Shown: piece by piece, positions 1 to 64,000 of the stretch
Position numbering within the stretch: the first letter of the stretch is position 1
Layout of the letters: each line of letters starts with the position of its first letter
NCBI GenBank assembly: GCA_934096105.1
Contig: CAKOLH010000003.1
Location: 1,721-65,720, forward strand
Direction of reading: 5' to 3'
Origin: an uncultured Bacilli bacterium
Lineage (GTDB): Bacteria > Bacillota_I > Bacilli_A > RF39 > UBA660
DNA: 64,000 bases
Notes under the pieces: generated by a model
Seen by the model: the letters and a program-made list of their open reading frames with translations, nothing else
What the model was told of the DNA's origin: nothing
Database searches by the model: none
Made by a program: the position numbers and the translations under genes

Positions 1-536
1 TTAAACATAGCACTAACCAAATAAGTTTTACCGCATCCAAAATTGCCTGCTAAATATAAGCCCTTACATTTTTCGTTATTTTCATATTTTTTAATAAAAG
101 TTGTAAGCCATTTAATAGCATCGAGTCTCTTCGTATCATCAGTATAAATATTCTTCATTGAAGCCTCAAGAATAGCCTTTGGCATATCAAACAAACTAAT
201 ATTATTTTGATATTCTGTGTCTTTATCAAGTTTCTTCTTATATTTACAAGGTACATAAGAAAATACTATGTTTTCTTCTTGTACTTCAGGATAGTAGACA
301 TGACCAACAACAGAATTTTTACATTCCATAATATTTTTACAATTAGCACAGTTTTTAAGTTCCAAAGAAGAATCTTTAATTAAAGAGGTATATTTCATTA
401 TTTCATCTTTAGGAAGTTTAATTTTACTTACAATCTTTTTAAATGTATCATCTTCCATTTCTTCATCAAAATTTCTCTCTAAATCTATATTATTAAATCT
501 ATAATTATTTTGAATAACATCTTTTATTTCTTTCAT
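1..536 (-). CDS. dnaI: helicase loader DnaI, N-terminal ~178 aa (remainder lies beyond the window start)
   Basis: Not in ORF track because it is open at the window edge. The minus-strand ATG at 536 overlaps the stop of the upstream dnaB-like gene (TAATG). The translation MKEIKDVIQNNYRF... has a Cys-rich N-domain (CANCKN..C) and reaches Walker A GLYLAGNFGCGKTYL near nt 60-15. Confidence 0.75.
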   Translation of the reverse strand, partial: MKEIKDVIQNNYRFNNIDLERNFDEEMEDDTFKKIVSKIKLPKDEIMKYTSLIKDSSLELKNCANCKNIMECKNSVVGHVYYPEVQEENIVFSYVPCKYKKKLDKDTEYQNNISLFDMPKAILEASMKNIYTDDTKRLDAIKWLTTFIKKYENNEKCKGLYLAGNFGCGKTYLVSAMF

Positions 537-1822
537 TATTTATACTCCTTTAATAGTTCTTCTAATTGATTTTCTTCGCCATCAGAAACATTAGATTTAT
601 TTATTTCTTTATCAAACCAATCAGGAGTTTTCATATTAACATTATCTTCTTTATAATTTCTTTTTGAGGATTTTTTATGTACTTTTTCGCAGTTATTCAT
701 TGCATCCTCTACTGTTTCTATACCTTTTCTTTGCCATTCACCAGCAATTGTTTCAACGAATCCTCTTGTTAACTTCTTATTATTTACATTAATTGCATAG
801 TCAAGTAGAACATTAACTACTCCTGGTTTTAATTTATAATCGACAAGTAAATCTTCAATTAATTTTAAATCTCTACGAGTGGGTTCATTACCATTATTTT
901 TATTTATTAAAAGTTCTCTTGGAGAAATAGTTTCAAATGTATATATCATTTTAGCCCTTCTTGAAGTATCACCAATCGGTTTTCTTAAGTATTCAGGTTG
1001 ATTATTATCTATAATTGTAGGAAGTAAACCACCATTGTTAAACTGATAGAAGTTTCTTGAATTTTTTCTTAAACTTTCACGATTAATAGTACCATTGTCA
1101 TTAAGTGAAACTTTAACAATATTAGCCATCTTAATAGCATCAATATCATATATAAATGAAAGATTAATAATAAGTTCCTTAATATCTTTAGAGAACATCT
1201 TACTAGTATCTAGATTCTTTGGCATTGAACTAATAAGAAAATTAAAGTCAAAATTACTATTAATATTAAGTTTAAGTTTATTATACTTTCTAATATCCTC
1301 AAGTGACAAGTCATAAGATGTCATACTAGTACTTTCAAAGACATCATTAAAACTTTTAGTAATATCTTTATAATTAGAGGTATTTAATCTTGGTACTTTA
1401 AATGCTTTAACTAAATTATCATATTCTCTCTTACCAACATTACTATATAAGACAATATTAAGTATTGGATGAGATAAAAATTCACTAGCACTGACAGGAC
1501 TAAAAATTTCATATATATAATTATTAACATTTCCTTCTTTAATAAATGCTTTAATAAGTCCTATAGCCTCAAGTTTATCAAAAGAAGTTTGTAATTCATT
1601 AATAGTTATTCTAAGTGAAGACACTAATTTTTGATGCGAAAACTCACTACTTAATATTTCTGAATTATCCAAATCAGCCCATAAAGTAAAGTATAACATC
1701 ACAGCATCAGTACCAATAATAGGAAGATATAAACTAGTTATAATTTTCCTATCCTCATTATGAAGAATAGTTTTATTTACTACAACATAAGTATCCGCAG
1801 GTACCAAATTATACTTTTCCAT
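536..1822 (-). CDS. dnaB: replication initiation/membrane attachment protein, DnaB(Bsu)/DnaD-domain family
   Basis: 428-aa ORF. The N-terminal YLPIIGTDAVMLYFTLW motif is typical of DnaD/DnaB_2 domains. It lies immediately upstream of, and is translationally coupled to, dnaI, as in the Bacillus dnaB-dnaI operon. Confidence 0.7.
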   Translation of the reverse strand: MEKYNLVPADTYVVVNKTILHNEDRKIITSLYLPIIGTDAVMLYFTLWADLDNSEILSSEFSHQKLVSSLRITINELQTSFDKLEAIGLIKAFIKEGNVNNYIYEIFSPVSASEFLSHPILNIVLYSNVGKREYDNLVKAFKVPRLNTSNYKDITKSFNDVFESTSMTSYDLSLEDIRKYNKLKLNINSNFDFNFLISSMPKNLDTSKMFSKDIKELIINLSFIYDIDAIKMANIVKVSLNDNGTINRESLRKNSRNFYQFNNGGLLPTIIDNNQPEYLRKPIGDTSRRAKMIYTFETISPRELLINKNNGNEPTRRDLKLIEDLLVDYKLKPGVVNVLLDYAINVNNKKLTRGFVETIAGEWQRKGIETVEDAMNNCEKVHKKSSKRNYKEDNVNMKTPDWFDKEINKSNVSDGEENQLEELLKEYK

Positions 1823-2131
1823 AAAACCAATCCTTCCTCAACATTATTGTATAATAAAAAGAGCTAAAAGTAAAGGAAAAATAAATATGTTTTACAGGCC
1901 ATTTTTTACTAAAAAATATCATCAAAATAAATATATTTACATACTTAAGTGTAAAATTTTAAAAAAATTTAATAATAAATTAAAGACAAAAAAAGCCTCA
2001 AAAGAAGATTTTGAATATAATAAGTTTTCCAAAACAAATTTTTAATACAGAAAGCGGCAACAAAACCTTATTTTAAGCCATTTGACCTAGTAACATTTAT
2101 ATGATAATGTACTCATCAGGAGGCAATTAAT

Positions 2132-3037
2132 ATGTTAAACTGTGATTATTATAATGAAATAAAAAACGAACTAATAAATAATGAAGTATATAAAAGAGTA
2201 AAAGATTATTCAAAGAATAGAAATGAACTTAGTACCTATTACAATGTTGGTAAGTTACTAAGTGAGGCAGGAAAACATTATGGTGAAGGAATAATTGAAA
2301 ACTATTCAAAAAATTTAGTTATTGATGTTGGCAAAAAATACAATAAAAGAACACTTTTTAGAATTAAACAATTTTATAATTTAATTGAAAAACAAAAAGT
2401 GTCGCCACTGGCGACACAATTGACATGGTCTCATTATTGTGAATTATTATCCATTAAAGATATAAATGAAATCAATTACTATATAAATATTTCTGAAAAG
2501 CAAAATCTAAGTAAAAGACAACTTAGGGAAAAAATAAAATCTAAAGAATATCAAAGATTAGATGATAATACTAAATTAAAGTTAATAAATAAAGAAGAAA
2601 TAGTAGTAAGTGATTTTATAAAAAATCCTATAATTATAAGAAATAAATATAATGTAGATAAAGAACATATGACAGAAAAAATATTACAAAGATTAATACT
2701 CGAAGATATAGAAAACTTCTTATTAGAGTTAGGAGATGGATTTTCCTTCATTAAAAGTGAATACAAAATTAAAATAGGAAATACCTATAATTATATAGAT
2801 TTATTATTATTTAATTATATTTATAATTGCTTTGTAGTAATAGAACTAAAAGTAACAGAATTAAAAAAAGAACATATTGGCCAAATTGAGGTCTATATGA
2901 ACTATGTAGATAAAAATATTAAAACTATAAATCAAGATAAAACTATTGGAGTAATAATTTGTAAAAAAGATAATGGCTACTATATAGAATACTCCAGTGA
3001 TAGCAGAATCTATCATAAAGAATATATCTTGAACTAA
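2132..3037 (+). CDS. YhcG/DUF1016-type PDDEXK nuclease-domain protein
   Basis: 301-aa ORF with SD aggagg upstream. The C-terminal IDLLLFNYIYNCFVVIELKVTELKKEHIGQIEVYMNYV matches the D..(D/E)xK core pattern of the YhcG family. Confidence 0.65.
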   Translation: MLNCDYYNEIKNELINNEVYKRVKDYSKNRNELSTYYNVGKLLSEAGKHYGEGIIENYSKNLVIDVGKKYNKRTLFRIKQFYNLIEKQKVSPLATQLTWSHYCELLSIKDINEINYYINISEKQNLSKRQLREKIKSKEYQRLDDNTKLKLINKEEIVVSDFIKNPIIIRNKYNVDKEHMTEKILQRLILEDIENFLLELGDGFSFIKSEYKIKIGNTYNYIDLLLFNYIYNCFVVIELKVTELKKEHIGQIEVYMNYVDKNIKTINQDKTIGVIICKKDNGYYIEYSSDSRIYHKEYILN

Positions 3038-3702
3038 TCTTTACAATTTCTAATAATAATAGTGCTAAGAATAACCAGGAAAATACCTATTATCAAGATA
3101 TATAAATTATAACTATTCAAAATATTTACAAAGATGTTCGCAGACATATGAATAACAATAGGTATCAAAATATCTTTCTTTTTTAAATATAAATATGCAT
3201 TAACCATACCAATAATAAAAGCATATATACAAGTAGTAATTCCTGTATGACAGATAGCAAATACCAAAGAGGAAATAAAAATTATCATTTTTTGACTATT
3301 AAATTTTTTCAAACTATTAATAAAACTATACCTAAACAAAGTTTCCTCAAATACAGGCCCCACAATTCCAGATACTATAATATTAAGAAAAATATTTATA
3401 TCCACTGTAACATTATTGCCCAGTCCCATTGCAAACAAAACCATATTGTAACTAGTAGTAATACCAATACCCATTAATACATAAGGGAAAAGATTATGCT
3501 TCCCTATAGGAGGGTTACTTTTCCTAAATTTAAAAATAACATACAAAATTTCAACAATGCAAACAAGTATAGTACCAATTACAATAGACCTATCTTTGCC
3601 CAAGCAAACAATACAAGCAATAAGTACAGCATATTGCAAAACAAACATTATAAATATCTCTTTAAAAGACAAAATAAGCAATTTTAAATATTTCATAAAC
3701 AC
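3034..3702 (-). CDS. CPBP (CAAX-type) intramembrane metalloprotease family protein
   Basis: 222-aa polytopic ORF with FEETLFRY (EExxxR), FAICH and HMSAN motifs characteristic of CPBP/Abi-type proteases. Confidence 0.75.
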   Translation of the reverse strand: MFMKYLKLLILSFKEIFIMFVLQYAVLIACIVCLGKDRSIVIGTILVCIVEILYVIFKFRKSNPPIGKHNLFPYVLMGIGITTSYNMVLFAMGLGNNVTVDINIFLNIIVSGIVGPVFEETLFRYSFINSLKKFNSQKMIIFISSLVFAICHTGITTCIYAFIIGMVNAYLYLKKKDILIPIVIHMSANIFVNILNSYNLYILIIGIFLVILSTIIIRNCKD

Positions 3703-3759
3703 CTCATAATAAAAAATAAGATAGCCATTAAGTACTTCTAAGCTGTCTTATATAATAAT

Positions 3760-3972
3760 TTAAGCCTTTACATTAGTAACTGCTAGAACATTAATTGCTT
3801 GTAATCCTTTAGCAGTTTCGATAAGATCAAATTCAACTATTTGTCCTTCAGATAATGTTTTGTAACCATCTTGTTTAATTGCAGAATAATGAACGAAAAT
3901 ATCTTCACTATTTGGATTGTCAATAAATCCATAGCCTTTGTCGTTATTGAACCACTTAACTCTTCCTTGCAT
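3760..3972 (-). CDS. cold-shock domain protein (CspA family)
   Basis: [17 protein letters not shown]...FVHYSAI RNP motifs. I prefer the ATG at 3972 because the GTG at 3981 in the track lies inside the SD gaggtg. A long upstream untranslated region follows, as is usual for csp genes. Confidence 0.9.
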
Positions 3973-4227
3973 CCTTGCCACCTCACTTTTCTGTTCTTTC
4001 TTACAAGAATATTATAATATACTGCCCGGTGATTTTGCAAACAAATTAGTAAGACAAAAATCGATAAAAAATTCTTCTAAGTTGAACTTTACTGCAAGCA
4101 AGATAATCATAACATCATTTAGGACTATAAAGGTTTAAAAATTGAATTTTAATAGAAAGATGTTCCTACCAACTATATAGTTAACTACAAGTAAATACCC
4201 AAAATAAAAATAAAAAAGTAGATTTCT

Positions 4228-5106
4228 CTACTTAATTTCAATATTCATAATTTCTAATATTCTATTCAAATCATTAACGTTTTCAAAATAAATATTAATT
4301 TTTTTATTATCCACTTTAACTTTGGTACCAAGTATGTCTCTAAGTTCATTTTCTACGTTAGTATAATCGGTATTTCTTTCTCTTCTGGTTATAGGAACTC
4401 TCTTCTTAATTTCCTCGTTTTTACTAATTTCTTCAATTTCATGGACACTAAGACCTTCGTTAATAATTTTTTTAGCTAAATCAGTAATTTTACTATCATC
4501 TTCCATTTTAGACAAAACTCTAGCATGTCCCATAGAAAGTTCTCCATTTAAAATCATTTTTTGAACTTCTTCAGGTAGATTAAGTAGCCCCAAAGTATTG
4601 GTAATATGACTTCTGCTTTTTCCTATTCTAAGAGCAAGATCCTCTTGCCTAATATCCAAGTTATCAATAATTTCCTTATAGGCCCAAGCAAGTTCAATAG
4701 CGGTAAGATTTTCCCTTTGAATATTTTCTAGTAGTGCAATTTCTCTCATTTCGTCATCAGAAAAATCTTTTACAATCGCAGGTATTTTGTCTAATCCTGC
4801 CATTTTACTAGCCCTAAGTCTTCTTTCACCAGCTATTAAATCATAACCACGAATCCCCTTTTTAACAATAATAGGTTGAAATACACCATGGTTTTTAATT
4901 GATTCAGATAATTCTCTTAGAGCCTCCTCATTAAAACTCTTTCTGGGTTGATAAGGATTTGGTCTAATTTCATTAACAGGAATATCTTGAATTTCATTAG
5001 TAGTAGCATTTTCCATTATATTACTTTCAAAAGTATCAAAATCAAGAACCTCTGTTGAAAATAGTTCCTCAAGTCCCCTACCCAACGCTTTCTTCTTTTG
5101 TTCCAT
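4228..5106 (-). CDS. parB: chromosome partitioning protein ParB/Spo0J
   Basis: ALGRGLEELF, PNPYQPRK, IAGERRLRA, LSMGHAR and a C-terminal ..NDLNRILE motif; close in pattern to B. subtilis Spo0J. Confidence 0.9.
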   Translation of the reverse strand: MEQKKKALGRGLEELFSTEVLDFDTFESNIMENATTNEIQDIPVNEIRPNPYQPRKSFNEEALRELSESIKNHGVFQPIIVKKGIRGYDLIAGERRLRASKMAGLDKIPAIVKDFSDDEMREIALLENIQRENLTAIELAWAYKEIIDNLDIRQEDLALRIGKSRSHITNTLGLLNLPEEVQKMILNGELSMGHARVLSKMEDDSKITDLAKKIINEGLSVHEIEEISKNEEIKKRVPITRRERNTDYTNVENELRDILGTKVKVDNKKINIYFENVNDLNRILEIMNIEIK

Positions 5107-5890
5107 TTCTATCTATAACCTCCTTAGCTAAATTTAGATATGCTATAGTACCTTTATTTCTAGGTTCATATTCGAGTATTGGTTTACCATGACTAGGAGC
5201 CTCAGCAAGTCTTACTAGTCTTGGAATAATTGTATCATATACTCTCTCCTTAAAGAATCCTTTAATACTTTCAATGACTTCAACACCCAAATTAGTGTTA
5301 GAAAACATTGTAAGAAGAACTCCCTCAATATCTAAGTTAGGATTAACTTTTCTCTGTGCTAACATAATTGTATTAATAAGTTGCATAATACCTTCAAGAG
5401 CAAAATACTCACACTGAACTGGTATTAAAACAGAGTCAGCAGCAGCTAGTGCATTAGTAGTAAGAATACCAAGAGATGGTGGACAATCAATAAATATAAA
5501 ATCATAATTATCTTTTACCTTAGATAGTTCATCCTTTAATCTTGTTACCCTATTGAATTTAGCCCCAGTTTCTTTAGCCTTTCTTTCTAATTCAATAAGT
5601 TCCATATCTACTCCTGCTAAATTAAGATAAGCAGGAAGCAAAGATAAATTTTTACTTTTAGTTTTTATTATTGAATCAAAAATAGATTTTTTCATAGTAA
5701 GTACTTCATATATACTACTAGATATATCACCTTTATTTATTCCAACTCCAGTAGTAGCATTTCCCTGCGGATCTAAATCTACAAGTAATACTTTTTTATT
5801 TAAAACACCAAGTGAAGCAGCCAAATTAATACTAGTAGTGGTCTTCCCTACTCCACCTTTTTGGTTTACGATTGCTATAATTTTTCCCAT
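5078..5890 (-). CDS. parA: chromosome partitioning ATPase ParA/Soj
   Basis: Deviant Walker A NQKGGVGKTTT and DCPPSLG; overlaps the parB start by 29 nt. Confidence 0.92.
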   Translation of the reverse strand: MGKIIAIVNQKGGVGKTTTSINLAASLGVLNKKVLLVDLDPQGNATTGVGINKGDISSSIYEVLTMKKSIFDSIIKTKSKNLSLLPAYLNLAGVDMELIELERKAKETGAKFNRVTRLKDELSKVKDNYDFIFIDCPPSLGILTTNALAAADSVLIPVQCEYFALEGIMQLINTIMLAQRKVNPNLDIEGVLLTMFSNTNLGVEVIESIKGFFKERVYDTIIPRLVRLAEAPSHGKPILEYEPRNKGTIAYLNLAKEVIDRNGTKEESVG

Positions 5891-5992
5891 ATAATGTCAC
5901 CTTATTTTCCTCAAATATAATTGTATCAAAAAATATCGAAAAAAGGAAGTAGTTTTTTGTATTTATTTCACTTCGTACTTCGTTACTCAGTG

Positions 5993-6020
5993 TTTTCTGA
6001 AGCCTAAGGTCTTCAGAAAA
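5993..6020. repeat. palindromic unit A (ttttctgaag|cctaaggt|cttcagaaaa)
   Basis: Perfect 10-bp arms around the conserved core. It lies between the parA start and the rpmH promoter. A weaker 6-bp hairpin follows at 6023-6041. Confidence 0.85.
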
Positions 6021-6042
6021 ATAATTTTTGTTAGGAAAATTC

Positions 6043-6071
6043 TTGACATAAACGAAATAAAACTATATAAT
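6043..6071 (+). promoter_or_regulatory. sigma-A type promoter of rpmH
   Basis: TTGACA (6043-6048), 17-nt spacer, TATAAT (6066-6071), about 34 nt upstream of the rpmH ATG. Confidence 0.7.
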
Positions 6072-6104
6072 AAAGTAGCATTTGACTTGGAGGTGTATTA
6101 TATA

Positions 6105-6227
6105 ATGAAAAGAACTTATCAACCTAATAACAGAAAAAAAGCTAAAAAGCATGGTTTCTTTGCTAGAATTAAAGGTAATGTTTTAAAAAGTAGAAGAAAT
6201 AAAAAAAGAAAAAAATTATGTGCATAA
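6105..6227 (+). CDS. rpmH: 50S ribosomal protein L34
   Basis: Not in ORF track (40 aa). [40 protein letters not shown] with SD ggaggtg upstream; followed by rnpA. Confidence 0.93.
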
Positions 6228-6265
6228 TTTTGTTTTCTTTTTTATTTTTTTATATCTAATTTAAT

Positions 6266-6589
6266 ATGAAAAAGATAGAAATAATTAAATCATCAAGAGA
6301 ATATACTGAAATAATCAATACTAATATTTGCAGAAGAAGCAAATATTTTAGTATATATTATCGTAAAAATGATGATGAAAATAAATATGGTATTACTATT
6401 CCTAAAAAGACAGGAACAGCAGTAATAAGAAATAAAATAAAGAGAAGGGTAAAAAACATTATTGATAATAATAAAAATATAGTGCAAAAAGGCTATGACT
6501 ATGTTATAATTGTTAAGAAAGGCATAGTGGATTTAACATACCAAGACATGGAAAAAGAATTGTTAAAACTACTAAGTAAGGGTGATTAA
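6266..6589 (+). CDS. rnpA: ribonuclease P protein component
   Basis: 107-aa basic ORF in the conserved rpmH-rnpA-yidC position, with an RNKIKRRVK motif. Confidence 0.85.
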   Translation: MKKIEIIKSSREYTEIINTNICRRSKYFSIYYRKNDDENKYGITIPKKTGTAVIRNKIKRRVKNIIDNNKNIVQKGYDYVIIVKKGIVDLTYQDMEKELLKLLSKGD

Positions 6590-7541
6590 TTTGAAACAAG
6601 AAAAAAAAGCATTTAAAATAGTACTAATTATCCTAAGTTTAGTTATGCTAACAGGATGTACTAAAACATTAACAGGAGAAGATAAAAAAGCTGTAAAATA
6701 TGAAGAAACTGGTAAGACTTTAACTGAAAATATTCTTTGTAAGCCAACAAATAAAGATGTAATAGAAATATACAAAGAAAATAAAGTAGATGTAGATAAA
6801 TTGCCAAATTGTGAAAGCTTCAAACCTTTTTCTGAATACGAAGGGTTATGGACTACAGTATTTGTAAAACCATTAGCTTGGGTAATTATAAATATTGGTG
6901 TGCTTTTAGGTAAAACTGGTTTAAGTAAAGGGTTAGCAAATGGATTTGCAATTATTTTATCTTGCTTAGCAATAAGATTAATATTATATCCATTCACTAG
7001 AAAAACCGCAATGCAATCAGAAAAAATGAAAGAAGTTCAGCCGCAATTAGAAAAATTAGAAAAGAAATATAAAGATAAAACGAGTGAAGAAGATCAAAAG
7101 ATGAAGGCACAAGAAATGATGGTAATTTATCAAAAAAATAAAATAAATCCATTATCAAGTTGCTTACTATCATTCATTCAAATACCATTATTATTTTCAT
7201 TCCTTGAAGCAATAAATAGAACACCAGTAATATTTGAAAATAAATTTTTTAAGTTAGATATGGGAACTACAATATCACATGGAATAATGTCAAAGACATG
7301 GTATCTATATGTACTACTATTTGTTATTATTCTTGCAACATCATATCTATCATTTAGAAAAACATTAAAAGATCAAACTGGAATGGCTAAACAAATGAAA
7401 GGTACAATATATGTTATGCTTGCTATGATAGTAATAGCTTCATTTAGCTTGCCGGTTGCTCTTGGTTTATACTGGATAACATCATCATTATTTACAGTAG
7501 CTCAAAACTTAATTGTAGAAAGAAAGAAGGCAAAGAAGTAA
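6582..7541 (+). CDS. yidC: membrane protein insertase YidC (lipoprotein type)
   Basis: GTG start overlapping the rnpA stop. Lipobox LTGC, multi-pass 60-kDa-IMP-like core and a basic C-terminal tail. Confidence 0.88.
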   Translation: MINLKQEKKAFKIVLIILSLVMLTGCTKTLTGEDKKAVKYEETGKTLTENILCKPTNKDVIEIYKENKVDVDKLPNCESFKPFSEYEGLWTTVFVKPLAWVIINIGVLLGKTGLSKGLANGFAIILSCLAIRLILYPFTRKTAMQSEKMKEVQPQLEKLEKKYKDKTSEEDQKMKAQEMMVIYQKNKINPLSSCLLSFIQIPLLFSFLEAINRTPVIFENKFFKLDMGTTISHGIMSKTWYLYVLLFVIILATSYLSFRKTLKDQTGMAKQMKGTIYVMLAMIVIASFSLPVALGLYWITSSLFTVAQNLIVERKKAKK

Positions 7542-8152
7542 TGAATAAATATTATTTTGAAGGAAAAACAGAGGAACAAGCAATTAATCTTGCATTATAT
7601 GAATTAAATATATCCGAAGAAGATTTAATAGTAAATAATGTTGAGGATAAAAGTAGTTTATTAAAAAAGAATGTTAAAATAGAAGTATTAAAAATAAAAG
7701 AAATAATTTCATTCATCAAAGATACATTAAATAAAATGACTGAATTAATGGGAGCTAAATCAAATCTTGAAGTAAAAAGAAGAGAAAATAGTATTTCAGT
7801 TACAATATTCTCTGAAAACAATGCCATTCTTATTGGTAAGAATGGTAAGAATGTCGCTGCTCTTCAGTTACTAATAAGACAAATGGTAAACTCAAAGTTA
7901 AAAGAACCATTATCAATCATTATTGATGTTGGAAATTATAAAGAAAAAAGAGCAAGAAGTATCGAGTACTTAGCTAAAAAATTAGCAAGAGAGGCATACA
8001 AAACAAAAACAGAAGTAACTATGGATAGTATGAATTCTTATGAAAGAAGAATAGTACATGAAGCTTTAGCTAATGACAAATATGTTTATACAGAATCAAT
8101 TGGTGAAGAGCCAAATAGAAAAGTAGTAATTAAATTAAAAGAAAGTAAATAA
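7541..8152 (+). CDS. jag: Jag/SpoIIIJ-associated RNA-binding protein (KH + R3H)
   Basis: 203 aa with GKNGKNVAALQ (KH) and ERRIVHEAL (R3H); start overlaps the yidC stop. Confidence 0.88.
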   Translation: MNKYYFEGKTEEQAINLALYELNISEEDLIVNNVEDKSSLLKKNVKIEVLKIKEIISFIKDTLNKMTELMGAKSNLEVKRRENSISVTIFSENNAILIGKNGKNVAALQLLIRQMVNSKLKEPLSIIIDVGNYKEKRARSIEYLAKKLAREAYKTKTEVTMDSMNSYERRIVHEALANDKYVYTESIGEEPNRKVVIKLKESK

Positions 8153-8172
8153 GTGTAAAATACTTTCTTTTT
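8129..8172 (+). repeat. 44-bp direct repeat copy 1 (3' end of jag plus its terminator hairpin)
   Basis: attaaattaaaagaaagtaaataagtgtaaaatactttcttttt. It differs from copy 2 (9383-9426) by 4 transitions. It contains the stem aaagaaagta/tactttcttt followed by a T-run. Confidence 0.9.
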
Positions 8173-8207
8173 CCTTTTATATATTAAAAAAATATGATAC
8201 TATTGAA

Positions 8208-9047
8208 GTGGAGATGGTTACTATTAATAAAGAATTATATACATTAGCGGCTAAAAATGGTTTTGATTTAAGTAAGATTGGGGTAATGCCAGAAAGTAAG
8301 TTATACTCTTCCAAAAATATAAACAGAATAATATTTTCTTATGGTATTAGTAAAGCATCAGATAAAACCGATATGTCAATTGGAGATATTATAGGTTATG
8401 ATTACGAATGGCGAATAGGCACTACAGATGTAAATATATTATCGGGGTTTGAAAATTATTTTAATAAAGAAGGAACAAATTACCAAAACAGAAGCATAGG
8501 AATGCTTGATTATAGCAGCGATGAAGTGATAAAACAATTATGGAAAAGTTTTAGTAAAGAACCAATAACAGTAAGAGAGGCCGATGAAGGTAAGTTTATC
8601 ATAGATAATAATGGCTTACATAGATACACAATACTAAGATTACATTATTTAAATGAACTATCAAAAGCAAGTACCGAAGAAGAAAAACAACAAGTAAAAG
8701 CAAAATATACAATACCAGTAGAAAGAAAAACCATTGATTATGTAAAAACATATTGTAATTACTTATTAGATTATTTTTTTGATATTAGTTTATCACTAGA
8801 AGTAGATGAAAATTATAGATATACAGGAAAATCAACTATACATATAGATAAAAAAACTATATTAATGGATGATAATGAATTAATAAGATTCGTAAGAGAA
8901 AGTTTAACTAATTTACCTACTCAATACTTAAGTGACATAAATGAAGCGATACTAAAAAATAACTGTCAAAAATATCCGAGTTTTCAAAAGTTTATCCAAG
9001 ATAACTTAAGTGATATCCTTGAAGCAAACAAAGGGAGGAGTATATAA
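8208..9047 (+). CDS. hypothetical protein with ParB/Srx-like N-domain motif
   Basis: 279-aa ORF. PITVREADEGKFIIDNNGLHRYTILR resembles the ParB-like nuclease-domain DGxHR core. The rest is unrecognised. The start codon is ambiguous (GTG 8208 or ATG 8214). Confidence 0.45.
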   Translation: MEMVTINKELYTLAAKNGFDLSKIGVMPESKLYSSKNINRIIFSYGISKASDKTDMSIGDIIGYDYEWRIGTTDVNILSGFENYFNKEGTNYQNRSIGMLDYSSDEVIKQLWKSFSKEPITVREADEGKFIIDNNGLHRYTILRLHYLNELSKASTEEEKQQVKAKYTIPVERKTIDYVKTYCNYLLDYFFDISLSLEVDENYRYTGKSTIHIDKKTILMDDNELIRFVRESLTNLPTQYLSDINEAILKNNCQKYPSFQKFIQDNLSDILEANKGRSI

Positions 9048-9406
9048 TGTTTGAACTAGTAAATATAGATAGTAGTAATTTAAAAGAATTAGCATTAGCA
9101 GATACAGATGAAGTATACGCACTAAAAAAGGACAGCAAAATACTAGGATATGGAATAATAAATGAAACAAAGCCAAACAAAATAGAATTATCAATATTAG
9201 AAGAATATCGTAGTAATGGTTATGGAGAAATATTATTTAAACTACTTATAGAAAAACTAAAAGAAAAAAATTACAAAGATATAATATTAACTATATCAAA
9301 AGAAAATATACCAATGAAAAATATAATCGAAGCCCAAAGTGGTCTTCTAATATCAAATAATAAAGATAATATAAAATATATAATCAAACTAAAAGAGAGT
9401 GAATAA
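9047..9406 (+). CDS. small GNAT-family N-acetyltransferase
   Basis: 119 aa with an acetyl-CoA loop motif RSNGYGEILF; start overlaps the upstream stop (TAATG). Confidence 0.65.
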   Translation: MFELVNIDSSNLKELALADTDEVYALKKDSKILGYGIINETKPNKIELSILEEYRSNGYGEILFKLLIEKLKEKNYKDIILTISKENIPMKNIIEAQSGLLISNNKDNIKYIIKLKESE

Positions 9407-9426
9407 GTGTAAAATACTTTCTTTTT
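9383..9426 (+). repeat. 44-bp direct repeat copy 2 (3' end of the GNAT gene plus terminator)
   Basis: atcaaactaaaagagagtgaataagtgtaaaatactttcttttt. It encodes ..IKLKESE*, compared with ..IKLKESK* at the end of jag. Confidence 0.9.
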
Positions 9427-9501
9427 TAATTTATATTGTAAAAATTAAATGACAATTAAGACAGAATGTGATAAAATACTACCAGAGAAAGAAGGAGTAT
9501 T

Positions 9502-10848
9502 ATGGAAGATACAATCGCAGCCATATCAACAACTACAGGAGTAGGAGCAATATCAATAATAAGGTTAAGTGGCGAAGATGCAGTAAAAATAACAAATAAA
9601 GTGTTTACTAAAGACCTAACAAATGTAGCATCACATACTATTCATTATGGATATATTAAAGATGGTAATGAAAAAATAGACGAAGTTCTAGTAAGTGTAA
9701 TGCTAGCACCAAAAACATTCACAAGAGAAGATGTCGTAGAAATAAATTGTCACGGTGGAATAGCAACGACTAATAAAGTCTTAGAATTATTACTAGATAA
9801 TGGGGCCAGACTAGCAGAGCCAGGAGAATTTACTAAAAGAGCCTTCTTAAATGGAAGAATAGATCTTCTTGAAGCAGAAGCTACAATGGATTTAATATCA
9901 TCAAAATCAGAAACTGCCCGAAAAATATCAATAAATACGCTAACTGGTGAGACATCTAATCTAATCAAAAGTCTTCGTAGTGATTTAGTTCAAATTATCA
10001 GTAATATTGAAGTAAATATTGACTATCCAGAATATGAAGATGTTGAAGATATGACTAATGATAAAGTACTTCCAAATATCAAAAAATTTAGAGAAAGACT
10101 AGAGAATATTATCAAGAAATCTGAAGACAGTAAAGTAATTAAAGAAGGTATAAAAGTAGGAATAATAGGTAAACCAAATGTTGGTAAAAGTAGTCTCCTA
10201 AATGCACTTATTGAAGAAGAAAAAGCAATAGTTACAAATATTCCTGGAACTACAAGAGACATAGTGGAAGGAACTATTGTCCTTGGTGGAATAACCTTAA
10301 ATATAACAGATACCGCTGGTATTAGGGAAAGCGATGACCTAGTGGAGATGCTAGGAGTCTCAAAAAGTCTAAAGATAATAGATTCCTCAGATTTAGTAAT
10401 ATTTATACTAAATAATAATGAAGAATTATCAGATGAAGAAAAAGAATTATTAAATAAATTGAAAGACAAAAAGAAAATAACAGTGGTAAATAAAATTGAT
10501 CTAGAAAGTAAATTAGATAAATCATTATTAAATGATTACATAGAAATATCAGTAAAAGAAAATATTGGAATAGATAAAATAAAAGACAGAATAAGAGAGT
10601 TATTCAATATAGGAGAAATTACATCTAATGACTTAACATATTTATCAAATGCTAGAACTATATCATTATTAAAAAAATTACTAACTATAATAGACAACAC
10701 TATTAAAGAAATAAATGATAATAGTCCAATAGATATAGTAGAACTAGGACTAAGAGATGCTTGGAATACTCTTGGTGAGGTAATTGGAGCAACATATAAA
10801 GATGAATTATTAGATGAATTATTTTCTAGATTTTGCTTAGGAAAGTAG
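9502..10848 (+). CDS. mnmE: tRNA modification GTPase MnmE
   Basis: GKPNVGKSSLLN and DTAGIR G-motifs and the C-terminal CLGK tetrapeptide. Confidence 0.95.
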   Translation: MEDTIAAISTTTGVGAISIIRLSGEDAVKITNKVFTKDLTNVASHTIHYGYIKDGNEKIDEVLVSVMLAPKTFTREDVVEINCHGGIATTNKVLELLLDNGARLAEPGEFTKRAFLNGRIDLLEAEATMDLISSKSETARKISINTLTGETSNLIKSLRSDLVQIISNIEVNIDYPEYEDVEDMTNDKVLPNIKKFRERLENIIKKSEDSKVIKEGIKVGIIGKPNVGKSSLLNALIEEEKAIVTNIPGTTRDIVEGTIVLGGITLNITDTAGIRESDDLVEMLGVSKSLKIIDSSDLVIFILNNNEELSDEEKELLNKLKDKKKITVVNKIDLESKLDKSLLNDYIEISVKENIGIDKIKDRIRELFNIGEITSNDLTYLSNARTISLLKKLLTIIDNTIKEINDNSPIDIVELGLRDAWNTLGEVIGATYKDELLDELFSRFCLGK

Positions 10849-10857
10849 AGTGATAAC

Positions 10858-12696
10858 ATGAATTATGAAGTAATAGTAGTAGGAGGAGGACACGCTGGAT
10901 GTGAAGCTGCCCTTGCTTCATCTAGAAAAGGACATAAAACCCTTTTAGTAACAGGAAATATAAATAACATAGCTACAATGCCATGTAATCCATCAATTGG
11001 CGGATCCGCAAAAGGAATAATCGTAAGAGAAATAGATGCTCTAGGAGGATCCATGGGTGAGGTAGCAGATGCAACTCTTATTCAGATGAAGATGTTAAAT
11101 TATGCTAAAGGCCCCGCAGTAAAATCATTAAGAGCCCAAGCAGATAAAATAACATATCCTAGAGAAATGTTAAAAGTATTAAGAAATGAAAAGAATCTTT
11201 CTATCAAAGAAGGAATGGTTGAAGACCTAATTGTCAAAGATAATACAGTCCACGGTGTAGTACTAGATACAGGAGAAAACATAATATCAAATATTGTTAT
11301 CTTAACGACAGGAACATACTTAAAATCCGATATTCTAGTAGGAGACACCCGTACTAGAAGCGGTCCACATAACGAAAGACCATCTATGCATTTATCTGAC
11401 AACTTAAAAAAATATGGTTTTAACATTCTAAGGTTAAAAACAGGAACACCACCAAGAATTGATAGAAGTACTATTGATTTTACCAAAACACAAAGAGAGG
11501 ATGGCGACAAAGAGGCTTATACATTTTCGCATACTAATCCTCCAGTTTATGATGTAAATAACCAGGAACCCTGTCATTTAATATACACAACAGAAGAAAC
11601 TAAAAAAATAATTCTAGATAATCTAAATAAATCAAGCATGTATGGTGGATTGAATGACATAACAGGAGTAGGCCCAAGATACTGCCCTTCAATTGAAGAT
11701 AAAATAGTAAGATTTAGTGATAAAGAAAGACATCAGTTATTCTTAGAACCAGAAAGTAAATATTATGATGATATCTATCTTCAAGGATTTTCAACAAGTA
11801 TGCCAAGAAATATCCAAGAAGAAATGGTACATAGTCTTCCTGGCCTAGAGAAAGCCAAGATATTAAGATATGCCTATGCTATAGAGTATGATGCTATCTA
11901 TCCAACACAAATAAAACCAAGTTTAGAGACTAAAGTATTAAATAATCTCTTTACTGCCGGCCAAATAAATGGCACCAGCGGTTATGAAGAGGCTGCTTGT
12001 CAAGGACTAATTGCCGGTATTAATGCCGGTCTAAAACTAGAAGGAAAAGAACCATTAATACTAAAAAGAAATGAAGCCTATATAGGAGTACTAATCGATG
12101 ATTTAGTAACTAAAGGAACTAAAGAACCATATCGTATGTTAACTTCACGAGCAGAATATCGTCTTTTACTAAGACATGACAACAGTGACTTAAGATTAAC
12201 TGAGTATGGCCATGATGTTGGATTAGTAACAGGAGCAAAATACGAAAAGTTTAAAGAAAAGAAACAAAATATTTTAGAATTAATAGAAAAATTAAAAGAA
12301 ATAAAAATAACTGTGGATAATGAAAAGAGAAGAGTAACAACTACTGTATATGATTATCTAAAGAATCCAACAGCCAAGTTAGAAGAACTAAACAAAGTAT
12401 TTAATCTAAATCTAAATTATTCCAAAGAAGTACTTGAAGAAGCAGAAATACAAATAAAATATGAAGGATATATCAAAAAAGTAGAACGTGAAGCCGAGAA
12501 GATGCTCAAAAATGAAGAAAAACAAATACCATTAGATATAGATTATGATAAAGTACCTAATCTAGCCAGTGAAGCAAGACAAAAACTAAAAGAAGTAAGA
12601 CCATTAAACATAGCTCAGGCTATTCGTATCAGCGGTGTTAACCCAGCAGATATATCAATATTACTAGTATATTTAAGGAAGTTTTATAATGTCTAA
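10858..12696 (+). CDS. mnmG: tRNA uridine 5-carboxymethylaminomethyl modification enzyme MnmG (GidA)
   Basis: N-terminal FAD motif VVGGGHAGCEAA; 612 aa; conserved synteny. Confidence 0.95.
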   Translation: MNYEVIVVGGGHAGCEAALASSRKGHKTLLVTGNINNIATMPCNPSIGGSAKGIIVREIDALGGSMGEVADATLIQMKMLNYAKGPAVKSLRAQADKITYPREMLKVLRNEKNLSIKEGMVEDLIVKDNTVHGVVLDTGENIISNIVILTTGTYLKSDILVGDTRTRSGPHNERPSMHLSDNLKKYGFNILRLKTGTPPRIDRSTIDFTKTQREDGDKEAYTFSHTNPPVYDVNNQEPCHLIYTTEETKKIILDNLNKSSMYGGLNDITGVGPRYCPSIEDKIVRFSDKERHQLFLEPESKYYDDIYLQGFSTSMPRNIQEEMVHSLPGLEKAKILRYAYAIEYDAIYPTQIKPSLETKVLNNLFTAGQINGTSGYEEAACQGLIAGINAGLKLEGKEPLILKRNEAYIGVLIDDLVTKGTKEPYRMLTSRAEYRLLLRHDNSDLRLTEYGHDVGLVTGAKYEKFKEKKQNILELIEKLKEIKITVDNEKRRVTTTVYDYLKNPTAKLEELNKVFNLNLNYSKEVLEEAEIQIKYEGYIKKVEREAEKMLKNEEKQIPLDIDYDKVPNLASEARQKLKEVRPLNIAQAIRISGVNPADISILLVYLRKFYNV

Positions 12697-13390
12697 AGAA
12701 GAATTTATAATTAAAGTAAAAGAACTTGGCTTAGTTCTTACTAAAGAAGAATTAAATAATTTAGATAGATACTATCAAATATTAAAAGAAGAAAATAGTA
12801 AGTATAACTTGACTAGAATAATTGAAGAAGAAGACGTATACTTAAAACATTTTTACGATAGTCTAACAATAACAAAAGTTGTAAATATAGATAATCAGAG
12901 TATTTGTGATTTGGGTTCAGGAGCAGGTTTTCCAGGCTTAGTATTAGCAATATGTTTTCCTAATGCTAAGTTAACACTAATAGAAGCAAATGGTAAGAAG
13001 TGTCATTTTTTGAACATAGTAAAAGAATCTTTAAATCTAGATAATGTAACTATAATAAATACTAGGGTAGAAGATTACTCTAAGAAAAATAGAGAAGTAT
13101 TTGATATAGTAACGGCAAGAGCAGTAGCTCCATTAAAACACTTATTAGAATATGGAATTCCTTTAGTAAATGTAAATGGTTATTTTATAGTAATGAAGGC
13201 TAATACAGAAAGTGAAGAAATAAATATAGTTAACTACTATAGTAAGCTAGATATTAAAGAAGAAACTAGAGTTATATTTAACTTACCTAAAGAAAATAGC
13301 ATTAGAACTATAATTAAATATTTAAAACTAAAAGAGACTAGTTCAAAGTATCCAAGAAGATACTCTGAAATTATAAAAAAGGATATATAA
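12689..13390 (+). CDS. rsmG: 16S rRNA m7G527 methyltransferase RsmG
   Basis: SAM motif DLGSGAGFPG; follows mnmG with an 8-nt overlap. Confidence 0.92.
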   Translation: MSKEEFIIKVKELGLVLTKEELNNLDRYYQILKEENSKYNLTRIIEEEDVYLKHFYDSLTITKVVNIDNQSICDLGSGAGFPGLVLAICFPNAKLTLIEANGKKCHFLNIVKESLNLDNVTIINTRVEDYSKKNREVFDIVTARAVAPLKHLLEYGIPLVNVNGYFIVMKANTESEEINIVNYYSKLDIKEETRVIFNLPKENSIRTIIKYLKLKETSSKYPRRYSEIIKKDI

Positions 13391-13480
13391 TTGTATTGCT
13401 ATAAAGTTTAAAATCAAAGTAAATGCAAAAAAAGAACACTAAAAATCAAATAAAATAAACAAATACATGAGATAAATATC

Positions 13481-13508
13481 AAAAATTACTTGTAAAAAAG
13501 TAATTTTT
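13481..13508. promoter_or_regulatory. 28-bp inverted repeat in the noc upstream region
   Basis: aaaaattactt-gtaaaa-aagtaattttt (11-bp perfect arms), immediately 5' of an AT-rich -10-like tattat/tatatt, about 50 nt before the noc start. Confidence 0.4.
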
Positions 13509-13555
13509 ATTGTATTATTATATTAGTGTAGAAGAAGTGAAAAGAGGGTAATAGT

Positions 13556-14671
13556 ATGAGAATGAATAAAGAAGTAGTAATGGTACGTTTATCAGATATC
13601 ATTCCTAATAGATTTCAACCAAGGCTTACTTTTGATGAGGAAGCTTTAAATGAGCTTGCAAATTCAATAAAAGAACATGGAATAATACAGCCTCTAATAT
13701 TAAGAGATTTAGGTAGTAAATACGAAATAATTGCTGGAGAGCGTAGATACAAAGCTGCAACACTTGCGGGCCTTACTGAGGTACCGGCAATTGTAGGTTC
13801 AATGGATGATCAAACTAGTGCAGAACTTGCCCTAATCGAAAATATTCAAAGGAAAGATTTATCAGCCATTGAAGAAGCTAAATCATATAAAAAAATATTA
13901 GATATGGGTAATTTTACTCAAGATGAACTTGCTAAGAGAATGGGAAAAAGTCAGTCAACAATAGCTAATAAAATGAGATTACTTGCTTTAACCAATGAAG
14001 TTCAAGTGGCTCTAATGAATAACTTAATATCCGAACGTCATGCAAGATGCTTGCTACAAATAAAGGATGAAGATAAGCAAAAAGAAGTATTAAATAAGAT
14101 AATTACCGAAAGAATGAATGTCAGAGATACTGATGAATATATAAAAAACATGCTTGGAATAAAAAATGATGCGCCAAAAGAAGAGCCATCAACAATTGTT
14201 CCTCCAACTCAAGTAGAGCAATTAATTGTTCCAAAAGAGCAACCAGTAGTAGAAAGCAAAATGCCTGAAATTTTAGATATTTCAATGCCTCCTAAATCAG
14301 AACAGAAGGATAATAATCCTAATGTTTATGCTCAAAATAAAAATGATTTTATTGACATAAATAAATTAAATGAGGTAAAAACTCCTGTTACATCTGCTCT
14401 TGAAGGTTTAAATGTTGTTGAAAACAAATCAAATATTTTTGAAGGCAATACAATAAAAGTAGAAGATAAGAAGGAAGAAAAAATGATTGAAGTACCTAAC
14501 ACTAATGTTCCAGAAAAGAAAAACGATAATTTAAACAAAGTAAAATTAGCTACTGCAATCAGAATAGCAAAAGATGCATTAGATAATATTACAGCAGCGG
14601 GCTATAATGCTACTATAGAGGAAGCAGATGGTTTAACAGATTATCAAATAATAATAAAAGTACAAAAATAA
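13556..14671 (+). CDS. noc: nucleoid occlusion protein Noc (ParB paralogue) with ~110-aa low-complexity insertion
   Basis: IIPNRFQPR, IAGERRYKA, QSTIANKMRLL, ISERHAR, NVRDTDEYI and a C-terminal ..DYQIIIKVQK resemble B. subtilis Noc. The position after rsmG is conserved. Confidence 0.75.
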   Translation: MRMNKEVVMVRLSDIIPNRFQPRLTFDEEALNELANSIKEHGIIQPLILRDLGSKYEIIAGERRYKAATLAGLTEVPAIVGSMDDQTSAELALIENIQRKDLSAIEEAKSYKKILDMGNFTQDELAKRMGKSQSTIANKMRLLALTNEVQVALMNNLISERHARCLLQIKDEDKQKEVLNKIITERMNVRDTDEYIKNMLGIKNDAPKEEPSTIVPPTQVEQLIVPKEQPVVESKMPEILDISMPPKSEQKDNNPNVYAQNKNDFIDINKLNEVKTPVTSALEGLNVVENKSNIFEGNTIKVEDKKEEKMIEVPNTNVPEKKNDNLNKVKLATAIRIAKDALDNITAAGYNATIEEADGLTDYQIIIKVQK

Positions 14672-14684
14672 GAATAAAAAAAAC

Positions 14685-14723
14685 AAATATCACCCATAAT
14701 TAAAATGAAAGGGTGATATTTTT
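14685..14723 (+). terminator. intrinsic terminator after noc; its 3' arm overlaps the spoIIR SD
   Basis: aaatatcaccc / gggtgatattt form an 11-bp perfect stem with a 15-nt loop and a T-run. The SD-like aaagggtga lies in the loop and 3' arm, 10 nt before the ATG at 14726. Confidence 0.65.
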
Positions 14724-14725
14724 AT

Positions 14726-15247
14726 ATGAAAAAAATAATACTTATATTAACTTTAATAGTAGCAATATTTATATATAAAGAGATAAAAAGTAATGAAGTA
14801 ATAATACCAGATACTGCCATAAGATTAAGAGTAATACCAAATAGTAATAGCATTTTGGATCAAAATATGAAAAATAAAGTAAAAAAATATTTAGAAAATA
14901 ATACCTATAATTTAATAAAAGATGAAGATAGCAAAGAAATAGCAAAAGAAAAAATTAAAAAGAATATTCCTATTATAGAGGAGAATGTAAAGCAAATATT
15001 TAGTGAAAACAACTATGATATGGACTTTAACATAAACTATGGATTAAATTATTTTCCTAAAAAAGAATATCGTGGATTAAAATATAAGGAAGGATATTAC
15101 GAATCAGTAGTAGTAAGTATAGGCAAGGCAGAAGGAGACAATTGGTGGTGTGTATTGTTTCCTAACTTATGTTTAGTTGATTTGGAGACAAAAGACAATG
15201 TAGAATATAAATCTTGGATAGTAGAAAAGATAAATAAAATATTTTAA
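14726..15247 (+). CDS. spoIIR: stage II sporulation protein R
   Basis: IRLRVIPNSNS..DQ and GDNWWCVLFPNLC signature motifs; N-terminal signal/TM. Confidence 0.85.
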   Translation: MKKIILILTLIVAIFIYKEIKSNEVIIPDTAIRLRVIPNSNSILDQNMKNKVKKYLENNTYNLIKDEDSKEIAKEKIKKNIPIIEENVKQIFSENNYDMDFNINYGLNYFPKKEYRGLKYKEGYYESVVVSIGKAEGDNWWCVLFPNLCLVDLETKDNVEYKSWIVEKINKIF

Positions 15248-15281
15248 TATCAAAAGCATACATTTAAATAGGTGATGATAC

Positions 15282-15815
15282 TTGAAAATAATAACAATAA
15301 TTTTAATTGCAATAAGCCTATCAATGGATGCTTTTTCTTTGGCCTTAATATATGGTACACAGCCCATAACCAAAAGAGGAAAAATATTACTATCTATAAT
15401 TGTAGGACTATACCATTTTATAATGCCCCTAATAGGATTAAGCATAGGTCTGTTTGTTACAAATAAAATAATAATAAATACCAACGTCCTAGTGGGTATA
15501 ATCTTGTCATTAATAGCCATCGAGATGATAATATCAAGTTTTAAAGAAAAAGAAGAAAAATTTCTTCTAAGTATTCCGGGATATTTATTGTTTGGATTAT
15601 CGGTAAGTATTGATAGTTTAACTACAGGAATAGGTTTCCCAGCAATAACAGATAAATATGTAATATCTGCTTTAATATTTTCCATAACAAGTTTATTATT
15701 TACATTTTTAGGATTAAATTTAGGAAATATATTAAATAAAAAATATGGTAAAATATCCACTATAATAGGAGGAATGATTCTTTTGATAATTGGCATATTA
15801 TATATATTTAAATAG
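15282..15815 (+). CDS. mntP: manganese efflux pump MntP
   Basis: TTG start; 177-aa six-TM protein with the SMDAFS motif. Confidence 0.8.
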   Translation: MKIITIILIAISLSMDAFSLALIYGTQPITKRGKILLSIIVGLYHFIMPLIGLSIGLFVTNKIIINTNVLVGIILSLIAIEMIISSFKEKEEKFLLSIPGYLLFGLSVSIDSLTTGIGFPAITDKYVISALIFSITSLLFTFLGLNLGNILNKKYGKISTIIGGMILLIIGILYIFK

Positions 15816-15896
15816 TGTAAAAATATGTAAATAAAATAATAAATAATTGACTAAAATCAAAATAGATATTAAAATGAAATTAGGAAGGAGTATCCT

Positions 15897-17153
15897 ATGA
15901 GTAAAATAAAAATAGAAGGTGGCTATAAATTAACCGGAGAAATAGAAGTTAGTGGAGCTAAAAATAGCGCTGTAGCCTTAGTACCAGCAGCCATTCTTTG
16001 CGATGAAGAAGTGACAATTAGTAATGTTCCAAATATTTCCGATATTGATTCACTTGAAGAAATATTAAATTATTTAAATGCCAAAATAACAAGAAAAGAT
16101 GGAGTATTAACAATTGATTCATCAAATATTATCAATAAAGAAATACCAGAAGAAATGTCTCAAAAATTAAGAGCATCATATTACTTCATGTCATCATTAT
16201 TAGGAAAGTATAAACATGTTGAAATGTATTTTCCAGGTGGATGTACAATAGGTGAGAGACCTATAGATCAAACTTTAAAAGCATATCGCGCTCTAGGAGC
16301 AGTAGTAATTGAAGAAGGAAATAGATATATAGTAGACGCCGAAGAGTTAAGAGGAGCCAAAATATACCTAGATATGCCAAGTGTAGGAGCAACAGTAAAT
16401 ACTATGCTTGCGGCAGTAAAAGCCAAAGGAAAAACAGTAATAGAAAATGTAGCTAAAGAGCCAGAAATAGTAAATGTAGCAACATTTTTAAATAATATGG
16501 GAGCAAAAATAAAAGGAGCCGGAACAAATGTAATCACCATAACTGGTGTAGACTATCTACATAAGTCGTTTCATGAAGTAATACCAGATCGTATTGAAGC
16601 AGGAACATACGTAATAATTGGCGCACTTCTTGGAGAAAATCTAACAATTAAAAATCTAATACCTTCACACATCGAATCACTAACATCAAAATTAATTGAA
16701 GCTGGTGTGGAAATGAGCATAAGTGAAGATTCAATAACAATAGAAAAGGCAAATATAAACAAATATAAAGCAGTAGGTATAAAAACATTACCATATCCCG
16801 GTTTTCCAACAGATCTTCAGCAACCATTAATACCATTTCTAACACAATGTCATGGAATAAGTACGGTAGAAGAAACTATATGGGAAAATAGGTTCCAAAA
16901 TGTTTATGATACCAATCGTATGGGAGCAAATATAATTGTTAAAGACAATAGAATAGCTAAAATAAAAGGAGTTACAAAATTAACTGGTAAAAATGTAACT
17001 GCAACCGATCTTCGCGGAGGAGCCTCAATGTTAATATGTGGATTAATCGCAGATGGTGTAACAACAATAGATAACATAAAGTATATTTTAAGAGGATATG
17101 ATGATATCTGCGGTAAACTATCAAAAGTAGGTGCTAAAATAGAGTTGATATAA
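15897..17153 (+). CDS. murA: UDP-N-acetylglucosamine 1-carboxyvinyltransferase
   Basis: 418 aa; GAKNSAV, the catalytic-loop GGCTIGERPID and FPTDLQ. Confidence 0.95.
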   Translation: MSKIKIEGGYKLTGEIEVSGAKNSAVALVPAAILCDEEVTISNVPNISDIDSLEEILNYLNAKITRKDGVLTIDSSNIINKEIPEEMSQKLRASYYFMSSLLGKYKHVEMYFPGGCTIGERPIDQTLKAYRALGAVVIEEGNRYIVDAEELRGAKIYLDMPSVGATVNTMLAAVKAKGKTVIENVAKEPEIVNVATFLNNMGAKIKGAGTNVITITGVDYLHKSFHEVIPDRIEAGTYVIIGALLGENLTIKNLIPSHIESLTSKLIEAGVEMSISEDSITIEKANINKYKAVGIKTLPYPGFPTDLQQPLIPFLTQCHGISTVEETIWENRFQNVYDTNRMGANIIVKDNRIAKIKGVTKLTGKNVTATDLRGGASMLICGLIADGVTTIDNIKYILRGYDDICGKLSKVGAKIELI

Positions 17154-17174
17154 ATATACTAAAGTAGGTGAACT

Positions 17175-17858
17175 ATGAAAAAAGTATTTTTAATATTAAC
17201 TCTTTTTCTATCGTGCTATTTTGTATATTCTAAAACAGAGGGAAACAAAAAAAATTATTTAGTAATTGGAGATTCAATATCCAAAGGGATAAATGAGTAT
17301 GGCATTACATCTTATGGTTATAGTGATTTTACAAAAGATTTCTTAGAAGAAAAACATTTATTAAAAAATTATAATAATACATTTACGAATGTTGATTATA
17401 GTGTATCAGATATAGTAAATATTTTGGAATATAACAAAAGTAAAAATGGTGTTACACTAAATAGACTAATTAAAGAAGCAGACATAATTACAATGTCTAT
17501 AGGAATACAAGAAATCTATTATAAAATAGATAAAAACAATCAAAATATATATACATATATTGATAATATGATAAACAATTATAATAAAATATTAAATTAT
17601 ATTAATAAATTTCATCATGATAAAGTATATATATTAGGATATTACAGTATATCAAACAATAATAGTGATATTATAAACTATGCCAATTATAAATTAAGTG
17701 CTTTAGTTAAGAAATATAACTATATATACATAGATTTATCTAAAATATTAGATAATAACCCCACATATATTAGTCAAAATAATAATAATTATTTACCAAA
17801 TATTAAAGGTTATCAAAAAATTTCACAAATAATAGTTGAAAATTTAAAAAATAACTGA
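17175..17858 (+). CDS. secreted SGNH/GDSL-family hydrolase
   Basis: Signal peptide plus the block I motif LVIGDSISKG. Confidence 0.7.
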   Translation: MKKVFLILTLFLSCYFVYSKTEGNKKNYLVIGDSISKGINEYGITSYGYSDFTKDFLEEKHLLKNYNNTFTNVDYSVSDIVNILEYNKSKNGVTLNRLIKEADIITMSIGIQEIYYKIDKNNQNIYTYIDNMINNYNKILNYINKFHHDKVYILGYYSISNNNSDIINYANYKLSALVKKYNYIYIDLSKILDNNPTYISQNNNNYLPNIKGYQKISQIIVENLKNN

Positions 17859-17919
17859 TATAATATACCATGTAATTTTATTACTATGACTTTTTGTCAT
17901 GGCGGAAGGAGAGATAATA

Positions 17920-18129
17920 ATGAAAAAGAATATTCATCCAAATTATGTAAAAGCTACTGTTACTTGTGCTTGTGGAAATACTTTTGAAACAGAATCAACA
18001 AAAGAAAATATTCAAGTTGAAGTATGTTCTAAATGCCATCCATTCTATACAGGAAAGCAAAGTACAGCATCTAAAAAAGGACAAGTTGAAAAATTCAACA
18101 AGAAATTTGGTTTTAGTACAGAAAAATAA
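17920..18129 (+). CDS. rpmE: 50S ribosomal protein L31 (Zn-ribbon type)
   Basis: MKKNIHPNY.. with CxC...CxxC and HPFYTG. I prefer the ATG at 17920 (SD ggaagga) over the track start at 17899. Confidence 0.92.
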
Positions 18130-18151
18130 TGTGATAAACTCACATTTTTTT
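18129..18151 (+). terminator. rpmE intrinsic terminator
   Basis: atgtga-taaac-tcacat followed by T7. Confidence 0.7.
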
Positions 18152-18321
18152 ATTTGCCAAAAAATTAACTTTTTGTTAACAAAGAACATTTGATTTAGTA
18201 AAAAAGATTTTTAATACAAAAATAGAAGTAATTATTTTTAAAAAATAAAAATGGCAAAAAATTTAATTTAAAATAATAGTTGCAACAAACTGATTTTATG
18301 TGTTATAATACCCTTGAAGTG

Positions 18322-20304
18322 ATGAAAATGTCAAAATTAAACAAGAAAAAAATTAAAGATAAATTTATGAAAGTGAAAAGCGACTATTTATTAGTGGTTT
18401 CTTTTATCATAACCAACTTAATAAATGGCCTTATATTAAGGGGAGTAACAGTAAAAAACGTATTTAGTTTACCACCATTATTTATAGATTTAGGATTATT
18501 AATACTTATCTCTTTAGTGTCATTAGCATTTAAAAGAAGAAACAGAATAAAATATTTTATGACAATGTCCGTAATATTAACACTGGTATGCTTAATAAAT
18601 AGCATATATTATCATTACTATAGTTCATTTGCTTCGGTAGCATTACTATCTAATCTCGTATATGCCAAAGATGTTGGAAATGCAATATTTGAAAATGTAT
18701 TAAAACCAGTGGACCTAATATATATTTGGTGCCCAGTAGCATTTTACCTTTCTTACTATTTCTTAAACAAAAAGAAGTATTTTAGTAAAGAAATAAAAGC
18801 AAATAAAAAGCTAGTAACATCATCTGTTATTGCAACATTATCATTTTGGGCTTTAGCCACAATAATTATGCCACTTAGTGCATGGGGCAGTTTCTATAAG
18901 TTGTGGAATAGAGAATCCGTTGTAATAAATTATGGAATATATATATATCAAATAGATGATATAATACAGAGTATATCTCCACGAATAAATTCGGCATTCG
19001 GCCATGATAAAGCATTAAAACAAACAAAAGATTATTATGAAGAAAACAAATATAAAAAAGTAGAAAATGAATATACAAACATTTTTGAAGGTAAAAATGT
19101 TATAGTAATACATGCTGAAAGTATGCAAGAGTTTACTATGGAATTATCATTTAACAATAAAGAAGTAACTCCAAATTTAAATAGATTAAGTAAAGAAGGT
19201 ATATTCTTTAGTAACTTTTATTCACAAGTCGGTGTTGGCACAAGTTCGGATTCAGAATTCACGTTTAATACTTCTCTTATGCCATCAACCAAGGGAACAG
19301 TATTTGTAAACTTCTTTGATAGAGAGTATATCTCAATACCAAAGTTATTAAAAGAGAAAGGCTATTACACATATAGTATGCACGCCAATACTGGAGAGTT
19401 CTGGAATAGAAACATCATGCATCAAAGTTTAGGGTATGATAAATTTTATAGCAAAGATTCATATGTTATAGATGAGACAATAGGTCTTGGCTTATCAGAT
19501 AAGTCATTCTTTAGTCAATCAGTGGGCATTATGAAAGAAATAAAGACAAATGAAGGAACCCCATCTTATGCAACATTAATAATGCTGTCTAATCATACCC
19601 CATTTAGTGATTTAGAATTAATGCCAGAGTATCCAACAACGATTGATGTAGAGCTAGATAATCAAACAATAACAAGAGAATATTTAAATGGTACTAAGTT
19701 GGGTAATTATATAAGATCGGTACACTATGCAGATGAAGCTATAGGAGAATTTATAAATAAACTTGATAGTGAAGGATTACTTGATAATACAGTTTTAGTA
19801 ATATATGGTGACCATGATGCTAGAATGGATAAAGAAGAGTTCAATTTACTTTATAATTACGATCCAATTAATGATAGAGTAAAAAAAGAAACAGATGAAG
19901 GATATATATCCTTTAGTGACTATAATTATGAATTAAATAGAAAAGTACCATTTATAATTTGGACAAAAGATAAAGAATTTAATAACACAGTTAATACCCC
20001 TATGGGAATGATAGATGTACTTCCTACATTAGGAAATATGCTTGGAATACATAGTGATTATCAACTTGGTAATGATATTTTTAATCTAAAAGACAACATA
20101 GTAACATTTATAGATGGTTCATATCTAACATCGAATATATATTATAGTGCTCCAAAAGGAGAAATATATCCAATAAGTAATGAACCTATAACAGAAAAAT
20201 ACATACAAAATGGAATAAAACATTCATCAGATTTAATAGATATATCAAATGATATAATTTCTTATGACTTAATAAAAGAATTAAAAGAGGAAAAAAATAA
20301 CTAG
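18322..20304 (+). CDS. ltaS: lipoteichoic acid synthase family protein (LtaS-type sulfatase)
   Basis: Five N-terminal TM segments followed by an extracellular sulfatase domain (HAESMQ.., SNHTPF, GDHD). The start is uncertain (TTG 18280 in the track, or ATG 18322). Confidence 0.85.
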   Translation: MKMSKLNKKKIKDKFMKVKSDYLLVVSFIITNLINGLILRGVTVKNVFSLPPLFIDLGLLILISLVSLAFKRRNRIKYFMTMSVILTLVCLINSIYYHYYSSFASVALLSNLVYAKDVGNAIFENVLKPVDLIYIWCPVAFYLSYYFLNKKKYFSKEIKANKKLVTSSVIATLSFWALATIIMPLSAWGSFYKLWNRESVVINYGIYIYQIDDIIQSISPRINSAFGHDKALKQTKDYYEENKYKKVENEYTNIFEGKNVIVIHAESMQEFTMELSFNNKEVTPNLNRLSKEGIFFSNFYSQVGVGTSSDSEFTFNTSLMPSTKGTVFVNFFDREYISIPKLLKEKGYYTYSMHANTGEFWNRNIMHQSLGYDKFYSKDSYVIDETIGLGLSDKSFFSQSVGIMKEIKTNEGTPSYATLIMLSNHTPFSDLELMPEYPTTIDVELDNQTITREYLNGTKLGNYIRSVHYADEAIGEFINKLDSEGLLDNTVLVIYGDHDARMDKEEFNLLYNYDPINDRVKKETDEGYISFSDYNYELNRKVPFIIWTKDKEFNNTVNTPMGMIDVLPTLGNMLGIHSDYQLGNDIFNLKDNIVTFIDGSYLTSNIYYSAPKGEIYPISNEPITEKYIQNGIKHSSDLIDISNDIISYDLIKELKEEKNN

Positions 20305-20310
20305 AAAGAA

Positions 20311-21042
20311 GTGGAAGAAATGATTAAGTTTGTAATTTGTGAAGATAGTGATGAAGCATTAGAAACTGCTAGCAAATATGTAGTAAAAGCATTAATGAAT
20401 TATGATATTGAATATAAAATATTAAAATTTAATGAGTATAATAATAAGTTTAAAAAGGTAATGAATGATGATACTGATATAAAGATATATATTCTAGATA
20501 TAGAATTACCAACAATAAGTGGGTTAGAAATAGCATCTGAAATAAGAGAGATAGATGATGAAAGTACAATAATATTTGTTACTGCCCATTCAGAATGTAA
20601 AAATGATATATTCTATTCACGACTTGGTGCAATAGATTTTATATCAAAATATAATAGATATGAAGAAAGACTTGCTGAAACAATAATTTATGTAATAGAC
20701 AATATGTATAAGAAAAAAGTATTAAGCTTTACATATAATCAAGTTCAAACAAAACTTAGATATAAAGAAATAAACTTTATAGAGAAAGCAACATCTCAGA
20801 ATAAATGTATAATACACGAAGTAAGTGGAGAGCAAAAATATATAACCACATCTATAATAAAACTAAAAAGTAAATTAAAGCCAATGTTCTATCAAACTCA
20901 TAAGTCATGCCTTGTTAACTTAGATAATGTTAGAGAAGTAGACTATTCAACATCCACAATATATTTTAAAAATGGAGAGACAACAAATCTAATTTCACCA
21001 GCATCAAGAAAGGGATTGAAGAAATATGTTGGAGAGTTTTAA
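20311..21042 (+). CDS. agrA: LytTR-family response regulator (AgrA-like)
   Basis: REC domain (ILDIELP) plus a C-terminal LytTR domain (..HKSCLVNLDNV..). The stop overlaps the kinase gene start. Confidence 0.75.
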   Translation: MEEMIKFVICEDSDEALETASKYVVKALMNYDIEYKILKFNEYNNKFKKVMNDDTDIKIYILDIELPTISGLEIASEIREIDDESTIIFVTAHSECKNDIFYSRLGAIDFISKYNRYEERLAETIIYVIDNMYKKKVLSFTYNQVQTKLRYKEINFIEKATSQNKCIIHEVSGEQKYITTSIIKLKSKLKPMFYQTHKSCLVNLDNVREVDYSTSTIYFKNGETTNLISPASRKGLKKYVGEF

Positions 21043-22342
21043 ACTATTATTAAGTAGTACATTATTAATATTAACCATTTACATTTTTGGAAGAATAATT
21101 ATAGTAAATCGTAGACATAAAAAAATAATAATAGACATATTAATATTATTAGGCTTTATATTGTTAAATATTCTTGTATTTAAATACACAAAAGGTACAA
21201 TAAAAACCATAACTACATGTTTTCTATATGCATTACTATTGTTTTCACTATTTAAGATCAAATTAAGCAAATCAATCTTCACTTCAATAGTTTATATAAT
21301 TATGTCTGTTATACCAGATTTAATAGTAACACTTGGAGTAATATTAATTGTTGGAAAAGAATATTTTTATGAAAAACTTGCTGGTAGCATGTTAAGTAAT
21401 ATATTAGTTTGTGTATTAATTATAGTTATAACAGTTATTTTGAAGAAATTACTAAGAAAACTGATAAATTACAAATTATCTGAGAGCAAAAAAATTGTTG
21501 TTATATCAATATTAGCAATTATTTTTACTGCCACATTCTTTTATAAGTTTGCAACGGGTTATAAATTAAATCAAAATGTATTATTATATTTGATTGCTAT
21601 GTTTGCTTTTATAATTATACTATTTACATTATTTAAACAAAGGATGGATAATGAAAATGTATCTAAAAAGTATGATGAACTACTTGATGTAATGAAAAAT
21701 TATGAAAATGATATTGAAGAACAAAGAACATTAAGACATGAAACTAAAAATGAGTTTGCAACAATTAAATGTAAGATACAAGATAAAGAAGATGATAAGT
21801 CTATAATTGAATATATAGATAGTGTCATTGGTGATAAATGCAAAGCCAGTAGTACAAAATATTCTAAATTTAAGTATTTGCCATCAAATGGTTTAAAAGG
21901 CTTCTTCTATTATAAATTTATCGAAGCTGAAAAGAAGGAAATAAATGTATCAGTAAACATATCTAAGCAAATTGAAAATTCGTTTCTAAAAGATATTGAT
22001 ACCAAAGATTTTAAAGATTTAGTCAGAATTATTGGTGTTTACTTAGATAATGCTATTGAAGCTAGTTCTTCATCAAAAGATAAAAAACTTGGAATAGAAA
22101 TGTATTTAATTAAAGAAAAGATAGAAATAATTATTACAAATACTTTTAATAATGAAATTAATCTAGATAAATTAGGTAAAGAATCATTTAGTACTAAAGG
22201 CAAAAATAGAGGACATGGATTATTATTAGTAAAGAAAATATTAAGCGAAAATGATATATTTGAAGCTAAAAATGAAGTAAGAGGTAATATTTATATTCAA
22301 ACTTTAAAAATAAATAATAATAAAAAGAATTATGATGAATAG
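21026..22342 (+). CDS. agrC: AgrC-type (HPK10) sensor histidine kinase
   Basis: Six or seven TM segments, H-box TLRHETKNEF, N-box LDNAIEA and G-box NRGHGLLL. Confidence 0.75.
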   Translation: MLESFKLLLSSTLLILTIYIFGRIIIVNRRHKKIIIDILILLGFILLNILVFKYTKGTIKTITTCFLYALLLFSLFKIKLSKSIFTSIVYIIMSVIPDLIVTLGVILIVGKEYFYEKLAGSMLSNILVCVLIIVITVILKKLLRKLINYKLSESKKIVVISILAIIFTATFFYKFATGYKLNQNVLLYLIAMFAFIIILFTLFKQRMDNENVSKKYDELLDVMKNYENDIEEQRTLRHETKNEFATIKCKIQDKEDDKSIIEYIDSVIGDKCKASSTKYSKFKYLPSNGLKGFFYYKFIEAEKKEINVSVNISKQIENSFLKDIDTKDFKDLVRIIGVYLDNAIEASSSSKDKKLGIEMYLIKEKIEIIITNTFNNEINLDKLGKESFSTKGKNRGHGLLLVKKILSENDIFEAKNEVRGNIYIQTLKINNNKKNYDE

Positions 22343-22370
22343 TCATAGTTCTTTTCATAAGTTGTAAATG

Positions 22371-22484
22371 CTATTTGATTAAAGACTTTGGCATTTTAGG
22401 CTCATCAGCAAGCCATATCCAACAAGCTTTAGAACCAGTTGAAGCAGCTAAAGAACCAATCCAAGATAAAAATGATGCAAACAT
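22371..22484 (-). CDS. agrD: autoinducing peptide precursor AgrD (37 aa)
   Basis: Not in ORF track. SD taaggaggt lies 7 nt upstream. The peptide MFASFLSWIGSLAASTGSKACWIWLADEPKMPKSLIK has an amphipathic leader, then Cys plus 4 residues (CWIWL), then an acidic EP-x-x-PK tail as in clostridial AgrD. It lies 35 nt downstream of agrB. Confidence 0.8.
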   Translation of the reverse strand: MFASFLSWIGSLAASTGSKACWIWLADEPKMPKSLIK

Positions 22485-22519
22485 AATACTACATACCTCC
22501 TTATTTATATTTTTCCATA

Positions 22520-23128
22520 TTAACTATAAGACTCATTATATGTTTTATAGTTGTTATATGGTAAATGAAACATCCTATAAGTTAATGGATGTATCATTAA
22601 CATTGAATCCAAAAGCCCCAAACTTAAAGCAGTACTAATATTACTATCTTTTAATACAATAATCATTATTAAGAATATTGAACTATTAATAACTGTTATA
22701 ATCTTATAAATTTTTCTTTTTTTTACATTAACTAAAGGTCTTTTATATGTATCAGCAGGAGCATAAATAACTAGAAATATATAAGATATAGCTCCAATAA
22801 ATGCTTTAACATAAAAACTAATATTTACATATTTAAATAGCAGTGCTCCACCAATGAAGAGAGTAATTGATATTATGTAGCATTGCCAACTTTCTTTAGC
22901 ATGCATGCCAAATGCAGTGGTTCTGATAACATTATATAGTATCATAATGATTATCATTTCTTTAAATACTTTCAGAAGCAAAGCAATCAAAGAAATAACA
23001 ATAGTTTTAGTAATCATAATATATAGAGATTCCAGACCATATTCTATAATTTCAAGTCTATCATCATCATAATTAGGATATTTAATTTTGATAGACTTTA
23101 TGGTATTTTCTAAAAATTTCTTTCTCAT
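22520..23128 (-). CDS. agrB: AgrB-family AgrD-processing membrane peptidase
   Basis: 202-aa polytopic ORF. The N-terminal region with the ..TTAFGMHA.. (His) context is typical of AgrB, and it lies immediately upstream of agrD. Confidence 0.8.
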   Translation of the reverse strand: MRKKFLENTIKSIKIKYPNYDDDRLEIIEYGLESLYIMITKTIVISLIALLLKVFKEMIIIMILYNVIRTTAFGMHAKESWQCYIISITLFIGGALLFKYVNISFYVKAFIGAISYIFLVIYAPADTYKRPLVNVKKRKIYKIITVINSSIFLIMIIVLKDSNISTALSLGLLDSMLMIHPLTYRMFHLPYNNYKTYNESYS

Positions 23129-23342
23129 ACCTTATCACGCTTTAATTATATCATTCTATTATTATTAATCTTTTAATAAATAGTTTACACTTTTAAAGGA
23201 TAACGAAACATATAATTTGGTTAACAACCAGTTAATCAAATTTTGATGTCAGAAAGACAAAACTTATGAAAATAAAAATCTAGCATAATACTTGTTATAA
23301 ATAAAAAAAAATAGTATAATGTAATAGAGGTGAAAAGATAAA

Positions 23343-23657
23343 ATGGACACATGGCAATATATAGTAATAGTGGCAATTCTATTAATAATTGCACTAGCTA
23401 TAGTTAAAATGAATAAGAAAGATGTTAAATTAGAGTTTAATAAATTAGTAGATTTACTTGGAGGAAAAGACAATATCTTAGATACTGAAGTTGATATGTC
23501 AAGATTTAAAGTAACTCTAAAAGATATAACAAAAGCTAATAAAGAGGGTATCATTAAACTAGGAGCAAAAGGCGTTGTGGAAATAGATGATCAGCTAAAA
23601 ATAATTTTAGGAACTGATGCCAAAAAGATAAAAAAATATATTGATGAATTAAAATAA
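23343..23657 (+). CDS. membrane-anchored PTS EIIB(Glc)-like domain protein, apparently lacking the phospho-Cys
   Basis: N-terminal TM, then LLGGKDNILDTEVDMSRFKVTLKD. This resembles the EIIB GGxxNI...CxTRLR motif, but no Cys is present anywhere in the domain. Confidence 0.5.
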   Translation: MDTWQYIVIVAILLIIALAIVKMNKKDVKLEFNKLVDLLGGKDNILDTEVDMSRFKVTLKDITKANKEGIIKLGAKGVVEIDDQLKIILGTDAKKIKKYIDELK

Positions 23658-23689
23658 AGAGCAAATTTTTACAAAAAGCTCTTTTTTTT
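23656..23689 (+). terminator. intrinsic terminator
   Basis: aaagagc ... gctcttt stem followed by T8. Confidence 0.65.
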
Positions 23690-23696
23690 GACATTA

Positions 23697-23713
23697 TTCG
23701 ACAAAATTCGACA
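23697..23713 (+). promoter_or_regulatory. two tandem Spo0A boxes (TTCGACA = reverse complement of TGTCGAA)
   Basis: ttcgaca at 23697-23703 and 23707-23713, a 10-bp period, placed 12-28 nt upstream of a tgtataat -10 element (23723-23730). Confidence 0.6.
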
Positions 23714-23751
23714 AAAATAAAATGTATAATCTTTTTAGAGAGAAGGATATT

Positions 23752-24987
23752 ATGAACATAGAAATTTTTGAAGATATAATTTTAAATACAGTATTAATTG
23801 TTTTTCCAATATTAGTGTACCTAGTTTTAGTCTGTTATAAAAATGATATTAATAAAAATTATAATAATTTATTACTAAGCATAGCACTAATTAGTTCACT
23901 CTACTTGTGTCTTAGATTTGGAATAATAGATGGAAATAGTAAGGTACTATTGTTTTGCAACATACCAATAGTAATAGCATTAATGAAAAAGAAACCATTA
24001 CTAGCGATTCTTTTGGCATTAGCAAATATTTTATATTGTTTCTTTTTATATAAAAACATTTATTTAATAGTAACTATAAAGTACATAACTTATTTTATAT
24101 TATATATGTGCGCACAGAAAAGAAAACTAAGTACAGAAAGTTTTATTCTTTCAATTGCGGTTCTTCAAGGTTTCTTTTTGTCTTTTGAATACTTTTTTAA
24201 AGATTTAAATTTAACACTAAATAGTTTTGTAGAATTAATAACATTAGTATTTATATATTATTTTATTTCGTTTGCAATTCTATATATATTCAAAATAATA
24301 GAAAAAGTAAGAGAGTTAAACAAATCGATAGAACTATTAGAAAAGGATAAAATAATAAAAGAATCACTATTTAAATTAACGCATGAAATAAAAAATCCCC
24401 TTGCAGTTATCAAAGGCTACCTAGATATGTTCAATATAGATAATAAAGAAAAGTCATTAAAATATTTAAATATTATACGTGAAGAAGCCAATCGTAGTTT
24501 AAATATAATAACAGACTTCCTGGAATTTAATAAAATCAAAATAGTTAAAACTGAAATAGATTTAAATCTTCTTCTTGAAGATGTTTATGATTCATTCAAA
24601 ATAATTTTAAACAAGAAAAATATTAAATTAATTTATAATGATAGAGAAGATGAAGAAATATATTTTGAAGGAGATTATGAAAGATTAAAACAAGTATTAA
24701 TAAATGTATTAAAAAATAGTGTTGAAGCAATAGAGGGTAAAGGAAAAGTAGAAATATCAAGTAATATTTATAAAAAACACATTGACATTATTGTTGAAGA
24801 TGATGGCGTAGGAATGAGCGAAGAAACTCTAAAGCAAATAAAATCAATGTTTTTCACCACAAAATCAAATGGCAGTGGTCTTGGAGTATGCTTATCTAAT
24901 GAAATAGTAAAAGCTCATAATGGCGAGTTAATATATACATCAAAAGAGGGAGTAGGAACAAAAGTAACAATAAGATTACCAAAATAG
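23752..24987 (+). CDS. orphan membrane sensor histidine kinase (sporulation-kinase-like)
   Basis: Multi-TM N-domain, H-box LTHEIKNPLAVIKGY, N-box NVLKNSVEA, G1 DDGVGM and G2 GSGLGV. I prefer the ATG at 23752 (SD gaagga) because the track start at 23722 lies in the -10 element. Confidence 0.85.
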   Translation: MNIEIFEDIILNTVLIVFPILVYLVLVCYKNDINKNYNNLLLSIALISSLYLCLRFGIIDGNSKVLLFCNIPIVIALMKKKPLLAILLALANILYCFFLYKNIYLIVTIKYITYFILYMCAQKRKLSTESFILSIAVLQGFFLSFEYFFKDLNLTLNSFVELITLVFIYYFISFAILYIFKIIEKVRELNKSIELLEKDKIIKESLFKLTHEIKNPLAVIKGYLDMFNIDNKEKSLKYLNIIREEANRSLNIITDFLEFNKIKIVKTEIDLNLLLEDVYDSFKIILNKKNIKLIYNDREDEEIYFEGDYERLKQVLINVLKNSVEAIEGKGKVEISSNIYKKHIDIIVEDDGVGMSEETLKQIKSMFFTTKSNGSGLGVCLSNEIVKAHNGELIYTSKEGVGTKVTIRLPK

Positions 24988-25051
24988 TAATCTTTTTACT
25001 TTAATTAATAGCTAATATTTGGTATAATATATATCTAGAGGAGAATGAACT

Positions 25052-25315
25052 ATGGAAGATATATTTATAAAAAATTTACCATTTATTGATTTACATGGTT
25101 ATGATATAGAGTCAGCTAGAGTAGCAACAAATGATTTTATTAATGATAATATAATACTAAGAAATAAAAAAATACTAATAATACATGGAAAGGGAAAAGG
25201 ACTAGTTAAGTCCTCAGTACATGAGACACTCTCTAAAAGAAAAGAAGTATCAAGGTATTATACTGATGGACTAAATGATGGCTGCACAATAGTACATCTA
25301 AATATTGACAACTAG
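25052..25315 (+). CDS. Smr-domain protein
   Basis: IDLHGY...IIHGKGKGLVK...GCTIVHL pattern of Smr/MutS2 C-terminal domains. Confidence 0.75.
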   Translation: MEDIFIKNLPFIDLHGYDIESARVATNDFINDNIILRNKKILIIHGKGKGLVKSSVHETLSKRKEVSRYYTDGLNDGCTIVHLNIDN

Positions 25316-25360
25316 CTAGTCGTATGCTATAATAGGAAGCAATTTTAGGGAAGGTATTGT

Positions 25361-25480
25361 ATGCTTGACAATAAGATTATTAAACTAGTAAAAGAAATAA
25401 GCACGCTAGCACGGCAAATAGTACTGATAATCATTCTCATAATAATATTTTTAATTATATTATTCATTGAAGCAATATAA
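25361..25480 (+). CDS. 39-aa single-TM peptide
   Basis: Not in ORF track. MLDNKIIKLVKEISTLARQIVLIIILIIIFLIILFIEAI, with a weak SD gggaagg. It ends 21 nt before the next gene. Confidence 0.35.
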   Translation: MLDNKIIKLVKEISTLARQIVLIIILIIIFLIILFIEAI

Positions 25481-25501
25481 TTCCAAAGGGAGGTTTTAGT
25501 T

Positions 25502-26638
25502 ATGGAAGATGAAAAGAAAATAAATTGGTTAAGTCTATTTATTAAAATTGTAATAGCATTTGCTTTTATATTAATAATTGTTTGGTTAGTATCAAAGCTA
25601 ATAAATAGAAATAAGTTATCTGATACATTTAAAAACAATATCAATAATATGGAAACAGTAGCAGTTAAATATTTTAAAGATGTAGATTTACCTATTAAAC
25701 AAGGAGAGAGTATTAAAATAACACTTGGTGAAATGATAGAAAAAGAATTAATCGTATCTGTTAAAACAAGTGAAGGTGGAAAATGCGATACCCAAAATAG
25801 TTATTCGAAAATCACTAGAAAGAAAGACAACTATGAAGTAGAAACACGATTAGAGTGTGGTAAAGAGAAAAATACTATTACCAGAAAGTTCAGCTTTAAA
25901 GATTGCAAAAATTGCACTACTGATACTAAAAACAATGATACTAAGAATAATGATACAAAAAATAATAATACAAATAGTAATAATAGTAATAGTAATACAA
26001 GTACTGGAGTTACCTACTATGAATATGTAAAAGAATGGACAACATATACTAAGTGGATGAAAGGTAATAAGACAGGAGATAATATTGAAAATAAATATGA
26101 ATACTATGGTACTGATGAAAAAACATATTACTCATTAGGAATAATAAATAAAAAAGATATCAAAGATAATACCATTGAATATAGATTAAAATTAAATAAT
26201 GTACCAAATAGTAAATATTATTTCACTACTATTAAAGAATCGTCTTATTATAATGATGAAAAAGAATTTACTACTGATAAGAATGTATCAATGGTAAAAG
26301 AAAGTAATTTAACTATAGATAATATTGGAGAATATTCATTAAAAGAAAATAACTTTACTTATAAGTTAACACCATATTACTATAAAGGAAACTTCTACGT
26401 AAATGTAAAAATAAATATAAAATCACTAGAGGGCATTAAAACTATTAAAGATAAGTACTTAGTTCCAATTAAAGTTAATGTAAAGTTTAATTCAGGAGAC
26501 ATAGTAACAACTAAGCCTGAAGGAAGTTACGATACAATTGCTTATTATAGATATATTCAAAAAAACAGAGATGTAATTTGGTCAGCAGATAATTATGTTG
26601 AAGGGTATACTAAAACAGGAAATACTAAAGTACAATAA
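25502..26638 (+). CDS. membrane-anchored hypothetical protein with Asn/Thr-rich repeat linker
   Basis: 378 aa with SD gggagg, an N-terminal TM, paired Cys residues and a TDTKNNDTKNNDTKNNNTNSNNSNSN linker. No recognisable family. Confidence 0.6.
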   Translation: MEDEKKINWLSLFIKIVIAFAFILIIVWLVSKLINRNKLSDTFKNNINNMETVAVKYFKDVDLPIKQGESIKITLGEMIEKELIVSVKTSEGGKCDTQNSYSKITRKKDNYEVETRLECGKEKNTITRKFSFKDCKNCTTDTKNNDTKNNDTKNNNTNSNNSNSNTSTGVTYYEYVKEWTTYTKWMKGNKTGDNIENKYEYYGTDEKTYYSLGIINKKDIKDNTIEYRLKLNNVPNSKYYFTTIKESSYYNDEKEFTTDKNVSMVKESNLTIDNIGEYSLKENNFTYKLTPYYYKGNFYVNVKINIKSLEGIKTIKDKYLVPIKVNVKFNSGDIVTTKPEGSYDTIAYYRYIQKNRDVIWSADNYVEGYTKTGNTKVQ

Positions 26639-26649
26639 AAAAGTTAGCA

Positions 26650-27231
26650 TTAGCTAGCTTTTTTTAATATCTTGTCAACAATACCATAATTTAGTGCTTC
26701 ATCGCTATCCATAAAATAATCTCTTTCTGTATCATTGTCAATAATATCGATATCTTTACCAGTGTTATCAGAAAGAATCTTATTAAGTTTTTTCTTTAAT
26801 TTTAATATTCTTTCAGCAGCTATTTTAATTTCAGTTGCCTGTCCTTGCGCTCCTCCCAGAGGCTGATGAATCATAACTTCTGCATTAGGAAGAATATATC
26901 TCTTACCTTTTTCTCCCGAAGATAATAGAAATGCCGCCATTGAAGCTGCCATTCCCACACATATTGTGGATACATCACTTTTAATAAAGTTCATTGTATC
27001 ATATATAGCCATACCTGCTGTAATAACCCCACCAGGAGAATTAATATATAGACTAATATCATCATTATTCAAACTATCCAAATATAGTAGTTGTGCCACC
27101 ACTACATTAGAGCTATTATCAGTAATTTCACCATTTAATATAATAATTCTATCTTTAAGTAATCTAGAATAGATATCATAAGCCCTTTCTCCCATTTCAT
27201 TCTTTTCAATAATAGTTGGAACTAAGTTCAT
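26650..27231 (-). CDS. clpP: ATP-dependent Clp protease proteolytic subunit
   Basis: MNLVPTIIE.., catalytic GMAASMAA and HQPLGG. I prefer the ATG at 27231 (SD aggtga) over the GTG at 27240. Confidence 0.95.
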
Positions 27232-27345
27232 ATTTATCACCTACAAATAGTATAATATATAATGTAGGTTAATATACCAAAAAAAGTATGACAAAAAATG
27301 CACTTATATGGTATAATTAAATTATAAGATAGAAGGAGGAAGTAC

Positions 27346-28998
27346 ATGCAAACAATAATAATAACATTAAATAACGGGAAAAAAGAAGAATATGTAAAGG
27401 GTATAAAAGTAAAAGAAATATTAAATAAAATGTCTAGAGAAGAAAGAGAAGATGCCATATTAATAAAGTATAACAATAAAAAGGTAGATTTAGAAACAGA
27501 ACTTAAAAAAAACGGCACATTACAAATATATGATATAAATACTCTTGAAGGAAATAGAATTTATGAAAGAGGGCTATTATATATTTTTATCTATGTTACT
27601 AATAATGTTCTAGGAAAAGATACTAAAGTAATAGTAAAGCATTCTATTGATAAAGGAATATTCTGCAAGATAGATAAAAAAATAGAAGATAAAGATGTAT
27701 TAGAAATAAAAAAACAAATGAAAGAACTAGCAGCTAAAAACATTCCATTTACCAGAATGGATACAACCAAGTATGAAGCAATAGAATACTTTAAGAGTAT
27801 CAAAAGAGAAGACAAAGCCAAAACACTATTTTATGATCCATCAAAATATGTATCATTATATAAACTAGATGAAAATTATAATTATATAATAGGAGATCTT
27901 CCATCATCAACAGGAGTATTTAAATATTTTGATTTATCATTAATAAAAGATAAAGGAATAGTAGTACGCTTTCCATCAATATATGATAATAAAAAAGTAA
28001 AAAGATATACACATCATGCCAACTATTTCAATACCCTTGAAGAATATTCCACATGGGGTAATAACTTAAATATAAATAATATTGGAGAGTTAAATGACTA
28101 TATAACAAGTAATAAACCAGCAGATATCATTCAGTTATCAGAAATAATGCAAGACTATAAATTACTTAGTATAGCAGAGCAGATAGTTCTAAATAAAGAA
28201 AATTATAAAATAATATTATTATCAGGGCCTTCAAGTTCAGGAAAAACTACTAGTGCTATGAAATTATCATTATATTTAAAAAGTCTAGGACTAAATCCAA
28301 CTCATTTATCATTAGATGATTACTTCCATGAAAGAGCAGAAACTCCACTAGGAGAGGATGGTAAACCAGACTTTGAATCAATAACAGCGGTAGATATAAA
28401 GTTATTTGATAGTCAAATAAGTAAATTACTAAAAGGTACAAAGGTTGTAGTTCCAACATTTAATTTTATTGATGGCAAAAAAGAGTATAAAAGAACTGTT
28501 CAGCTAAAAGAAAATGACATCTTAATAATCGAAGGATTACATGCTTTAAATGAAGAATTATTAACCAATATTCCAAAGAAAAAGAAATTTAAAATATATG
28601 TAAGTCCATTAACTTATTTAAATATAGATAACGATAATAGAATAAGTATGACAGATATAAGATTATTAAGAAGAATGGTAAGAGATAATAGAACAAGAGG
28701 ATACTCTCCATCAGTAACACTTGGTACTTGGATGAAAGTTAGAAGTGGTGAAGAGAAACATGTTTTCCCATATCAAGATAATGCAGATGCTTTATTTAAT
28801 ACCAGTCTAGCCTATGAACTATCAGTCCTAAAAACATATGCAGAGCCATTATTATTTTCCATAAAAGAAGATGATCCAGAATATCAAACAGCTCAAAGAT
28901 TAATAGAACTGTTAAAATTTGTTTTACCAATTCCAAGTGAAACAGTACCAAAAACATCAATATTAAGAGAATTTATTGGAGATAGTTATTTTGAATAA
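27346..28998 (+). CDS. TGS-domain / uridine-kinase-like nucleoside kinase family protein
   Basis: 550 aa; N-terminal TGS-like fold and a central P-loop SGPSSSGKTT in a udk/PRK-like domain. Confidence 0.7.
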   Translation: MQTIIITLNNGKKEEYVKGIKVKEILNKMSREEREDAILIKYNNKKVDLETELKKNGTLQIYDINTLEGNRIYERGLLYIFIYVTNNVLGKDTKVIVKHSIDKGIFCKIDKKIEDKDVLEIKKQMKELAAKNIPFTRMDTTKYEAIEYFKSIKREDKAKTLFYDPSKYVSLYKLDENYNYIIGDLPSSTGVFKYFDLSLIKDKGIVVRFPSIYDNKKVKRYTHHANYFNTLEEYSTWGNNLNINNIGELNDYITSNKPADIIQLSEIMQDYKLLSIAEQIVLNKENYKIILLSGPSSSGKTTSAMKLSLYLKSLGLNPTHLSLDDYFHERAETPLGEDGKPDFESITAVDIKLFDSQISKLLKGTKVVVPTFNFIDGKKEYKRTVQLKENDILIIEGLHALNEELLTNIPKKKKFKIYVSPLTYLNIDNDNRISMTDIRLLRRMVRDNRTRGYSPSVTLGTWMKVRSGEEKHVFPYQDNADALFNTSLAYELSVLKTYAEPLLFSIKEDDPEYQTAQRLIELLKFVLPIPSETVPKTSILREFIGDSYFE

Positions 28999-29027
28999 TA
29001 AAAAGCATATATATTAATAGGTGTAAT

Positions 29028-29690
29028 ATGAATAAATATAAACTATTAATATTAATATGCTTTTTTCTTATAACAATAACTCTTCCCAAAGTAACTGCTA
29101 GTGTAAATGGTATGAATTTGTTAGGTAAAGTAATAGTTTTGGATTCTGGTCATGGCGGTGTTGATGCTGGAGCTACTGGTAATCAGATAATAGAAAAAGA
29201 TTTAAATCTAATATTAACAAAAAAACTAGAAAAAGAGTTAGTCTCTCGTGGAGCCACTGTCTATCTAACAAGAGAGGATGATAAAGACTTATCAACAACT
29301 ACTGTTAATAGAAAAAGAAGTGACCTTTATAACAGGGCCAGATACATAAATAAAATATCTCCAGATATGTATATCTCAGTTCATTTAAACTCTGTAACAA
29401 ATTCATCATGGAGAGGTCTTCAAGTATTTTATACTACAAAAAATGAAAAAAACAAACTAATCGCCGAAACAATAACCAACCATTTAAAAGAAAGTATATC
29501 TAATGTAAGAGAAATAAAAAAAGATAATACCTACTATATGTATAAACACATAACATCACCAGGAGTTCTTATTGAAGCAGGCTTTATATCTAATCCAAAT
29601 GATAGTTATTTATTGCGTAACAAAGAGTATCAAGATAAATTAATATCATTAATCTCAGATTCCATAGAAATTTATTTTCAAAAAAATTAA
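29028..29690 (+). CDS. cwlD: N-acetylmuramoyl-L-alanine amidase (Amidase_3), CwlD-like
   Basis: Signal/TM, then VLDSGHGGVDAGA, SVHLNS and EAGFISN motifs; size and architecture match germination-specific CwlD. Confidence 0.7.
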   Translation: MNKYKLLILICFFLITITLPKVTASVNGMNLLGKVIVLDSGHGGVDAGATGNQIIEKDLNLILTKKLEKELVSRGATVYLTREDDKDLSTTTVNRKRSDLYNRARYINKISPDMYISVHLNSVTNSSWRGLQVFYTTKNEKNKLIAETITNHLKESISNVREIKKDNTYYMYKHITSPGVLIEAGFISNPNDSYLLRNKEYQDKLISLISDSIEIYFQKN

Positions 29691-29742
29691 AAAACACTTT
29701 CAAAAATATCAAAAATAGTATATACTCATAATAGGTGATAGT

Positions 29743-30099
29743 ATGCAAAAGATATATCTAAAATATGACGAGTATACACCTCCAGTAGAATGTGATTATG
29801 GCTTTATAAAAGAAATGTTGTATTTGGGTTTTTTATATCCACTAAAAAAGAAAAACTATAAAATGTATTATATTATGCTCCTAACAGAAGTAGCGGTATC
29901 AGCATTAATAATGACATTTATACCATTCAAATTAGGTATATTATTAACAATTGCCATGTTATTTTTGATAAATCTTTTATTCGCAGCAAACTATAATATG
30001 ATAGTAATTGAAGATTTACTAAAAAAAGGATATGTACCATTAGATTATACATCATCTAATATATTAATAAAAAAAGGAATATACTTTAAACTACAATAA
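29743..30099 (+). CDS. hypothetical two-TM membrane protein
   Basis: 118-aa ORF with SD aggtga; no recognisable motif. Confidence 0.5.
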   Translation: MQKIYLKYDEYTPPVECDYGFIKEMLYLGFLYPLKKKNYKMYYIMLLTEVAVSALIMTFIPFKLGILLTIAMLFLINLLFAANYNMIVIEDLLKKGYVPLDYTSSNILIKKGIYFKLQ

Positions 30100-30128
30100 T
30101 AATTAAATTGTATAGAGTATATTCTTTT

Positions 30129-31100
30129 TTAATATTTAAAATATTTATATTCCATCTTCAAATCACAGTCCATGCCAGTACCATAATCGAGATTACCAAA
30201 TAATTTTTCTATTCTTTTATTATCTATTTTTTTATCATTTAACATCTTATCAATTTCATTGATAATTTTTACAGTCTTAACCAAAGCTATATCGTATAAG
30301 TCAAAAAATGAATAGCTAAACTTTTCACCAGTACATGGGTGCCTCCAGGTATTATTATCAAGGTTCAAATATTCTAAATGACTATTTGGATTAACATGAA
30401 AAGATAATTCTTTTTTTTTAACAACCTTATTACCACATACTGCATCCATAATGGAATAAACGCTCTTTTTTACCCCAAATCTATCATAATTAAATACATG
30501 GTAAAACTTCTTCATATCCTTTAAACTCTTATAATAAATAGTATTAACATTATCATAGTCATAGACCTCTTTAACAACCTTATCAATAGTATCCTTTAGT
30601 TCATCATTAAATTCGCCAAATTTAAATATCTCATCGAAGACTTTATATTTTCTTGGTATAATATTTTCTCTTTGATAAATAAGATATATATCTGTATAGT
30701 ATTCGATCTTTTCATGCATACCATTATATTTATAAGTATTCTTATCTTTTTCATCATATCTACCAGACATATATATAGTAAAAGGATGAATAGTACTATC
30801 AAGAACAAAATGACATATTTGACCATATAAATAAGACATAACCATAACATTATCATTATAATTCATTTTGTTAATATAATTAATTAGTGTAACAAAATGT
30901 TTATTAACTAGACTATGCTGCATAGAAGTGTTGATTTTATGTACTTCTTTAGCCTTCTTAGAAAGATGAAAATCATAAAAGAAATAAGGGTCTGGTCCTT
31001 GTCCAAAGACCTTTAAATAATTCAAATTAATCTTACTTTTATTTTTAAATTCATTATAAACATCACTAGCAAAATAACTATGTGTTACTGAACTTGGCAT
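30129..31100 (-). CDS. zinc-dependent phospholipase C-like family protein
   Basis: N-terminal SSVTHSYFA, a His-rich pattern (CHFVLDSTIHP) and a size typical of this family. Confidence 0.55.
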   Translation of the reverse strand: MPSSVTHSYFASDVYNEFKNKSKINLNYLKVFGQGPDPYFFYDFHLSKKAKEVHKINTSMQHSLVNKHFVTLINYINKMNYNDNVMVMSYLYGQICHFVLDSTIHPFTIYMSGRYDEKDKNTYKYNGMHEKIEYYTDIYLIYQRENIIPRKYKVFDEIFKFGEFNDELKDTIDKVVKEVYDYDNVNTIYYKSLKDMKKFYHVFNYDRFGVKKSVYSIMDAVCGNKVVKKKELSFHVNPNSHLEYLNLDNNTWRHPCTGEKFSYSFFDLYDIALVKTVKIINEIDKMLNDKKIDNKRIEKLFGNLDYGTGMDCDLKMEYKYFKY

Positions 31101-31203
31101 TTTATCGCCTCCTAAATAATTATATCATTTTTTCTCAAAAATATATACCAATTTTTCCAAATCTATGATATACTTTATTACAGAATAATGGGGATGAGTA
31201 CAA

Positions 31204-32130
31204 ATGGAAAAAAATTTTAAAACAATAGATGAACAAATTGAAATACTGAAAGAAAAAAATCTCATAATTGAAGATGAAGAAACAGCTAAAGAAATATTGC
31301 TGAGAGAAAATTACTTCTTTTTAATGGGATATCGCCATGTATTTATGATTTCTTCTAAAGAAAGAAAATTTATCCCGGGTACAACATTTACAGAAGTTTA
31401 CTCATTATTCACATTTGATAGGAATTTTAGAAATATAATATTTAAAAATGTTTTAGTTATCGAAAACCAATTGAAATCCGTTCTATCGTATCAACTATCT
31501 AAAAAATATGGTTATAAAGAGAAAGACTACTTAAATCCTAAAAATTTTACAAATGACCATAGCAAATCGCGAAGAGTGCACGATTTAATAGATAAAATGA
31601 AAAGACAAATAAGAATAAATGTTGGTACTCATGCTGCCACTATGCACTATATGAATAATTATGGATATATACCAATGTGGGTATTAGTAAAAGTATTGTC
31701 ATTTGGTATTGTTTGTGAACTATATACAATATTAAAAGAAGAAGATAAAATAGAAATAGCGGAAGTATTTAATACTACGCCATCAGTCCTTGAGGATATT
31801 CTAGTAATATTATCTAACTATCGTAATCTATGTGCTCACGAAGATATTGTCTTTGAGCATCGCACTGAAAGAGTAATACCGGATACTGAATATCATGAAT
31901 ATATGAACATACCAAAGATGGATGGCGAATACATTTATGGTAAGAATGACTTATTCGCAGTAATAATTATCTTTAAAATACTACTTAATGAAAGTAATTT
32001 TAGACTGATGATGAAAGAAGTAGAATATGAGATAGAATTACTAGATGGCAGAATAGATATTATACCAATAAATAAAATATTAGATAGAATGGGATTCCCA
32101 AAAGATTACATGGAAATAATAGGAAGGTGA
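31204..32130 (+). CDS. Abi_2 (AbiD/AbiF-like) abortive-infection family protein
   Basis: N-terminal TIDEQIEILKEKNLIIEDEETAKEILLRENYFFLMGY and the central NYRNLCAHE motif are typical of Abi_2. Confidence 0.7.
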   Translation: MEKNFKTIDEQIEILKEKNLIIEDEETAKEILLRENYFFLMGYRHVFMISSKERKFIPGTTFTEVYSLFTFDRNFRNIIFKNVLVIENQLKSVLSYQLSKKYGYKEKDYLNPKNFTNDHSKSRRVHDLIDKMKRQIRINVGTHAATMHYMNNYGYIPMWVLVKVLSFGIVCELYTILKEEDKIEIAEVFNTTPSVLEDILVILSNYRNLCAHEDIVFEHRTERVIPDTEYHEYMNIPKMDGEYIYGKNDLFAVIIIFKILLNESNFRLMMKEVEYEIELLDGRIDIIPINKILDRMGFPKDYMEIIGR

Positions 32131-32136
32131 TAATAA

Positions 32137-33243
32137 ATGAAAAAAAATAAAATATTAATACCATTACTAGTATTTGTAGCTTTTATAGGAGGAGCCGTAT
32201 GGTCATATTTAGTTATAAAACAATTAGGTCATGAAACAATATTAACTTCTGGTAGTGGAGGAAATTATACAATAAATGAAAATAGTATATCAGCAGCAGT
32301 TGATAAAGTATATGATGCTACCGTAGTAGTAGCAAGTTATAAAGGAGAAACATTAGTATCAACAGGTACAGGTTTTGTATATAAAACAGATGGATCAACC
32401 TCTTACATAATGACTAATAATCATGTCGTATCTGGTGGTGATTCTGCTAAAGTAATCTTTAGTGATGGTACTTCAGCAGATACCAAAATACTAGGAGGAG
32501 ATACATATGCTGACATAGCAGTATTAACAGTATCTACTTCAAGTATAAAACAAGTAGCAACACTAGGAAACACAGAAAATATGAAATTAGGAGACACAGT
32601 ATTTGCAGTAGGTGCTCCTCTAGGAGATACCTATAGTGGTACAGTAACTAAGGGAATATTATCAGGAAAAGATAGATTAGTAGAAGTAAGTATAAATGGA
32701 ACTACTAGTGATTACTATATGAAAGTATTACAAACCGATACAGCCTTAAACCCTGGTAACAGTGGTGGACCATTATGTAATGTTAATGGTGAAGTAATTG
32801 GTGTTAATTCATTAAAATTAACTCAAGAAACTAGTGGTACATCAAGTTATAGTGTTGAAGGAATGGGATTTGCAATACCAATTGAAGATGCTGTATACTA
32901 TGCTGAAACAATAGAAAAAGGTGGAAGTATAAAGAGACCATACATTGGTGTTAGTATGCTAGATATAACTAATAGTTATTACTTATGGCAGGCTAAGATA
33001 ACTGTACCAGACAATGTTAAAACAGGTGTAGCAGTAGTGGATGTTGAATCTAACTCACCAGCAGATAAAGCGGGTATTAAGAAAGGTGATATAATCACTA
33101 AGATTGAAAATGATGATATATCATCAGTAGCTAAATTAAGATATGAACTATATAAACACTCCCCTGGAGATAAAATAACAGTTACATATAATAGAAATGG
33201 TAAAGAATTAAAGACAGAAGTAACACTTGAAGAAAGTAAATAG
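32137..33243 (+). CDS. htrA: HtrA/DegP-family serine protease with PDZ domain
   Basis: N-terminal TM, catalytic TNNHV, D..A.. and GNSGGPL, and a C-terminal PDZ domain (GIKKGDIITKI). Confidence 0.92.
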   Translation: MKKNKILIPLLVFVAFIGGAVWSYLVIKQLGHETILTSGSGGNYTINENSISAAVDKVYDATVVVASYKGETLVSTGTGFVYKTDGSTSYIMTNNHVVSGGDSAKVIFSDGTSADTKILGGDTYADIAVLTVSTSSIKQVATLGNTENMKLGDTVFAVGAPLGDTYSGTVTKGILSGKDRLVEVSINGTTSDYYMKVLQTDTALNPGNSGGPLCNVNGEVIGVNSLKLTQETSGTSSYSVEGMGFAIPIEDAVYYAETIEKGGSIKRPYIGVSMLDITNSYYLWQAKITVPDNVKTGVAVVDVESNSPADKAGIKKGDIITKIENDDISSVAKLRYELYKHSPGDKITVTYNRNGKELKTEVTLEESK

Positions 33244-33261
33244 TTACTTCTTTTTTTGTAT

Positions 33262-33314
33262 CCTCCTGAGCCTAAGGTCTCAAGAGGCTTGATAGAGCCT
33301 AAGTCTCTATCAAG
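33262..33314. repeat. palindromic units B1+B2 (cctcctgag|cctaaggt|ctcaagagg ; cttgatagag|cctaagt|ctctatcaag)
   Basis: Two abutting units 19 nt after the htrA stop, with no T-run. B1 has one C/A mismatch on the + strand, which is a G-U/G-T wobble on the - strand. Confidence 0.85.
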
Positions 33315-33393
33315 AGCATCTTTGGTAAAAACACTTGAAAAATATGCATTTTTATGTTACACTAATGCTGATTTTGAGGGGAGTTAGATTAAT

Positions 33394-35349
33394 ATGGAAA
33401 ATAGAAAAATTCCTAAAATAGTTGAAGAGGTAAATGAAGTAGTGTCTTCAATGACACCTGCGAAAAAATATATAAGTGATAAAAAATTAAATACCAAGAC
33501 ACAAAAAGCTTTGTCAGATATTGAAAAAAATCACAATACATCTTGGGCTGTAGAAATTTTTAGAAGAAATCAAGAAAACTTAGACCTTATATCACTATTA
33601 TACAGAGGAAACAAGATTTCTTATGAAAAGATGTTTACAGAAGCGTATGATTATGCAAAATCATTAAAGAGTATTGGATATACAAAAGGTGATACAATTC
33701 CAATTTGTGTTGATAATATACCAGAATTTGTTTATTTAATGATTGGAGCTAGCTTTATAGGCTGCAATTTTGTTGTAGTGGGTGATTGGTTTAATAAAGA
33801 GTATTTAAAAGAAATATTAAATGAAACAAAGAGCAAATATATATTTGTTTCAAATAAAAACTATGTGCAAATAAATGAGGCAATAAATGAATCAAATATA
33901 GAGGAAATAATAATGCCTGCACTTAATGATTCACTACCAATAGACAAGAATGGCATTAGATATAATCCATATCAGGAAATAGAAGAAAAATTTTGCCATA
34001 ATTTTACAAACAATATTAGTGAATTAAAAAAGCAAAGCCAAAAGAGAATATTGAGTATTAAAGAATTTGCAAATATAGGGAAAGATTATACAGAGAAAGT
34101 AATAGAAAGTGTTTCAATTGATGCCCCATTTATACAAACATATACTAGCGGAACAACTGACCCTGGCCGTCCAAAAGGAGTAATTCATTCTACTAGAAGC
34201 TATATAACATTATCTAGGTGGAAAGAATCAGATGTATCAGGATTACCAAGTATGAGAAATATGACTATTTTAGGACATATTCCAACATATACTCATATGG
34301 AACTATCATGTGCAATATCGGATACATTATATGAAAAATGTACTTTAGCATTAGAACCATATTATGAAAGAGACTTCTTTATTTATTCACTTTTAATTAA
34401 CAAGCCTAACTTTGTACCAGCATCAACTGGATTTTGGACAAAATTGTGTGATCAATTAAATTATGATGAAAAGTTTAAAAATATTAATATGCCATTTTTA
34501 ATGTTACCAACAGTAACAGGAGAAGAGTGTTCACCTGGAGAAGAATATTATTATAATGCAACATCAAAAAAACATAAATTTGGTACCGATAAATTACCTT
34601 ATCCACTATCACCAGTAACATTTTCAATAGGTGGTGGAACATCTGAAAGTAGTGGCGTATTTGTTACAATACTTAAATCATTACAAGAAAAAAGGATTAG
34701 CAATATTGTAAAAAAATATGGATTAGGGCTTACTCCTCATAGTTTTGTTGATTTAGAAGTCTTAGATAAAGATGGAAATTATTGCCCAATAGGAAAACCA
34801 GGAACATTAGTAATAAATGGCCCTTGTAATATGTTAGGATATACTGACCCAAAATTAAATGAGTCAATATATGTAAAAGATAGTAAGGGAAAAACTTGGT
34901 TAAATCAAGGCGCTTATTCCTATAAAACAGATAATCAAGGAAGAATAAAAATGAAAGGAAGACCAAATAGTTTTATTACTTTATCCGATAAAACCGAATT
35001 ACCATACTACATAATTGAAGATATAATTGAAAAAGATATAAAAAATATTATGGTAGCAGTTCTTCTAAAAATAAGTGATGATTCTTATGTTTGCCATATC
35101 GAATTACAAAGACAAAGCAAATTATCACAAGAGAAAATCATCAATAATGCTATGAATAGATTAGCTAATAGTGTCCCATCAGAAGTATTAAAAAAACTAT
35201 ACTTAAGAATAGTACCATCATTTCCTGTAGCTCCAAGTGGTAAAAGAGATACAAATCCTTTATTAGCTGAAAGAGTACCAGAAGATAGTATTAATTGTGC
35301 TGAATATCTAAAAATTTCAAGAAATGTAAAGAAGAGAGTAAAACAATAA
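33394..35349 (+). CDS. AMP-dependent synthetase/ligase (adenylate-forming enzyme)
   Basis: 651 aa; A3-like YTSGTTDPGRPKGVIHS, A8-like GRIKMKGRPNSFI and A10-like PSGKRD. Confidence 0.8.
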   Translation: MENRKIPKIVEEVNEVVSSMTPAKKYISDKKLNTKTQKALSDIEKNHNTSWAVEIFRRNQENLDLISLLYRGNKISYEKMFTEAYDYAKSLKSIGYTKGDTIPICVDNIPEFVYLMIGASFIGCNFVVVGDWFNKEYLKEILNETKSKYIFVSNKNYVQINEAINESNIEEIIMPALNDSLPIDKNGIRYNPYQEIEEKFCHNFTNNISELKKQSQKRILSIKEFANIGKDYTEKVIESVSIDAPFIQTYTSGTTDPGRPKGVIHSTRSYITLSRWKESDVSGLPSMRNMTILGHIPTYTHMELSCAISDTLYEKCTLALEPYYERDFFIYSLLINKPNFVPASTGFWTKLCDQLNYDEKFKNINMPFLMLPTVTGEECSPGEEYYYNATSKKHKFGTDKLPYPLSPVTFSIGGGTSESSGVFVTILKSLQEKRISNIVKKYGLGLTPHSFVDLEVLDKDGNYCPIGKPGTLVINGPCNMLGYTDPKLNESIYVKDSKGKTWLNQGAYSYKTDNQGRIKMKGRPNSFITLSDKTELPYYIIEDIIEKDIKNIMVAVLLKISDDSYVCHIELQRQSKLSQEKIINNAMNRLANSVPSEVLKKLYLRIVPSFPVAPSGKRDTNPLLAERVPEDSINCAEYLKISRNVKKRVKQ

Positions 35350-35424
35350 TTACTCTCTTTTCTAATGTGGACAATAATACAAATAAATGTTATAATCGTA
35401 GTATAAGACGATAGGAGAATTATT

Positions 35425-37215
35425 ATGAATGTTGAATTTTTAATTTTATATGCACTTATATTATCAATAACATTAAATATAATGTACTTCATCAGGAAAC
35501 ACATTAACTCTAACGAGGCAAAAATATTTTCAAAAATTCTTTTTTCCAATTTACTTGGATTAATGTTAGAATTGATGTGTATATATATGAGCAATAAATT
35601 TTCTCCAACATCATTGCCCGCAATAATCTTTACAAGAGCATATTTAATATATTTAATAACGTATTTATTGTTTATGACACTATATAATTATGTTTTATGC
35701 TATACAACAGAAAAGCAAAAAAAATTAGAACATTATAAAAAATTAAGAAACATATCATACACTATTTATGCTGTATGCGTTGTCGTGTGTATGGCATTAC
35801 CATTGCAGACAGCAAAAGGGTATGCAATAGGGCCGGCAGTCAATTTTGTATATTTATGTTCTACAATATGTATAAATATATGGTTTATTCCAATGATAAA
35901 AAATAGAAAAATAATAGAACATAAAAAGTTTATACCACTTTATATATTTATTTTCCTTATAATCATTGTTGCTATAATACAAAAGATTTATCCTCAAGCT
36001 ACTTTAATAACAATAGTGGAATTTCTAATAGTTTTTATAATGTATCATACCATTGAAAACCCTGATATGAAAATGTTAGATGAAGTTCATAAAGCTAAAG
36101 TAATAAGTGATAATGCTAATGAAGAAAAAACACTATTTTTATATAATATGACAAATGAAATAAGAGGTATAACTAAAGATATTGATAGAGAAACAGATAA
36201 TATCTTAGATGAAACAGATAATAAAAAAATTGATGTTGAAGAAATAAATAATTCTGCTAGAAATATTAAGGGAAGTACTGCAAAGTTTACTACTATGACA
36301 AATGAAATATTAGATATATCAAGTATTGATAGTGCTAGTGTTAGAATATATAATGAAAAATATAATATAAAAAGATTGTTAAAAGAACTTGTAGGAATGT
36401 ATAAGTCAAAAATTCAAAATAAAAATCTAGACTTTAGAGTAAGCATAGCTAGTGATATACCCGAATATTTATATGGTGATGGAATAAATCTAAAGAAAGC
36501 CTTAACTATTATATTAGATAATAGTGTTAAATACACCAATAATGGCTATATAGAGTTTAATGTAAATACCATTATAAAAGGAAATATAGCTAGATTAATA
36601 ATATCAGTTGAAGACTCTGGAATTGGAATGAAAGCCGAAGACATAAATAAGATATTCACAAAGAAACAAGAAAGAGAAGATAATCATAATCTAAATAATA
36701 ACTTATATAATGCTAAAAGACTAATAACACTAATGAATGGAACAATCGTACCAAGTAGTAGTTATGGAAGTGGAACAATCATGAAAATAATATTAGACCA
36801 AAAGTATGATACCATAGATACAGATATAAATAAATATGATAATATTTATGATAAGAAGAAAGTATTATTAATAGATGATAGTCCATCAAGTGAAAAACTA
36901 TTTAATAAAATATTAAGTGGAACAAATATAGAACTAACTAGTGTAAAATTAGGAAAAGAAGGATTAGAAAGAATAAGAAGTAAAGAAAAATATGACTTAA
37001 TATTATTAGATGAAGAGTTAGAACCACAAAATGGACATATAATTATGCGAAAATTATTAGAAATAAGAAACTTTAATACCAAAGTAATATTATTAACAAA
37101 AGATAATAAATATGATTATGATGATAGTTATTTACAGGAAGGATTTACTGATTACATAATAAAATCATCAGATAAAGAAGAAATATTAAATAAAATGAAT
37201 AAGTACTTGTCATAG
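35425..37215 (+). CDS. membrane hybrid histidine-kinase-like protein with degenerate H-box and G2-box and an intact receiver domain
   Basis: About 6 TM segments. The H-box position reads FLYNMTNEIRG (Asn where the phospho-His is expected). N-box LDNSVKYT and G1 DSGIGM are present, but G2 is replaced by NLNNNLYN. The C-terminal REC keeps DD, LLDEE, T and K. Confidence 0.7.
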   Translation: MNVEFLILYALILSITLNIMYFIRKHINSNEAKIFSKILFSNLLGLMLELMCIYMSNKFSPTSLPAIIFTRAYLIYLITYLLFMTLYNYVLCYTTEKQKKLEHYKKLRNISYTIYAVCVVVCMALPLQTAKGYAIGPAVNFVYLCSTICINIWFIPMIKNRKIIEHKKFIPLYIFIFLIIIVAIIQKIYPQATLITIVEFLIVFIMYHTIENPDMKMLDEVHKAKVISDNANEEKTLFLYNMTNEIRGITKDIDRETDNILDETDNKKIDVEEINNSARNIKGSTAKFTTMTNEILDISSIDSASVRIYNEKYNIKRLLKELVGMYKSKIQNKNLDFRVSIASDIPEYLYGDGINLKKALTIILDNSVKYTNNGYIEFNVNTIIKGNIARLIISVEDSGIGMKAEDINKIFTKKQEREDNHNLNNNLYNAKRLITLMNGTIVPSSSYGSGTIMKIILDQKYDTIDTDINKYDNIYDKKKVLLIDDSPSSEKLFNKILSGTNIELTSVKLGKEGLERIRSKEKYDLILLDEELEPQNGHIIMRKLLEIRNFNTKVILLTKDNKYDYDDSYLQEGFTDYIIKSSDKEEILNKMNKYLS

Positions 37216-37276
37216 TACTTTTTTCTTGCGTTTAATAGAAAAATCTGTTATTATATATGCCGAGGTGTTAATATTT

Positions 37277-37975
37277 ATGAAATGCTGTGGAAATTGTGAA
37301 TGGTGTATTACTGAAGAAGAAGAACTTGCTCAAATAAAAGAAAAAAATTATGATGAAGAGGATCTAAATAGACCACTTACTGGAGATTGTTCTCTTGGAA
37401 TTGATCCTGGCGAAAACTATTGCTGTAGTCAGCATAATTACATGGAAAAATTAACCAATATTTATGTATTATATGATGAAAACTATTTTGGACCAGGTTA
37501 TTTTATAGTTACGGAATATAATAAAGAACCAGTTATACTTATAAAAATGTTTATCGCAGGTAGTAAAACTTTTCCTGAATTCAAATTATTTGCTTATGAA
37601 AGAGAAAGTGCAAACTATTCTACAAAATTAAATAAAAATATAGACCTATTAGTATTCAAAAAAAATAATGAAGATTTGTATCAGATAGTTAAATTACTAT
37701 CTTCATCACTACCATATGATACAGTTCCATCAGCAGAGTATAGTAAAGAAAATAGTAGCATACACATAAATGTTACCGAAGACTACGCTGACATAAATAT
37801 ATCAAAAGATATAGTTAGTGATAAAGATAATAAAGATTTCATAAACATAACACTAGGAGACCCATACACCTGCAAAAACTATATTCAGTTAAGTACCTTT
37901 TATAATAGATTAGCCAAGCTAAGTAAAGGTGTACTTAAAGAAGAAGGAATGAAAAAAATCCTGAAAATAAAATAA
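37277..37975 (+). CDS. hypothetical Cys-rich cytoplasmic protein
   Basis: ATG at 37277 with SD gaggtg. The N-terminus is MKCCGNCEWC...DCSLG...YCCSQH. No recognised family. Confidence 0.55.
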   Translation: MKCCGNCEWCITEEEELAQIKEKNYDEEDLNRPLTGDCSLGIDPGENYCCSQHNYMEKLTNIYVLYDENYFGPGYFIVTEYNKEPVILIKMFIAGSKTFPEFKLFAYERESANYSTKLNKNIDLLVFKKNNEDLYQIVKLLSSSLPYDTVPSAEYSKENSSIHINVTEDYADINISKDIVSDKDNKDFINITLGDPYTCKNYIQLSTFYNRLAKLSKGVLKEEGMKKILKIK

Positions 37976-38083
37976 ATATAACTAAAGGTAGATTTTTGTC
38001 TATCTTTAATTATTTACTAAAAAACTATTGTAATTTACTCTAGGTATTTGATATAATTAAATAGACAAAGAAAGGTGATTAAA

Positions 38084-38533
38084 ATGGAAGAATACAAAAT
38101 AATTACTCATGATGAAAATGAGACAATTGCAGTAGCACAAAATATCGAATCAGAAAAATTTCCTAATATGGTTATATGCTTAAATGGAGACCTTGGCAGT
38201 GGTAAGACACTATTTACTAAAGGCTTTGCTCATGCCATGGGAATAGATGAGATAACTTCACCTACATTTACAATTATAAAAGAATATGTTGGTGAATTAC
38301 CACTATATCATATGGATGTATATAGACTAGAGGATTCAAAAGAAGACATAGGAATAGAAGAGTATTTTGACAAGGGAGGAGTAACCATTATCGAGTGGGC
38401 TGATATGATTAAAGATATCCTACCTCCAGAAAGATTAGATATAAAGATAAAAATAACAGGAGAAAACACAAGAGTATTAATATTAACTCCACATGGAGAA
38501 AAATATACTAATATTTGTGAGGCTATAATATGA
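38084..38533 (+). CDS. tsaE: tRNA t6A37 biosynthesis ATPase TsaE
   Basis: P-loop GDLGSGKT and SPTFT.. motifs; heads the tsaE-tsaB-rimI-tsaD cluster. Confidence 0.9.
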   Translation: MEEYKIITHDENETIAVAQNIESEKFPNMVICLNGDLGSGKTLFTKGFAHAMGIDEITSPTFTIIKEYVGELPLYHMDVYRLEDSKEDIGIEEYFDKGGVTIIEWADMIKDILPPERLDIKIKITGENTRVLILTPHGEKYTNICEAII

Positions 38534-39126
38534 TAAGCTTATTCATAGATACATCATTATCCGATGTATCTATTGCCTTAGTAAAAGAAGGAAAACTTTT
38601 ATCTAATATCAAAAATACCAGTCCTAAAGAACATTCTATATATACTACAAAATTCATTGAAGATATTTTAAAAGAAAATAACTTAGAGCCAAATGATGTA
38701 AATGAGATAGTAGTTGTAAACGGCCCAGGATCATTTACAGGCATAAGAATAGGAGTAACAATAGCCAAGATGTATGCTTATCTCCTAAAAATAAGTATAA
38801 AAGAGATAACATCCTTAAAAATAAGAGTATTAGGCTTTACTGGAGATTATTTTCTATCTACCATAGATGCCAAACATGGTAACTATTACATAGGATTATA
38901 CGATAAAGAGTATAATACCATTACTGAAGAGTTTAACAATATAGATAGAATAGATGAGTTAAAAGAAAAATATAATCCAGTCTTAGTAACCGAAACAGAT
39001 GATTATGATATTGAAGAGATAATTAAATATGCCAAGAATCTTCCTAGTATTAATCCACATGCAGTAAATCCAGTATATTTAAAATTACCCGAGGCTATGG
39101 AAAAAAATGATAAAAGAAGTAGTTAA
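38530..39126 (+). CDS. tsaB: tRNA t6A37 biosynthesis protein TsaB
   Basis: VVNGPGSFTGIRIGV motif and synteny. Confidence 0.88.
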   Translation: MISLFIDTSLSDVSIALVKEGKLLSNIKNTSPKEHSIYTTKFIEDILKENNLEPNDVNEIVVVNGPGSFTGIRIGVTIAKMYAYLLKISIKEITSLKIRVLGFTGDYFLSTIDAKHGNYYIGLYDKEYNTITEEFNNIDRIDELKEKYNPVLVTETDDYDIEEIIKYAKNLPSINPHAVNPVYLKLPEAMEKNDKRSS

Positions 39127-39457
39127 TAATGACAATCCCTTTTCAAAAGAAATTCAGTATATAGAAGATAACAATGTACTAGGAGAATTAAAATACTCTC
39201 TAATATATGAAAGAATGGAAGTAGATAATATTCTTGTAAAAGAAGAGTATCGTGGTAGAGGAATAGGAACCAAATTAATGAGTTACCTAGTATCCGAAGC
39301 CATCCATCATAAAGTAATAAATATAACTCTTGAAGTAAGAGTAAGCAATAGTAGAGCAATAAATCTTTATAAGAAGTTTGGTTTTCGTGAGGTAGCCCTA
39401 AGAAAATACTATTATGGAGATGAAGATGCAATACTTATGGAAAAACAGGTGATGTAA
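39107..39457 (+). CDS. rimI: ribosomal-protein-alanine N-acetyltransferase RimI (short)
   Basis: GNAT motif YRGRGIGTKLM; lies between tsaB and tsaD. Confidence 0.8.
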   Translation: MIKEVVNNDNPFSKEIQYIEDNNVLGELKYSLIYERMEVDNILVKEEYRGRGIGTKLMSYLVSEAIHHKVINITLEVRVSNSRAINLYKKFGFREVALRKYYYGDEDAILMEKQVM

Positions 39458-40468
39458 ATGAAAGATGTATATATACTTGGAATAGAGTCAAGTTGTGATG
39501 AAACTAGTATGAGTATAGTAAAAAATGGCTCTGAAGAAATAGCCACTGTAGTACTAAGTCAAATAGATATTCATAAAAACTATGGTGGAGTAGTACCAGA
39601 AATAGCAAGTAGAAATCATATCGAAAATATAACAATAGTCCTTGAAGAATTATTAAGTAAGACTAATCTAACTATGGATGATATAACTGCCATAGCGGTA
39701 ACATATGGTCCAGGACTAATAGGAAGTCTATTAATAGGAGTACAGGCCGCTAAAACAATGGCTTTAGTAACAGGAAAACCATTAGTACCAGTTCATCATA
39801 TAGCGGGACATATCTATGCTAACAATTTAGAAGGAAGATTACAGTTCCCCATAATAGCTTTAGTAGTAAGTGGTGGTCATACCGAACTAGTCTATATGAA
39901 AGAAGACTATTCCTTTGAACGAATAGGAGGTACTTTAGATGATGCTGTTGGTGAGTGCTATGATAAGGTAGCCAAAGTAATAGGATTAGAATATCCTGGC
40001 GGCCCCAAAGTAGACAAACTAGCTCATCAAGGTAAAGTAACCTATGACCTACCATTACCATTAAACGATAAAACATATAACTTTAGTTTCAGTGGTATTA
40101 AGTCAGCAGTTATTAATCTAGTACATAATGAAAATCAAAGAGGAAATACCATAAATAAAGAAGACTTATGTGCTACTTTCCAACATAATGTTGTTGAAGT
40201 AATAGCTAAGAAAACAATGCATGCCTTAAAAGAATATCATGTAAACAATCTTATAGTAGCGGGAGGAGTATCTGCTAATACCGGTCTAAGAGAAAGACTA
40301 GAAAAAGACTGCAAAGAAAACAATATTAACTTATCAATACCAAGAATACAATATTGTACAGATAATGCCACTATGATAGCAGCAGCAGCCTATTTTGCCC
40401 ATAAGAAAAATATCTTCGCAGACCAGACACTAAATGCTGTAGCCACAGATAGTCTATATAAATATTAA
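39458..40468 (+). CDS. tsaD: tRNA N6-adenosine threonylcarbamoyltransferase TsaD
   Basis: GIESSCDETS, HIAGH and VSGGHTE motifs. Confidence 0.95.
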   Translation: MKDVYILGIESSCDETSMSIVKNGSEEIATVVLSQIDIHKNYGGVVPEIASRNHIENITIVLEELLSKTNLTMDDITAIAVTYGPGLIGSLLIGVQAAKTMALVTGKPLVPVHHIAGHIYANNLEGRLQFPIIALVVSGGHTELVYMKEDYSFERIGGTLDDAVGECYDKVAKVIGLEYPGGPKVDKLAHQGKVTYDLPLPLNDKTYNFSFSGIKSAVINLVHNENQRGNTINKEDLCATFQHNVVEVIAKKTMHALKEYHVNNLIVAGGVSANTGLRERLEKDCKENNINLSIPRIQYCTDNATMIAAAAYFAHKKNIFADQTLNAVATDSLYKY

Positions 40469-40587
40469 AAAAAGTTAAGGAAGAAAGTTAGAAAATTATC
40501 GCTTTCTTTTTTTCTTTTAGACTAACTTTATTATGCTAAAAAAATTCACCTCATATAATAAAGTGATTATGAATAGAGGTGAGATAA

Positions 40588-40863
40588 ATGAAATTCATAA
40601 CAGAAAATACAGAATTAATGGTAACATTATTAACCATGACCTTAACATGGATATTGGGATTTATATCAAAAAGATGTCCTTATATAAATAATAACCTAAT
40701 AATAATACAAAATATCGTCATAGGATTATGCGTATCAATATTTTATTTCATAATAACCAAAGACTTTAATTTAGCAATAACATTAAGTGGTCTATTCGCC
40801 GAAACAGGATACAATCTTATTCATAATATAGAAAAACTGATAAAGGAGGGTAAAAATGGTTAA
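40588..40863 (+). CDS. phage-type holin (small multi-TM protein)
   Basis: 91 aa with TM segments and a charged C-terminus (KLIKEGKNG). It overlaps the downstream amidase start by 8 nt, as in phage lysis cassettes. Confidence 0.6.
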   Translation: MKFITENTELMVTLLTMTLTWILGFISKRCPYINNNLIIIQNIVIGLCVSIFYFIITKDFNLAITLSGLFAETGYNLIHNIEKLIKEGKNG

Positions 40864-41767
40864 TATTGTAAAAAAAATAGTACCAGAAAGTAGATATTAT
40901 CTAAAATGCCCTTATGAGATGACTCCTACTAGAATAGTAGTACATAATACCGCTAATGATGCTACTGCTAGAAATGAAATAAGCTATATGACAAATAATG
41001 ACTATGAAACATCATTTCATTATGCTGTAGATGATAAAGAAATAGTCCAGGGACTTCCTGAAAATAGAAATGGTTGGCATGCTAGTGATGGTAATGGTAA
41101 AGGAAATAGAGAAGGAATAGCTATAGAAATATGTTATTCTAAGTCAGGTGGAGACCGCTTCATTAAGGCTGAAGAGAATGCAGTAGACTTAATCGTAGAT
41201 ATATTAAATAGATATAATTGGGATATCGATAAAGTAACAAAGCACCAAGATTATACTAATAAATATTGTCCACATCGAACATTAGATTTAGGCTGGGATA
41301 GATTTATTAATATGATAAAAGAAAAGTTATCAGAAACAAGAGCAAGACCTTTTGTAGTAGGAGAAATATTATACAATAAAGAAGATTTATATTTACATGA
41401 GACTGCGGGCTATGGTGGGGGGCTAATGCTTTTAAAGAAAGATACAAAGTCAGTAGTTAAAAAATATCATTATAATAAAGGCTTATACATGGCTTTAGGA
41501 GACACTAATTCTTATTATGATGCTGCTTGGACAGATGAATATAGTAAATTTACTACTGAAGAACCTATAGTACCAGAGGAGCCAAAAGTTCCAGAAGAGC
41601 CAAAAGAAGATAATACTAAAAATGAAGAAGATAATACTAAAGATGATAACAAAGATAAAGATAATGAAATAGAATTACCAGTACAAGATAGAGAAAATCC
41701 CTTATTATGGTTATTAGATAAAATTATAAAATTCATAGTTAAATTATTCAAAGGGAGGAAAAAATAA
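40856..41767 (+). CDS. N-acetylmuramoyl-L-alanine amidase (Amidase_2/PGRP type), endolysin-like
   Basis: RIVVHNTAN...GWHA...NREGIAIEIC...HQDYTNKYCPH catalytic pattern, a central putative binding region, a PEEPK/DNTK repeat linker and a C-terminal amphipathic helix. Confidence 0.8.
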   Translation: MVNIVKKIVPESRYYLKCPYEMTPTRIVVHNTANDATARNEISYMTNNDYETSFHYAVDDKEIVQGLPENRNGWHASDGNGKGNREGIAIEICYSKSGGDRFIKAEENAVDLIVDILNRYNWDIDKVTKHQDYTNKYCPHRTLDLGWDRFINMIKEKLSETRARPFVVGEILYNKEDLYLHETAGYGGGLMLLKKDTKSVVKKYHYNKGLYMALGDTNSYYDAAWTDEYSKFTTEEPIVPEEPKVPEEPKEDNTKNEEDNTKDDNKDKDNEIELPVQDRENPLLWLLDKIIKFIVKLFKGRKK

Positions 41768-41786
41768 TTCCTTCTTTCTTTTTGTT

Positions 41787-41876
41787 CAGTCCGAGCCTAA
41801 GGTCTCGGGACTGCTATAGAAAGCCTTAATAAGTCTTTCTATAGAAAATCAGAGCCTATTAGTAGTCTCTGATTTT
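41787..41876. repeat. palindromic units C1+C2+C3
   Basis: cagtccgag|cctaaggt|ctcgggactg ; ctatagaaag|ccttaataagt|ctttctatag ; aaaatcagag|cctattagtagt|ctctgatttt. The three units are directly abutting and begin 20 nt after the amidase stop. Confidence 0.88.
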
Positions 41877-41898
41877 AAGTATATTATAGTTATTATAA

Positions 41899-41963
41899 AA
41901 TCTACAAATAACCGAATGAAAATCCCACAAATAATCGAATGAAAAATCTACAAATAACCGAAT
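41899..41963 (+). repeat. three iteron-like direct repeats
   Basis: Core tctacaaataaccgaat at 41901-41917 and 41947-41963 (identical), and tcccacaaataatcgaat at 41923-41940. Each is preceded by an A-run, with periods of 22 and 24 bp. The array ends 5 nt before a TTGATT-17-TATAAT promoter (41969-41997). Confidence 0.8.
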
Positions 41964-42018
41964 TGTTATTGATTAAATTATTATTTAATGATATAATTTT
42001 ATTAGAGGAGGTATTTCT

Positions 42019-43293
42019 ATGAAGGAATATAAGAAAAGAATTGCCGATGAATTACTTGAGAGAAAGTTAAAAGGAAAGGGTGCTGTTTTAATTGAGGGAC
42101 CTAAATGGTGTGGTAAAACAACTACTGCAGAACAAGTATCTGGCAGTATACTATATATGGCGACTCCGGAAGACAAAGAGCAAAATATTGCACTAGCAGA
42201 GTTAAACCCAAGTTTGCTATTAAAAGGTGAAACACCAAGACTAATTGACGAATGGCAAATAGCACCTAAATTATGGGATGCTATAAGGTTTGAAGTCGAC
42301 CATCGTGGTGAAGAGGGACAGTTTATTTTAACAGGTTCAGCAGTACCAGCAGACCTGAAAGATGTAACACATACTGGAACAGGAAGAATTGCAAGATTAA
42401 CAATGAGACCAATGACACTTTATGAGTCAGGAGAATCAAATGGAACAGTTAGTCTTTCAGAACTATTAAGCGGCAATTCAAAAATAAGTGGTATAAATGA
42501 ATTGTCTCTAGAAGATATTGCTTATCTATGCTGTCGAGGAGGTTGGCCTAGAAGTATTTTTATGGACAAAGATATAGCCTTAGATCAGGCGTTTGATTAT
42601 TATGATGCTATTGTCAATTCTGATATTTCTAGAGTTGACAATGTAGATAGAAATCCCGAGAGGGCTAAAAACTTAATGAGAAGTTATGCAAGAAATATTG
42701 GTAGTCAAGCATCAAATGAAACATTAAGAAACGATATGATAAATAATGATTCTACATCTTTAGATACTGACACCATATTATCGTACATCAATGCCCTAAA
42801 AAAAATATTTGTTATCGAAGAATCACTAGCATGGAATCCAAACTTAAGAAGTAAAACAGCCATAAGAACATCTGAAACAAGATATTTTATTGATCCTTCA
42901 ATTGCAGTAGCGGCCCTAGGTCTTGGACCAAATGATCTAATAAACGATCTAAATACATTTGGATTAATATTTGAAACATTATGTATTCGTGATCTAAGAG
43001 TGTATGCCGAAAGTATTAATGGAAGTATTTACCACTATAGAGATGCTTCAGAATTAGAATGTGATGCTGTAATACACCTAAGAAATGGCTCTTACGGTTT
43101 AATTGAAATTAAATTAGGAGGAGACAAACTAATTAATGAAGGTGCACAAAATTTAATAAAAATGAAAAACAAAATAGATACTAACAAAATGAAAAACCCA
43201 TCATTCTTGATGGTATTAACAGCAACAAGTAAGTATGCTTACCAAAGAGAAGATGGAGTATATGTAATTCCTATTGGATGTTTAAAGGGATAA
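42019..43293 (+). CDS. AAA-family ATPase (AAA_14 + DUF4143-type architecture)
   Basis: 424 aa with SD gaggagg and Walker A GPKWCGKTTTA. The overall layout is typical of the COG1373 ATPase family. Confidence 0.7.
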   Translation: MKEYKKRIADELLERKLKGKGAVLIEGPKWCGKTTTAEQVSGSILYMATPEDKEQNIALAELNPSLLLKGETPRLIDEWQIAPKLWDAIRFEVDHRGEEGQFILTGSAVPADLKDVTHTGTGRIARLTMRPMTLYESGESNGTVSLSELLSGNSKISGINELSLEDIAYLCCRGGWPRSIFMDKDIALDQAFDYYDAIVNSDISRVDNVDRNPERAKNLMRSYARNIGSQASNETLRNDMINNDSTSLDTDTILSYINALKKIFVIEESLAWNPNLRSKTAIRTSETRYFIDPSIAVAALGLGPNDLINDLNTFGLIFETLCIRDLRVYAESINGSIYHYRDASELECDAVIHLRNGSYGLIEIKLGGDKLINEGAQNLIKMKNKIDTNKMKNPSFLMVLTATSKYAYQREDGVYVIPIGCLKG

Positions 43294-43380
43294 AGTGCCA
43301 AGTAAAAAATTAGCACTTTTCTTTTTTAATTTTAAATACATTCAATTTTTTGTTCAACACCAATATCTAAGTTATCATAT

Positions 43381-43466
43381 CTGGCTTATATATAATAGAT
43401 ATGTAGATATATCATTTATAGACTACAGGCTATAAATGACACACTATAGACCCAGGCTATAGTGTG
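43381..43466. repeat. 21-nt leader plus palindromic units D1+D2 (opposite orientation to A, B, C and E)
   Basis: Leader ctggcttatatataatagata, then tcatttatag|actacagg|ctataaatga and cacactatag|acccagg|ctatagtgtg. It lies 87 nt before the pcrA start. Confidence 0.85.
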
Positions 43467-43552
43467 AATAAAATAAAAAAATATTCTTATCTTTACTTCA
43501 CTATATTATCAAAATATGATAAAATGAAGTAAAGAAAGATGAGGTAGACAAG

Positions 43553-45634
43553 ATGAAAGTTTTAGAATTAAATAAGAATCAGCAAGAAGCTGTTAATCAT
43601 ATAAATGGACCAATGTTAGTACTCGCAGGAGCAGGTTCAGGAAAGACCAAAGTACTAACTAGTAGAATAGCAAATTTAATAGAAAATGGAATAAGTCCAT
43701 ATAACATATTAGCAATAACCTTTACTAATAAAGCCGCTAAAGAAATGAAAGATAGAGTAGTATCTCTAATAGGAAGTACTGCCAATAATATACAAATATC
43801 AACATTTCACTCTTTAGGACTTAGAATACTAAAAGAAAACTATAGCCTATTAGGCTATGAAAGAAACTTTACTATCATAGATAGTGATGATGTCTTAACT
43901 ATTATTAAAAAAATAATGAAAGATCTAAATATGAGTAAAGAATACTATAATCCTAGAGAAATAAAGAATAAAATAAGTTCTGCTAAAAACGAAATGATGG
44001 ATGTAGAAAAATTCTCTAAAATAGAATTTGATCATAAGGTAGTAGAAGTATATAAAACATATCAAAAAAAATTAAAACAAGGAAATTCTGTAGACTTCGA
44101 CGATTTATTAATATTACCAATAAAACTATTTAAGAACTATCCAAATGTCTTAAATGACTATCAAGAAAGATATAAATATATATTAATAGATGAATATCAA
44201 GATACAAATGAAGCTCAATATACCTTCAGTAGACTACTATCATCTAAATATCGTAATATCTTTGTAGTAGGAGATAATGACCAAGCCATATATGCCTTCC
44301 GTGGAGCCAATTATAAAAACATCTTAAACTTTGAAAAAGACTATCCCGAAGCAAAAACAATATTACTTGAAGAAAACTATCGTTCTACTAAAAACATCTT
44401 AAATGCCGCTAATAGCGTTATAAAAAATAATAGAGAAAGAAAAGATAAAAATCTATGGAGTAATAACGAAGAAGGAGATAAAATAAAATATAAAAAAGTA
44501 TCAACCGAAAAAGAAGAAGCTTCCTTTGTCGTAGGAGAAATAAAAGATTTAATATCAAAAGGTATTAAAGAAGAAGCTATAGCGGTCCTATATCGAACCA
44601 ATGCTCAGTCAAGAACTATTGAAGAGGAATTACTAAAAAAGAATATCAAATATAGAGTAGTAGGAAGTTTCTATTTCTATAATAGAAAAGAAATAAAAGA
44701 TTTATTATGTTATCTAAGATTAATAAATAATCATAAAGATGATGTAAGTTTGCTTAGAATAATCAATACTCCAAAAAGAGGAATTGGTGAAAAAACAATT
44801 GATAACCTAACCTCGTTAGCAGAAGATGCCGGTATTTCTATCTATGAAGCCATTACTACAGGTAAAGAATTAACTTTTAAAGAACTAATCGAAGAACTAA
44901 CTAAAGATAGTGAGAAAATGTCACTTACTGAATTAGTTGATGACATTCTAGATAAAAGCGGTATAAGAAAAGAATTAGAAAGTTCTAAATTACTCGAAGA
45001 TGAAATAAGACTAGAAAACTTAAACGAATTTAAAGGAGTTACCAAGAGTTATGAAGAAGAATATGGTTCAGCAAGCCTAGAGGACTTTCTTGAAGAAATA
45101 TCCCTAGTTAGTGATATAACCGAACATCAAGATAGTGATGGAAGAGTAAGTTTAATGACCGTTCACTCTGTAAAAGGACTAGAATTTGATTATGTCTTTA
45201 TCGTTGGCATGGAAGAAGGAATATTCCCACATTACAACGCTATCAATGATGGAAGCAATTCCGCTATTGAAGAAGAACGTAGACTATGCTATGTAGCCAT
45301 TACCAGAGCCAAGAAAAAACTCTATATAACATCTGCTGATACTCGTATGTTATTTGGAAATACCAGTAGAAATATGCCAAGTAGATTTATAAATGAAATA
45401 GATAAAGAATATATTGAAGTAGAAGGAATAAAACCCCTTACTAAGATGGTATCAAATATCAAGAAAAAGATTGATAAAAATGCTGAATACACCGTAGGAG
45501 AACATATTGTTCATACTGAGTTTGGCGAAGGTGTCGTAATAGGAGTAGATAAATCAATCCTAACCGTAGCCTTTCCACATCCAACAGGTATAAGAAAGCT
45601 TATGAAAGGTCATCCAAATATCAAGAAAATATAA
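43553..45634 (+). CDS. pcrA: ATP-dependent DNA helicase PcrA
   Basis: UvrD/PcrA motifs AGAGSGKT, DEYQDTN, VGDNDQAIY.FRGA and VHSVKGLEF; 693 aa. Confidence 0.95.
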   Translation: MKVLELNKNQQEAVNHINGPMLVLAGAGSGKTKVLTSRIANLIENGISPYNILAITFTNKAAKEMKDRVVSLIGSTANNIQISTFHSLGLRILKENYSLLGYERNFTIIDSDDVLTIIKKIMKDLNMSKEYYNPREIKNKISSAKNEMMDVEKFSKIEFDHKVVEVYKTYQKKLKQGNSVDFDDLLILPIKLFKNYPNVLNDYQERYKYILIDEYQDTNEAQYTFSRLLSSKYRNIFVVGDNDQAIYAFRGANYKNILNFEKDYPEAKTILLEENYRSTKNILNAANSVIKNNRERKDKNLWSNNEEGDKIKYKKVSTEKEEASFVVGEIKDLISKGIKEEAIAVLYRTNAQSRTIEEELLKKNIKYRVVGSFYFYNRKEIKDLLCYLRLINNHKDDVSLLRIINTPKRGIGEKTIDNLTSLAEDAGISIYEAITTGKELTFKELIEELTKDSEKMSLTELVDDILDKSGIRKELESSKLLEDEIRLENLNEFKGVTKSYEEEYGSASLEDFLEEISLVSDITEHQDSDGRVSLMTVHSVKGLEFDYVFIVGMEEGIFPHYNAINDGSNSAIEEERRLCYVAITRAKKKLYITSADTRMLFGNTSRNMPSRFINEIDKEYIEVEGIKPLTKMVSNIKKKIDKNAEYTVGEHIVHTEFGEGVVIGVDKSILTVAFPHPTGIRKLMKGHPNIKKI

Positions 45635-45646
45635 AAAGGAGTTACT

Positions 45647-46615
45647 ATGAAAAAAATATTACTTATCATATTTTCAATTACTATAATTATTGAGATAGTA
45701 GTATTACATCAAGATAACAAAAACCTAATCATTTCCAATAATGCTATAGAAGAAGAACTAAAACAAAATAATCTAATCGAAGATGGTAAAGTATCATTAA
45801 ATTCAGTATATAAAGAAGAGAAAGAAGCAAGAGAAAAAGTTGAAGAACTATTTTCCACTACTGCCTTCAAAGTCGAAGATATCGAAGAACTAATTACAAA
45901 AGAAGAAGATAAAAGTAAAGAACTTCAAAATAGCATATCTTCTCTTGAAGAACAAATCGTAGGTCTTGAAGGTAACATTACCACTCTTGAAGCAGAATAT
46001 AATAGATTAACCAAAGAGTACGAAGAAAAAAATTCTGCCTATATAACAGGAGTGCCCACAATCAATCAGTATCCTGACTATCCAACAGGCTGTGAATCCG
46101 TTGCTCTAACTATTCTATTAAAATATTATGGTGTATCAGTAACTCCTAATGATATTATAAATAAGTTAGAAAAAGGAAAAGCACCATATACCAAAAATGG
46201 CGTTACTTATGGAGGTAATCCTGATCTAGAATTTATCGGAGACCCAAGAACACAGAACTCTTATGGTGTCTTTGATAAACCAATTGCCAAAGTAGCGGGT
46301 ACCTATAAACCAGGAATAATAAATGCTACAGGTAGTTCTTTTGATGAAATACTAAAAATAGTAAAATCAGGTAGACCAGTACTAGCTTGGACCTCTATAG
46401 GATTATCAACTCCATATATATCAACATCTTGGATATATGAACCAACCGGAGAAACCATCTATTGGAAATCAGGAGAGCATGCCGTAGTCATAATTGGCTA
46501 TACTACTGATAAAATAATAATATCTGACCCAATTGGCGGAAAAATAAAATATCAGTCATTATCACTATTTAGAGAAAGATATAATTACTTTGGAAAGAAG
46601 GCCTTATATTACTAA
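45647..46615 (+). CDS. membrane-anchored coiled-coil protein with C39-like (YvpB-type) cysteine peptidase domain
   Basis: N-terminal TM, a coiled coil, then QYPDYPTGCESVALTILLKYYG ... GEHAVVIIGY (Cys/His pattern). Confidence 0.7.
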   Translation: MKKILLIIFSITIIIEIVVLHQDNKNLIISNNAIEEELKQNNLIEDGKVSLNSVYKEEKEAREKVEELFSTTAFKVEDIEELITKEEDKSKELQNSISSLEEQIVGLEGNITTLEAEYNRLTKEYEEKNSAYITGVPTINQYPDYPTGCESVALTILLKYYGVSVTPNDIINKLEKGKAPYTKNGVTYGGNPDLEFIGDPRTQNSYGVFDKPIAKVAGTYKPGIINATGSSFDEILKIVKSGRPVLAWTSIGLSTPYISTSWIYEPTGETIYWKSGEHAVVIIGYTTDKIIISDPIGGKIKYQSLSLFRERYNYFGKKALYY

Positions 46616-46935
46616 TGAAAAAGAAAAATAAAACTAATAAAATATTCAAAATAGTAGGAACTATCTCTTTTATAGGAGTATTCACTATCCTAATAATTAC
46701 ACTATATAATAACATAACTCTAAATAATAAAAATAAAGAGTTAGATAAATATCTAACAGAGTACAAAGAATTAAAAAAAGAAATAGATAACCTAAATAAT
46801 TTAAAAGAAAGTTATGATATAGCCAAACTAAATAACGAAAATCTAAATAGTCAAAAAGAAGAATTAGAGTCAGAATTAAACCAGTTAAATAATAAGATAA
46901 GTAATTTAAATAAGAAGATAGATAAACTAAAGTAG
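46615..46935 (+). CDS. single-TM coiled-coil protein
   Basis: 106 aa with a TM followed by heptad-rich LN/KE sequence; start overlaps the upstream stop. Confidence 0.55.
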   Translation: MKKKNKTNKIFKIVGTISFIGVFTILIITLYNNITLNNKNKELDKYLTEYKELKKEIDNLNNLKESYDIAKLNNENLNSQKEELESELNQLNNKISNLNKKIDKLK

Positions 46936-46978
46936 TCTCTCTTCTCTTTTTATAGCATATATTATAGTGGAGGTACTT

Positions 46979-47536
46979 ATGGATTATAATATTTTAGTAA
47001 ATAAAGATAATCCCCTGCCAAGAGCACATATACCAAGTACTTTAGTAGAAGCTAGTAGTAGTTATAAAGATGGCATATTAATAGATAGAGAAACAAAGAA
47101 TGCTTTTGATAGAATGAAACAAGATGCTTTAAGATATGGATACCACATAGATATAGAAAGTGGATATCGTGATTATGATTATCAAGAAAAAATATATAAT
47201 AAATTACTTGAAGAAAAAGGATTTACTTATGCTATCACAAGAATAGCAGAACCAGGTAAATCAGAACATCAAACAGGATTAGCCATAGATTTTTGTATAT
47301 ATAAAGATGAAAAGTGTTACATAGAACATGAAATAGAAGAATTATTAGAAACTAAATGGGTTCATCAAAATTGTTATAGATATGGATTTATATTAAGATA
47401 TCCTGAAGGAAAAGAAGATATAACAAAATATAGTTATGAACCATGGCATATAAGATATGTAGGAAATATAGCTAGTTATATTTATAATAATAATTTAACA
47501 CTAGAGGAATATAAAGAAAGAGAGTCTAAAAAATAG
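46979..47536 (+). CDS. D-alanyl-D-alanine carboxypeptidase, M15B/VanY family
   Basis: SGYRDYDYQ, SEHQTGLAIDF and EPWHIRYVG zinc-peptidase motifs. I prefer the ATG at 46979 after SD ggaggt. Confidence 0.85.
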   Translation: MDYNILVNKDNPLPRAHIPSTLVEASSSYKDGILIDRETKNAFDRMKQDALRYGYHIDIESGYRDYDYQEKIYNKLLEEKGFTYAITRIAEPGKSEHQTGLAIDFCIYKDEKCYIEHEIEELLETKWVHQNCYRYGFILRYPEGKEDITKYSYEPWHIRYVGNIASYIYNNNLTLEEYKERESKK

Positions 47537-47576
47537 ATTCTCTTTCAGTTTCGTCTCACACTAAAGTAGTTCGCCG

Positions 47577-47631
47577 TTTTCTAATGCCTAAGGTCATTAG
47601 AAAATATTTTTGAGCCTATAGTCTCAAAAAT
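47577..47631. repeat. palindromic units E1+E2
   Basis: ttttctaatg|cctaaggt|cattagaaaa ; atttttgag|cctatagt|ctcaaaaat. E1 is clearly homologous to unit A. Confidence 0.88.
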
Positions 47632-47673
47632 AATAATTTATAAAATAATTGCCAAAATAAAAGTATATAATTA

Positions 47674-47758
47674 CTGACTTATATATAATAGATACCACTG
47701 GTATATTGTTGTTAGACTATAGGCTAACAACAACACTTCAAGACCTAGACTTGAAGTG
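47674..47758. repeat. 21-nt leader plus palindromic units F1+F2 (same orientation as D)
   Basis: Leader ctgacttatatataatagata (20/21 identical to the D leader), then ttgttgttag|actatagg|ctaacaacaa and cacttcaag|acctaga|cttgaagtg. Confidence 0.85.
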
Positions 47759-47780
47759 ATAAAAAGAATATAAAAATATA

Positions 47781-47837
47781 TTGACATAATATACTAATAG
47801 TGATATTATTTAAATATATGAATATATATTCATATAT
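47781..47837 (+). promoter_or_regulatory. cad operon promoter and ArsR/SmtB-type operator
   Basis: TTGACA (47781-86), 17 nt, tgaTATTAT (47801-09), followed by a perfect 24-bp palindrome atatatgaatat|atattcatatat (47814-47837) containing TGAA-N6-TTCA. Confidence 0.7.
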
Positions 47838-47848
47838 AAGGAGGAAAT

Positions 47849-48175
47849 ATGTTAGATATAAAAGAAATAAATAGTATAAAAAACAAACTACTTGAAGAAG
47901 ATACTATTATAGATATAGCAGAACTATTCAAAGTATTCGCAGATTCAACTAGAGTAAAAATAATAAATGTCTTATTAGAAAATAAACTTTGTGTAGGAGA
48001 TATAGTCACTCTTGTCGGAGGTACACAGTCAGCAATTTCTCACCAGCTTAGAATACTAAAGTCCGCTAAACTAGTAAAATATACCAAAATAGGTAAAACA
48101 GTATATTACGAATTAAGTGATGACCATGTAAAAAAACTATTTAGTGTAGGAAAGGAACATATCAATGAAATATAA
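47849..48175 (+). CDS. cadC: ArsR/SmtB-family metalloregulator (CadC-like)
   Basis: 108 aa; winged HTH with LCVGDI..TQSAISHQLRILK; overlaps the ATPase gene start. Confidence 0.8.
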   Translation: MLDIKEINSIKNKLLEEDTIIDIAELFKVFADSTRVKIINVLLENKLCVGDIVTLVGGTQSAISHQLRILKSAKLVKYTKIGKTVYYELSDDHVKKLFSVGKEHINEI

Positions 48176-50201
48176 ATATAATATCAAAAATCTAGATTGT
48201 GCCAACTGTGCAAAGAAAATAGAAGAAAAACTAAATAAAGACAAAAACATCAAAAAAGCTATAGTAAATTTTAGTACATCAACAGTATCTGTGGAAACAG
48301 ACTTAGAAAAACCATTTGAATATGTTAAACAAATAATTAGTGAAGTAGAACCAGATGTCATACTAAGTGAAGAAAAATTAAAAGAAAATAACTATAAAAT
48401 ATTTTATCAAATCCTAGTAGGAGGTATATTAGGATTAATAGGCTGTATAACAAAATTACCATATCATTTAAATCTAATTCTAATTATAATAAGCTATATA
48501 GTATTAGTATATAGTACCTTTATAACCGCTATTAAACAGTTATCAAAAAAAGTAATTAATGAAAACCTATTAATAGTAATATCAACAATAGGAGCCTTCG
48601 TATTAGGAGAGTTACATGAAGGACTAATGGTAATATTTCTATATGAACTAGGAAAAGCCCTAGAAAAATTAGCCATTAATAGAAGTAGAAAATCAGTATC
48701 AGAACTAATGAATATAAAAGAAGAAAACTCTAATTTAAAAGAAGAAGATACCATAAAAGTAGTACCAACAGAAACCATAAAAGTAGGCGATATAATTGTC
48801 GTAAAAGAAGGCGAAAAAGTACCACTAGATGGAATAATAATAGAAGGAAATGCCATGCTAGATACTAGTGCCCTAACAGGAGAATCAGAATTATTAAATA
48901 CTACCATAGGTAGTGAAGTATTATCCGGAAGTATCAACAAAAGTGGTTTAATAGAAGTAAAAGTAACTTCCATATACAAAAACTCAACAGTAAGTAAAAT
49001 ATTATCACTAGTAGAAACCGCAACTGAAAGAAAAACCAAAACCGAAACAGTAGTATCAAAGTATGCCCCAGTATATACCCTAAGTGTATTAATCATAGCC
49101 ATTCTAGTAGGAGCCCTTTTACCACTAATAACAAACTTAACATATACCGAAAGTATTTATAAAGCCTTAACCATAATAGTAGTATCATGCCCCTGTGCTG
49201 TTGCCATATCCGTACCACTAGCATACTTCTCAGGAATAGGAGCTTCTTCTAAAGAAGGAATACTAATAAAAGGAAGTAATTACTTAGATAGTATAAAAAA
49301 TATCCAAAAAGTAGTATTTGATAAAACAGGAACCATAACAACAGGAGAGTTTTATGTATCAAAAATAAACATTTATGATAAAAAATATACCAAAGATAAA
49401 GTGTTAGAATTATGTGCTAAAGGAGAAAGTCTATCTAACCATCCTATCGCCGCATCAATAATTAAAGAGTATGGTAAAAAAGTATCAACCGAAGATATCA
49501 AAGAACATAGAGAATACCAAGGTAGAGGTATAACCTATAAATATAAAGATCAAAATATCAAAATAGGAAATTCCAAGTTCTGTAATCAAAAAGAAACCAA
49601 AAATATCTATCTAATGATTAATGATAAGTTAGTTGCTGAATTAGAAATAAAAGACGAAATAAAAGAAAGCGCTAAAGAAACAATCAAAGTACTTAAAGAT
49701 ATGAATATAGAAACCTATATGTTTACTGGCGATAATAAAGAAAAAGCCATAGAAATAGCTAAAAAAATAGGAATAAAAAATGTCTTTTATGAAATGCTTC
49801 CTAGTGATAAATATCAAAAACTAGAAGAATTAATAAATACTAAGAAAGAAAAAGAATTAGTATCATTTGTAGGAGATGGCATAAATGATGCCCCAGTACT
49901 AGCCTTATCAGATATAGGAATATCAATGGGTAGTCTAGGTAGTGATTCCGCTATCGAAGCCTCAGATGTAGTAATAATGAATGATAACTTATCAAAAATA
50001 ATAACCGCTATAAAAATATCACAAAAAACAAATAAAATAATCAAAGAAAATCTAATATTTGCCATTACCATAAAACTATTAGTATTAATATTAACCATAC
50101 TAGGATTATCCACCATGTGGGAAGCAGTATTCGCAGATGTTGGAGTAACAGTACTATGTATTCTAAATACATTAAGACTATTAAAGAATAACCAGTTGTA
50201 A
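48165..50201 (+). CDS. cadA: heavy-metal (Cd/Zn/Co-type) translocating P1B-type ATPase
   Basis: N-terminal HMA with CANC, TM CPC motif, DKTGTIT and GDGINDAP. Confidence 0.9.
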   Translation: MKYKYNIKNLDCANCAKKIEEKLNKDKNIKKAIVNFSTSTVSVETDLEKPFEYVKQIISEVEPDVILSEEKLKENNYKIFYQILVGGILGLIGCITKLPYHLNLILIIISYIVLVYSTFITAIKQLSKKVINENLLIVISTIGAFVLGELHEGLMVIFLYELGKALEKLAINRSRKSVSELMNIKEENSNLKEEDTIKVVPTETIKVGDIIVVKEGEKVPLDGIIIEGNAMLDTSALTGESELLNTTIGSEVLSGSINKSGLIEVKVTSIYKNSTVSKILSLVETATERKTKTETVVSKYAPVYTLSVLIIAILVGALLPLITNLTYTESIYKALTIIVVSCPCAVAISVPLAYFSGIGASSKEGILIKGSNYLDSIKNIQKVVFDKTGTITTGEFYVSKINIYDKKYTKDKVLELCAKGESLSNHPIAASIIKEYGKKVSTEDIKEHREYQGRGITYKYKDQNIKIGNSKFCNQKETKNIYLMINDKLVAELEIKDEIKESAKETIKVLKDMNIETYMFTGDNKEKAIEIAKKIGIKNVFYEMLPSDKYQKLEELINTKKEKELVSFVGDGINDAPVLALSDIGISMGSLGSDSAIEASDVVIMNDNLSKIITAIKISQKTNKIIKENLIFAITIKLLVLILTILGLSTMWEAVFADVGVTVLCILNTLRLLKNNQL

Positions 50202-50247
50202 TAAATAAAAAAATAATATATAATTATCTTATAAATAGGAGGAACAA

Positions 50248-50790
50248 ATGGATATAGTAATTGGAATAATATTTATATCACTAATTGGAACACTACTACA
50301 TTTTATGTATGAATGGTCAGGTCATAATAAAGTAGTATCCCTTTTTGCAGCAGTCAATGAAAGCACTTGGGAACATATCAAAATAGCCTTAACACCAACC
50401 TTTATATGGACATTATATGATGGAGCAGTATATGGATTAAATCAAAATTATTTCATAGCCAAAACAGCCAGTTTATTAGTAATAATATTATTAATACCAC
50501 TATTATTTTATACATATCAAATATTTACTAAAAAATCAGTATTATGGATAGATATCATCATCTTTTATTTAGCCATCATATCTAGTACATTAACATTTAA
50601 ATACCTAATAAATATAACAACCCTACCATTTTATCTAACATATATATCAGTAATAGTATTATTCATAATATTTGGATTCTACATGGTATTAACACTATTA
50701 CCAATAAAAAATTTCTTATTCAAAGACCCAATAACCAATAAGTATGGTATAAAAGGACATTCCCATCATGAACATAAAGAAGAAAAATAA
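50248..50790 (+). CDS. hypothetical polytopic membrane protein with His-rich C-terminus
   Basis: 180 aa with about 5 TM segments, ending in GHSHHEHKEEK; lies directly after cadA. Confidence 0.55.
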   Translation: MDIVIGIIFISLIGTLLHFMYEWSGHNKVVSLFAAVNESTWEHIKIALTPTFIWTLYDGAVYGLNQNYFIAKTASLLVIILLIPLLFYTYQIFTKKSVLWIDIIIFYLAIISSTLTFKYLINITTLPFYLTYISVIVLFIIFGFYMVLTLLPIKNFLFKDPITNKYGIKGHSHHEHKEEK

Positions 50791-50847
50791 TAAAAATGTG
50801 TTTTAATAACATATTTTTTTTGTTATAATAATAATGGAAAGTTAGAA

Positions 50848-51879
50848 GTGAAAAAAATGAGAAATATATATGATGTAACATTACAAGAATTAGAAGATTA
50901 TTTTATAAGTATAAATGAAAAGCCCTTTAGAGCGGCTCAAGTATATGAAGGATTATATAAAAAAAGATATACTTCATTTGATGAAATGACTAATATTAGT
51001 AAAGAATTAAGAGAAAAACTAAAACAAGATTTCTCTTTCTATAAGATAAAACTGTTAATAAAACAAGAAAGTAAAGAAGTAAACAAATATTTATTTGAAC
51101 TAGAAGATAAGAATAGAATAGAGTCAGTACTAATGTTTCATGATTATGGAATAAGTATTTGTGTATCATCACAAGTAGGCTGCAATATGTCATGTGCCTT
51201 TTGCGAAAGTGGCAGATTAAAGAAAGTAAGAGACCTACTTGCCTATGAAATAGTAGAGCAGATTCTACTTATTGAAGAAGACATTAAAACTAGAATATCT
51301 CATGTAGTAGTTATGGGTATTGGTGAACCATTTGATAATTATGATAATGTTATGCGTTTTGTTAAAATAATTAACTGTGGTAAAGGAATAGATATCGGTT
51401 CAAGACATATAACTATATCAACATGTGGAGTAGTACCAGGAATCAAAAAATTTATGAAAGAAGAAGGACAGGTAAATCTAGCCATAAGCTTGCATGCTCC
51501 AAATGATGAACTAAGAAATAAGATAATGAAAATAAACAAAGCCTATCCAATAAAAGAATTAATGGATACCATAAAAGAATATATAAAACTTACTAATAGA
51601 AGAGTAACTTTTGAATATATTATGTTAGAGGACATAAACGATAGTGAAAAAGAAGCAAAAGAATTAGTTTCACTTCTTAAAGGAATAAACTGCTACGTAA
51701 ATTTAATACCATATAATGAAACAGAAAATATTGGCTTCAAAAGAACAAAAAAGTGGAAAATTTTACAGTTTTATGATATACTTAAATCAAATAATATAAA
51801 TGTAACAATAAGAAAAGAATTTGGCGGAAATGTAGATGCTGCCTGTGGACAGCTAAGAGCCAAAGCAAAAGAGGAGTGA
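50848..51879 (+). CDS. rlmN: 23S rRNA/tRNA A2503-C2 methyltransferase RlmN (radical SAM)
   Basis: CNMSCAFCESG radical-SAM cluster motif, a C-terminal CGQL and synteny with prpC-prkC. Confidence 0.93.
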   Translation: MKKMRNIYDVTLQELEDYFISINEKPFRAAQVYEGLYKKRYTSFDEMTNISKELREKLKQDFSFYKIKLLIKQESKEVNKYLFELEDKNRIESVLMFHDYGISICVSSQVGCNMSCAFCESGRLKKVRDLLAYEIVEQILLIEEDIKTRISHVVVMGIGEPFDNYDNVMRFVKIINCGKGIDIGSRHITISTCGVVPGIKKFMKEEGQVNLAISLHAPNDELRNKIMKINKAYPIKELMDTIKEYIKLTNRRVTFEYIMLEDINDSEKEAKELVSLLKGINCYVNLIPYNETENIGFKRTKKWKILQFYDILKSNNINVTIRKEFGGNVDAACGQLRAKAKEE

Positions 51880-51883
51880 AGTT

Positions 51884-52624
51884 ATGCAGACATTTTATAT
51901 GACAGATGCAGGAAAAGTAAGAACACATAATGAAGATAATGTAATAATATTAAATAATAATAACAATGAATTCATTCTTGCCGTAGCGGACGGAATGGGT
52001 GGACATAAAGCTGGAGAAGTAGCCTCTAATATAGCAATAGAACATGTTAGAGATAGTTTTGAAGAACTAGAAACACTAGGAAAAAAAGAAGATGCTATCG
52101 ACTACTTAAGAAGAATAGTAAAAGAAATAAATGAAAAAATATTTTCTTATACAAAAAATCATCCCGAGAGCAAAGGCATGGGAACAACCCTAGTAATAGC
52201 TATCAAAACAAATGATTACATACTATATGGAAATATTGGTGATTCATCAGGATATGTAATGAAAAATGGATTATTACATAAAATAACAAAGGATCATACC
52301 TTGGTAAATTTACTTGTATCAACAGGAGAATTAACTCCAGAACAAGCTAAATTTCATCCAAGAAAAAACCTATTAACTAGAGCTCTTGGAGCAAATGATC
52401 CAATCGAAATAGATATTTTTGATGTAGACACTAACGTATCAGGATTATTCCTATGTAGTGATGGCCTAACAAATATGGTCGCAGATGATCAAATAGAAAA
52501 AGTATTAAATAATAAAAGTTCAATAGAGGAACAAGTAGAAAAACTAATTAAAAAGAGTAATATGCGCGGTGGTACAGATAATATATCAATTGCTTATCTA
52601 AAAAAGGAAAGTGGTGATTTATAA
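51884..52624 (+). CDS. prpC: PP2C-family Ser/Thr phosphatase
   Basis: ADGMGGH, GTTL, SDGL and DNIS motifs. Confidence 0.92.
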   Translation: MQTFYMTDAGKVRTHNEDNVIILNNNNNEFILAVADGMGGHKAGEVASNIAIEHVRDSFEELETLGKKEDAIDYLRRIVKEINEKIFSYTKNHPESKGMGTTLVIAIKTNDYILYGNIGDSSGYVMKNGLLHKITKDHTLVNLLVSTGELTPEQAKFHPRKNLLTRALGANDPIEIDIFDVDTNVSGLFLCSDGLTNMVADDQIEKVLNNKSSIEEQVEKLIKKSNMRGGTDNISIAYLKKESGDL

Positions 52625-54399
52625 TGCTATCAAAAGGTCAAAAGATTAATGATAGATATGAAATTATTAAAACAATTGGCGAAGGTGGTATGGCTAATGT
52701 CTATTTAGCAAATGATACAATTCTAGATAGAAAAGTTGCAATAAAAGTATTACGTGGAGATCTTTCAAATGATGAAAAGTTCATTCGTCGTTTCAAAAGA
52801 GAAGCTCTATCAGTATCAAATTTATCACATCCAAATATTGTTGAAGTATACGATGTCGGTGAAGAAGATGGAAACTACTACATCGTAATGGAATATATTG
52901 AAGGAAAAACATTAAAACAATTACTTCAAAAAAGAGGAGCACTTACTCTAAATGAAGTAATAGATATAATGACACAGTTAACAGATGGTTTAGCTCATGC
53001 TCATGAAGCCTATATAATTCATAGAGATATTAAACCACAAAATATAATGATTGAGGACAATGGACTAGTAAAAATAACTGACTTTGGTATAGCTATGGCT
53101 CTAAATTCAACTCAGTTAACCCAAACAAATTCAGTAATGGGTTCAGTTCATTATCTTCCTCCAGAGCAGGCTAATGGAAAAGGTTCTACAGTAAAAAGTG
53201 ATATTTATTCTCTAGGAATATTAATGTATGAACTATTAACAGGTTCAGTACCATTTAAAGGAGATACTGCTGTAGAAATAGCCTTAAAACATATGAAAGA
53301 AAAAATACCAAGTATTAGAAAACAAAATCCAACAATACCACAATCTGTTGAAAACATCGTATTAAAAGCAACTGCTAAAAATCCAAAGAACAGATATGAT
53401 AATGTTAGAGATATGTATAAAGACTTGCAGACAGCCCTTCAAAGAGATAATGAAAAGAGATTAGTATATGAATATCCAGAAAACGATCTTGAAGAGACAA
53501 AGGTTATACCGCAAGTTACTAAAGAAGTAAAACAAGTGATAGATAAACCAACAGCTAAAGAAGAAGACACCGAAGATGATTCAGTACTAAAAGAAAAGGA
53601 TGAAAAAAATAAATTACCAATCATTCTCGCAGTAGTTCTTTTAGGAACATTAATTGTACTCGCAGGTGTATACTTACTAATAACAAGTAAAGATGTAAAA
53701 GAAGTAAAAGTGCCAAATGTAGTAGGATTAACCACTGAAGAAGCTATCAAAAAAATAAAAGAAAAAGGTTTAGAATATACCACAAAGAGTGAAGAAAGTA
53801 CTACTGTTGAAGAAGGAAAAGTAATAAGAACAGAACCAAAAGCCGGTTCTACTAGAACTAAGAAGAGTACAATAACAATTGTTGAATCATCAGGTAAAGA
53901 ATATGTAGTTCTTGAAGACTATACCGGTCAAAACTATTATGAAATAAAAGGTAAATTAGAAGCTAAAGGCATCAAAGTAGAAATGAAAACCAAATCAGTA
54001 GAAAATGCTTCAGAATATAAAGATAAGAAAGATAACATAATAAGTCAAGAACCAGCCTTCAATAAAGATGAAGAGACAAAATTATATGCTAATGATAGTG
54101 TTGTATTATATATACCAGAAGTAGATGTTTATCCAGATATGGTCGCAGAAAAATGGACATTATCACAAGTAGAAGACTTTGTCAAAGAATACAATCTAAC
54201 ACTAGATAAATCATACAAAGAAACAGACGAAGTAGAAGAAGATATCGTTTTATCACAAAATAGAGCAGTAGGAGATCCAATATATGAAGGATACACATTA
54301 AAAATAACACTATCAAAGAAACCAGAAAAAAAAGATGATAAAGACAAGGATAAAAATCCAACAGATCCACTACTACCTAGTGATGAAAAGACAAATTAA
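52624..54399 (+). CDS. prkC: PASTA-domain Ser/Thr protein kinase
   Basis: Hanks kinase motifs (GEGGMANVY, HRDIKPQN, DFGIA, PPE), a TM segment and three PASTA-like repeats. Confidence 0.93.
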   Translation: MLSKGQKINDRYEIIKTIGEGGMANVYLANDTILDRKVAIKVLRGDLSNDEKFIRRFKREALSVSNLSHPNIVEVYDVGEEDGNYYIVMEYIEGKTLKQLLQKRGALTLNEVIDIMTQLTDGLAHAHEAYIIHRDIKPQNIMIEDNGLVKITDFGIAMALNSTQLTQTNSVMGSVHYLPPEQANGKGSTVKSDIYSLGILMYELLTGSVPFKGDTAVEIALKHMKEKIPSIRKQNPTIPQSVENIVLKATAKNPKNRYDNVRDMYKDLQTALQRDNEKRLVYEYPENDLEETKVIPQVTKEVKQVIDKPTAKEEDTEDDSVLKEKDEKNKLPIILAVVLLGTLIVLAGVYLLITSKDVKEVKVPNVVGLTTEEAIKKIKEKGLEYTTKSEESTTVEEGKVIRTEPKAGSTRTKKSTITIVESSGKEYVVLEDYTGQNYYEIKGKLEAKGIKVEMKTKSVENASEYKDKKDNIISQEPAFNKDEETKLYANDSVVLYIPEVDVYPDMVAEKWTLSQVEDFVKEYNLTLDKSYKETDEVEEDIVLSQNRAVGDPIYEGYTLKITLSKKPEKKDDKDKDKNPTDPLLPSDEKTN

Positions 54400-54411
54400 T
54401 AAGGAGCATAA

Positions 54412-55245
54412 ATGGAAGGAATAATAATTAAAAATCAAAGTAACGATTACACAGTAAGAACATCAAATGGTGTATATGTTTGTAAACCAAGAGGAAAGTT
54501 TAGAAATGATAAAATAACCCCTCTAGTAGGAGACTCAGTAATAATAGACGATATAAATAATTACCTACTAGAAATATTACCAAGAAAGAATTCTCTTATT
54601 AGACCTCCCATTGCCAATATAGATATCGCTTTAATCGCAGTATCAGTAAAAGAACCAAACTTTGATAGTAATTTATTAGATAAATTATTAACTATCATAT
54701 CATTTAATAATATCGAACCAGTAATATGTCTAACCAAACTAGATTTATTAACCGAAGAAGAGAGAAATGAAATAGATAAAATTATCTCTTACTATCAAAG
54801 AATTGGTTATATAGTAACTGATAATAATAGTATTAAAGAAATAAAAAAAATAATAAAAAATAAAAAAGTAGTACTCGCAGGACAGTCAGGTGCAGGTAAA
54901 TCATCTCTTCTAAATAGATTAGATAAAAACTTATCACTTGAGACAAATGAAATATCAAAAGCTCTAGGAAGAGGAAAACATACTACAAGATGTGTAACAT
55001 TATACGAAGTAGATGGTGCATTAATCGCCGATACTCCGGGTTTCTCTTCAGTAGACTTTAGAGGAATGACTAAGTTGGATATAAGAGACAATATGAAAGA
55101 AATGTTTGATGGCTTACACTATTGTAAATATAGAGATTGTATGCATATTAAAGAAGATGGTTGTTATATAAAAAAAGAACTTGAAGAGAATAAGATACTT
55201 CCTTCAAGATATGATAACTATAAATCTTTCATCGGAGGAAAATAA
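54412..55245 (+). CDS. rsgA: ribosome small-subunit biogenesis GTPase RsgA
   Basis: Circularly permuted GTPase (TKLDL, GQSGAGKSSLLN, DTPGF) and a C-terminal Zn motif C..C.H....C. Confidence 0.92.
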   Translation: MEGIIIKNQSNDYTVRTSNGVYVCKPRGKFRNDKITPLVGDSVIIDDINNYLLEILPRKNSLIRPPIANIDIALIAVSVKEPNFDSNLLDKLLTIISFNNIEPVICLTKLDLLTEEERNEIDKIISYYQRIGYIVTDNNSIKEIKKIIKNKKVVLAGQSGAGKSSLLNRLDKNLSLETNEISKALGRGKHTTRCVTLYEVDGALIADTPGFSSVDFRGMTKLDIRDNMKEMFDGLHYCKYRDCMHIKEDGCYIKKELEENKILPSRYDNYKSFIGGK

Positions 55246-55246
55246 C

Positions 55247-55873
55247 ATGAAAATATCAGTATCAATACTAAACTCAGAAGACAAAAAAGAAACAATAAAA
55301 ACGCTAAATAATACTAATATTTCATATATTCACATGGATGTAATGGATGGACAATTTGTCTCTCAAAAAACATTACCGTATCCAGAATTAAAAGAACTAT
55401 CTAGTATATCTACAAAAAAGTTAGATATTCATTTAATGATGAATAGTCCTGAAGAGTATATAGATAATATAAAAAATTTAGATAATATTGAAAATATAAC
55501 AATACATCTTGAAATAGAAAAAAATATAAAAGAAATATTATCTAAAATAAAATCATTAGGATTTAAAAGAGGCTTATCAATAAAACCCAATACTGATATA
55601 AATAAATTAGTACCATATCTAGATGATATAGATTTAATTTTAGTAATGACTGTAGAACCAGGACTTGGAGGTCAACAATTCCTAGAGTCAAGTACTAAGA
55701 GATTAAAAGACATAAAAGAACTAATAGGTACAAGAGATATTCTTCTTGAAGTAGATGGTGGCATCAATAATAATACCATAAATCTAGTAAAAGATGCCAA
55801 TATCGCCGTAGTAGGTTCTTACATAACTAAAAGTACTGATCCAGTATCTCAAATAAATAGTTTATTAGTATAA
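55247..55873 (+). CDS. rpe: ribulose-phosphate 3-epimerase
   Basis: MKISVSILN..H.DVMDG.F and VEPG.GGQ.F motifs. The ATG at 55247 follows SD ggagga. The track's 55181 start would overlap rsgA and adds non-homologous residues. Confidence 0.9.
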   Translation: MKISVSILNSEDKKETIKTLNNTNISYIHMDVMDGQFVSQKTLPYPELKELSSISTKKLDIHLMMNSPEEYIDNIKNLDNIENITIHLEIEKNIKEILSKIKSLGFKRGLSIKPNTDINKLVPYLDDIDLILVMTVEPGLGGQQFLESSTKRLKDIKELIGTRDILLEVDGGINNNTINLVKDANIAVVGSYITKSTDPVSQINSLLV

Positions 55874-55918
55874 AAATAAACTCCCTTCTTAATAATAATA
55901 AAGAAAGGAGTTTTTAAT

Positions 55919-56029
55919 ATGTCAGAAAACAAAAATATAGATAAGGAAATAATCGAAGAAGAATATATGCTAGGTAAAGAATATTATAGCAAAATATTAG
56001 AATTAGCCAGAGAAGAAAAAACAAAGTAA
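55919..56029 (+). CDS. 36-aa hydrophilic small ORF (speculative)
   Basis: Not in ORF track. MSENKNIDKEIIEEEYMLGKEYYSKILELAREEKTK. Its SD gaaaggag is the 3' arm of the rpe terminator-like hairpin. Confidence 0.25.
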   Translation: MSENKNIDKEIIEEEYMLGKEYYSKILELAREEKTK

Positions 56030-56084
56030 TTAATCTTGTCTAAATATACTATTTATGATACTATATATGTGAAAGAAGGGTATT

Positions 56085-64000: not shown

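Follow-up and report, generated by a model that had tools for sequence, protein, structure and literature searches.

REP/BIME elements and REPINs are short palindromes between genes, and their hosts are Proteobacteria with RAYT transposases. Compensatory changes have been reported to be common in REPIN hairpins (PMC3116915), and REP-like families without terminal tags are known (PMC3733652). In E. coli, REPs have been described as usually transcribed (PMC12306157). The hairpins analyzed here come from a stretch of 64,000 nucleotides (contig CAKOLH010000003.1 of assembly GCA_934096105.1, hereafter the window) with a G+C content of 27%, belonging to an uncultured gut Bacilli lineage that is represented by metagenomes only. 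Like REP/BIME elements and REPINs, these hairpins are imperfect palindromes of ~28 nt between genes, in which one base close to the top is left unpaired; they are abundant in the window (~12 per 64 kb), lie past gene ends, are clustered in both orientations, are kept at orthologous sites, show compensatory stem changes and mark rearrangement hotspots. Unlike classical REPs, which have a long consensus, the window copies have in common an architecture and ~8 bases (AGCC...GTCT), and their hairpins abut in tandem instead of forming regularly spaced alternating units. No conserved tetranucleotide such as the GTAG or CGTC tag was detected at either stem foot of the units, and no RAYT was found in the scanned loci of this low-GC Bacilli host. 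The best reading is a REP-like family of extragenic palindromes, with the REP/BIME class as its closest known kind.

Several other described systems share part of this design. Integron attC sites, too, keep a fold with some unpaired bases rather than a sequence, and they border promiscuous cargo genes. However, the units are 28 nt long while attC sites measure 57-141 nt, the cargo genes here have their own promoters, and the breakpoints are at the tip and not at the base. The attC boxes R''-L''...L'-R' (RYYYAAC / GTTRRRY) are absent from the stem bases of the units, which vary, and no intI integrase, attI site or Pc promoter was found beside the units in the loci scanned. Rho-independent terminators are also stem-loops 3' of genes, and T-rich runs follow units A and E1, but the units differ from terminators in their fixed stem length, conserved top, occurrence in both orientations and the separate ordinary terminator upstream of them. 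In a terminator consensus scan only A passed, while the B, C and D units and E3-E4 have no T-run. Firmicutes modular repeats (pneumococcal BOX A-Bn-C, bcr1 and others) have a likeness of build with the modules here, which are composed of a box, one to three hairpins and a motif. Finally, the Streptococcus pyogenes small RNA SSRC8 (Rfam RF02616), detected by Northern blot (PMC3675131), contains the hairpin AUUUUUGAG-A-CC-CUA-GG-CUCAAAAAU, with the same stem as unit E2 and the same top (unpaired A, then CC/GG), but the similarity is sub-threshold (18 bits against 72) and limited to one hairpin.

Architecture and inventory of the hairpin units

Twelve units of 25-32 nt were identified in the window (A, B1, B2, C1-C3, D1, D2 and E1-E4). 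Each has a lower stem of 10 bp (9 in some) of unrelated sequence ending in AG/CT, and a loop that starts with CC (rarely TC) and ends with GT. The top of the stem carries an unpaired T or a conserved C.T mismatch, then a C-G pair and a free loop, which gives the motif AGCC...GTCT (4+4 nt). Long-loop variants in relatives have an extended upper stem (CCAATA...TATTGT), and the general form is stem(10) - C.T - C-G(+n) - loop. The 12 window stems have a median of 4-5 of 10 positions in common, the only invariant positions being G10, C12, G17, T18 and C19. Most strong hairpins in the window, taken from an unbiased list of perfect hairpins, are units of this family. When a covariance model of 23 distinct units was run unfiltered, its significant matches were exactly the 12 units, all in the proper orientation. 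Clusters are formed by tandem, abutting units in both orientations. DNA folding confirmed the abutting tandem hairpins, at z-scores between -4 and -9 and, for each clustered unit, energies of roughly -7 to -8 kcal/mol.

Unit B1 (33262-33287, plus strand; CCTCCTGAG CCTAAGGT CTCAAGAGG) has a 9-bp stem with one C/A mismatch and has orthologs in the related contigs L002, L004 and L086; it abuts B2 (33288-33314, plus strand; CTTGATAGAG CCTAAGT CTCTATCAAG), which was found in the hairpin list and by the covariance model, as was E2 (47605-47632, plus strand; TATTTTTGAG CCTATAGT CTCAAAAATA). C1 (41787-41813, plus strand; CAGTCCGAG CCTAAGGT CTCGGGACTG), recognized by folding and by the covariance model, contains one bulged base in its stem. 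The hairpin list, folding and the covariance model all recovered C2 (41814-41844, plus strand; CTATAGAAAG CCTTAATAAGT CTTTCTATAG), which has an extra upper stem CTT/AAG and a stem without variation across 8 contigs, and C3 (41845-41876, plus strand; AAAATCAGAG CCTATTAGTAGT CTCTGATTTT). The same three sources gave the minus-strand units D1 (43412-43439; TCATTTATAG ACTACAGG CTATAAATGA on the plus strand), D2 (43440-43466; 'CAC' type, CACACTATAG ACCCAGG CTATAGTGTG), E3 (47706-47733; TTGTTGTTAG ACTATAGG CTAACAACAA on the plus strand) and E4 (47734-47758; 'CAC' type with a 9-bp stem, CACTTCAAG ACCTAGA CTTGAAGTG). A conserved motif, CTTATATATAATAGATA..GATATA (43385-43411, plus strand), precedes the minus-oriented pair D1-D2 and is also found before E3-E4 (47678-47705, plus strand; CTTATATATAATAGATACCACTGGTATA) and before three pairs in L006. 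Two truncated units are present in the window, at 6021-6030 and at 57802-57818 (plus strand). The latter retains the left arm and loop (ACTACTTAAG CCTAAGT), while unrelated DNA stands in place of the right arm; L004 has an intact ortholog.

Every one of the 12 window units falls between genes, as do all units in the relatives. Modules lie either 2-4 nt past the T-run of an upstream terminator or inside divergent promoter regions, the latter being the case for unit A and for the H module of L002 and L004, and their orientation is mixed relative to neighboring genes and to the inferred direction of replication.

Other identities were considered and rejected. A CRISPR or tandem array does not fit, as stems differ between units and the repeat-spacer build is absent. 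Xer/dif-like 28-bp sites were excluded because the variable part of the units is the arms and not the centre. An invertible promoter flanked by inverted repeats at E2/E3 was rejected, the loops there being identical in the window but different in relatives. The conserved TATATAATAGATA motif was dismissed as a sigma-70 promoter, its -35-like elements being poor or wrongly spaced as judged by eye. Ordinary terminators were discarded as well: non-clade relatives have only classic ones at these places, and most units have no T-run. For known RNA families, Rfam searched at the gathering score over the whole window returned nothing, and the E-value mode returned only a sub-threshold match to one RF02616 hairpin. 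For a phage origin, two viral-contig scans gave chance matches in unrelated, mostly high-GC contigs with no family hairpins among them. BLAST searches of the E1-E2 module and of the SSRC8 hairpin consensus against plasmids and phages obtained nothing meaningful, and a literature search for the core sequence obtained only primers and unrelated matches.

Unit A (5993-6020, plus strand; TTTTCTGAAG CCTAAGGT CTTCAGAAAA, flanking g at 5992) has a perfect 10-bp stem and is located in the spacer of 216 nt between parA and rpmH, with a consensus rpmH promoter downstream of it. It scored 39.1 bits in the covariance model (E = 2.8e-7), its DNA fold alone reached -8.9 kcal/mol (z = -6.0), and L086 carries an identical copy. 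Unit E1 (47577-47604, plus strand; TTTTCTAATG CCTAAGGT CATTAGAAAA, flanking g at 47576) has the same stem in 9 contigs (PcrA 82-100% identical to that of the window), while L002 and L004 have TTTTCTAGAG/CTCTAGAAAA. According to the original prediction, the two units are homologous, and their two fully compensated arm substitutions are direct evidence for maintained pairing. The sequence facts were verified: the loop CCTAAGGT, the flanking g and the 3' ATTTTTG are common to both units, and the arms differ at stem positions 7 (G-C in A, A-T in E1) and 9 (A-T in A, T-A in E1), both differences being mirrored in the opposite arm. The argument from two compensated changes out of two is circular, however, and by itself uninformative: between two perfect palindromes such as A and E1, every difference must look compensated.

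The homology of A and E1 was examined from their surroundings. Their arm identity (8 of 10) is the highest of the 66 window pairs, which is not significant alone, and direct pairwise comparison of their flanks gave no significant similarity (P = 0.6). The ATTTTTG that follows E1 is the left arm of E2; after A, it belongs to a truncated copy of such an arm (6021-6030, plus strand), an E2-like second hairpin of which only the left arm ATAATTTTTG is present, and the sequence to the right of this arm differs between the window and L086. In an alignment of 10 modules, a conserved box TTCRCACTTYGTTGYTCACTG precedes the first hairpin of A/E1-type modules; it lies just 5' of this hairpin in the parA modules of L087 and L088, in the vanY module (E1) and in L094 after the amidase gene. 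The box of the E1-E2 module is at 47552-47576 (plus strand; CGTCTCACACTAAAGTAGTTCGCCG; module alignment and box profile), and a weak copy occurs before A at 5966-5992 (plus strand; TTTCACTTCGTACTTCGTTACTCAGTG). A box profile built without A matched weakly at 5970-5989, in the correct register at the foot of A. This was the second-best non-training match in the whole window, with a roughly estimated chance of ~1e-3 for that place. The claimed homology is plausible. It has on its side the common loop, the T-rich first stem, the weak box in register and the E2-type left arm after both units, and against it the pairwise flank comparison. Given the box match at the foot of A and the arm ATAATTTTTG behind it, we hold with moderate confidence that A and E1 would be members of one module type.

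The region around A has some further characteristics. The GC skew changes sign at ~6000, between the divergent parA-parB (parA on the minus strand) and rpmH-rnpA-yidC-jag-mnmE-mnmG-rsmG (plus strand). Neither a dnaA or dnaN gene nor any DnaA box was visible in the 216 nt that separate parA from rpmH (window 1-6100), and a DnaD/DnaB_2-type gene was found at 536-1822. The contigs of many relatives end in this spacer.

Lineage restriction and evolution of the stems

Syntenic loci were collected via PcrA and ParA homologues. The units are confined to the closest lineage, that is, to contigs with PcrA at least 82% identical to that of the window or found via ParA 91-97% identical to it, and their positions are kept at orthologous sites across contigs with PcrA 82-100% identical. 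The census of perfect hairpins counted 85 family hairpins in 319 kb of the clade (266 per Mb) versus one in 1.51 Mb of other low-GC loci, and the covariance model obtained 72 matches in clade loci versus none in the others. The stem length of the family hairpins in the clade is exactly 10 bp in 60 and 9 bp in 23 of the 85, while other hairpins there are spread over 9 to 14 bp. Within the close contigs L005, L090 and L095, no units were found in the stretch examined. More distant relatives have at the same sites only ordinary AAAA-stem-TTTT terminators with variable stem length.

Stem changes were tallied between orthologs, using 18 groups (180 stem pairs) of units from 13 related contigs. In 8 of the 180 pairs both sides had changed with Watson-Crick pairing restored, and 9 pairs varied without compensation. 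Independent placement of the variable sites would produce 0.83 compensated pairs (P ~3e-6), and pairings slid by 1-3 positions produced none. The proposed comparison of compensated with uncompensated arm changes came out at 8 against 9 pairs in these groups, far above the expectation of 0.83 and the slid control of 0. The tally is biased to a smaller degree than the family-level figures given next, as units were detected at >=7/10 pairs and badly decayed copies could be hidden, while the slid-pairing control is unaffected. At the family level, 96% of the cells pair and 148 cells changed on both sides, versus 46 in shuffles; these family-level figures are the more biased, the units having been chosen partly by pairing. 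Mean pairwise divergence was ~1.3% for stems, 3.6% for other intergenic DNA, 4% for coding DNA and 9% for loop interiors, and the stems are regarded as constrained since their divergence is one third of that of the neighboring intergenic DNA. In the closest pair of contigs (L002 and L004), 0 of 99 stem positions and 3 of 18 loop-interior positions differ. The original prediction stated that base pairing and not arm sequence is maintained; ortholog compensation bears out the pairing, but arm sequence is conserved between orthologs too, as in the E1 stem. In L091 a T.C mismatch occupies a pair that is G-C in L006, and the nine uncompensated states, this one included, argue that stems change step by step and against a palindrome regenerated at a single stroke.

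The original prediction also held that the folded strand is the one showing the core as AC..AGG, from a single mismatch in B1. This internal C/A mismatch on the plus strand was verified, but the strand assignment drawn from it did not survive. G.U accounts for 3 of 440 cells (0.7%) and is no commoner than other mismatches. In the ortholog sample, wobble falls on the CC..GT strand in two cases (B1 in L086; D2 in L091-93) and on the AC..GG strand in two others (B1 in the window; E3 in L096), and seven further non-Watson-Crick states are wobble on neither strand. This 2 to 2 split provides no sign of the strand bias of wobble-type mismatches that had been proposed as a check.

Loop interiors were compared separately. 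Differences were located at window positions 47720-47721, 47746, 43453 and 47592 against L091-L093, and at L002 positions 5335, 14039 and 21071 against L004; in the latter comparison the 3 differences among 18 positions contrast with 1.6% for the surrounding DNA. With two deletion-distorted sites set aside, all loop substitutions in these two comparisons are transitions (A<->G, T<->C), while comparisons inside the L094 group revealed transversions and small indels too. These patterns in the letters suggest that exposed single-stranded loops may be a mutational hotspot.

Cargo and breakpoints at the modules

Variable cargo lies between inverted modules at three hotspots, namely amidase-PcrA, vanY-arsR and parA-rpmH. 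At amidase-PcrA, the window has C1-C3, a DUF4143 ATPase gene and D1-D2, whereas in L091 (~4600-7870), L093, L094 and L127 the site is taken by a DpnII-type restriction-modification operon, which encodes an endonuclease and two methylases; L092 is empty, and L002 and L004 have no modules. Direct repeats of ~200 bp border this operon, and they take in C1-C3 as well as the terminator and 3' end of the amidase gene. The interval from E1-E2 to E3-E4 is 73 nt in the window and 570 nt in L091, and contains a 388-aa gene in L093. Between parA and rpmH, L086, L087 and L088 each have an unknown gene of their own, and L090 has an IS66 transposase. Empty sites (L092; the 73-nt E interval of the window) and filled sites have the same module borders.

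Six rearrangement breakpoints were mapped to arm/loop junctions: after A, at window position 57818, in module I of L087, in D1 of L092, and in E2 of L093 and of L091. In L093 the cargo sits between the two arms of E2, and in L091 E2 is chimeric, with the left arm of one allele and the right arm of another. L094 shows a precise loss of E3-E4. Two near-identical modules in L087 (~6940-7004 and ~8855-8950) point to recent duplication within one genome. As the contigs derive from metagenomes, assembly artefacts could account for some of the chimeric junctions.

Small features accompany several of these sites. At ~57820-58320 the window has an insertion of ~400 nt relative to L002 and L004, replacing the right half of a hairpin unit; it includes an ORF (58071-58148) for a 25-aa hydrophobic peptide with a basic tail (MELVLALAWITLVVLFLIDSHSRRR) and a type I toxin-like look, and a comparable small hydrophobic ORF (MSKKDFLIFFQTMTIFLLIILLFKTFN) was identified between hairpin modules in L094. 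Directly behind C3 and ahead of the cargo gene, a sequence (YCYACAAATAAYCGAAT) is repeated three times in direct orientation with a period of 23 nt (41901-41963), with four copies in L091 and one at the empty site of L092; by their layout they may be an iteron-like or operator-like protein-binding array. In the E spacer of L093 (~15400-15640), an insertion of ~230 nt is bounded by copies of AAATAATTGC and carries a terminator-like hairpin, and may be a small mobile element.

Explanations of the family

The explanation that we consider somewhat better than an even chance is that A and E1 are diverged copies of one module type in a lineage-restricted, REP-like family of extragenic palindromes. 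A module of this type would consist of box, first hairpin and second hairpin. A single strand would fold into 10 (sometimes 9) Watson-Crick pairs of nearly free sequence ending in A-G, above which would stand the conserved C.T mismatch (A.G on the other strand), a C-G pair with or without a few more, and an unconstrained apical loop. Purifying selection would keep the stem length, the pairing and the 4+4-nt top AGCC...GTCT, and a change in a stem pair would pass through a mismatched intermediate before compensation. This stepwise course is proposed because of uncompensated intermediates such as the T.C in L091 where L006 has G-C. The conserved top may be the contact point of a structure-specific protein. 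With G.U as rare as other mismatches and neither strand favored, a constraint on DNA, as hairpins or cruciforms, or on both strands would be more likely than one on a single RNA. Exposed tips may be fragile and recombination-prone, which would account for the fast loop interiors, the breakpoints at arm/loop junctions and the modules bordering cargo. No REP-associated or IS200-type transposase and no integrase was found among the window ORFs scanned with Pfam, and the gene tables of eight related loci (~155 kb) listed no RAYT and only one transposase, the IS66. Tyrosine recombinases were absent from the scanned window ORFs, from the gene tables of the related loci and from the ten cargo ORFs scanned.

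A different possibility, which we regard as unlikely although it is the strongest of the rivals, is that the units act as RNA, either as 3'-end structures of read-through transcripts (such as back-up terminators, insulators or exonuclease blocks) or as 5' hairpins of small RNAs. In the small-RNA version, transcription in the AC..GG direction would yield the hairpin, then a conserved tail (the reverse complement of the box) and then the bidirectional terminator of the upstream gene. The units lie directly past terminators, T-rich runs follow both E1 and A, and A was called terminator-like, but most units have no U-tract. Read in reverse, several modules have a TATAAT-like box upstream, a conserved tail, and a hairpin with U-run before the parA promoter; the promoter-like boxes, however, have -35/-10 spacings of 7-14 nt and not 17. 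On the minus strand, E2-E1 matches the RF02616 hairpin AUUUUUGAGACCCUAGGCUCAAAAAU below threshold (18.4 bits against a gathering score of 72), while no Rfam family reached its gathering score in the window. Against an RNA, G.U makes up 0.7% of cells without exceeding other mismatches, and a strand bias is absent. The modules also stand in both orientations relative to neighboring genes and inferred replication direction, and A and the H module of L002 and L004 are in divergent promoter regions.

Two further explanations were considered. One takes the hairpin tops as sites where a structure-specific recombinase or nuclease cuts at the tip, with cassette exchange between left-type and right-type modules, and we consider it improbable. 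Variable cargo between inverted modules at three hotspots, empty and filled sites with the same borders, the L093 cargo between E2 arms and the L091 E2 arms from two alleles are all in its favor, as is the attC-like conservation of structure and short motif rather than sequence. However, no recombinase gene was found near any module, many units are stable at conserved sites, and recombination at the loop would join non-complementary arms and destroy the hairpin. Breakage at palindrome tips is moreover a general property, SbcCD being known to cleave hairpins, and the direct repeats of ~200 bp around the restriction-modification cassette make ordinary homologous recombination enough for it; together with the general fragility of hairpin tips, homologous recombination is enough for the rearrangements seen. 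To a fuller form of this explanation we give the same low probability: an undescribed structure-specific DNA enzyme would recognize the 10-bp stem together with the AGCC/GTCT mismatch and cut the tip, and in a chromosomal cassette-exchange system defence and accessory genes would be swapped between 'landing pads' with left-type and right-type hairpin modules at their borders. Such a system would be integron-like in logic but have other sites and another recombinase. In the other explanation there is no selection on pairing, and perfect stems are regenerated by intrastrand template switching, in which replication uses one arm as the template for the other. Perfect hairpins and compensatory changes are documented to arise by template switching (PMC8794818), pairing here is almost purely Watson-Crick with virtually no G.U, and compensated changes are often adjacent and near the loop (E1 positions 8 and 9; positions 6 and 7 of CAC-type stems). 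Yet this process would symmetrise the top, where C.T and AGCC/GTCT are asymmetric in all units, and it fits poorly with stems three times less diverged than adjacent intergenic DNA, with the persistence of nine uncompensated intermediates and with a stem length fixed at 10 bp. We judge it very unlikely.

If the REP-like family is real, this uncultured gut Bacilli lineage would have hundreds of small hairpins per genome, and they would be a clean natural case of selection on nucleic-acid structure outside genes, with shape, stem length and an 8-base motif retained and the stem sequence nearly free. The near absence of G.U would point to DNA more than to RNA as the folded molecule, and a protein reading the conserved top would be a new structure-specific nucleic-acid binder. 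The units mark sites where restriction-modification systems, ATPases and unknown small genes are gained and lost; they could serve to flag variable islands in metagenome-assembled genomes, where they could also be a reason for contig breaks.

Additional features were observed elsewhere in the window. An agr-like quorum-sensing cluster is present at 20311-23128, with a LytTR response regulator, a GHKL histidine kinase and, on the opposite strand, AgrB. A gene for a Mini-III-type RNase (60656-61027; RNase III domain only, 123 aa) adjoins the genes of a sigma factor and a SpoU methylase. The preferred sequence of Bacillus Mini-III in double-stranded RNA is ACCU, which the ACCTTAGG version of the loop contains, and a Mini-III link is a candidate lead. 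Inside pcrA, positions 45241-45341 gave a sub-threshold Rfam match to RF03531 (35 bits against 65, E = 0.0055), a Clostridioides difficile small RNA annotated inside a helicase gene, and the match probably reflects conserved coding sequence. The pcrA leader contains a 10-bp inverted repeat with a 24-nt loop (43491-43534; CTTTACTTCA...TGAAGTAAAG). Just upstream of the arsR-type regulator, a perfect 24-bp palindrome (47814-47837; ATATATGAATATATATTCATATAT) is probably, from its sequence and place, the operator of that regulator.

Follow-up and report, generated by a model that had tools for sequence, protein, structure and literature searches.

Dispersed arrays of abutting hairpins with an invariant mismatch box in the intergenic DNA of uncultured RF39 gut bacteria

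Short hairpins that abut each other in small arrays recur in the intergenic DNA of the window, by which we mean the whole stretch of 64 kb analysed here. These units are not chance events; they belong to a real and evolutionarily conserved family of dispersed multi-hairpin repeats that comprises several sub-families. The explanation that we favour, with slightly better than even confidence, is a lineage-specific REP/BIME-like dispersed element of RF39, in which two to three abutting one-strand stem-loops are read at a mismatch box by a putative protein. The window covers the origin region of a Firmicute chromosome with 27% GC and encodes a DnaB/DnaD-type helicase loader, parA, rpmH and pcrA. 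Its GC skew switches sign near 6 kb, and the exact proteins encoded in it are present on human-gut metagenome contigs.

The original prediction had described twelve near-palindromic units in the window, which we group here as arrays A to F (Table 1). All twelve read as listed. Ten are perfectly paired (B1 has one C/A mismatch and C1 a one-base bulge), eleven are closed by AG/CT with E1 as the exception, four contain the octamer core CCTAAGGT, and neighbouring units are separated by 0-1 nt. The statement that the core always starts with CCT is correct for eleven units and wrong for F2, which has the degenerate core TCTAGGT in unit orientation. A relaxed scan for CC-N1-10-GT with at least 7/8 arm pairs gave 11 matches in the window compared with 1.4 in 100 dinucleotide shuffles (maximum 5), which is well above chance, and nine of the 15 perfect stems of at least 10 bp in the window are family units. 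The covariance model R1, trained on 79 units that all come from other genomes, recovered eleven of the twelve units in their proper orientation (E = 7e-8 to 0.04), missed F2 and found no other significant match in the 64 kb.

One alternative, that the units are ordinary intrinsic terminators or chance palindromes of an AT-rich genome, could appeal to their stable folding and to the position of the arrays at gene 3' ends. However, hundreds of copies have the same invariant box and the counts far exceed those of the shuffled controls. The units lack the T-run of a terminator and the conventional terminators of the window do not share their core, both as originally stated. In the wider catalogue described below, a T-tract follows the last hairpin in 22/138 arrays (16%) compared with a background of 12%, and in 5/138 on the opposite strand. 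Moreover, about 40% of the arrays stand behind a conventional terminator consisting of a hairpin and a T-run, with arrays B, C and E as examples from the window. The terminator or chance reading is already refuted by the counts and the missing U-tracts, and the probability that we still assign to it is negligible.

Table 1. Hairpin units, associated segments and neighbouring conventional terminators in the 64-kb window
Feature	Position	Strand	Evidence and remarks
Degenerate first hairpin (unit 0) of array A	5969..5992	+	DNA fold; CACT-TC-GTA / CTTCGT / TAC-TC-AGTG
Unit A, TTTTCTGAAG / CCTAAGGT / CTTCAGAAAA	5993..6020	+	R1 42 bits, E = 6.8e-8
Conventional terminator (hairpin and T-run) of htrA-like gene	33229..33257	+	Fold, sequence; immediately upstream of array B
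Array B: B1 33262-33287 (one C/A mismatch), B2 33288-33314	33262..33314	+	R1 E = 0.028, 1.5e-4
Conventional terminator with T-run of upstream gene	41751..41783	+	Terminator scan, fold; immediately before array C
Array C (flagged locus): C1 41787-41813 (bulged), C2 41814-41844, C3 41845-41876	41787..41876	+	
Long-form tail of array D: small covarying hairpin (43399-43410) and 17-mer	43383..43411	-	Unit strand ..TATCTATTATATATAAGCC
Array D: D1 43412-43439, D2 43440-43466	43412..43466	-	R1 E = 1.1e-6, 8.8e-4; fold
Conventional terminator of vanY-like gene	47516..47546	+	Terminator scan, fold; upstream of array E
Pre-array segment TTTCGTCTCACACTAAAGTAGTTCGCCG	47549..47576	+	Related to segment before unit A and to copies in L041, L031, L062
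Array E: E1 47577-47604 (closing TG/CA), E2 47605-47632	47577..47632	+	R1 E = 8.4e-5, 3.7e-7; fold z = -7.3
Long-form tail of array F: 17-mer and small hairpin ATACCACTGGTAT (47692-47704)	47676..47705	-	Motif, fold
Array F: F1 47706-47733, F2 47734-47758	47706..47758	-	F1 R1 E = 5.6e-6; fold z = -8.0
Truncated unit ACTACTTAAGCCTAAG	57802..57817	+	5' arm and half core, then ~450 bp unrelated sequence

The common plan of the units emerges from a catalogue of 140 arrays with 285 units in ~865 kb of loci. Units are 25-34 nt long and consist of a variable outer stem of ~8 bp, followed by an A-T pair, a G-C pair, a C•T mismatch, a C-G pair and a short loop, the first base of which is usually T. In some units the C•T mismatch takes the form of a bulged T. 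The octamer CCTAAGGT folds preferentially with two C-G pairs, a TAA triloop and a bulged T, and what appear to be longer “cores” are additional base pairs. The unpaired C/T asymmetry orients each unit, as had been noted from the window, and no array of the 140 mixes orientations; the gap from one unit to the next has a mode of 0 nt. The folds of the arrays have z-scores of -3.9 to -8.0. We considered whether the core could be a CCTNAGG restriction site or the bipartite motif of a type I restriction-modification system and rejected this because neither the spacing nor the sequence of the core is constant.

Arrays also have an internal order. A T-rich run is often followed by a first hairpin whose foot is GC-rich and whose internal loop consists of pyrimidines; the hairpin after it carries the canonical core and is succeeded by an AT-rich hairpin. 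Arm composition varies with the position in the array. A partly decayed extra hairpin lies upstream in 57/137 arrays. A long form of ~110 bp, to which arrays D and F of the window belong, carries in addition a small covarying hairpin and the 17-mer CTATTATATATAAGCC at a fixed distance. It accounts for 19% of the arrays, and an inverted core follows the 17-mer within 60 nt in 25 of its 29 occurrences. On the opposite strand the 17-mer resembles a TATAAT box pointed into the hairpins. As a gene promoter it would drive antisense transcription of the upstream gene in ten of 18 classified cases, and we therefore regard it as a part of the long-form element and not as a promoter of genes. A multi-copy ORF family adjoins long-form arrays with no evident link to them; from reading the sequences, we take its products to resemble DUF1016/YhcG-type PDDEXK proteins.

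Comparison of the window with related contigs shows arrays in various states of integrity. Unit A is placed between parA on the minus strand and the rpmH promoter. In the unit 0 that precedes it the core has decayed and the stem is interrupted by a 2x2 internal loop of pyrimidines, and the orthologous site of the relative L118 holds the intact unit CCTTCCGTGCCTGTAGTCACTCCAGG as well as one more unit after unit A. The segment before array E folds weakly and is probably a decayed unit 0 as well. The stem position that is mismatched in B1 is T-A, C-G or A-T among the counterparts in L020, L059, L070, L113 and L117, some of which are paralogues because L070 and L113 lie on one contig. Array C, with 0 nt between its units and a fold z of -5.9, is kept in the strain contigs L001-L010, where a single SNP affects the C3 core and another the C1 arm, and it was also found in L043, L050 and L110. 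One array is truncated inside the core; an intact two-unit array is present in L106 at the site orthologous to the truncated unit of Table 1.

Variable genes lie between some of the arrays. Array D is inverted relative to its flanking genes, and an AAA_14/DUF4143 gene that separates it from array C is missing from CAG:302, where the breakpoints are 35-130 bp off the arrays; due to the absence of this gene, the orthologue of array D in L050 is found just 140 bp from array C. A 104-aa ORF between arrays E and F is confined to L002 and L003, and one of its breakpoints abuts E2. A role of the arrays as recombination sites of gene cassettes was considered and rejected: such cases, among which we count the array truncated inside its core, are too few and inconsistent, and half-units are not enriched.

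Evidence that the hairpin is under constraint comes from orthologous spacers, which were selected by their flanking genes alone (24 spacer pairs). Spacer DNA has diverged at 315 of 3276 sites (9.6%), while in the outer stems 11 changes were found in 486 sites (2.3%), i.e. they change about four times more slowly; the stem changes comprise four compensatory pairs and three single-arm changes. Thus the hairpin is the conserved part of the unit, as the original prediction implied. Its further proposal of a conserved tip was contradicted, since the loop has diverged at the rate of the spacer (15/147 sites, 10.2%) and the invariant part is the box formed by AG-CC and GT-CT below the loop, in which none of 256 sites has changed. 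The reference copy was required to be intact, which introduces an ascertainment bias that roughly halves the number of box changes to be expected; even so, about 12 would be expected. Within the species, arrays C and D vary at nine sites, seven of them in loops or cores.

Covariation of the arms is apparent at two levels. Every variable stem position shows all four Watson-Crick pair types across the units, and RNAalifold, applied to long-form paralogues that had been chosen by the 17-mer alone, predicted the hairpin with eight pairs changed on both sides. The reduced divergence of the stems and the paired changes could in part be due to hairpin-templated correction instead of selection.

At the scale of the 64-kb window and within one genome the arms appear unrelated to each other, and all 32 sampled arms within CAG:302 are distinct. 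Their nearest-neighbour distances lie slightly under those of a position-specific shuffle. In the JAZTXT assembly, a module starting its hairpins with CCCTTCGAG, CTTTTGTAAG and AAATTTTAAG occurs at 5-6 sites with unrelated flanks, and other genomes show similar paralogous arrays. Similarity between the paralogous copies stops at the feet of the hairpins, and no target-site duplication or terminal inverted repeat (TIR) was found in the copies compared. Among 273 orthologous spacers the number of units differs in seven, with no clean empty site. The initial impression of free, unrelated arms therefore does not hold: whole arrays of two to three hairpins recur as paralogues with related arms in unrelated surroundings, arm character depends on the position in the array, and the ~110-bp long form has a conserved 17-mer.

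This bears directly on the idea, also put forward in the original prediction, that units are built where they stand, by a mechanism that copies ~10 nt of the adjoining sequence as an inverted repeat on the other side of a fixed core. The distinctness of nearly all arms within a genome and their almost always perfect Watson-Crick complementarity are what such a process would leave behind. However, since multi-hairpin arrays with related arms recur at sites with unrelated flanks, the units were not built in place. In addition, arm character depends on array position, the arms are inherited and conserved among orthologues, the long form has additional conserved sequence that is not palindromic, and inverted copying would not yield the conserved C•T mismatch. 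Building in place is already largely refuted and we consider it highly improbable.

The arrays have a marked preference for the ends of genes. Of 105 arrays only two fall within coding sequence. In both orientations a stop codon is 31-50 nt away in the median and the next start codon lies at more than 100 nt. Twelve arrays stand in divergent spacers with no gene end nearby. Among arrays within 50 nt of a stop codon, 56/76 are co-oriented with the gene and 20/76 are opposite, and among those that abut the stop codon 12 are co-oriented and 9 opposite. An association with tRNA genes was rejected, as only two of 140 arrays are located within 150 nt of a tRNA.

Which strand folds, and whether it does so as RNA or as DNA, can be approached from the mismatches. 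Internal mismatches, counted on the strand that carries the core C•T, are pyrimidine•pyrimidine in 79 cases and purine•purine in 21, an excess that the nominal p-value overstates because the copies are not phylogenetically independent. From this bias one defined strand appears to fold. Pairing in the stems is strictly Watson-Crick; G·U or G·T pairs hardly ever occur, with G·T as infrequent as A·C. Such a near-absence of G·T is unusual for a selected RNA helix and points to DNA, and so do the 20 oppositely oriented gene-proximal arrays together with the ~40% that stand behind a terminator. The co-orientation of 56/76 gene-proximal arrays, on the other hand, points to RNA.

Taken to its conclusion, the latter observation leads to a purely RNA-level cis element, in which the hairpins would be non-mobile protein-binding or processing sites in 3'-UTRs, selected gene by gene. 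Their reader might, for example, be an RNA-binding protein or RNase that recognises an AGCC/GUCU box. The proximity of the arrays to stop codons with the prevailing co-orientation, the strong constraint on pairing and box, and the concentration on the unit strand of pyrimidine•pyrimidine mismatches, which RNA helices tolerate, are consistent with such an element. Against it stand the scarcity of G·U, with G·T no commoner than A·C, and the orientation of about a quarter of the gene-proximal and most of the distal arrays, from which an RNA would read AGAC/GGCU. The arrays behind conventional terminators and the twelve in divergent spacers without a nearby gene end are likewise difficult to reconcile with it, and whole paralogous arrays in unrelated flanks argue for a spread as DNA. 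We judge an exclusively RNA-level element to be unlikely.

The original prediction had suggested a structure-specific ligand such as an HUH or RAYT-type nuclease. A structure-specific ligand remains the most economical explanation of the invariant box, but the HUH, RAYT or IS200 part of the suggestion found no support: in ~930 kb, tblastn with one probe detected no IS200-like TnpA or Y1-type gene (best E 1.6), the genes bracketed by inverted pairs of arrays are ordinary and include none of HUH or RAYT type, and the junctions of 49 and 62 non-redundant arrays contain no motif, with all positions below 0.8 bits and nothing but T-richness. The arrays show a weak strand bias, 66 being co-oriented and 45 anti-oriented (p = 0.057) relative to the majority gene direction, which was used in place of the true replication direction of the loci.

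These data also weigh on the possibility that the arrays are the ends of non-autonomous single-stranded-DNA transposons, either PATEs of the IS200/IS605 type or RAYT-driven REPs. Here a Y1 HUH nuclease would bind the extrahelical-T hairpin on the lagging-strand template and copy the module. Several features resemble such systems, namely hairpins in direct orientation on one strand with an unpaired T or C•T mismatch as a mark of polarity, dispersed paralogues that end at the hairpin feet without target-site duplication, strictly Watson-Crick pairing and the modest co-orientation of the unit strand with most genes, by which this strand would be the lagging-strand template. The missing target or cleavage tetranucleotide at either junction, the negative tblastn search for TnpA in ~930 kb, the ordinary genes between inverted arrays and the weakness of the strand bias argue against it. 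Left and right ends of IS608-type elements are near-identical, whereas the hairpins of one module differ in sequence, and conservation in place across species is unexpected for inert transposon relics. In our view transposon ends of this kind are a quite improbable explanation.

Among described systems the family most resembles the REP elements of E. coli, although it lacks their conserved stem, GTAG motif and alternating orientation. REPs and BIMEs are imperfect palindromes of ~26-33 nt, similar in length to the units described here; they are extragenic and found at operon 3' ends, occur in small arrays, are dispersed in high copy number and kept between related species, and derive polarity from the asymmetry of a mismatch. 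In contrast, REP stems are conserved within a genome and accompanied by a 5' GTAG-type motif, while here the outer stems are diverse, no flanking tetranucleotide is conserved, AG-CC/GT-CT alone is invariant, and the invariant part amounts to four positions per arm (three pairs and the C•T mismatch) below the loop. BIMEs alternate in orientation with linkers between them, whereas the present units are direct repeats 0 nt apart. The RAYT gene that is flanked by REP repeats has no counterpart seen in the ~930 kb searched with one probe, and REPs are elements of Enterobacteria and Pseudomonads, whereas the host of the present family is RF39, a reduced low-GC Firmicute lineage.

Other systems share fewer features with the family. 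The ends of IS200/IS605 elements and PATEs likewise form one-strand hairpins with an extrahelical or mismatched base as strand mark, in direct orientation and without target-site duplication; they differ by a conserved target tetra- or pentanucleotide at the junction, which is missing here, by the stems that vary within a module of the present family, by its weak strand bias and by TnpA, which was not found in the DNA examined. Integron attC sites also conserve structure while sequence is free, use extrahelical bases for strand choice and sometimes have variable genes between them. However, the alignment of our units contains no R and L boxes (RYYYAAC / GTTRRRY), the units are much shorter and abut each other, no integrase or cassette organisation is present, the neighbouring genes form ordinary operons, and the indel breakpoints of variable genes miss the hairpins with one exception. 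BOX, RUP and Correia elements or MITEs are, like the present family, small non-coding repeats dispersed between genes that form stable stem-loops and can affect neighbouring transcripts, but they have TIRs, target-site duplications and sequence conserved over their full length, while here TIRs and target-site duplications are missing and the box alone is common to the sub-families. In the origins of rolling-circle Rep replicons and CRESS viruses, a variable stem presents a conserved apical sequence to an HUH enzyme; there the conserved nonanucleotide is the loop and occurs once per replicon, whereas in the present family the loop varies freely, the box is part of the stem and the copies probably number in the hundreds per chromosome.

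No catalogued repeat or RNA family matches the units, in agreement with the original prediction. A search of the window against Rfam gave no match at gathering scores and nothing with permissive E-values, the best overlap with an array reaching 18 bits against a threshold of 72, and a known RNA family was rejected on these grounds. Literature searches on the core sequence, RF39 repeats and REP-like concepts returned nothing relevant. The repeat family is apparently undescribed so far.

In a collection of species-representative genomes, the tandem-unit pattern was found in at least 109 stretches. The matches listed trace to ~25 gut MAGs with low GC that belong to the RF39 lineage, among them Clostridium sp. 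CAG:302, Firmicutes CAG:321 and UMGS1185 / UMGS “Tenericutes”; nearly all of these listed matches derive from MAGs of uncultured gut “Bacilli/Tenericutes”. The order RF39 includes CAG-302 as a family (PMC7676259). Matches labelled Oribacterium, Paludibacteraceae or Granulicatella have 26-29% GC and are probably mis-binned contigs. Five matches to the core pattern in high-GC genomes, among those listed, have no paired arms and serve as a negative control. Carriage by phages was rejected, as the sampled viral contigs contained no tandem matches and none of 120 viral matches to the single core AAGCCTAAGGTCTT had paired arms.

We picture the REP/BIME-like element that we favour as follows. Entire modules have spread to T-rich spacers near terminators at the 3' ends of operons, as the paralogous arrays show, and are retained once placed, under the strong constraint on pairing and box seen in orthologous spacers. 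Because of the mismatch asymmetry, the active form is probably a single-strand hairpin, RNA or DNA, of one defined strand and not a protein site in duplex DNA. The mismatch box would then be the recognition determinant for a putative structure-specific protein. By analogy with REP elements, the hairpins would most likely serve as a structural barrier or landmark at the ends of transcription units: co-transcribed copies, i.e. most of the gene-proximal ones, may block 3' exonucleases or provide back-up termination, while copies that are not co-transcribed may act as DNA hairpins.

A more far-reaching reading, which we regard as possible but rather doubtful, is a structure-defined class of repeats. 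Recognition would occur solely via the box by a novel single-strand-specific protein, the repeats would spread to T-rich sites close to terminators without TIR, target-site duplication or target motif, and templated correction within the hairpin would maintain pairing by removing transition mismatches while pyrimidine•pyrimidine mismatches persist. If true, this would constitute a new mechanism of mobilisation and maintenance in a gut lineage with reduced genomes.

RF39 are common uncultured bacteria of the human gut with small genomes of ~1.5 Mb. At the density of the window (12 units per 64 kb), a genome of this size would hold a few hundred hairpins, and thus they would make up a substantial unannotated share of its non-coding DNA. 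The repeats may be of practical value as a signature of mis-binned RF39 contigs, as a source of assembly breaks and as landmarks of operon boundaries. An invariant box within diverse stems offers a handle for finding its reader by hairpin baits or phyletic profiling, and the family as a whole represents a natural experiment in which palindromes stay paired while their sequence drifts.

The interval between arrays C and D of the hairpin family holds an ATPase gene in the window and is variable between genomes, the entire gene being missing from Clostridium sp. CAG:302 (L050), where the distance from C to D is 140 bp. A second indel lies between arrays E and F. Some strains carry there, on the minus strand, an additional ORF for a 104-aa membrane protein (L002 9840-10340, L003 6644-7144); the equivalent of this segment in the window is 47632-47675, and the foot of E2, the second unit of array E, adjoins one breakpoint of the indel. 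The palindrome at 47814-47837 is probably the operator of the ArsR/SmtB-family repressor; it is not related to the hairpin family.

Sequence features in the window and their surroundings
Feature	Sequence	Position	Surroundings
Three direct repeats, ~23 bp each	AAATCTACAAATAACCGAATGAA	41897-41965	Upstream of AAA_14/DUF4143 ATPase gene
AAA_14/DUF4143 ATPase gene		42019-43293	Between arrays C and D
Perfect 10-bp palindrome	ATATATGAAT-ATAT-ATTCATATAT	47814-47837	Just upstream of ArsR/SmtB-family gene and P-type ATPase gene
25-aa hydrophobic ORF, good ribosome-binding site	MELVLALAWITLVVLFLIDSHSRRR	58071-58148	Inside ~450 bp beyond cut array

At 57802-58300 a hairpin array is broken within its core, whereas the counterpart in a relative, L106 (1721-1892), is intact. 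The cut core is followed by ~450 bp of unrelated DNA, in which the 25-aa ORF resembles a type I toxin. The only Rfam match for this region is a weak one to GibS, which scores 28 bits where the threshold is 115. Also below threshold was a match inside pcrA (45241-45341, plus strand) to n00280, “C. difficile sRNA included into helicase gene”; it scores 35 bits (E = 0.006), while the gathering score of that family is 65.

Inverted array pairs enclose ~200 bp in three other contigs (L046 500-700, L011 7555-7780, L053 3995-4195); in these intervals, which lack a clear ORF, lie two further palindromes, CTGGTGACAAAAAGTCACCAG and TAGTCACAATTTGTGACTA. A module of ~80 bp, composed of a conventional terminator, the conserved pre-array segment and one unit, is present in L041 in two direct copies (2101-2128, 3773-3800), one on either side of a gene that, on reading its sequence, we take to encode cysteinyl-tRNA synthetase. 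Long-form arrays, which have an extra small hairpin and a 17-mer, adjoin tandem paralogues of one protein in three genomes (L039 943-2669, L114 1-2469, L060 362-676); we assume from inspection by eye, with no database match behind it, a resemblance to DUF1016/YhcG-type PDDEXK nucleases.

Typical arrays together with a GC content of 26-29% were found in L013, L016, L018, L034 and L090, contigs labelled as belonging to Oribacterium, Paludibacteraceae and Granulicatella MAGs. These are likely RF39 contigs that were put in wrong bins, and therefore the arrays may be of use as a marker in binning.
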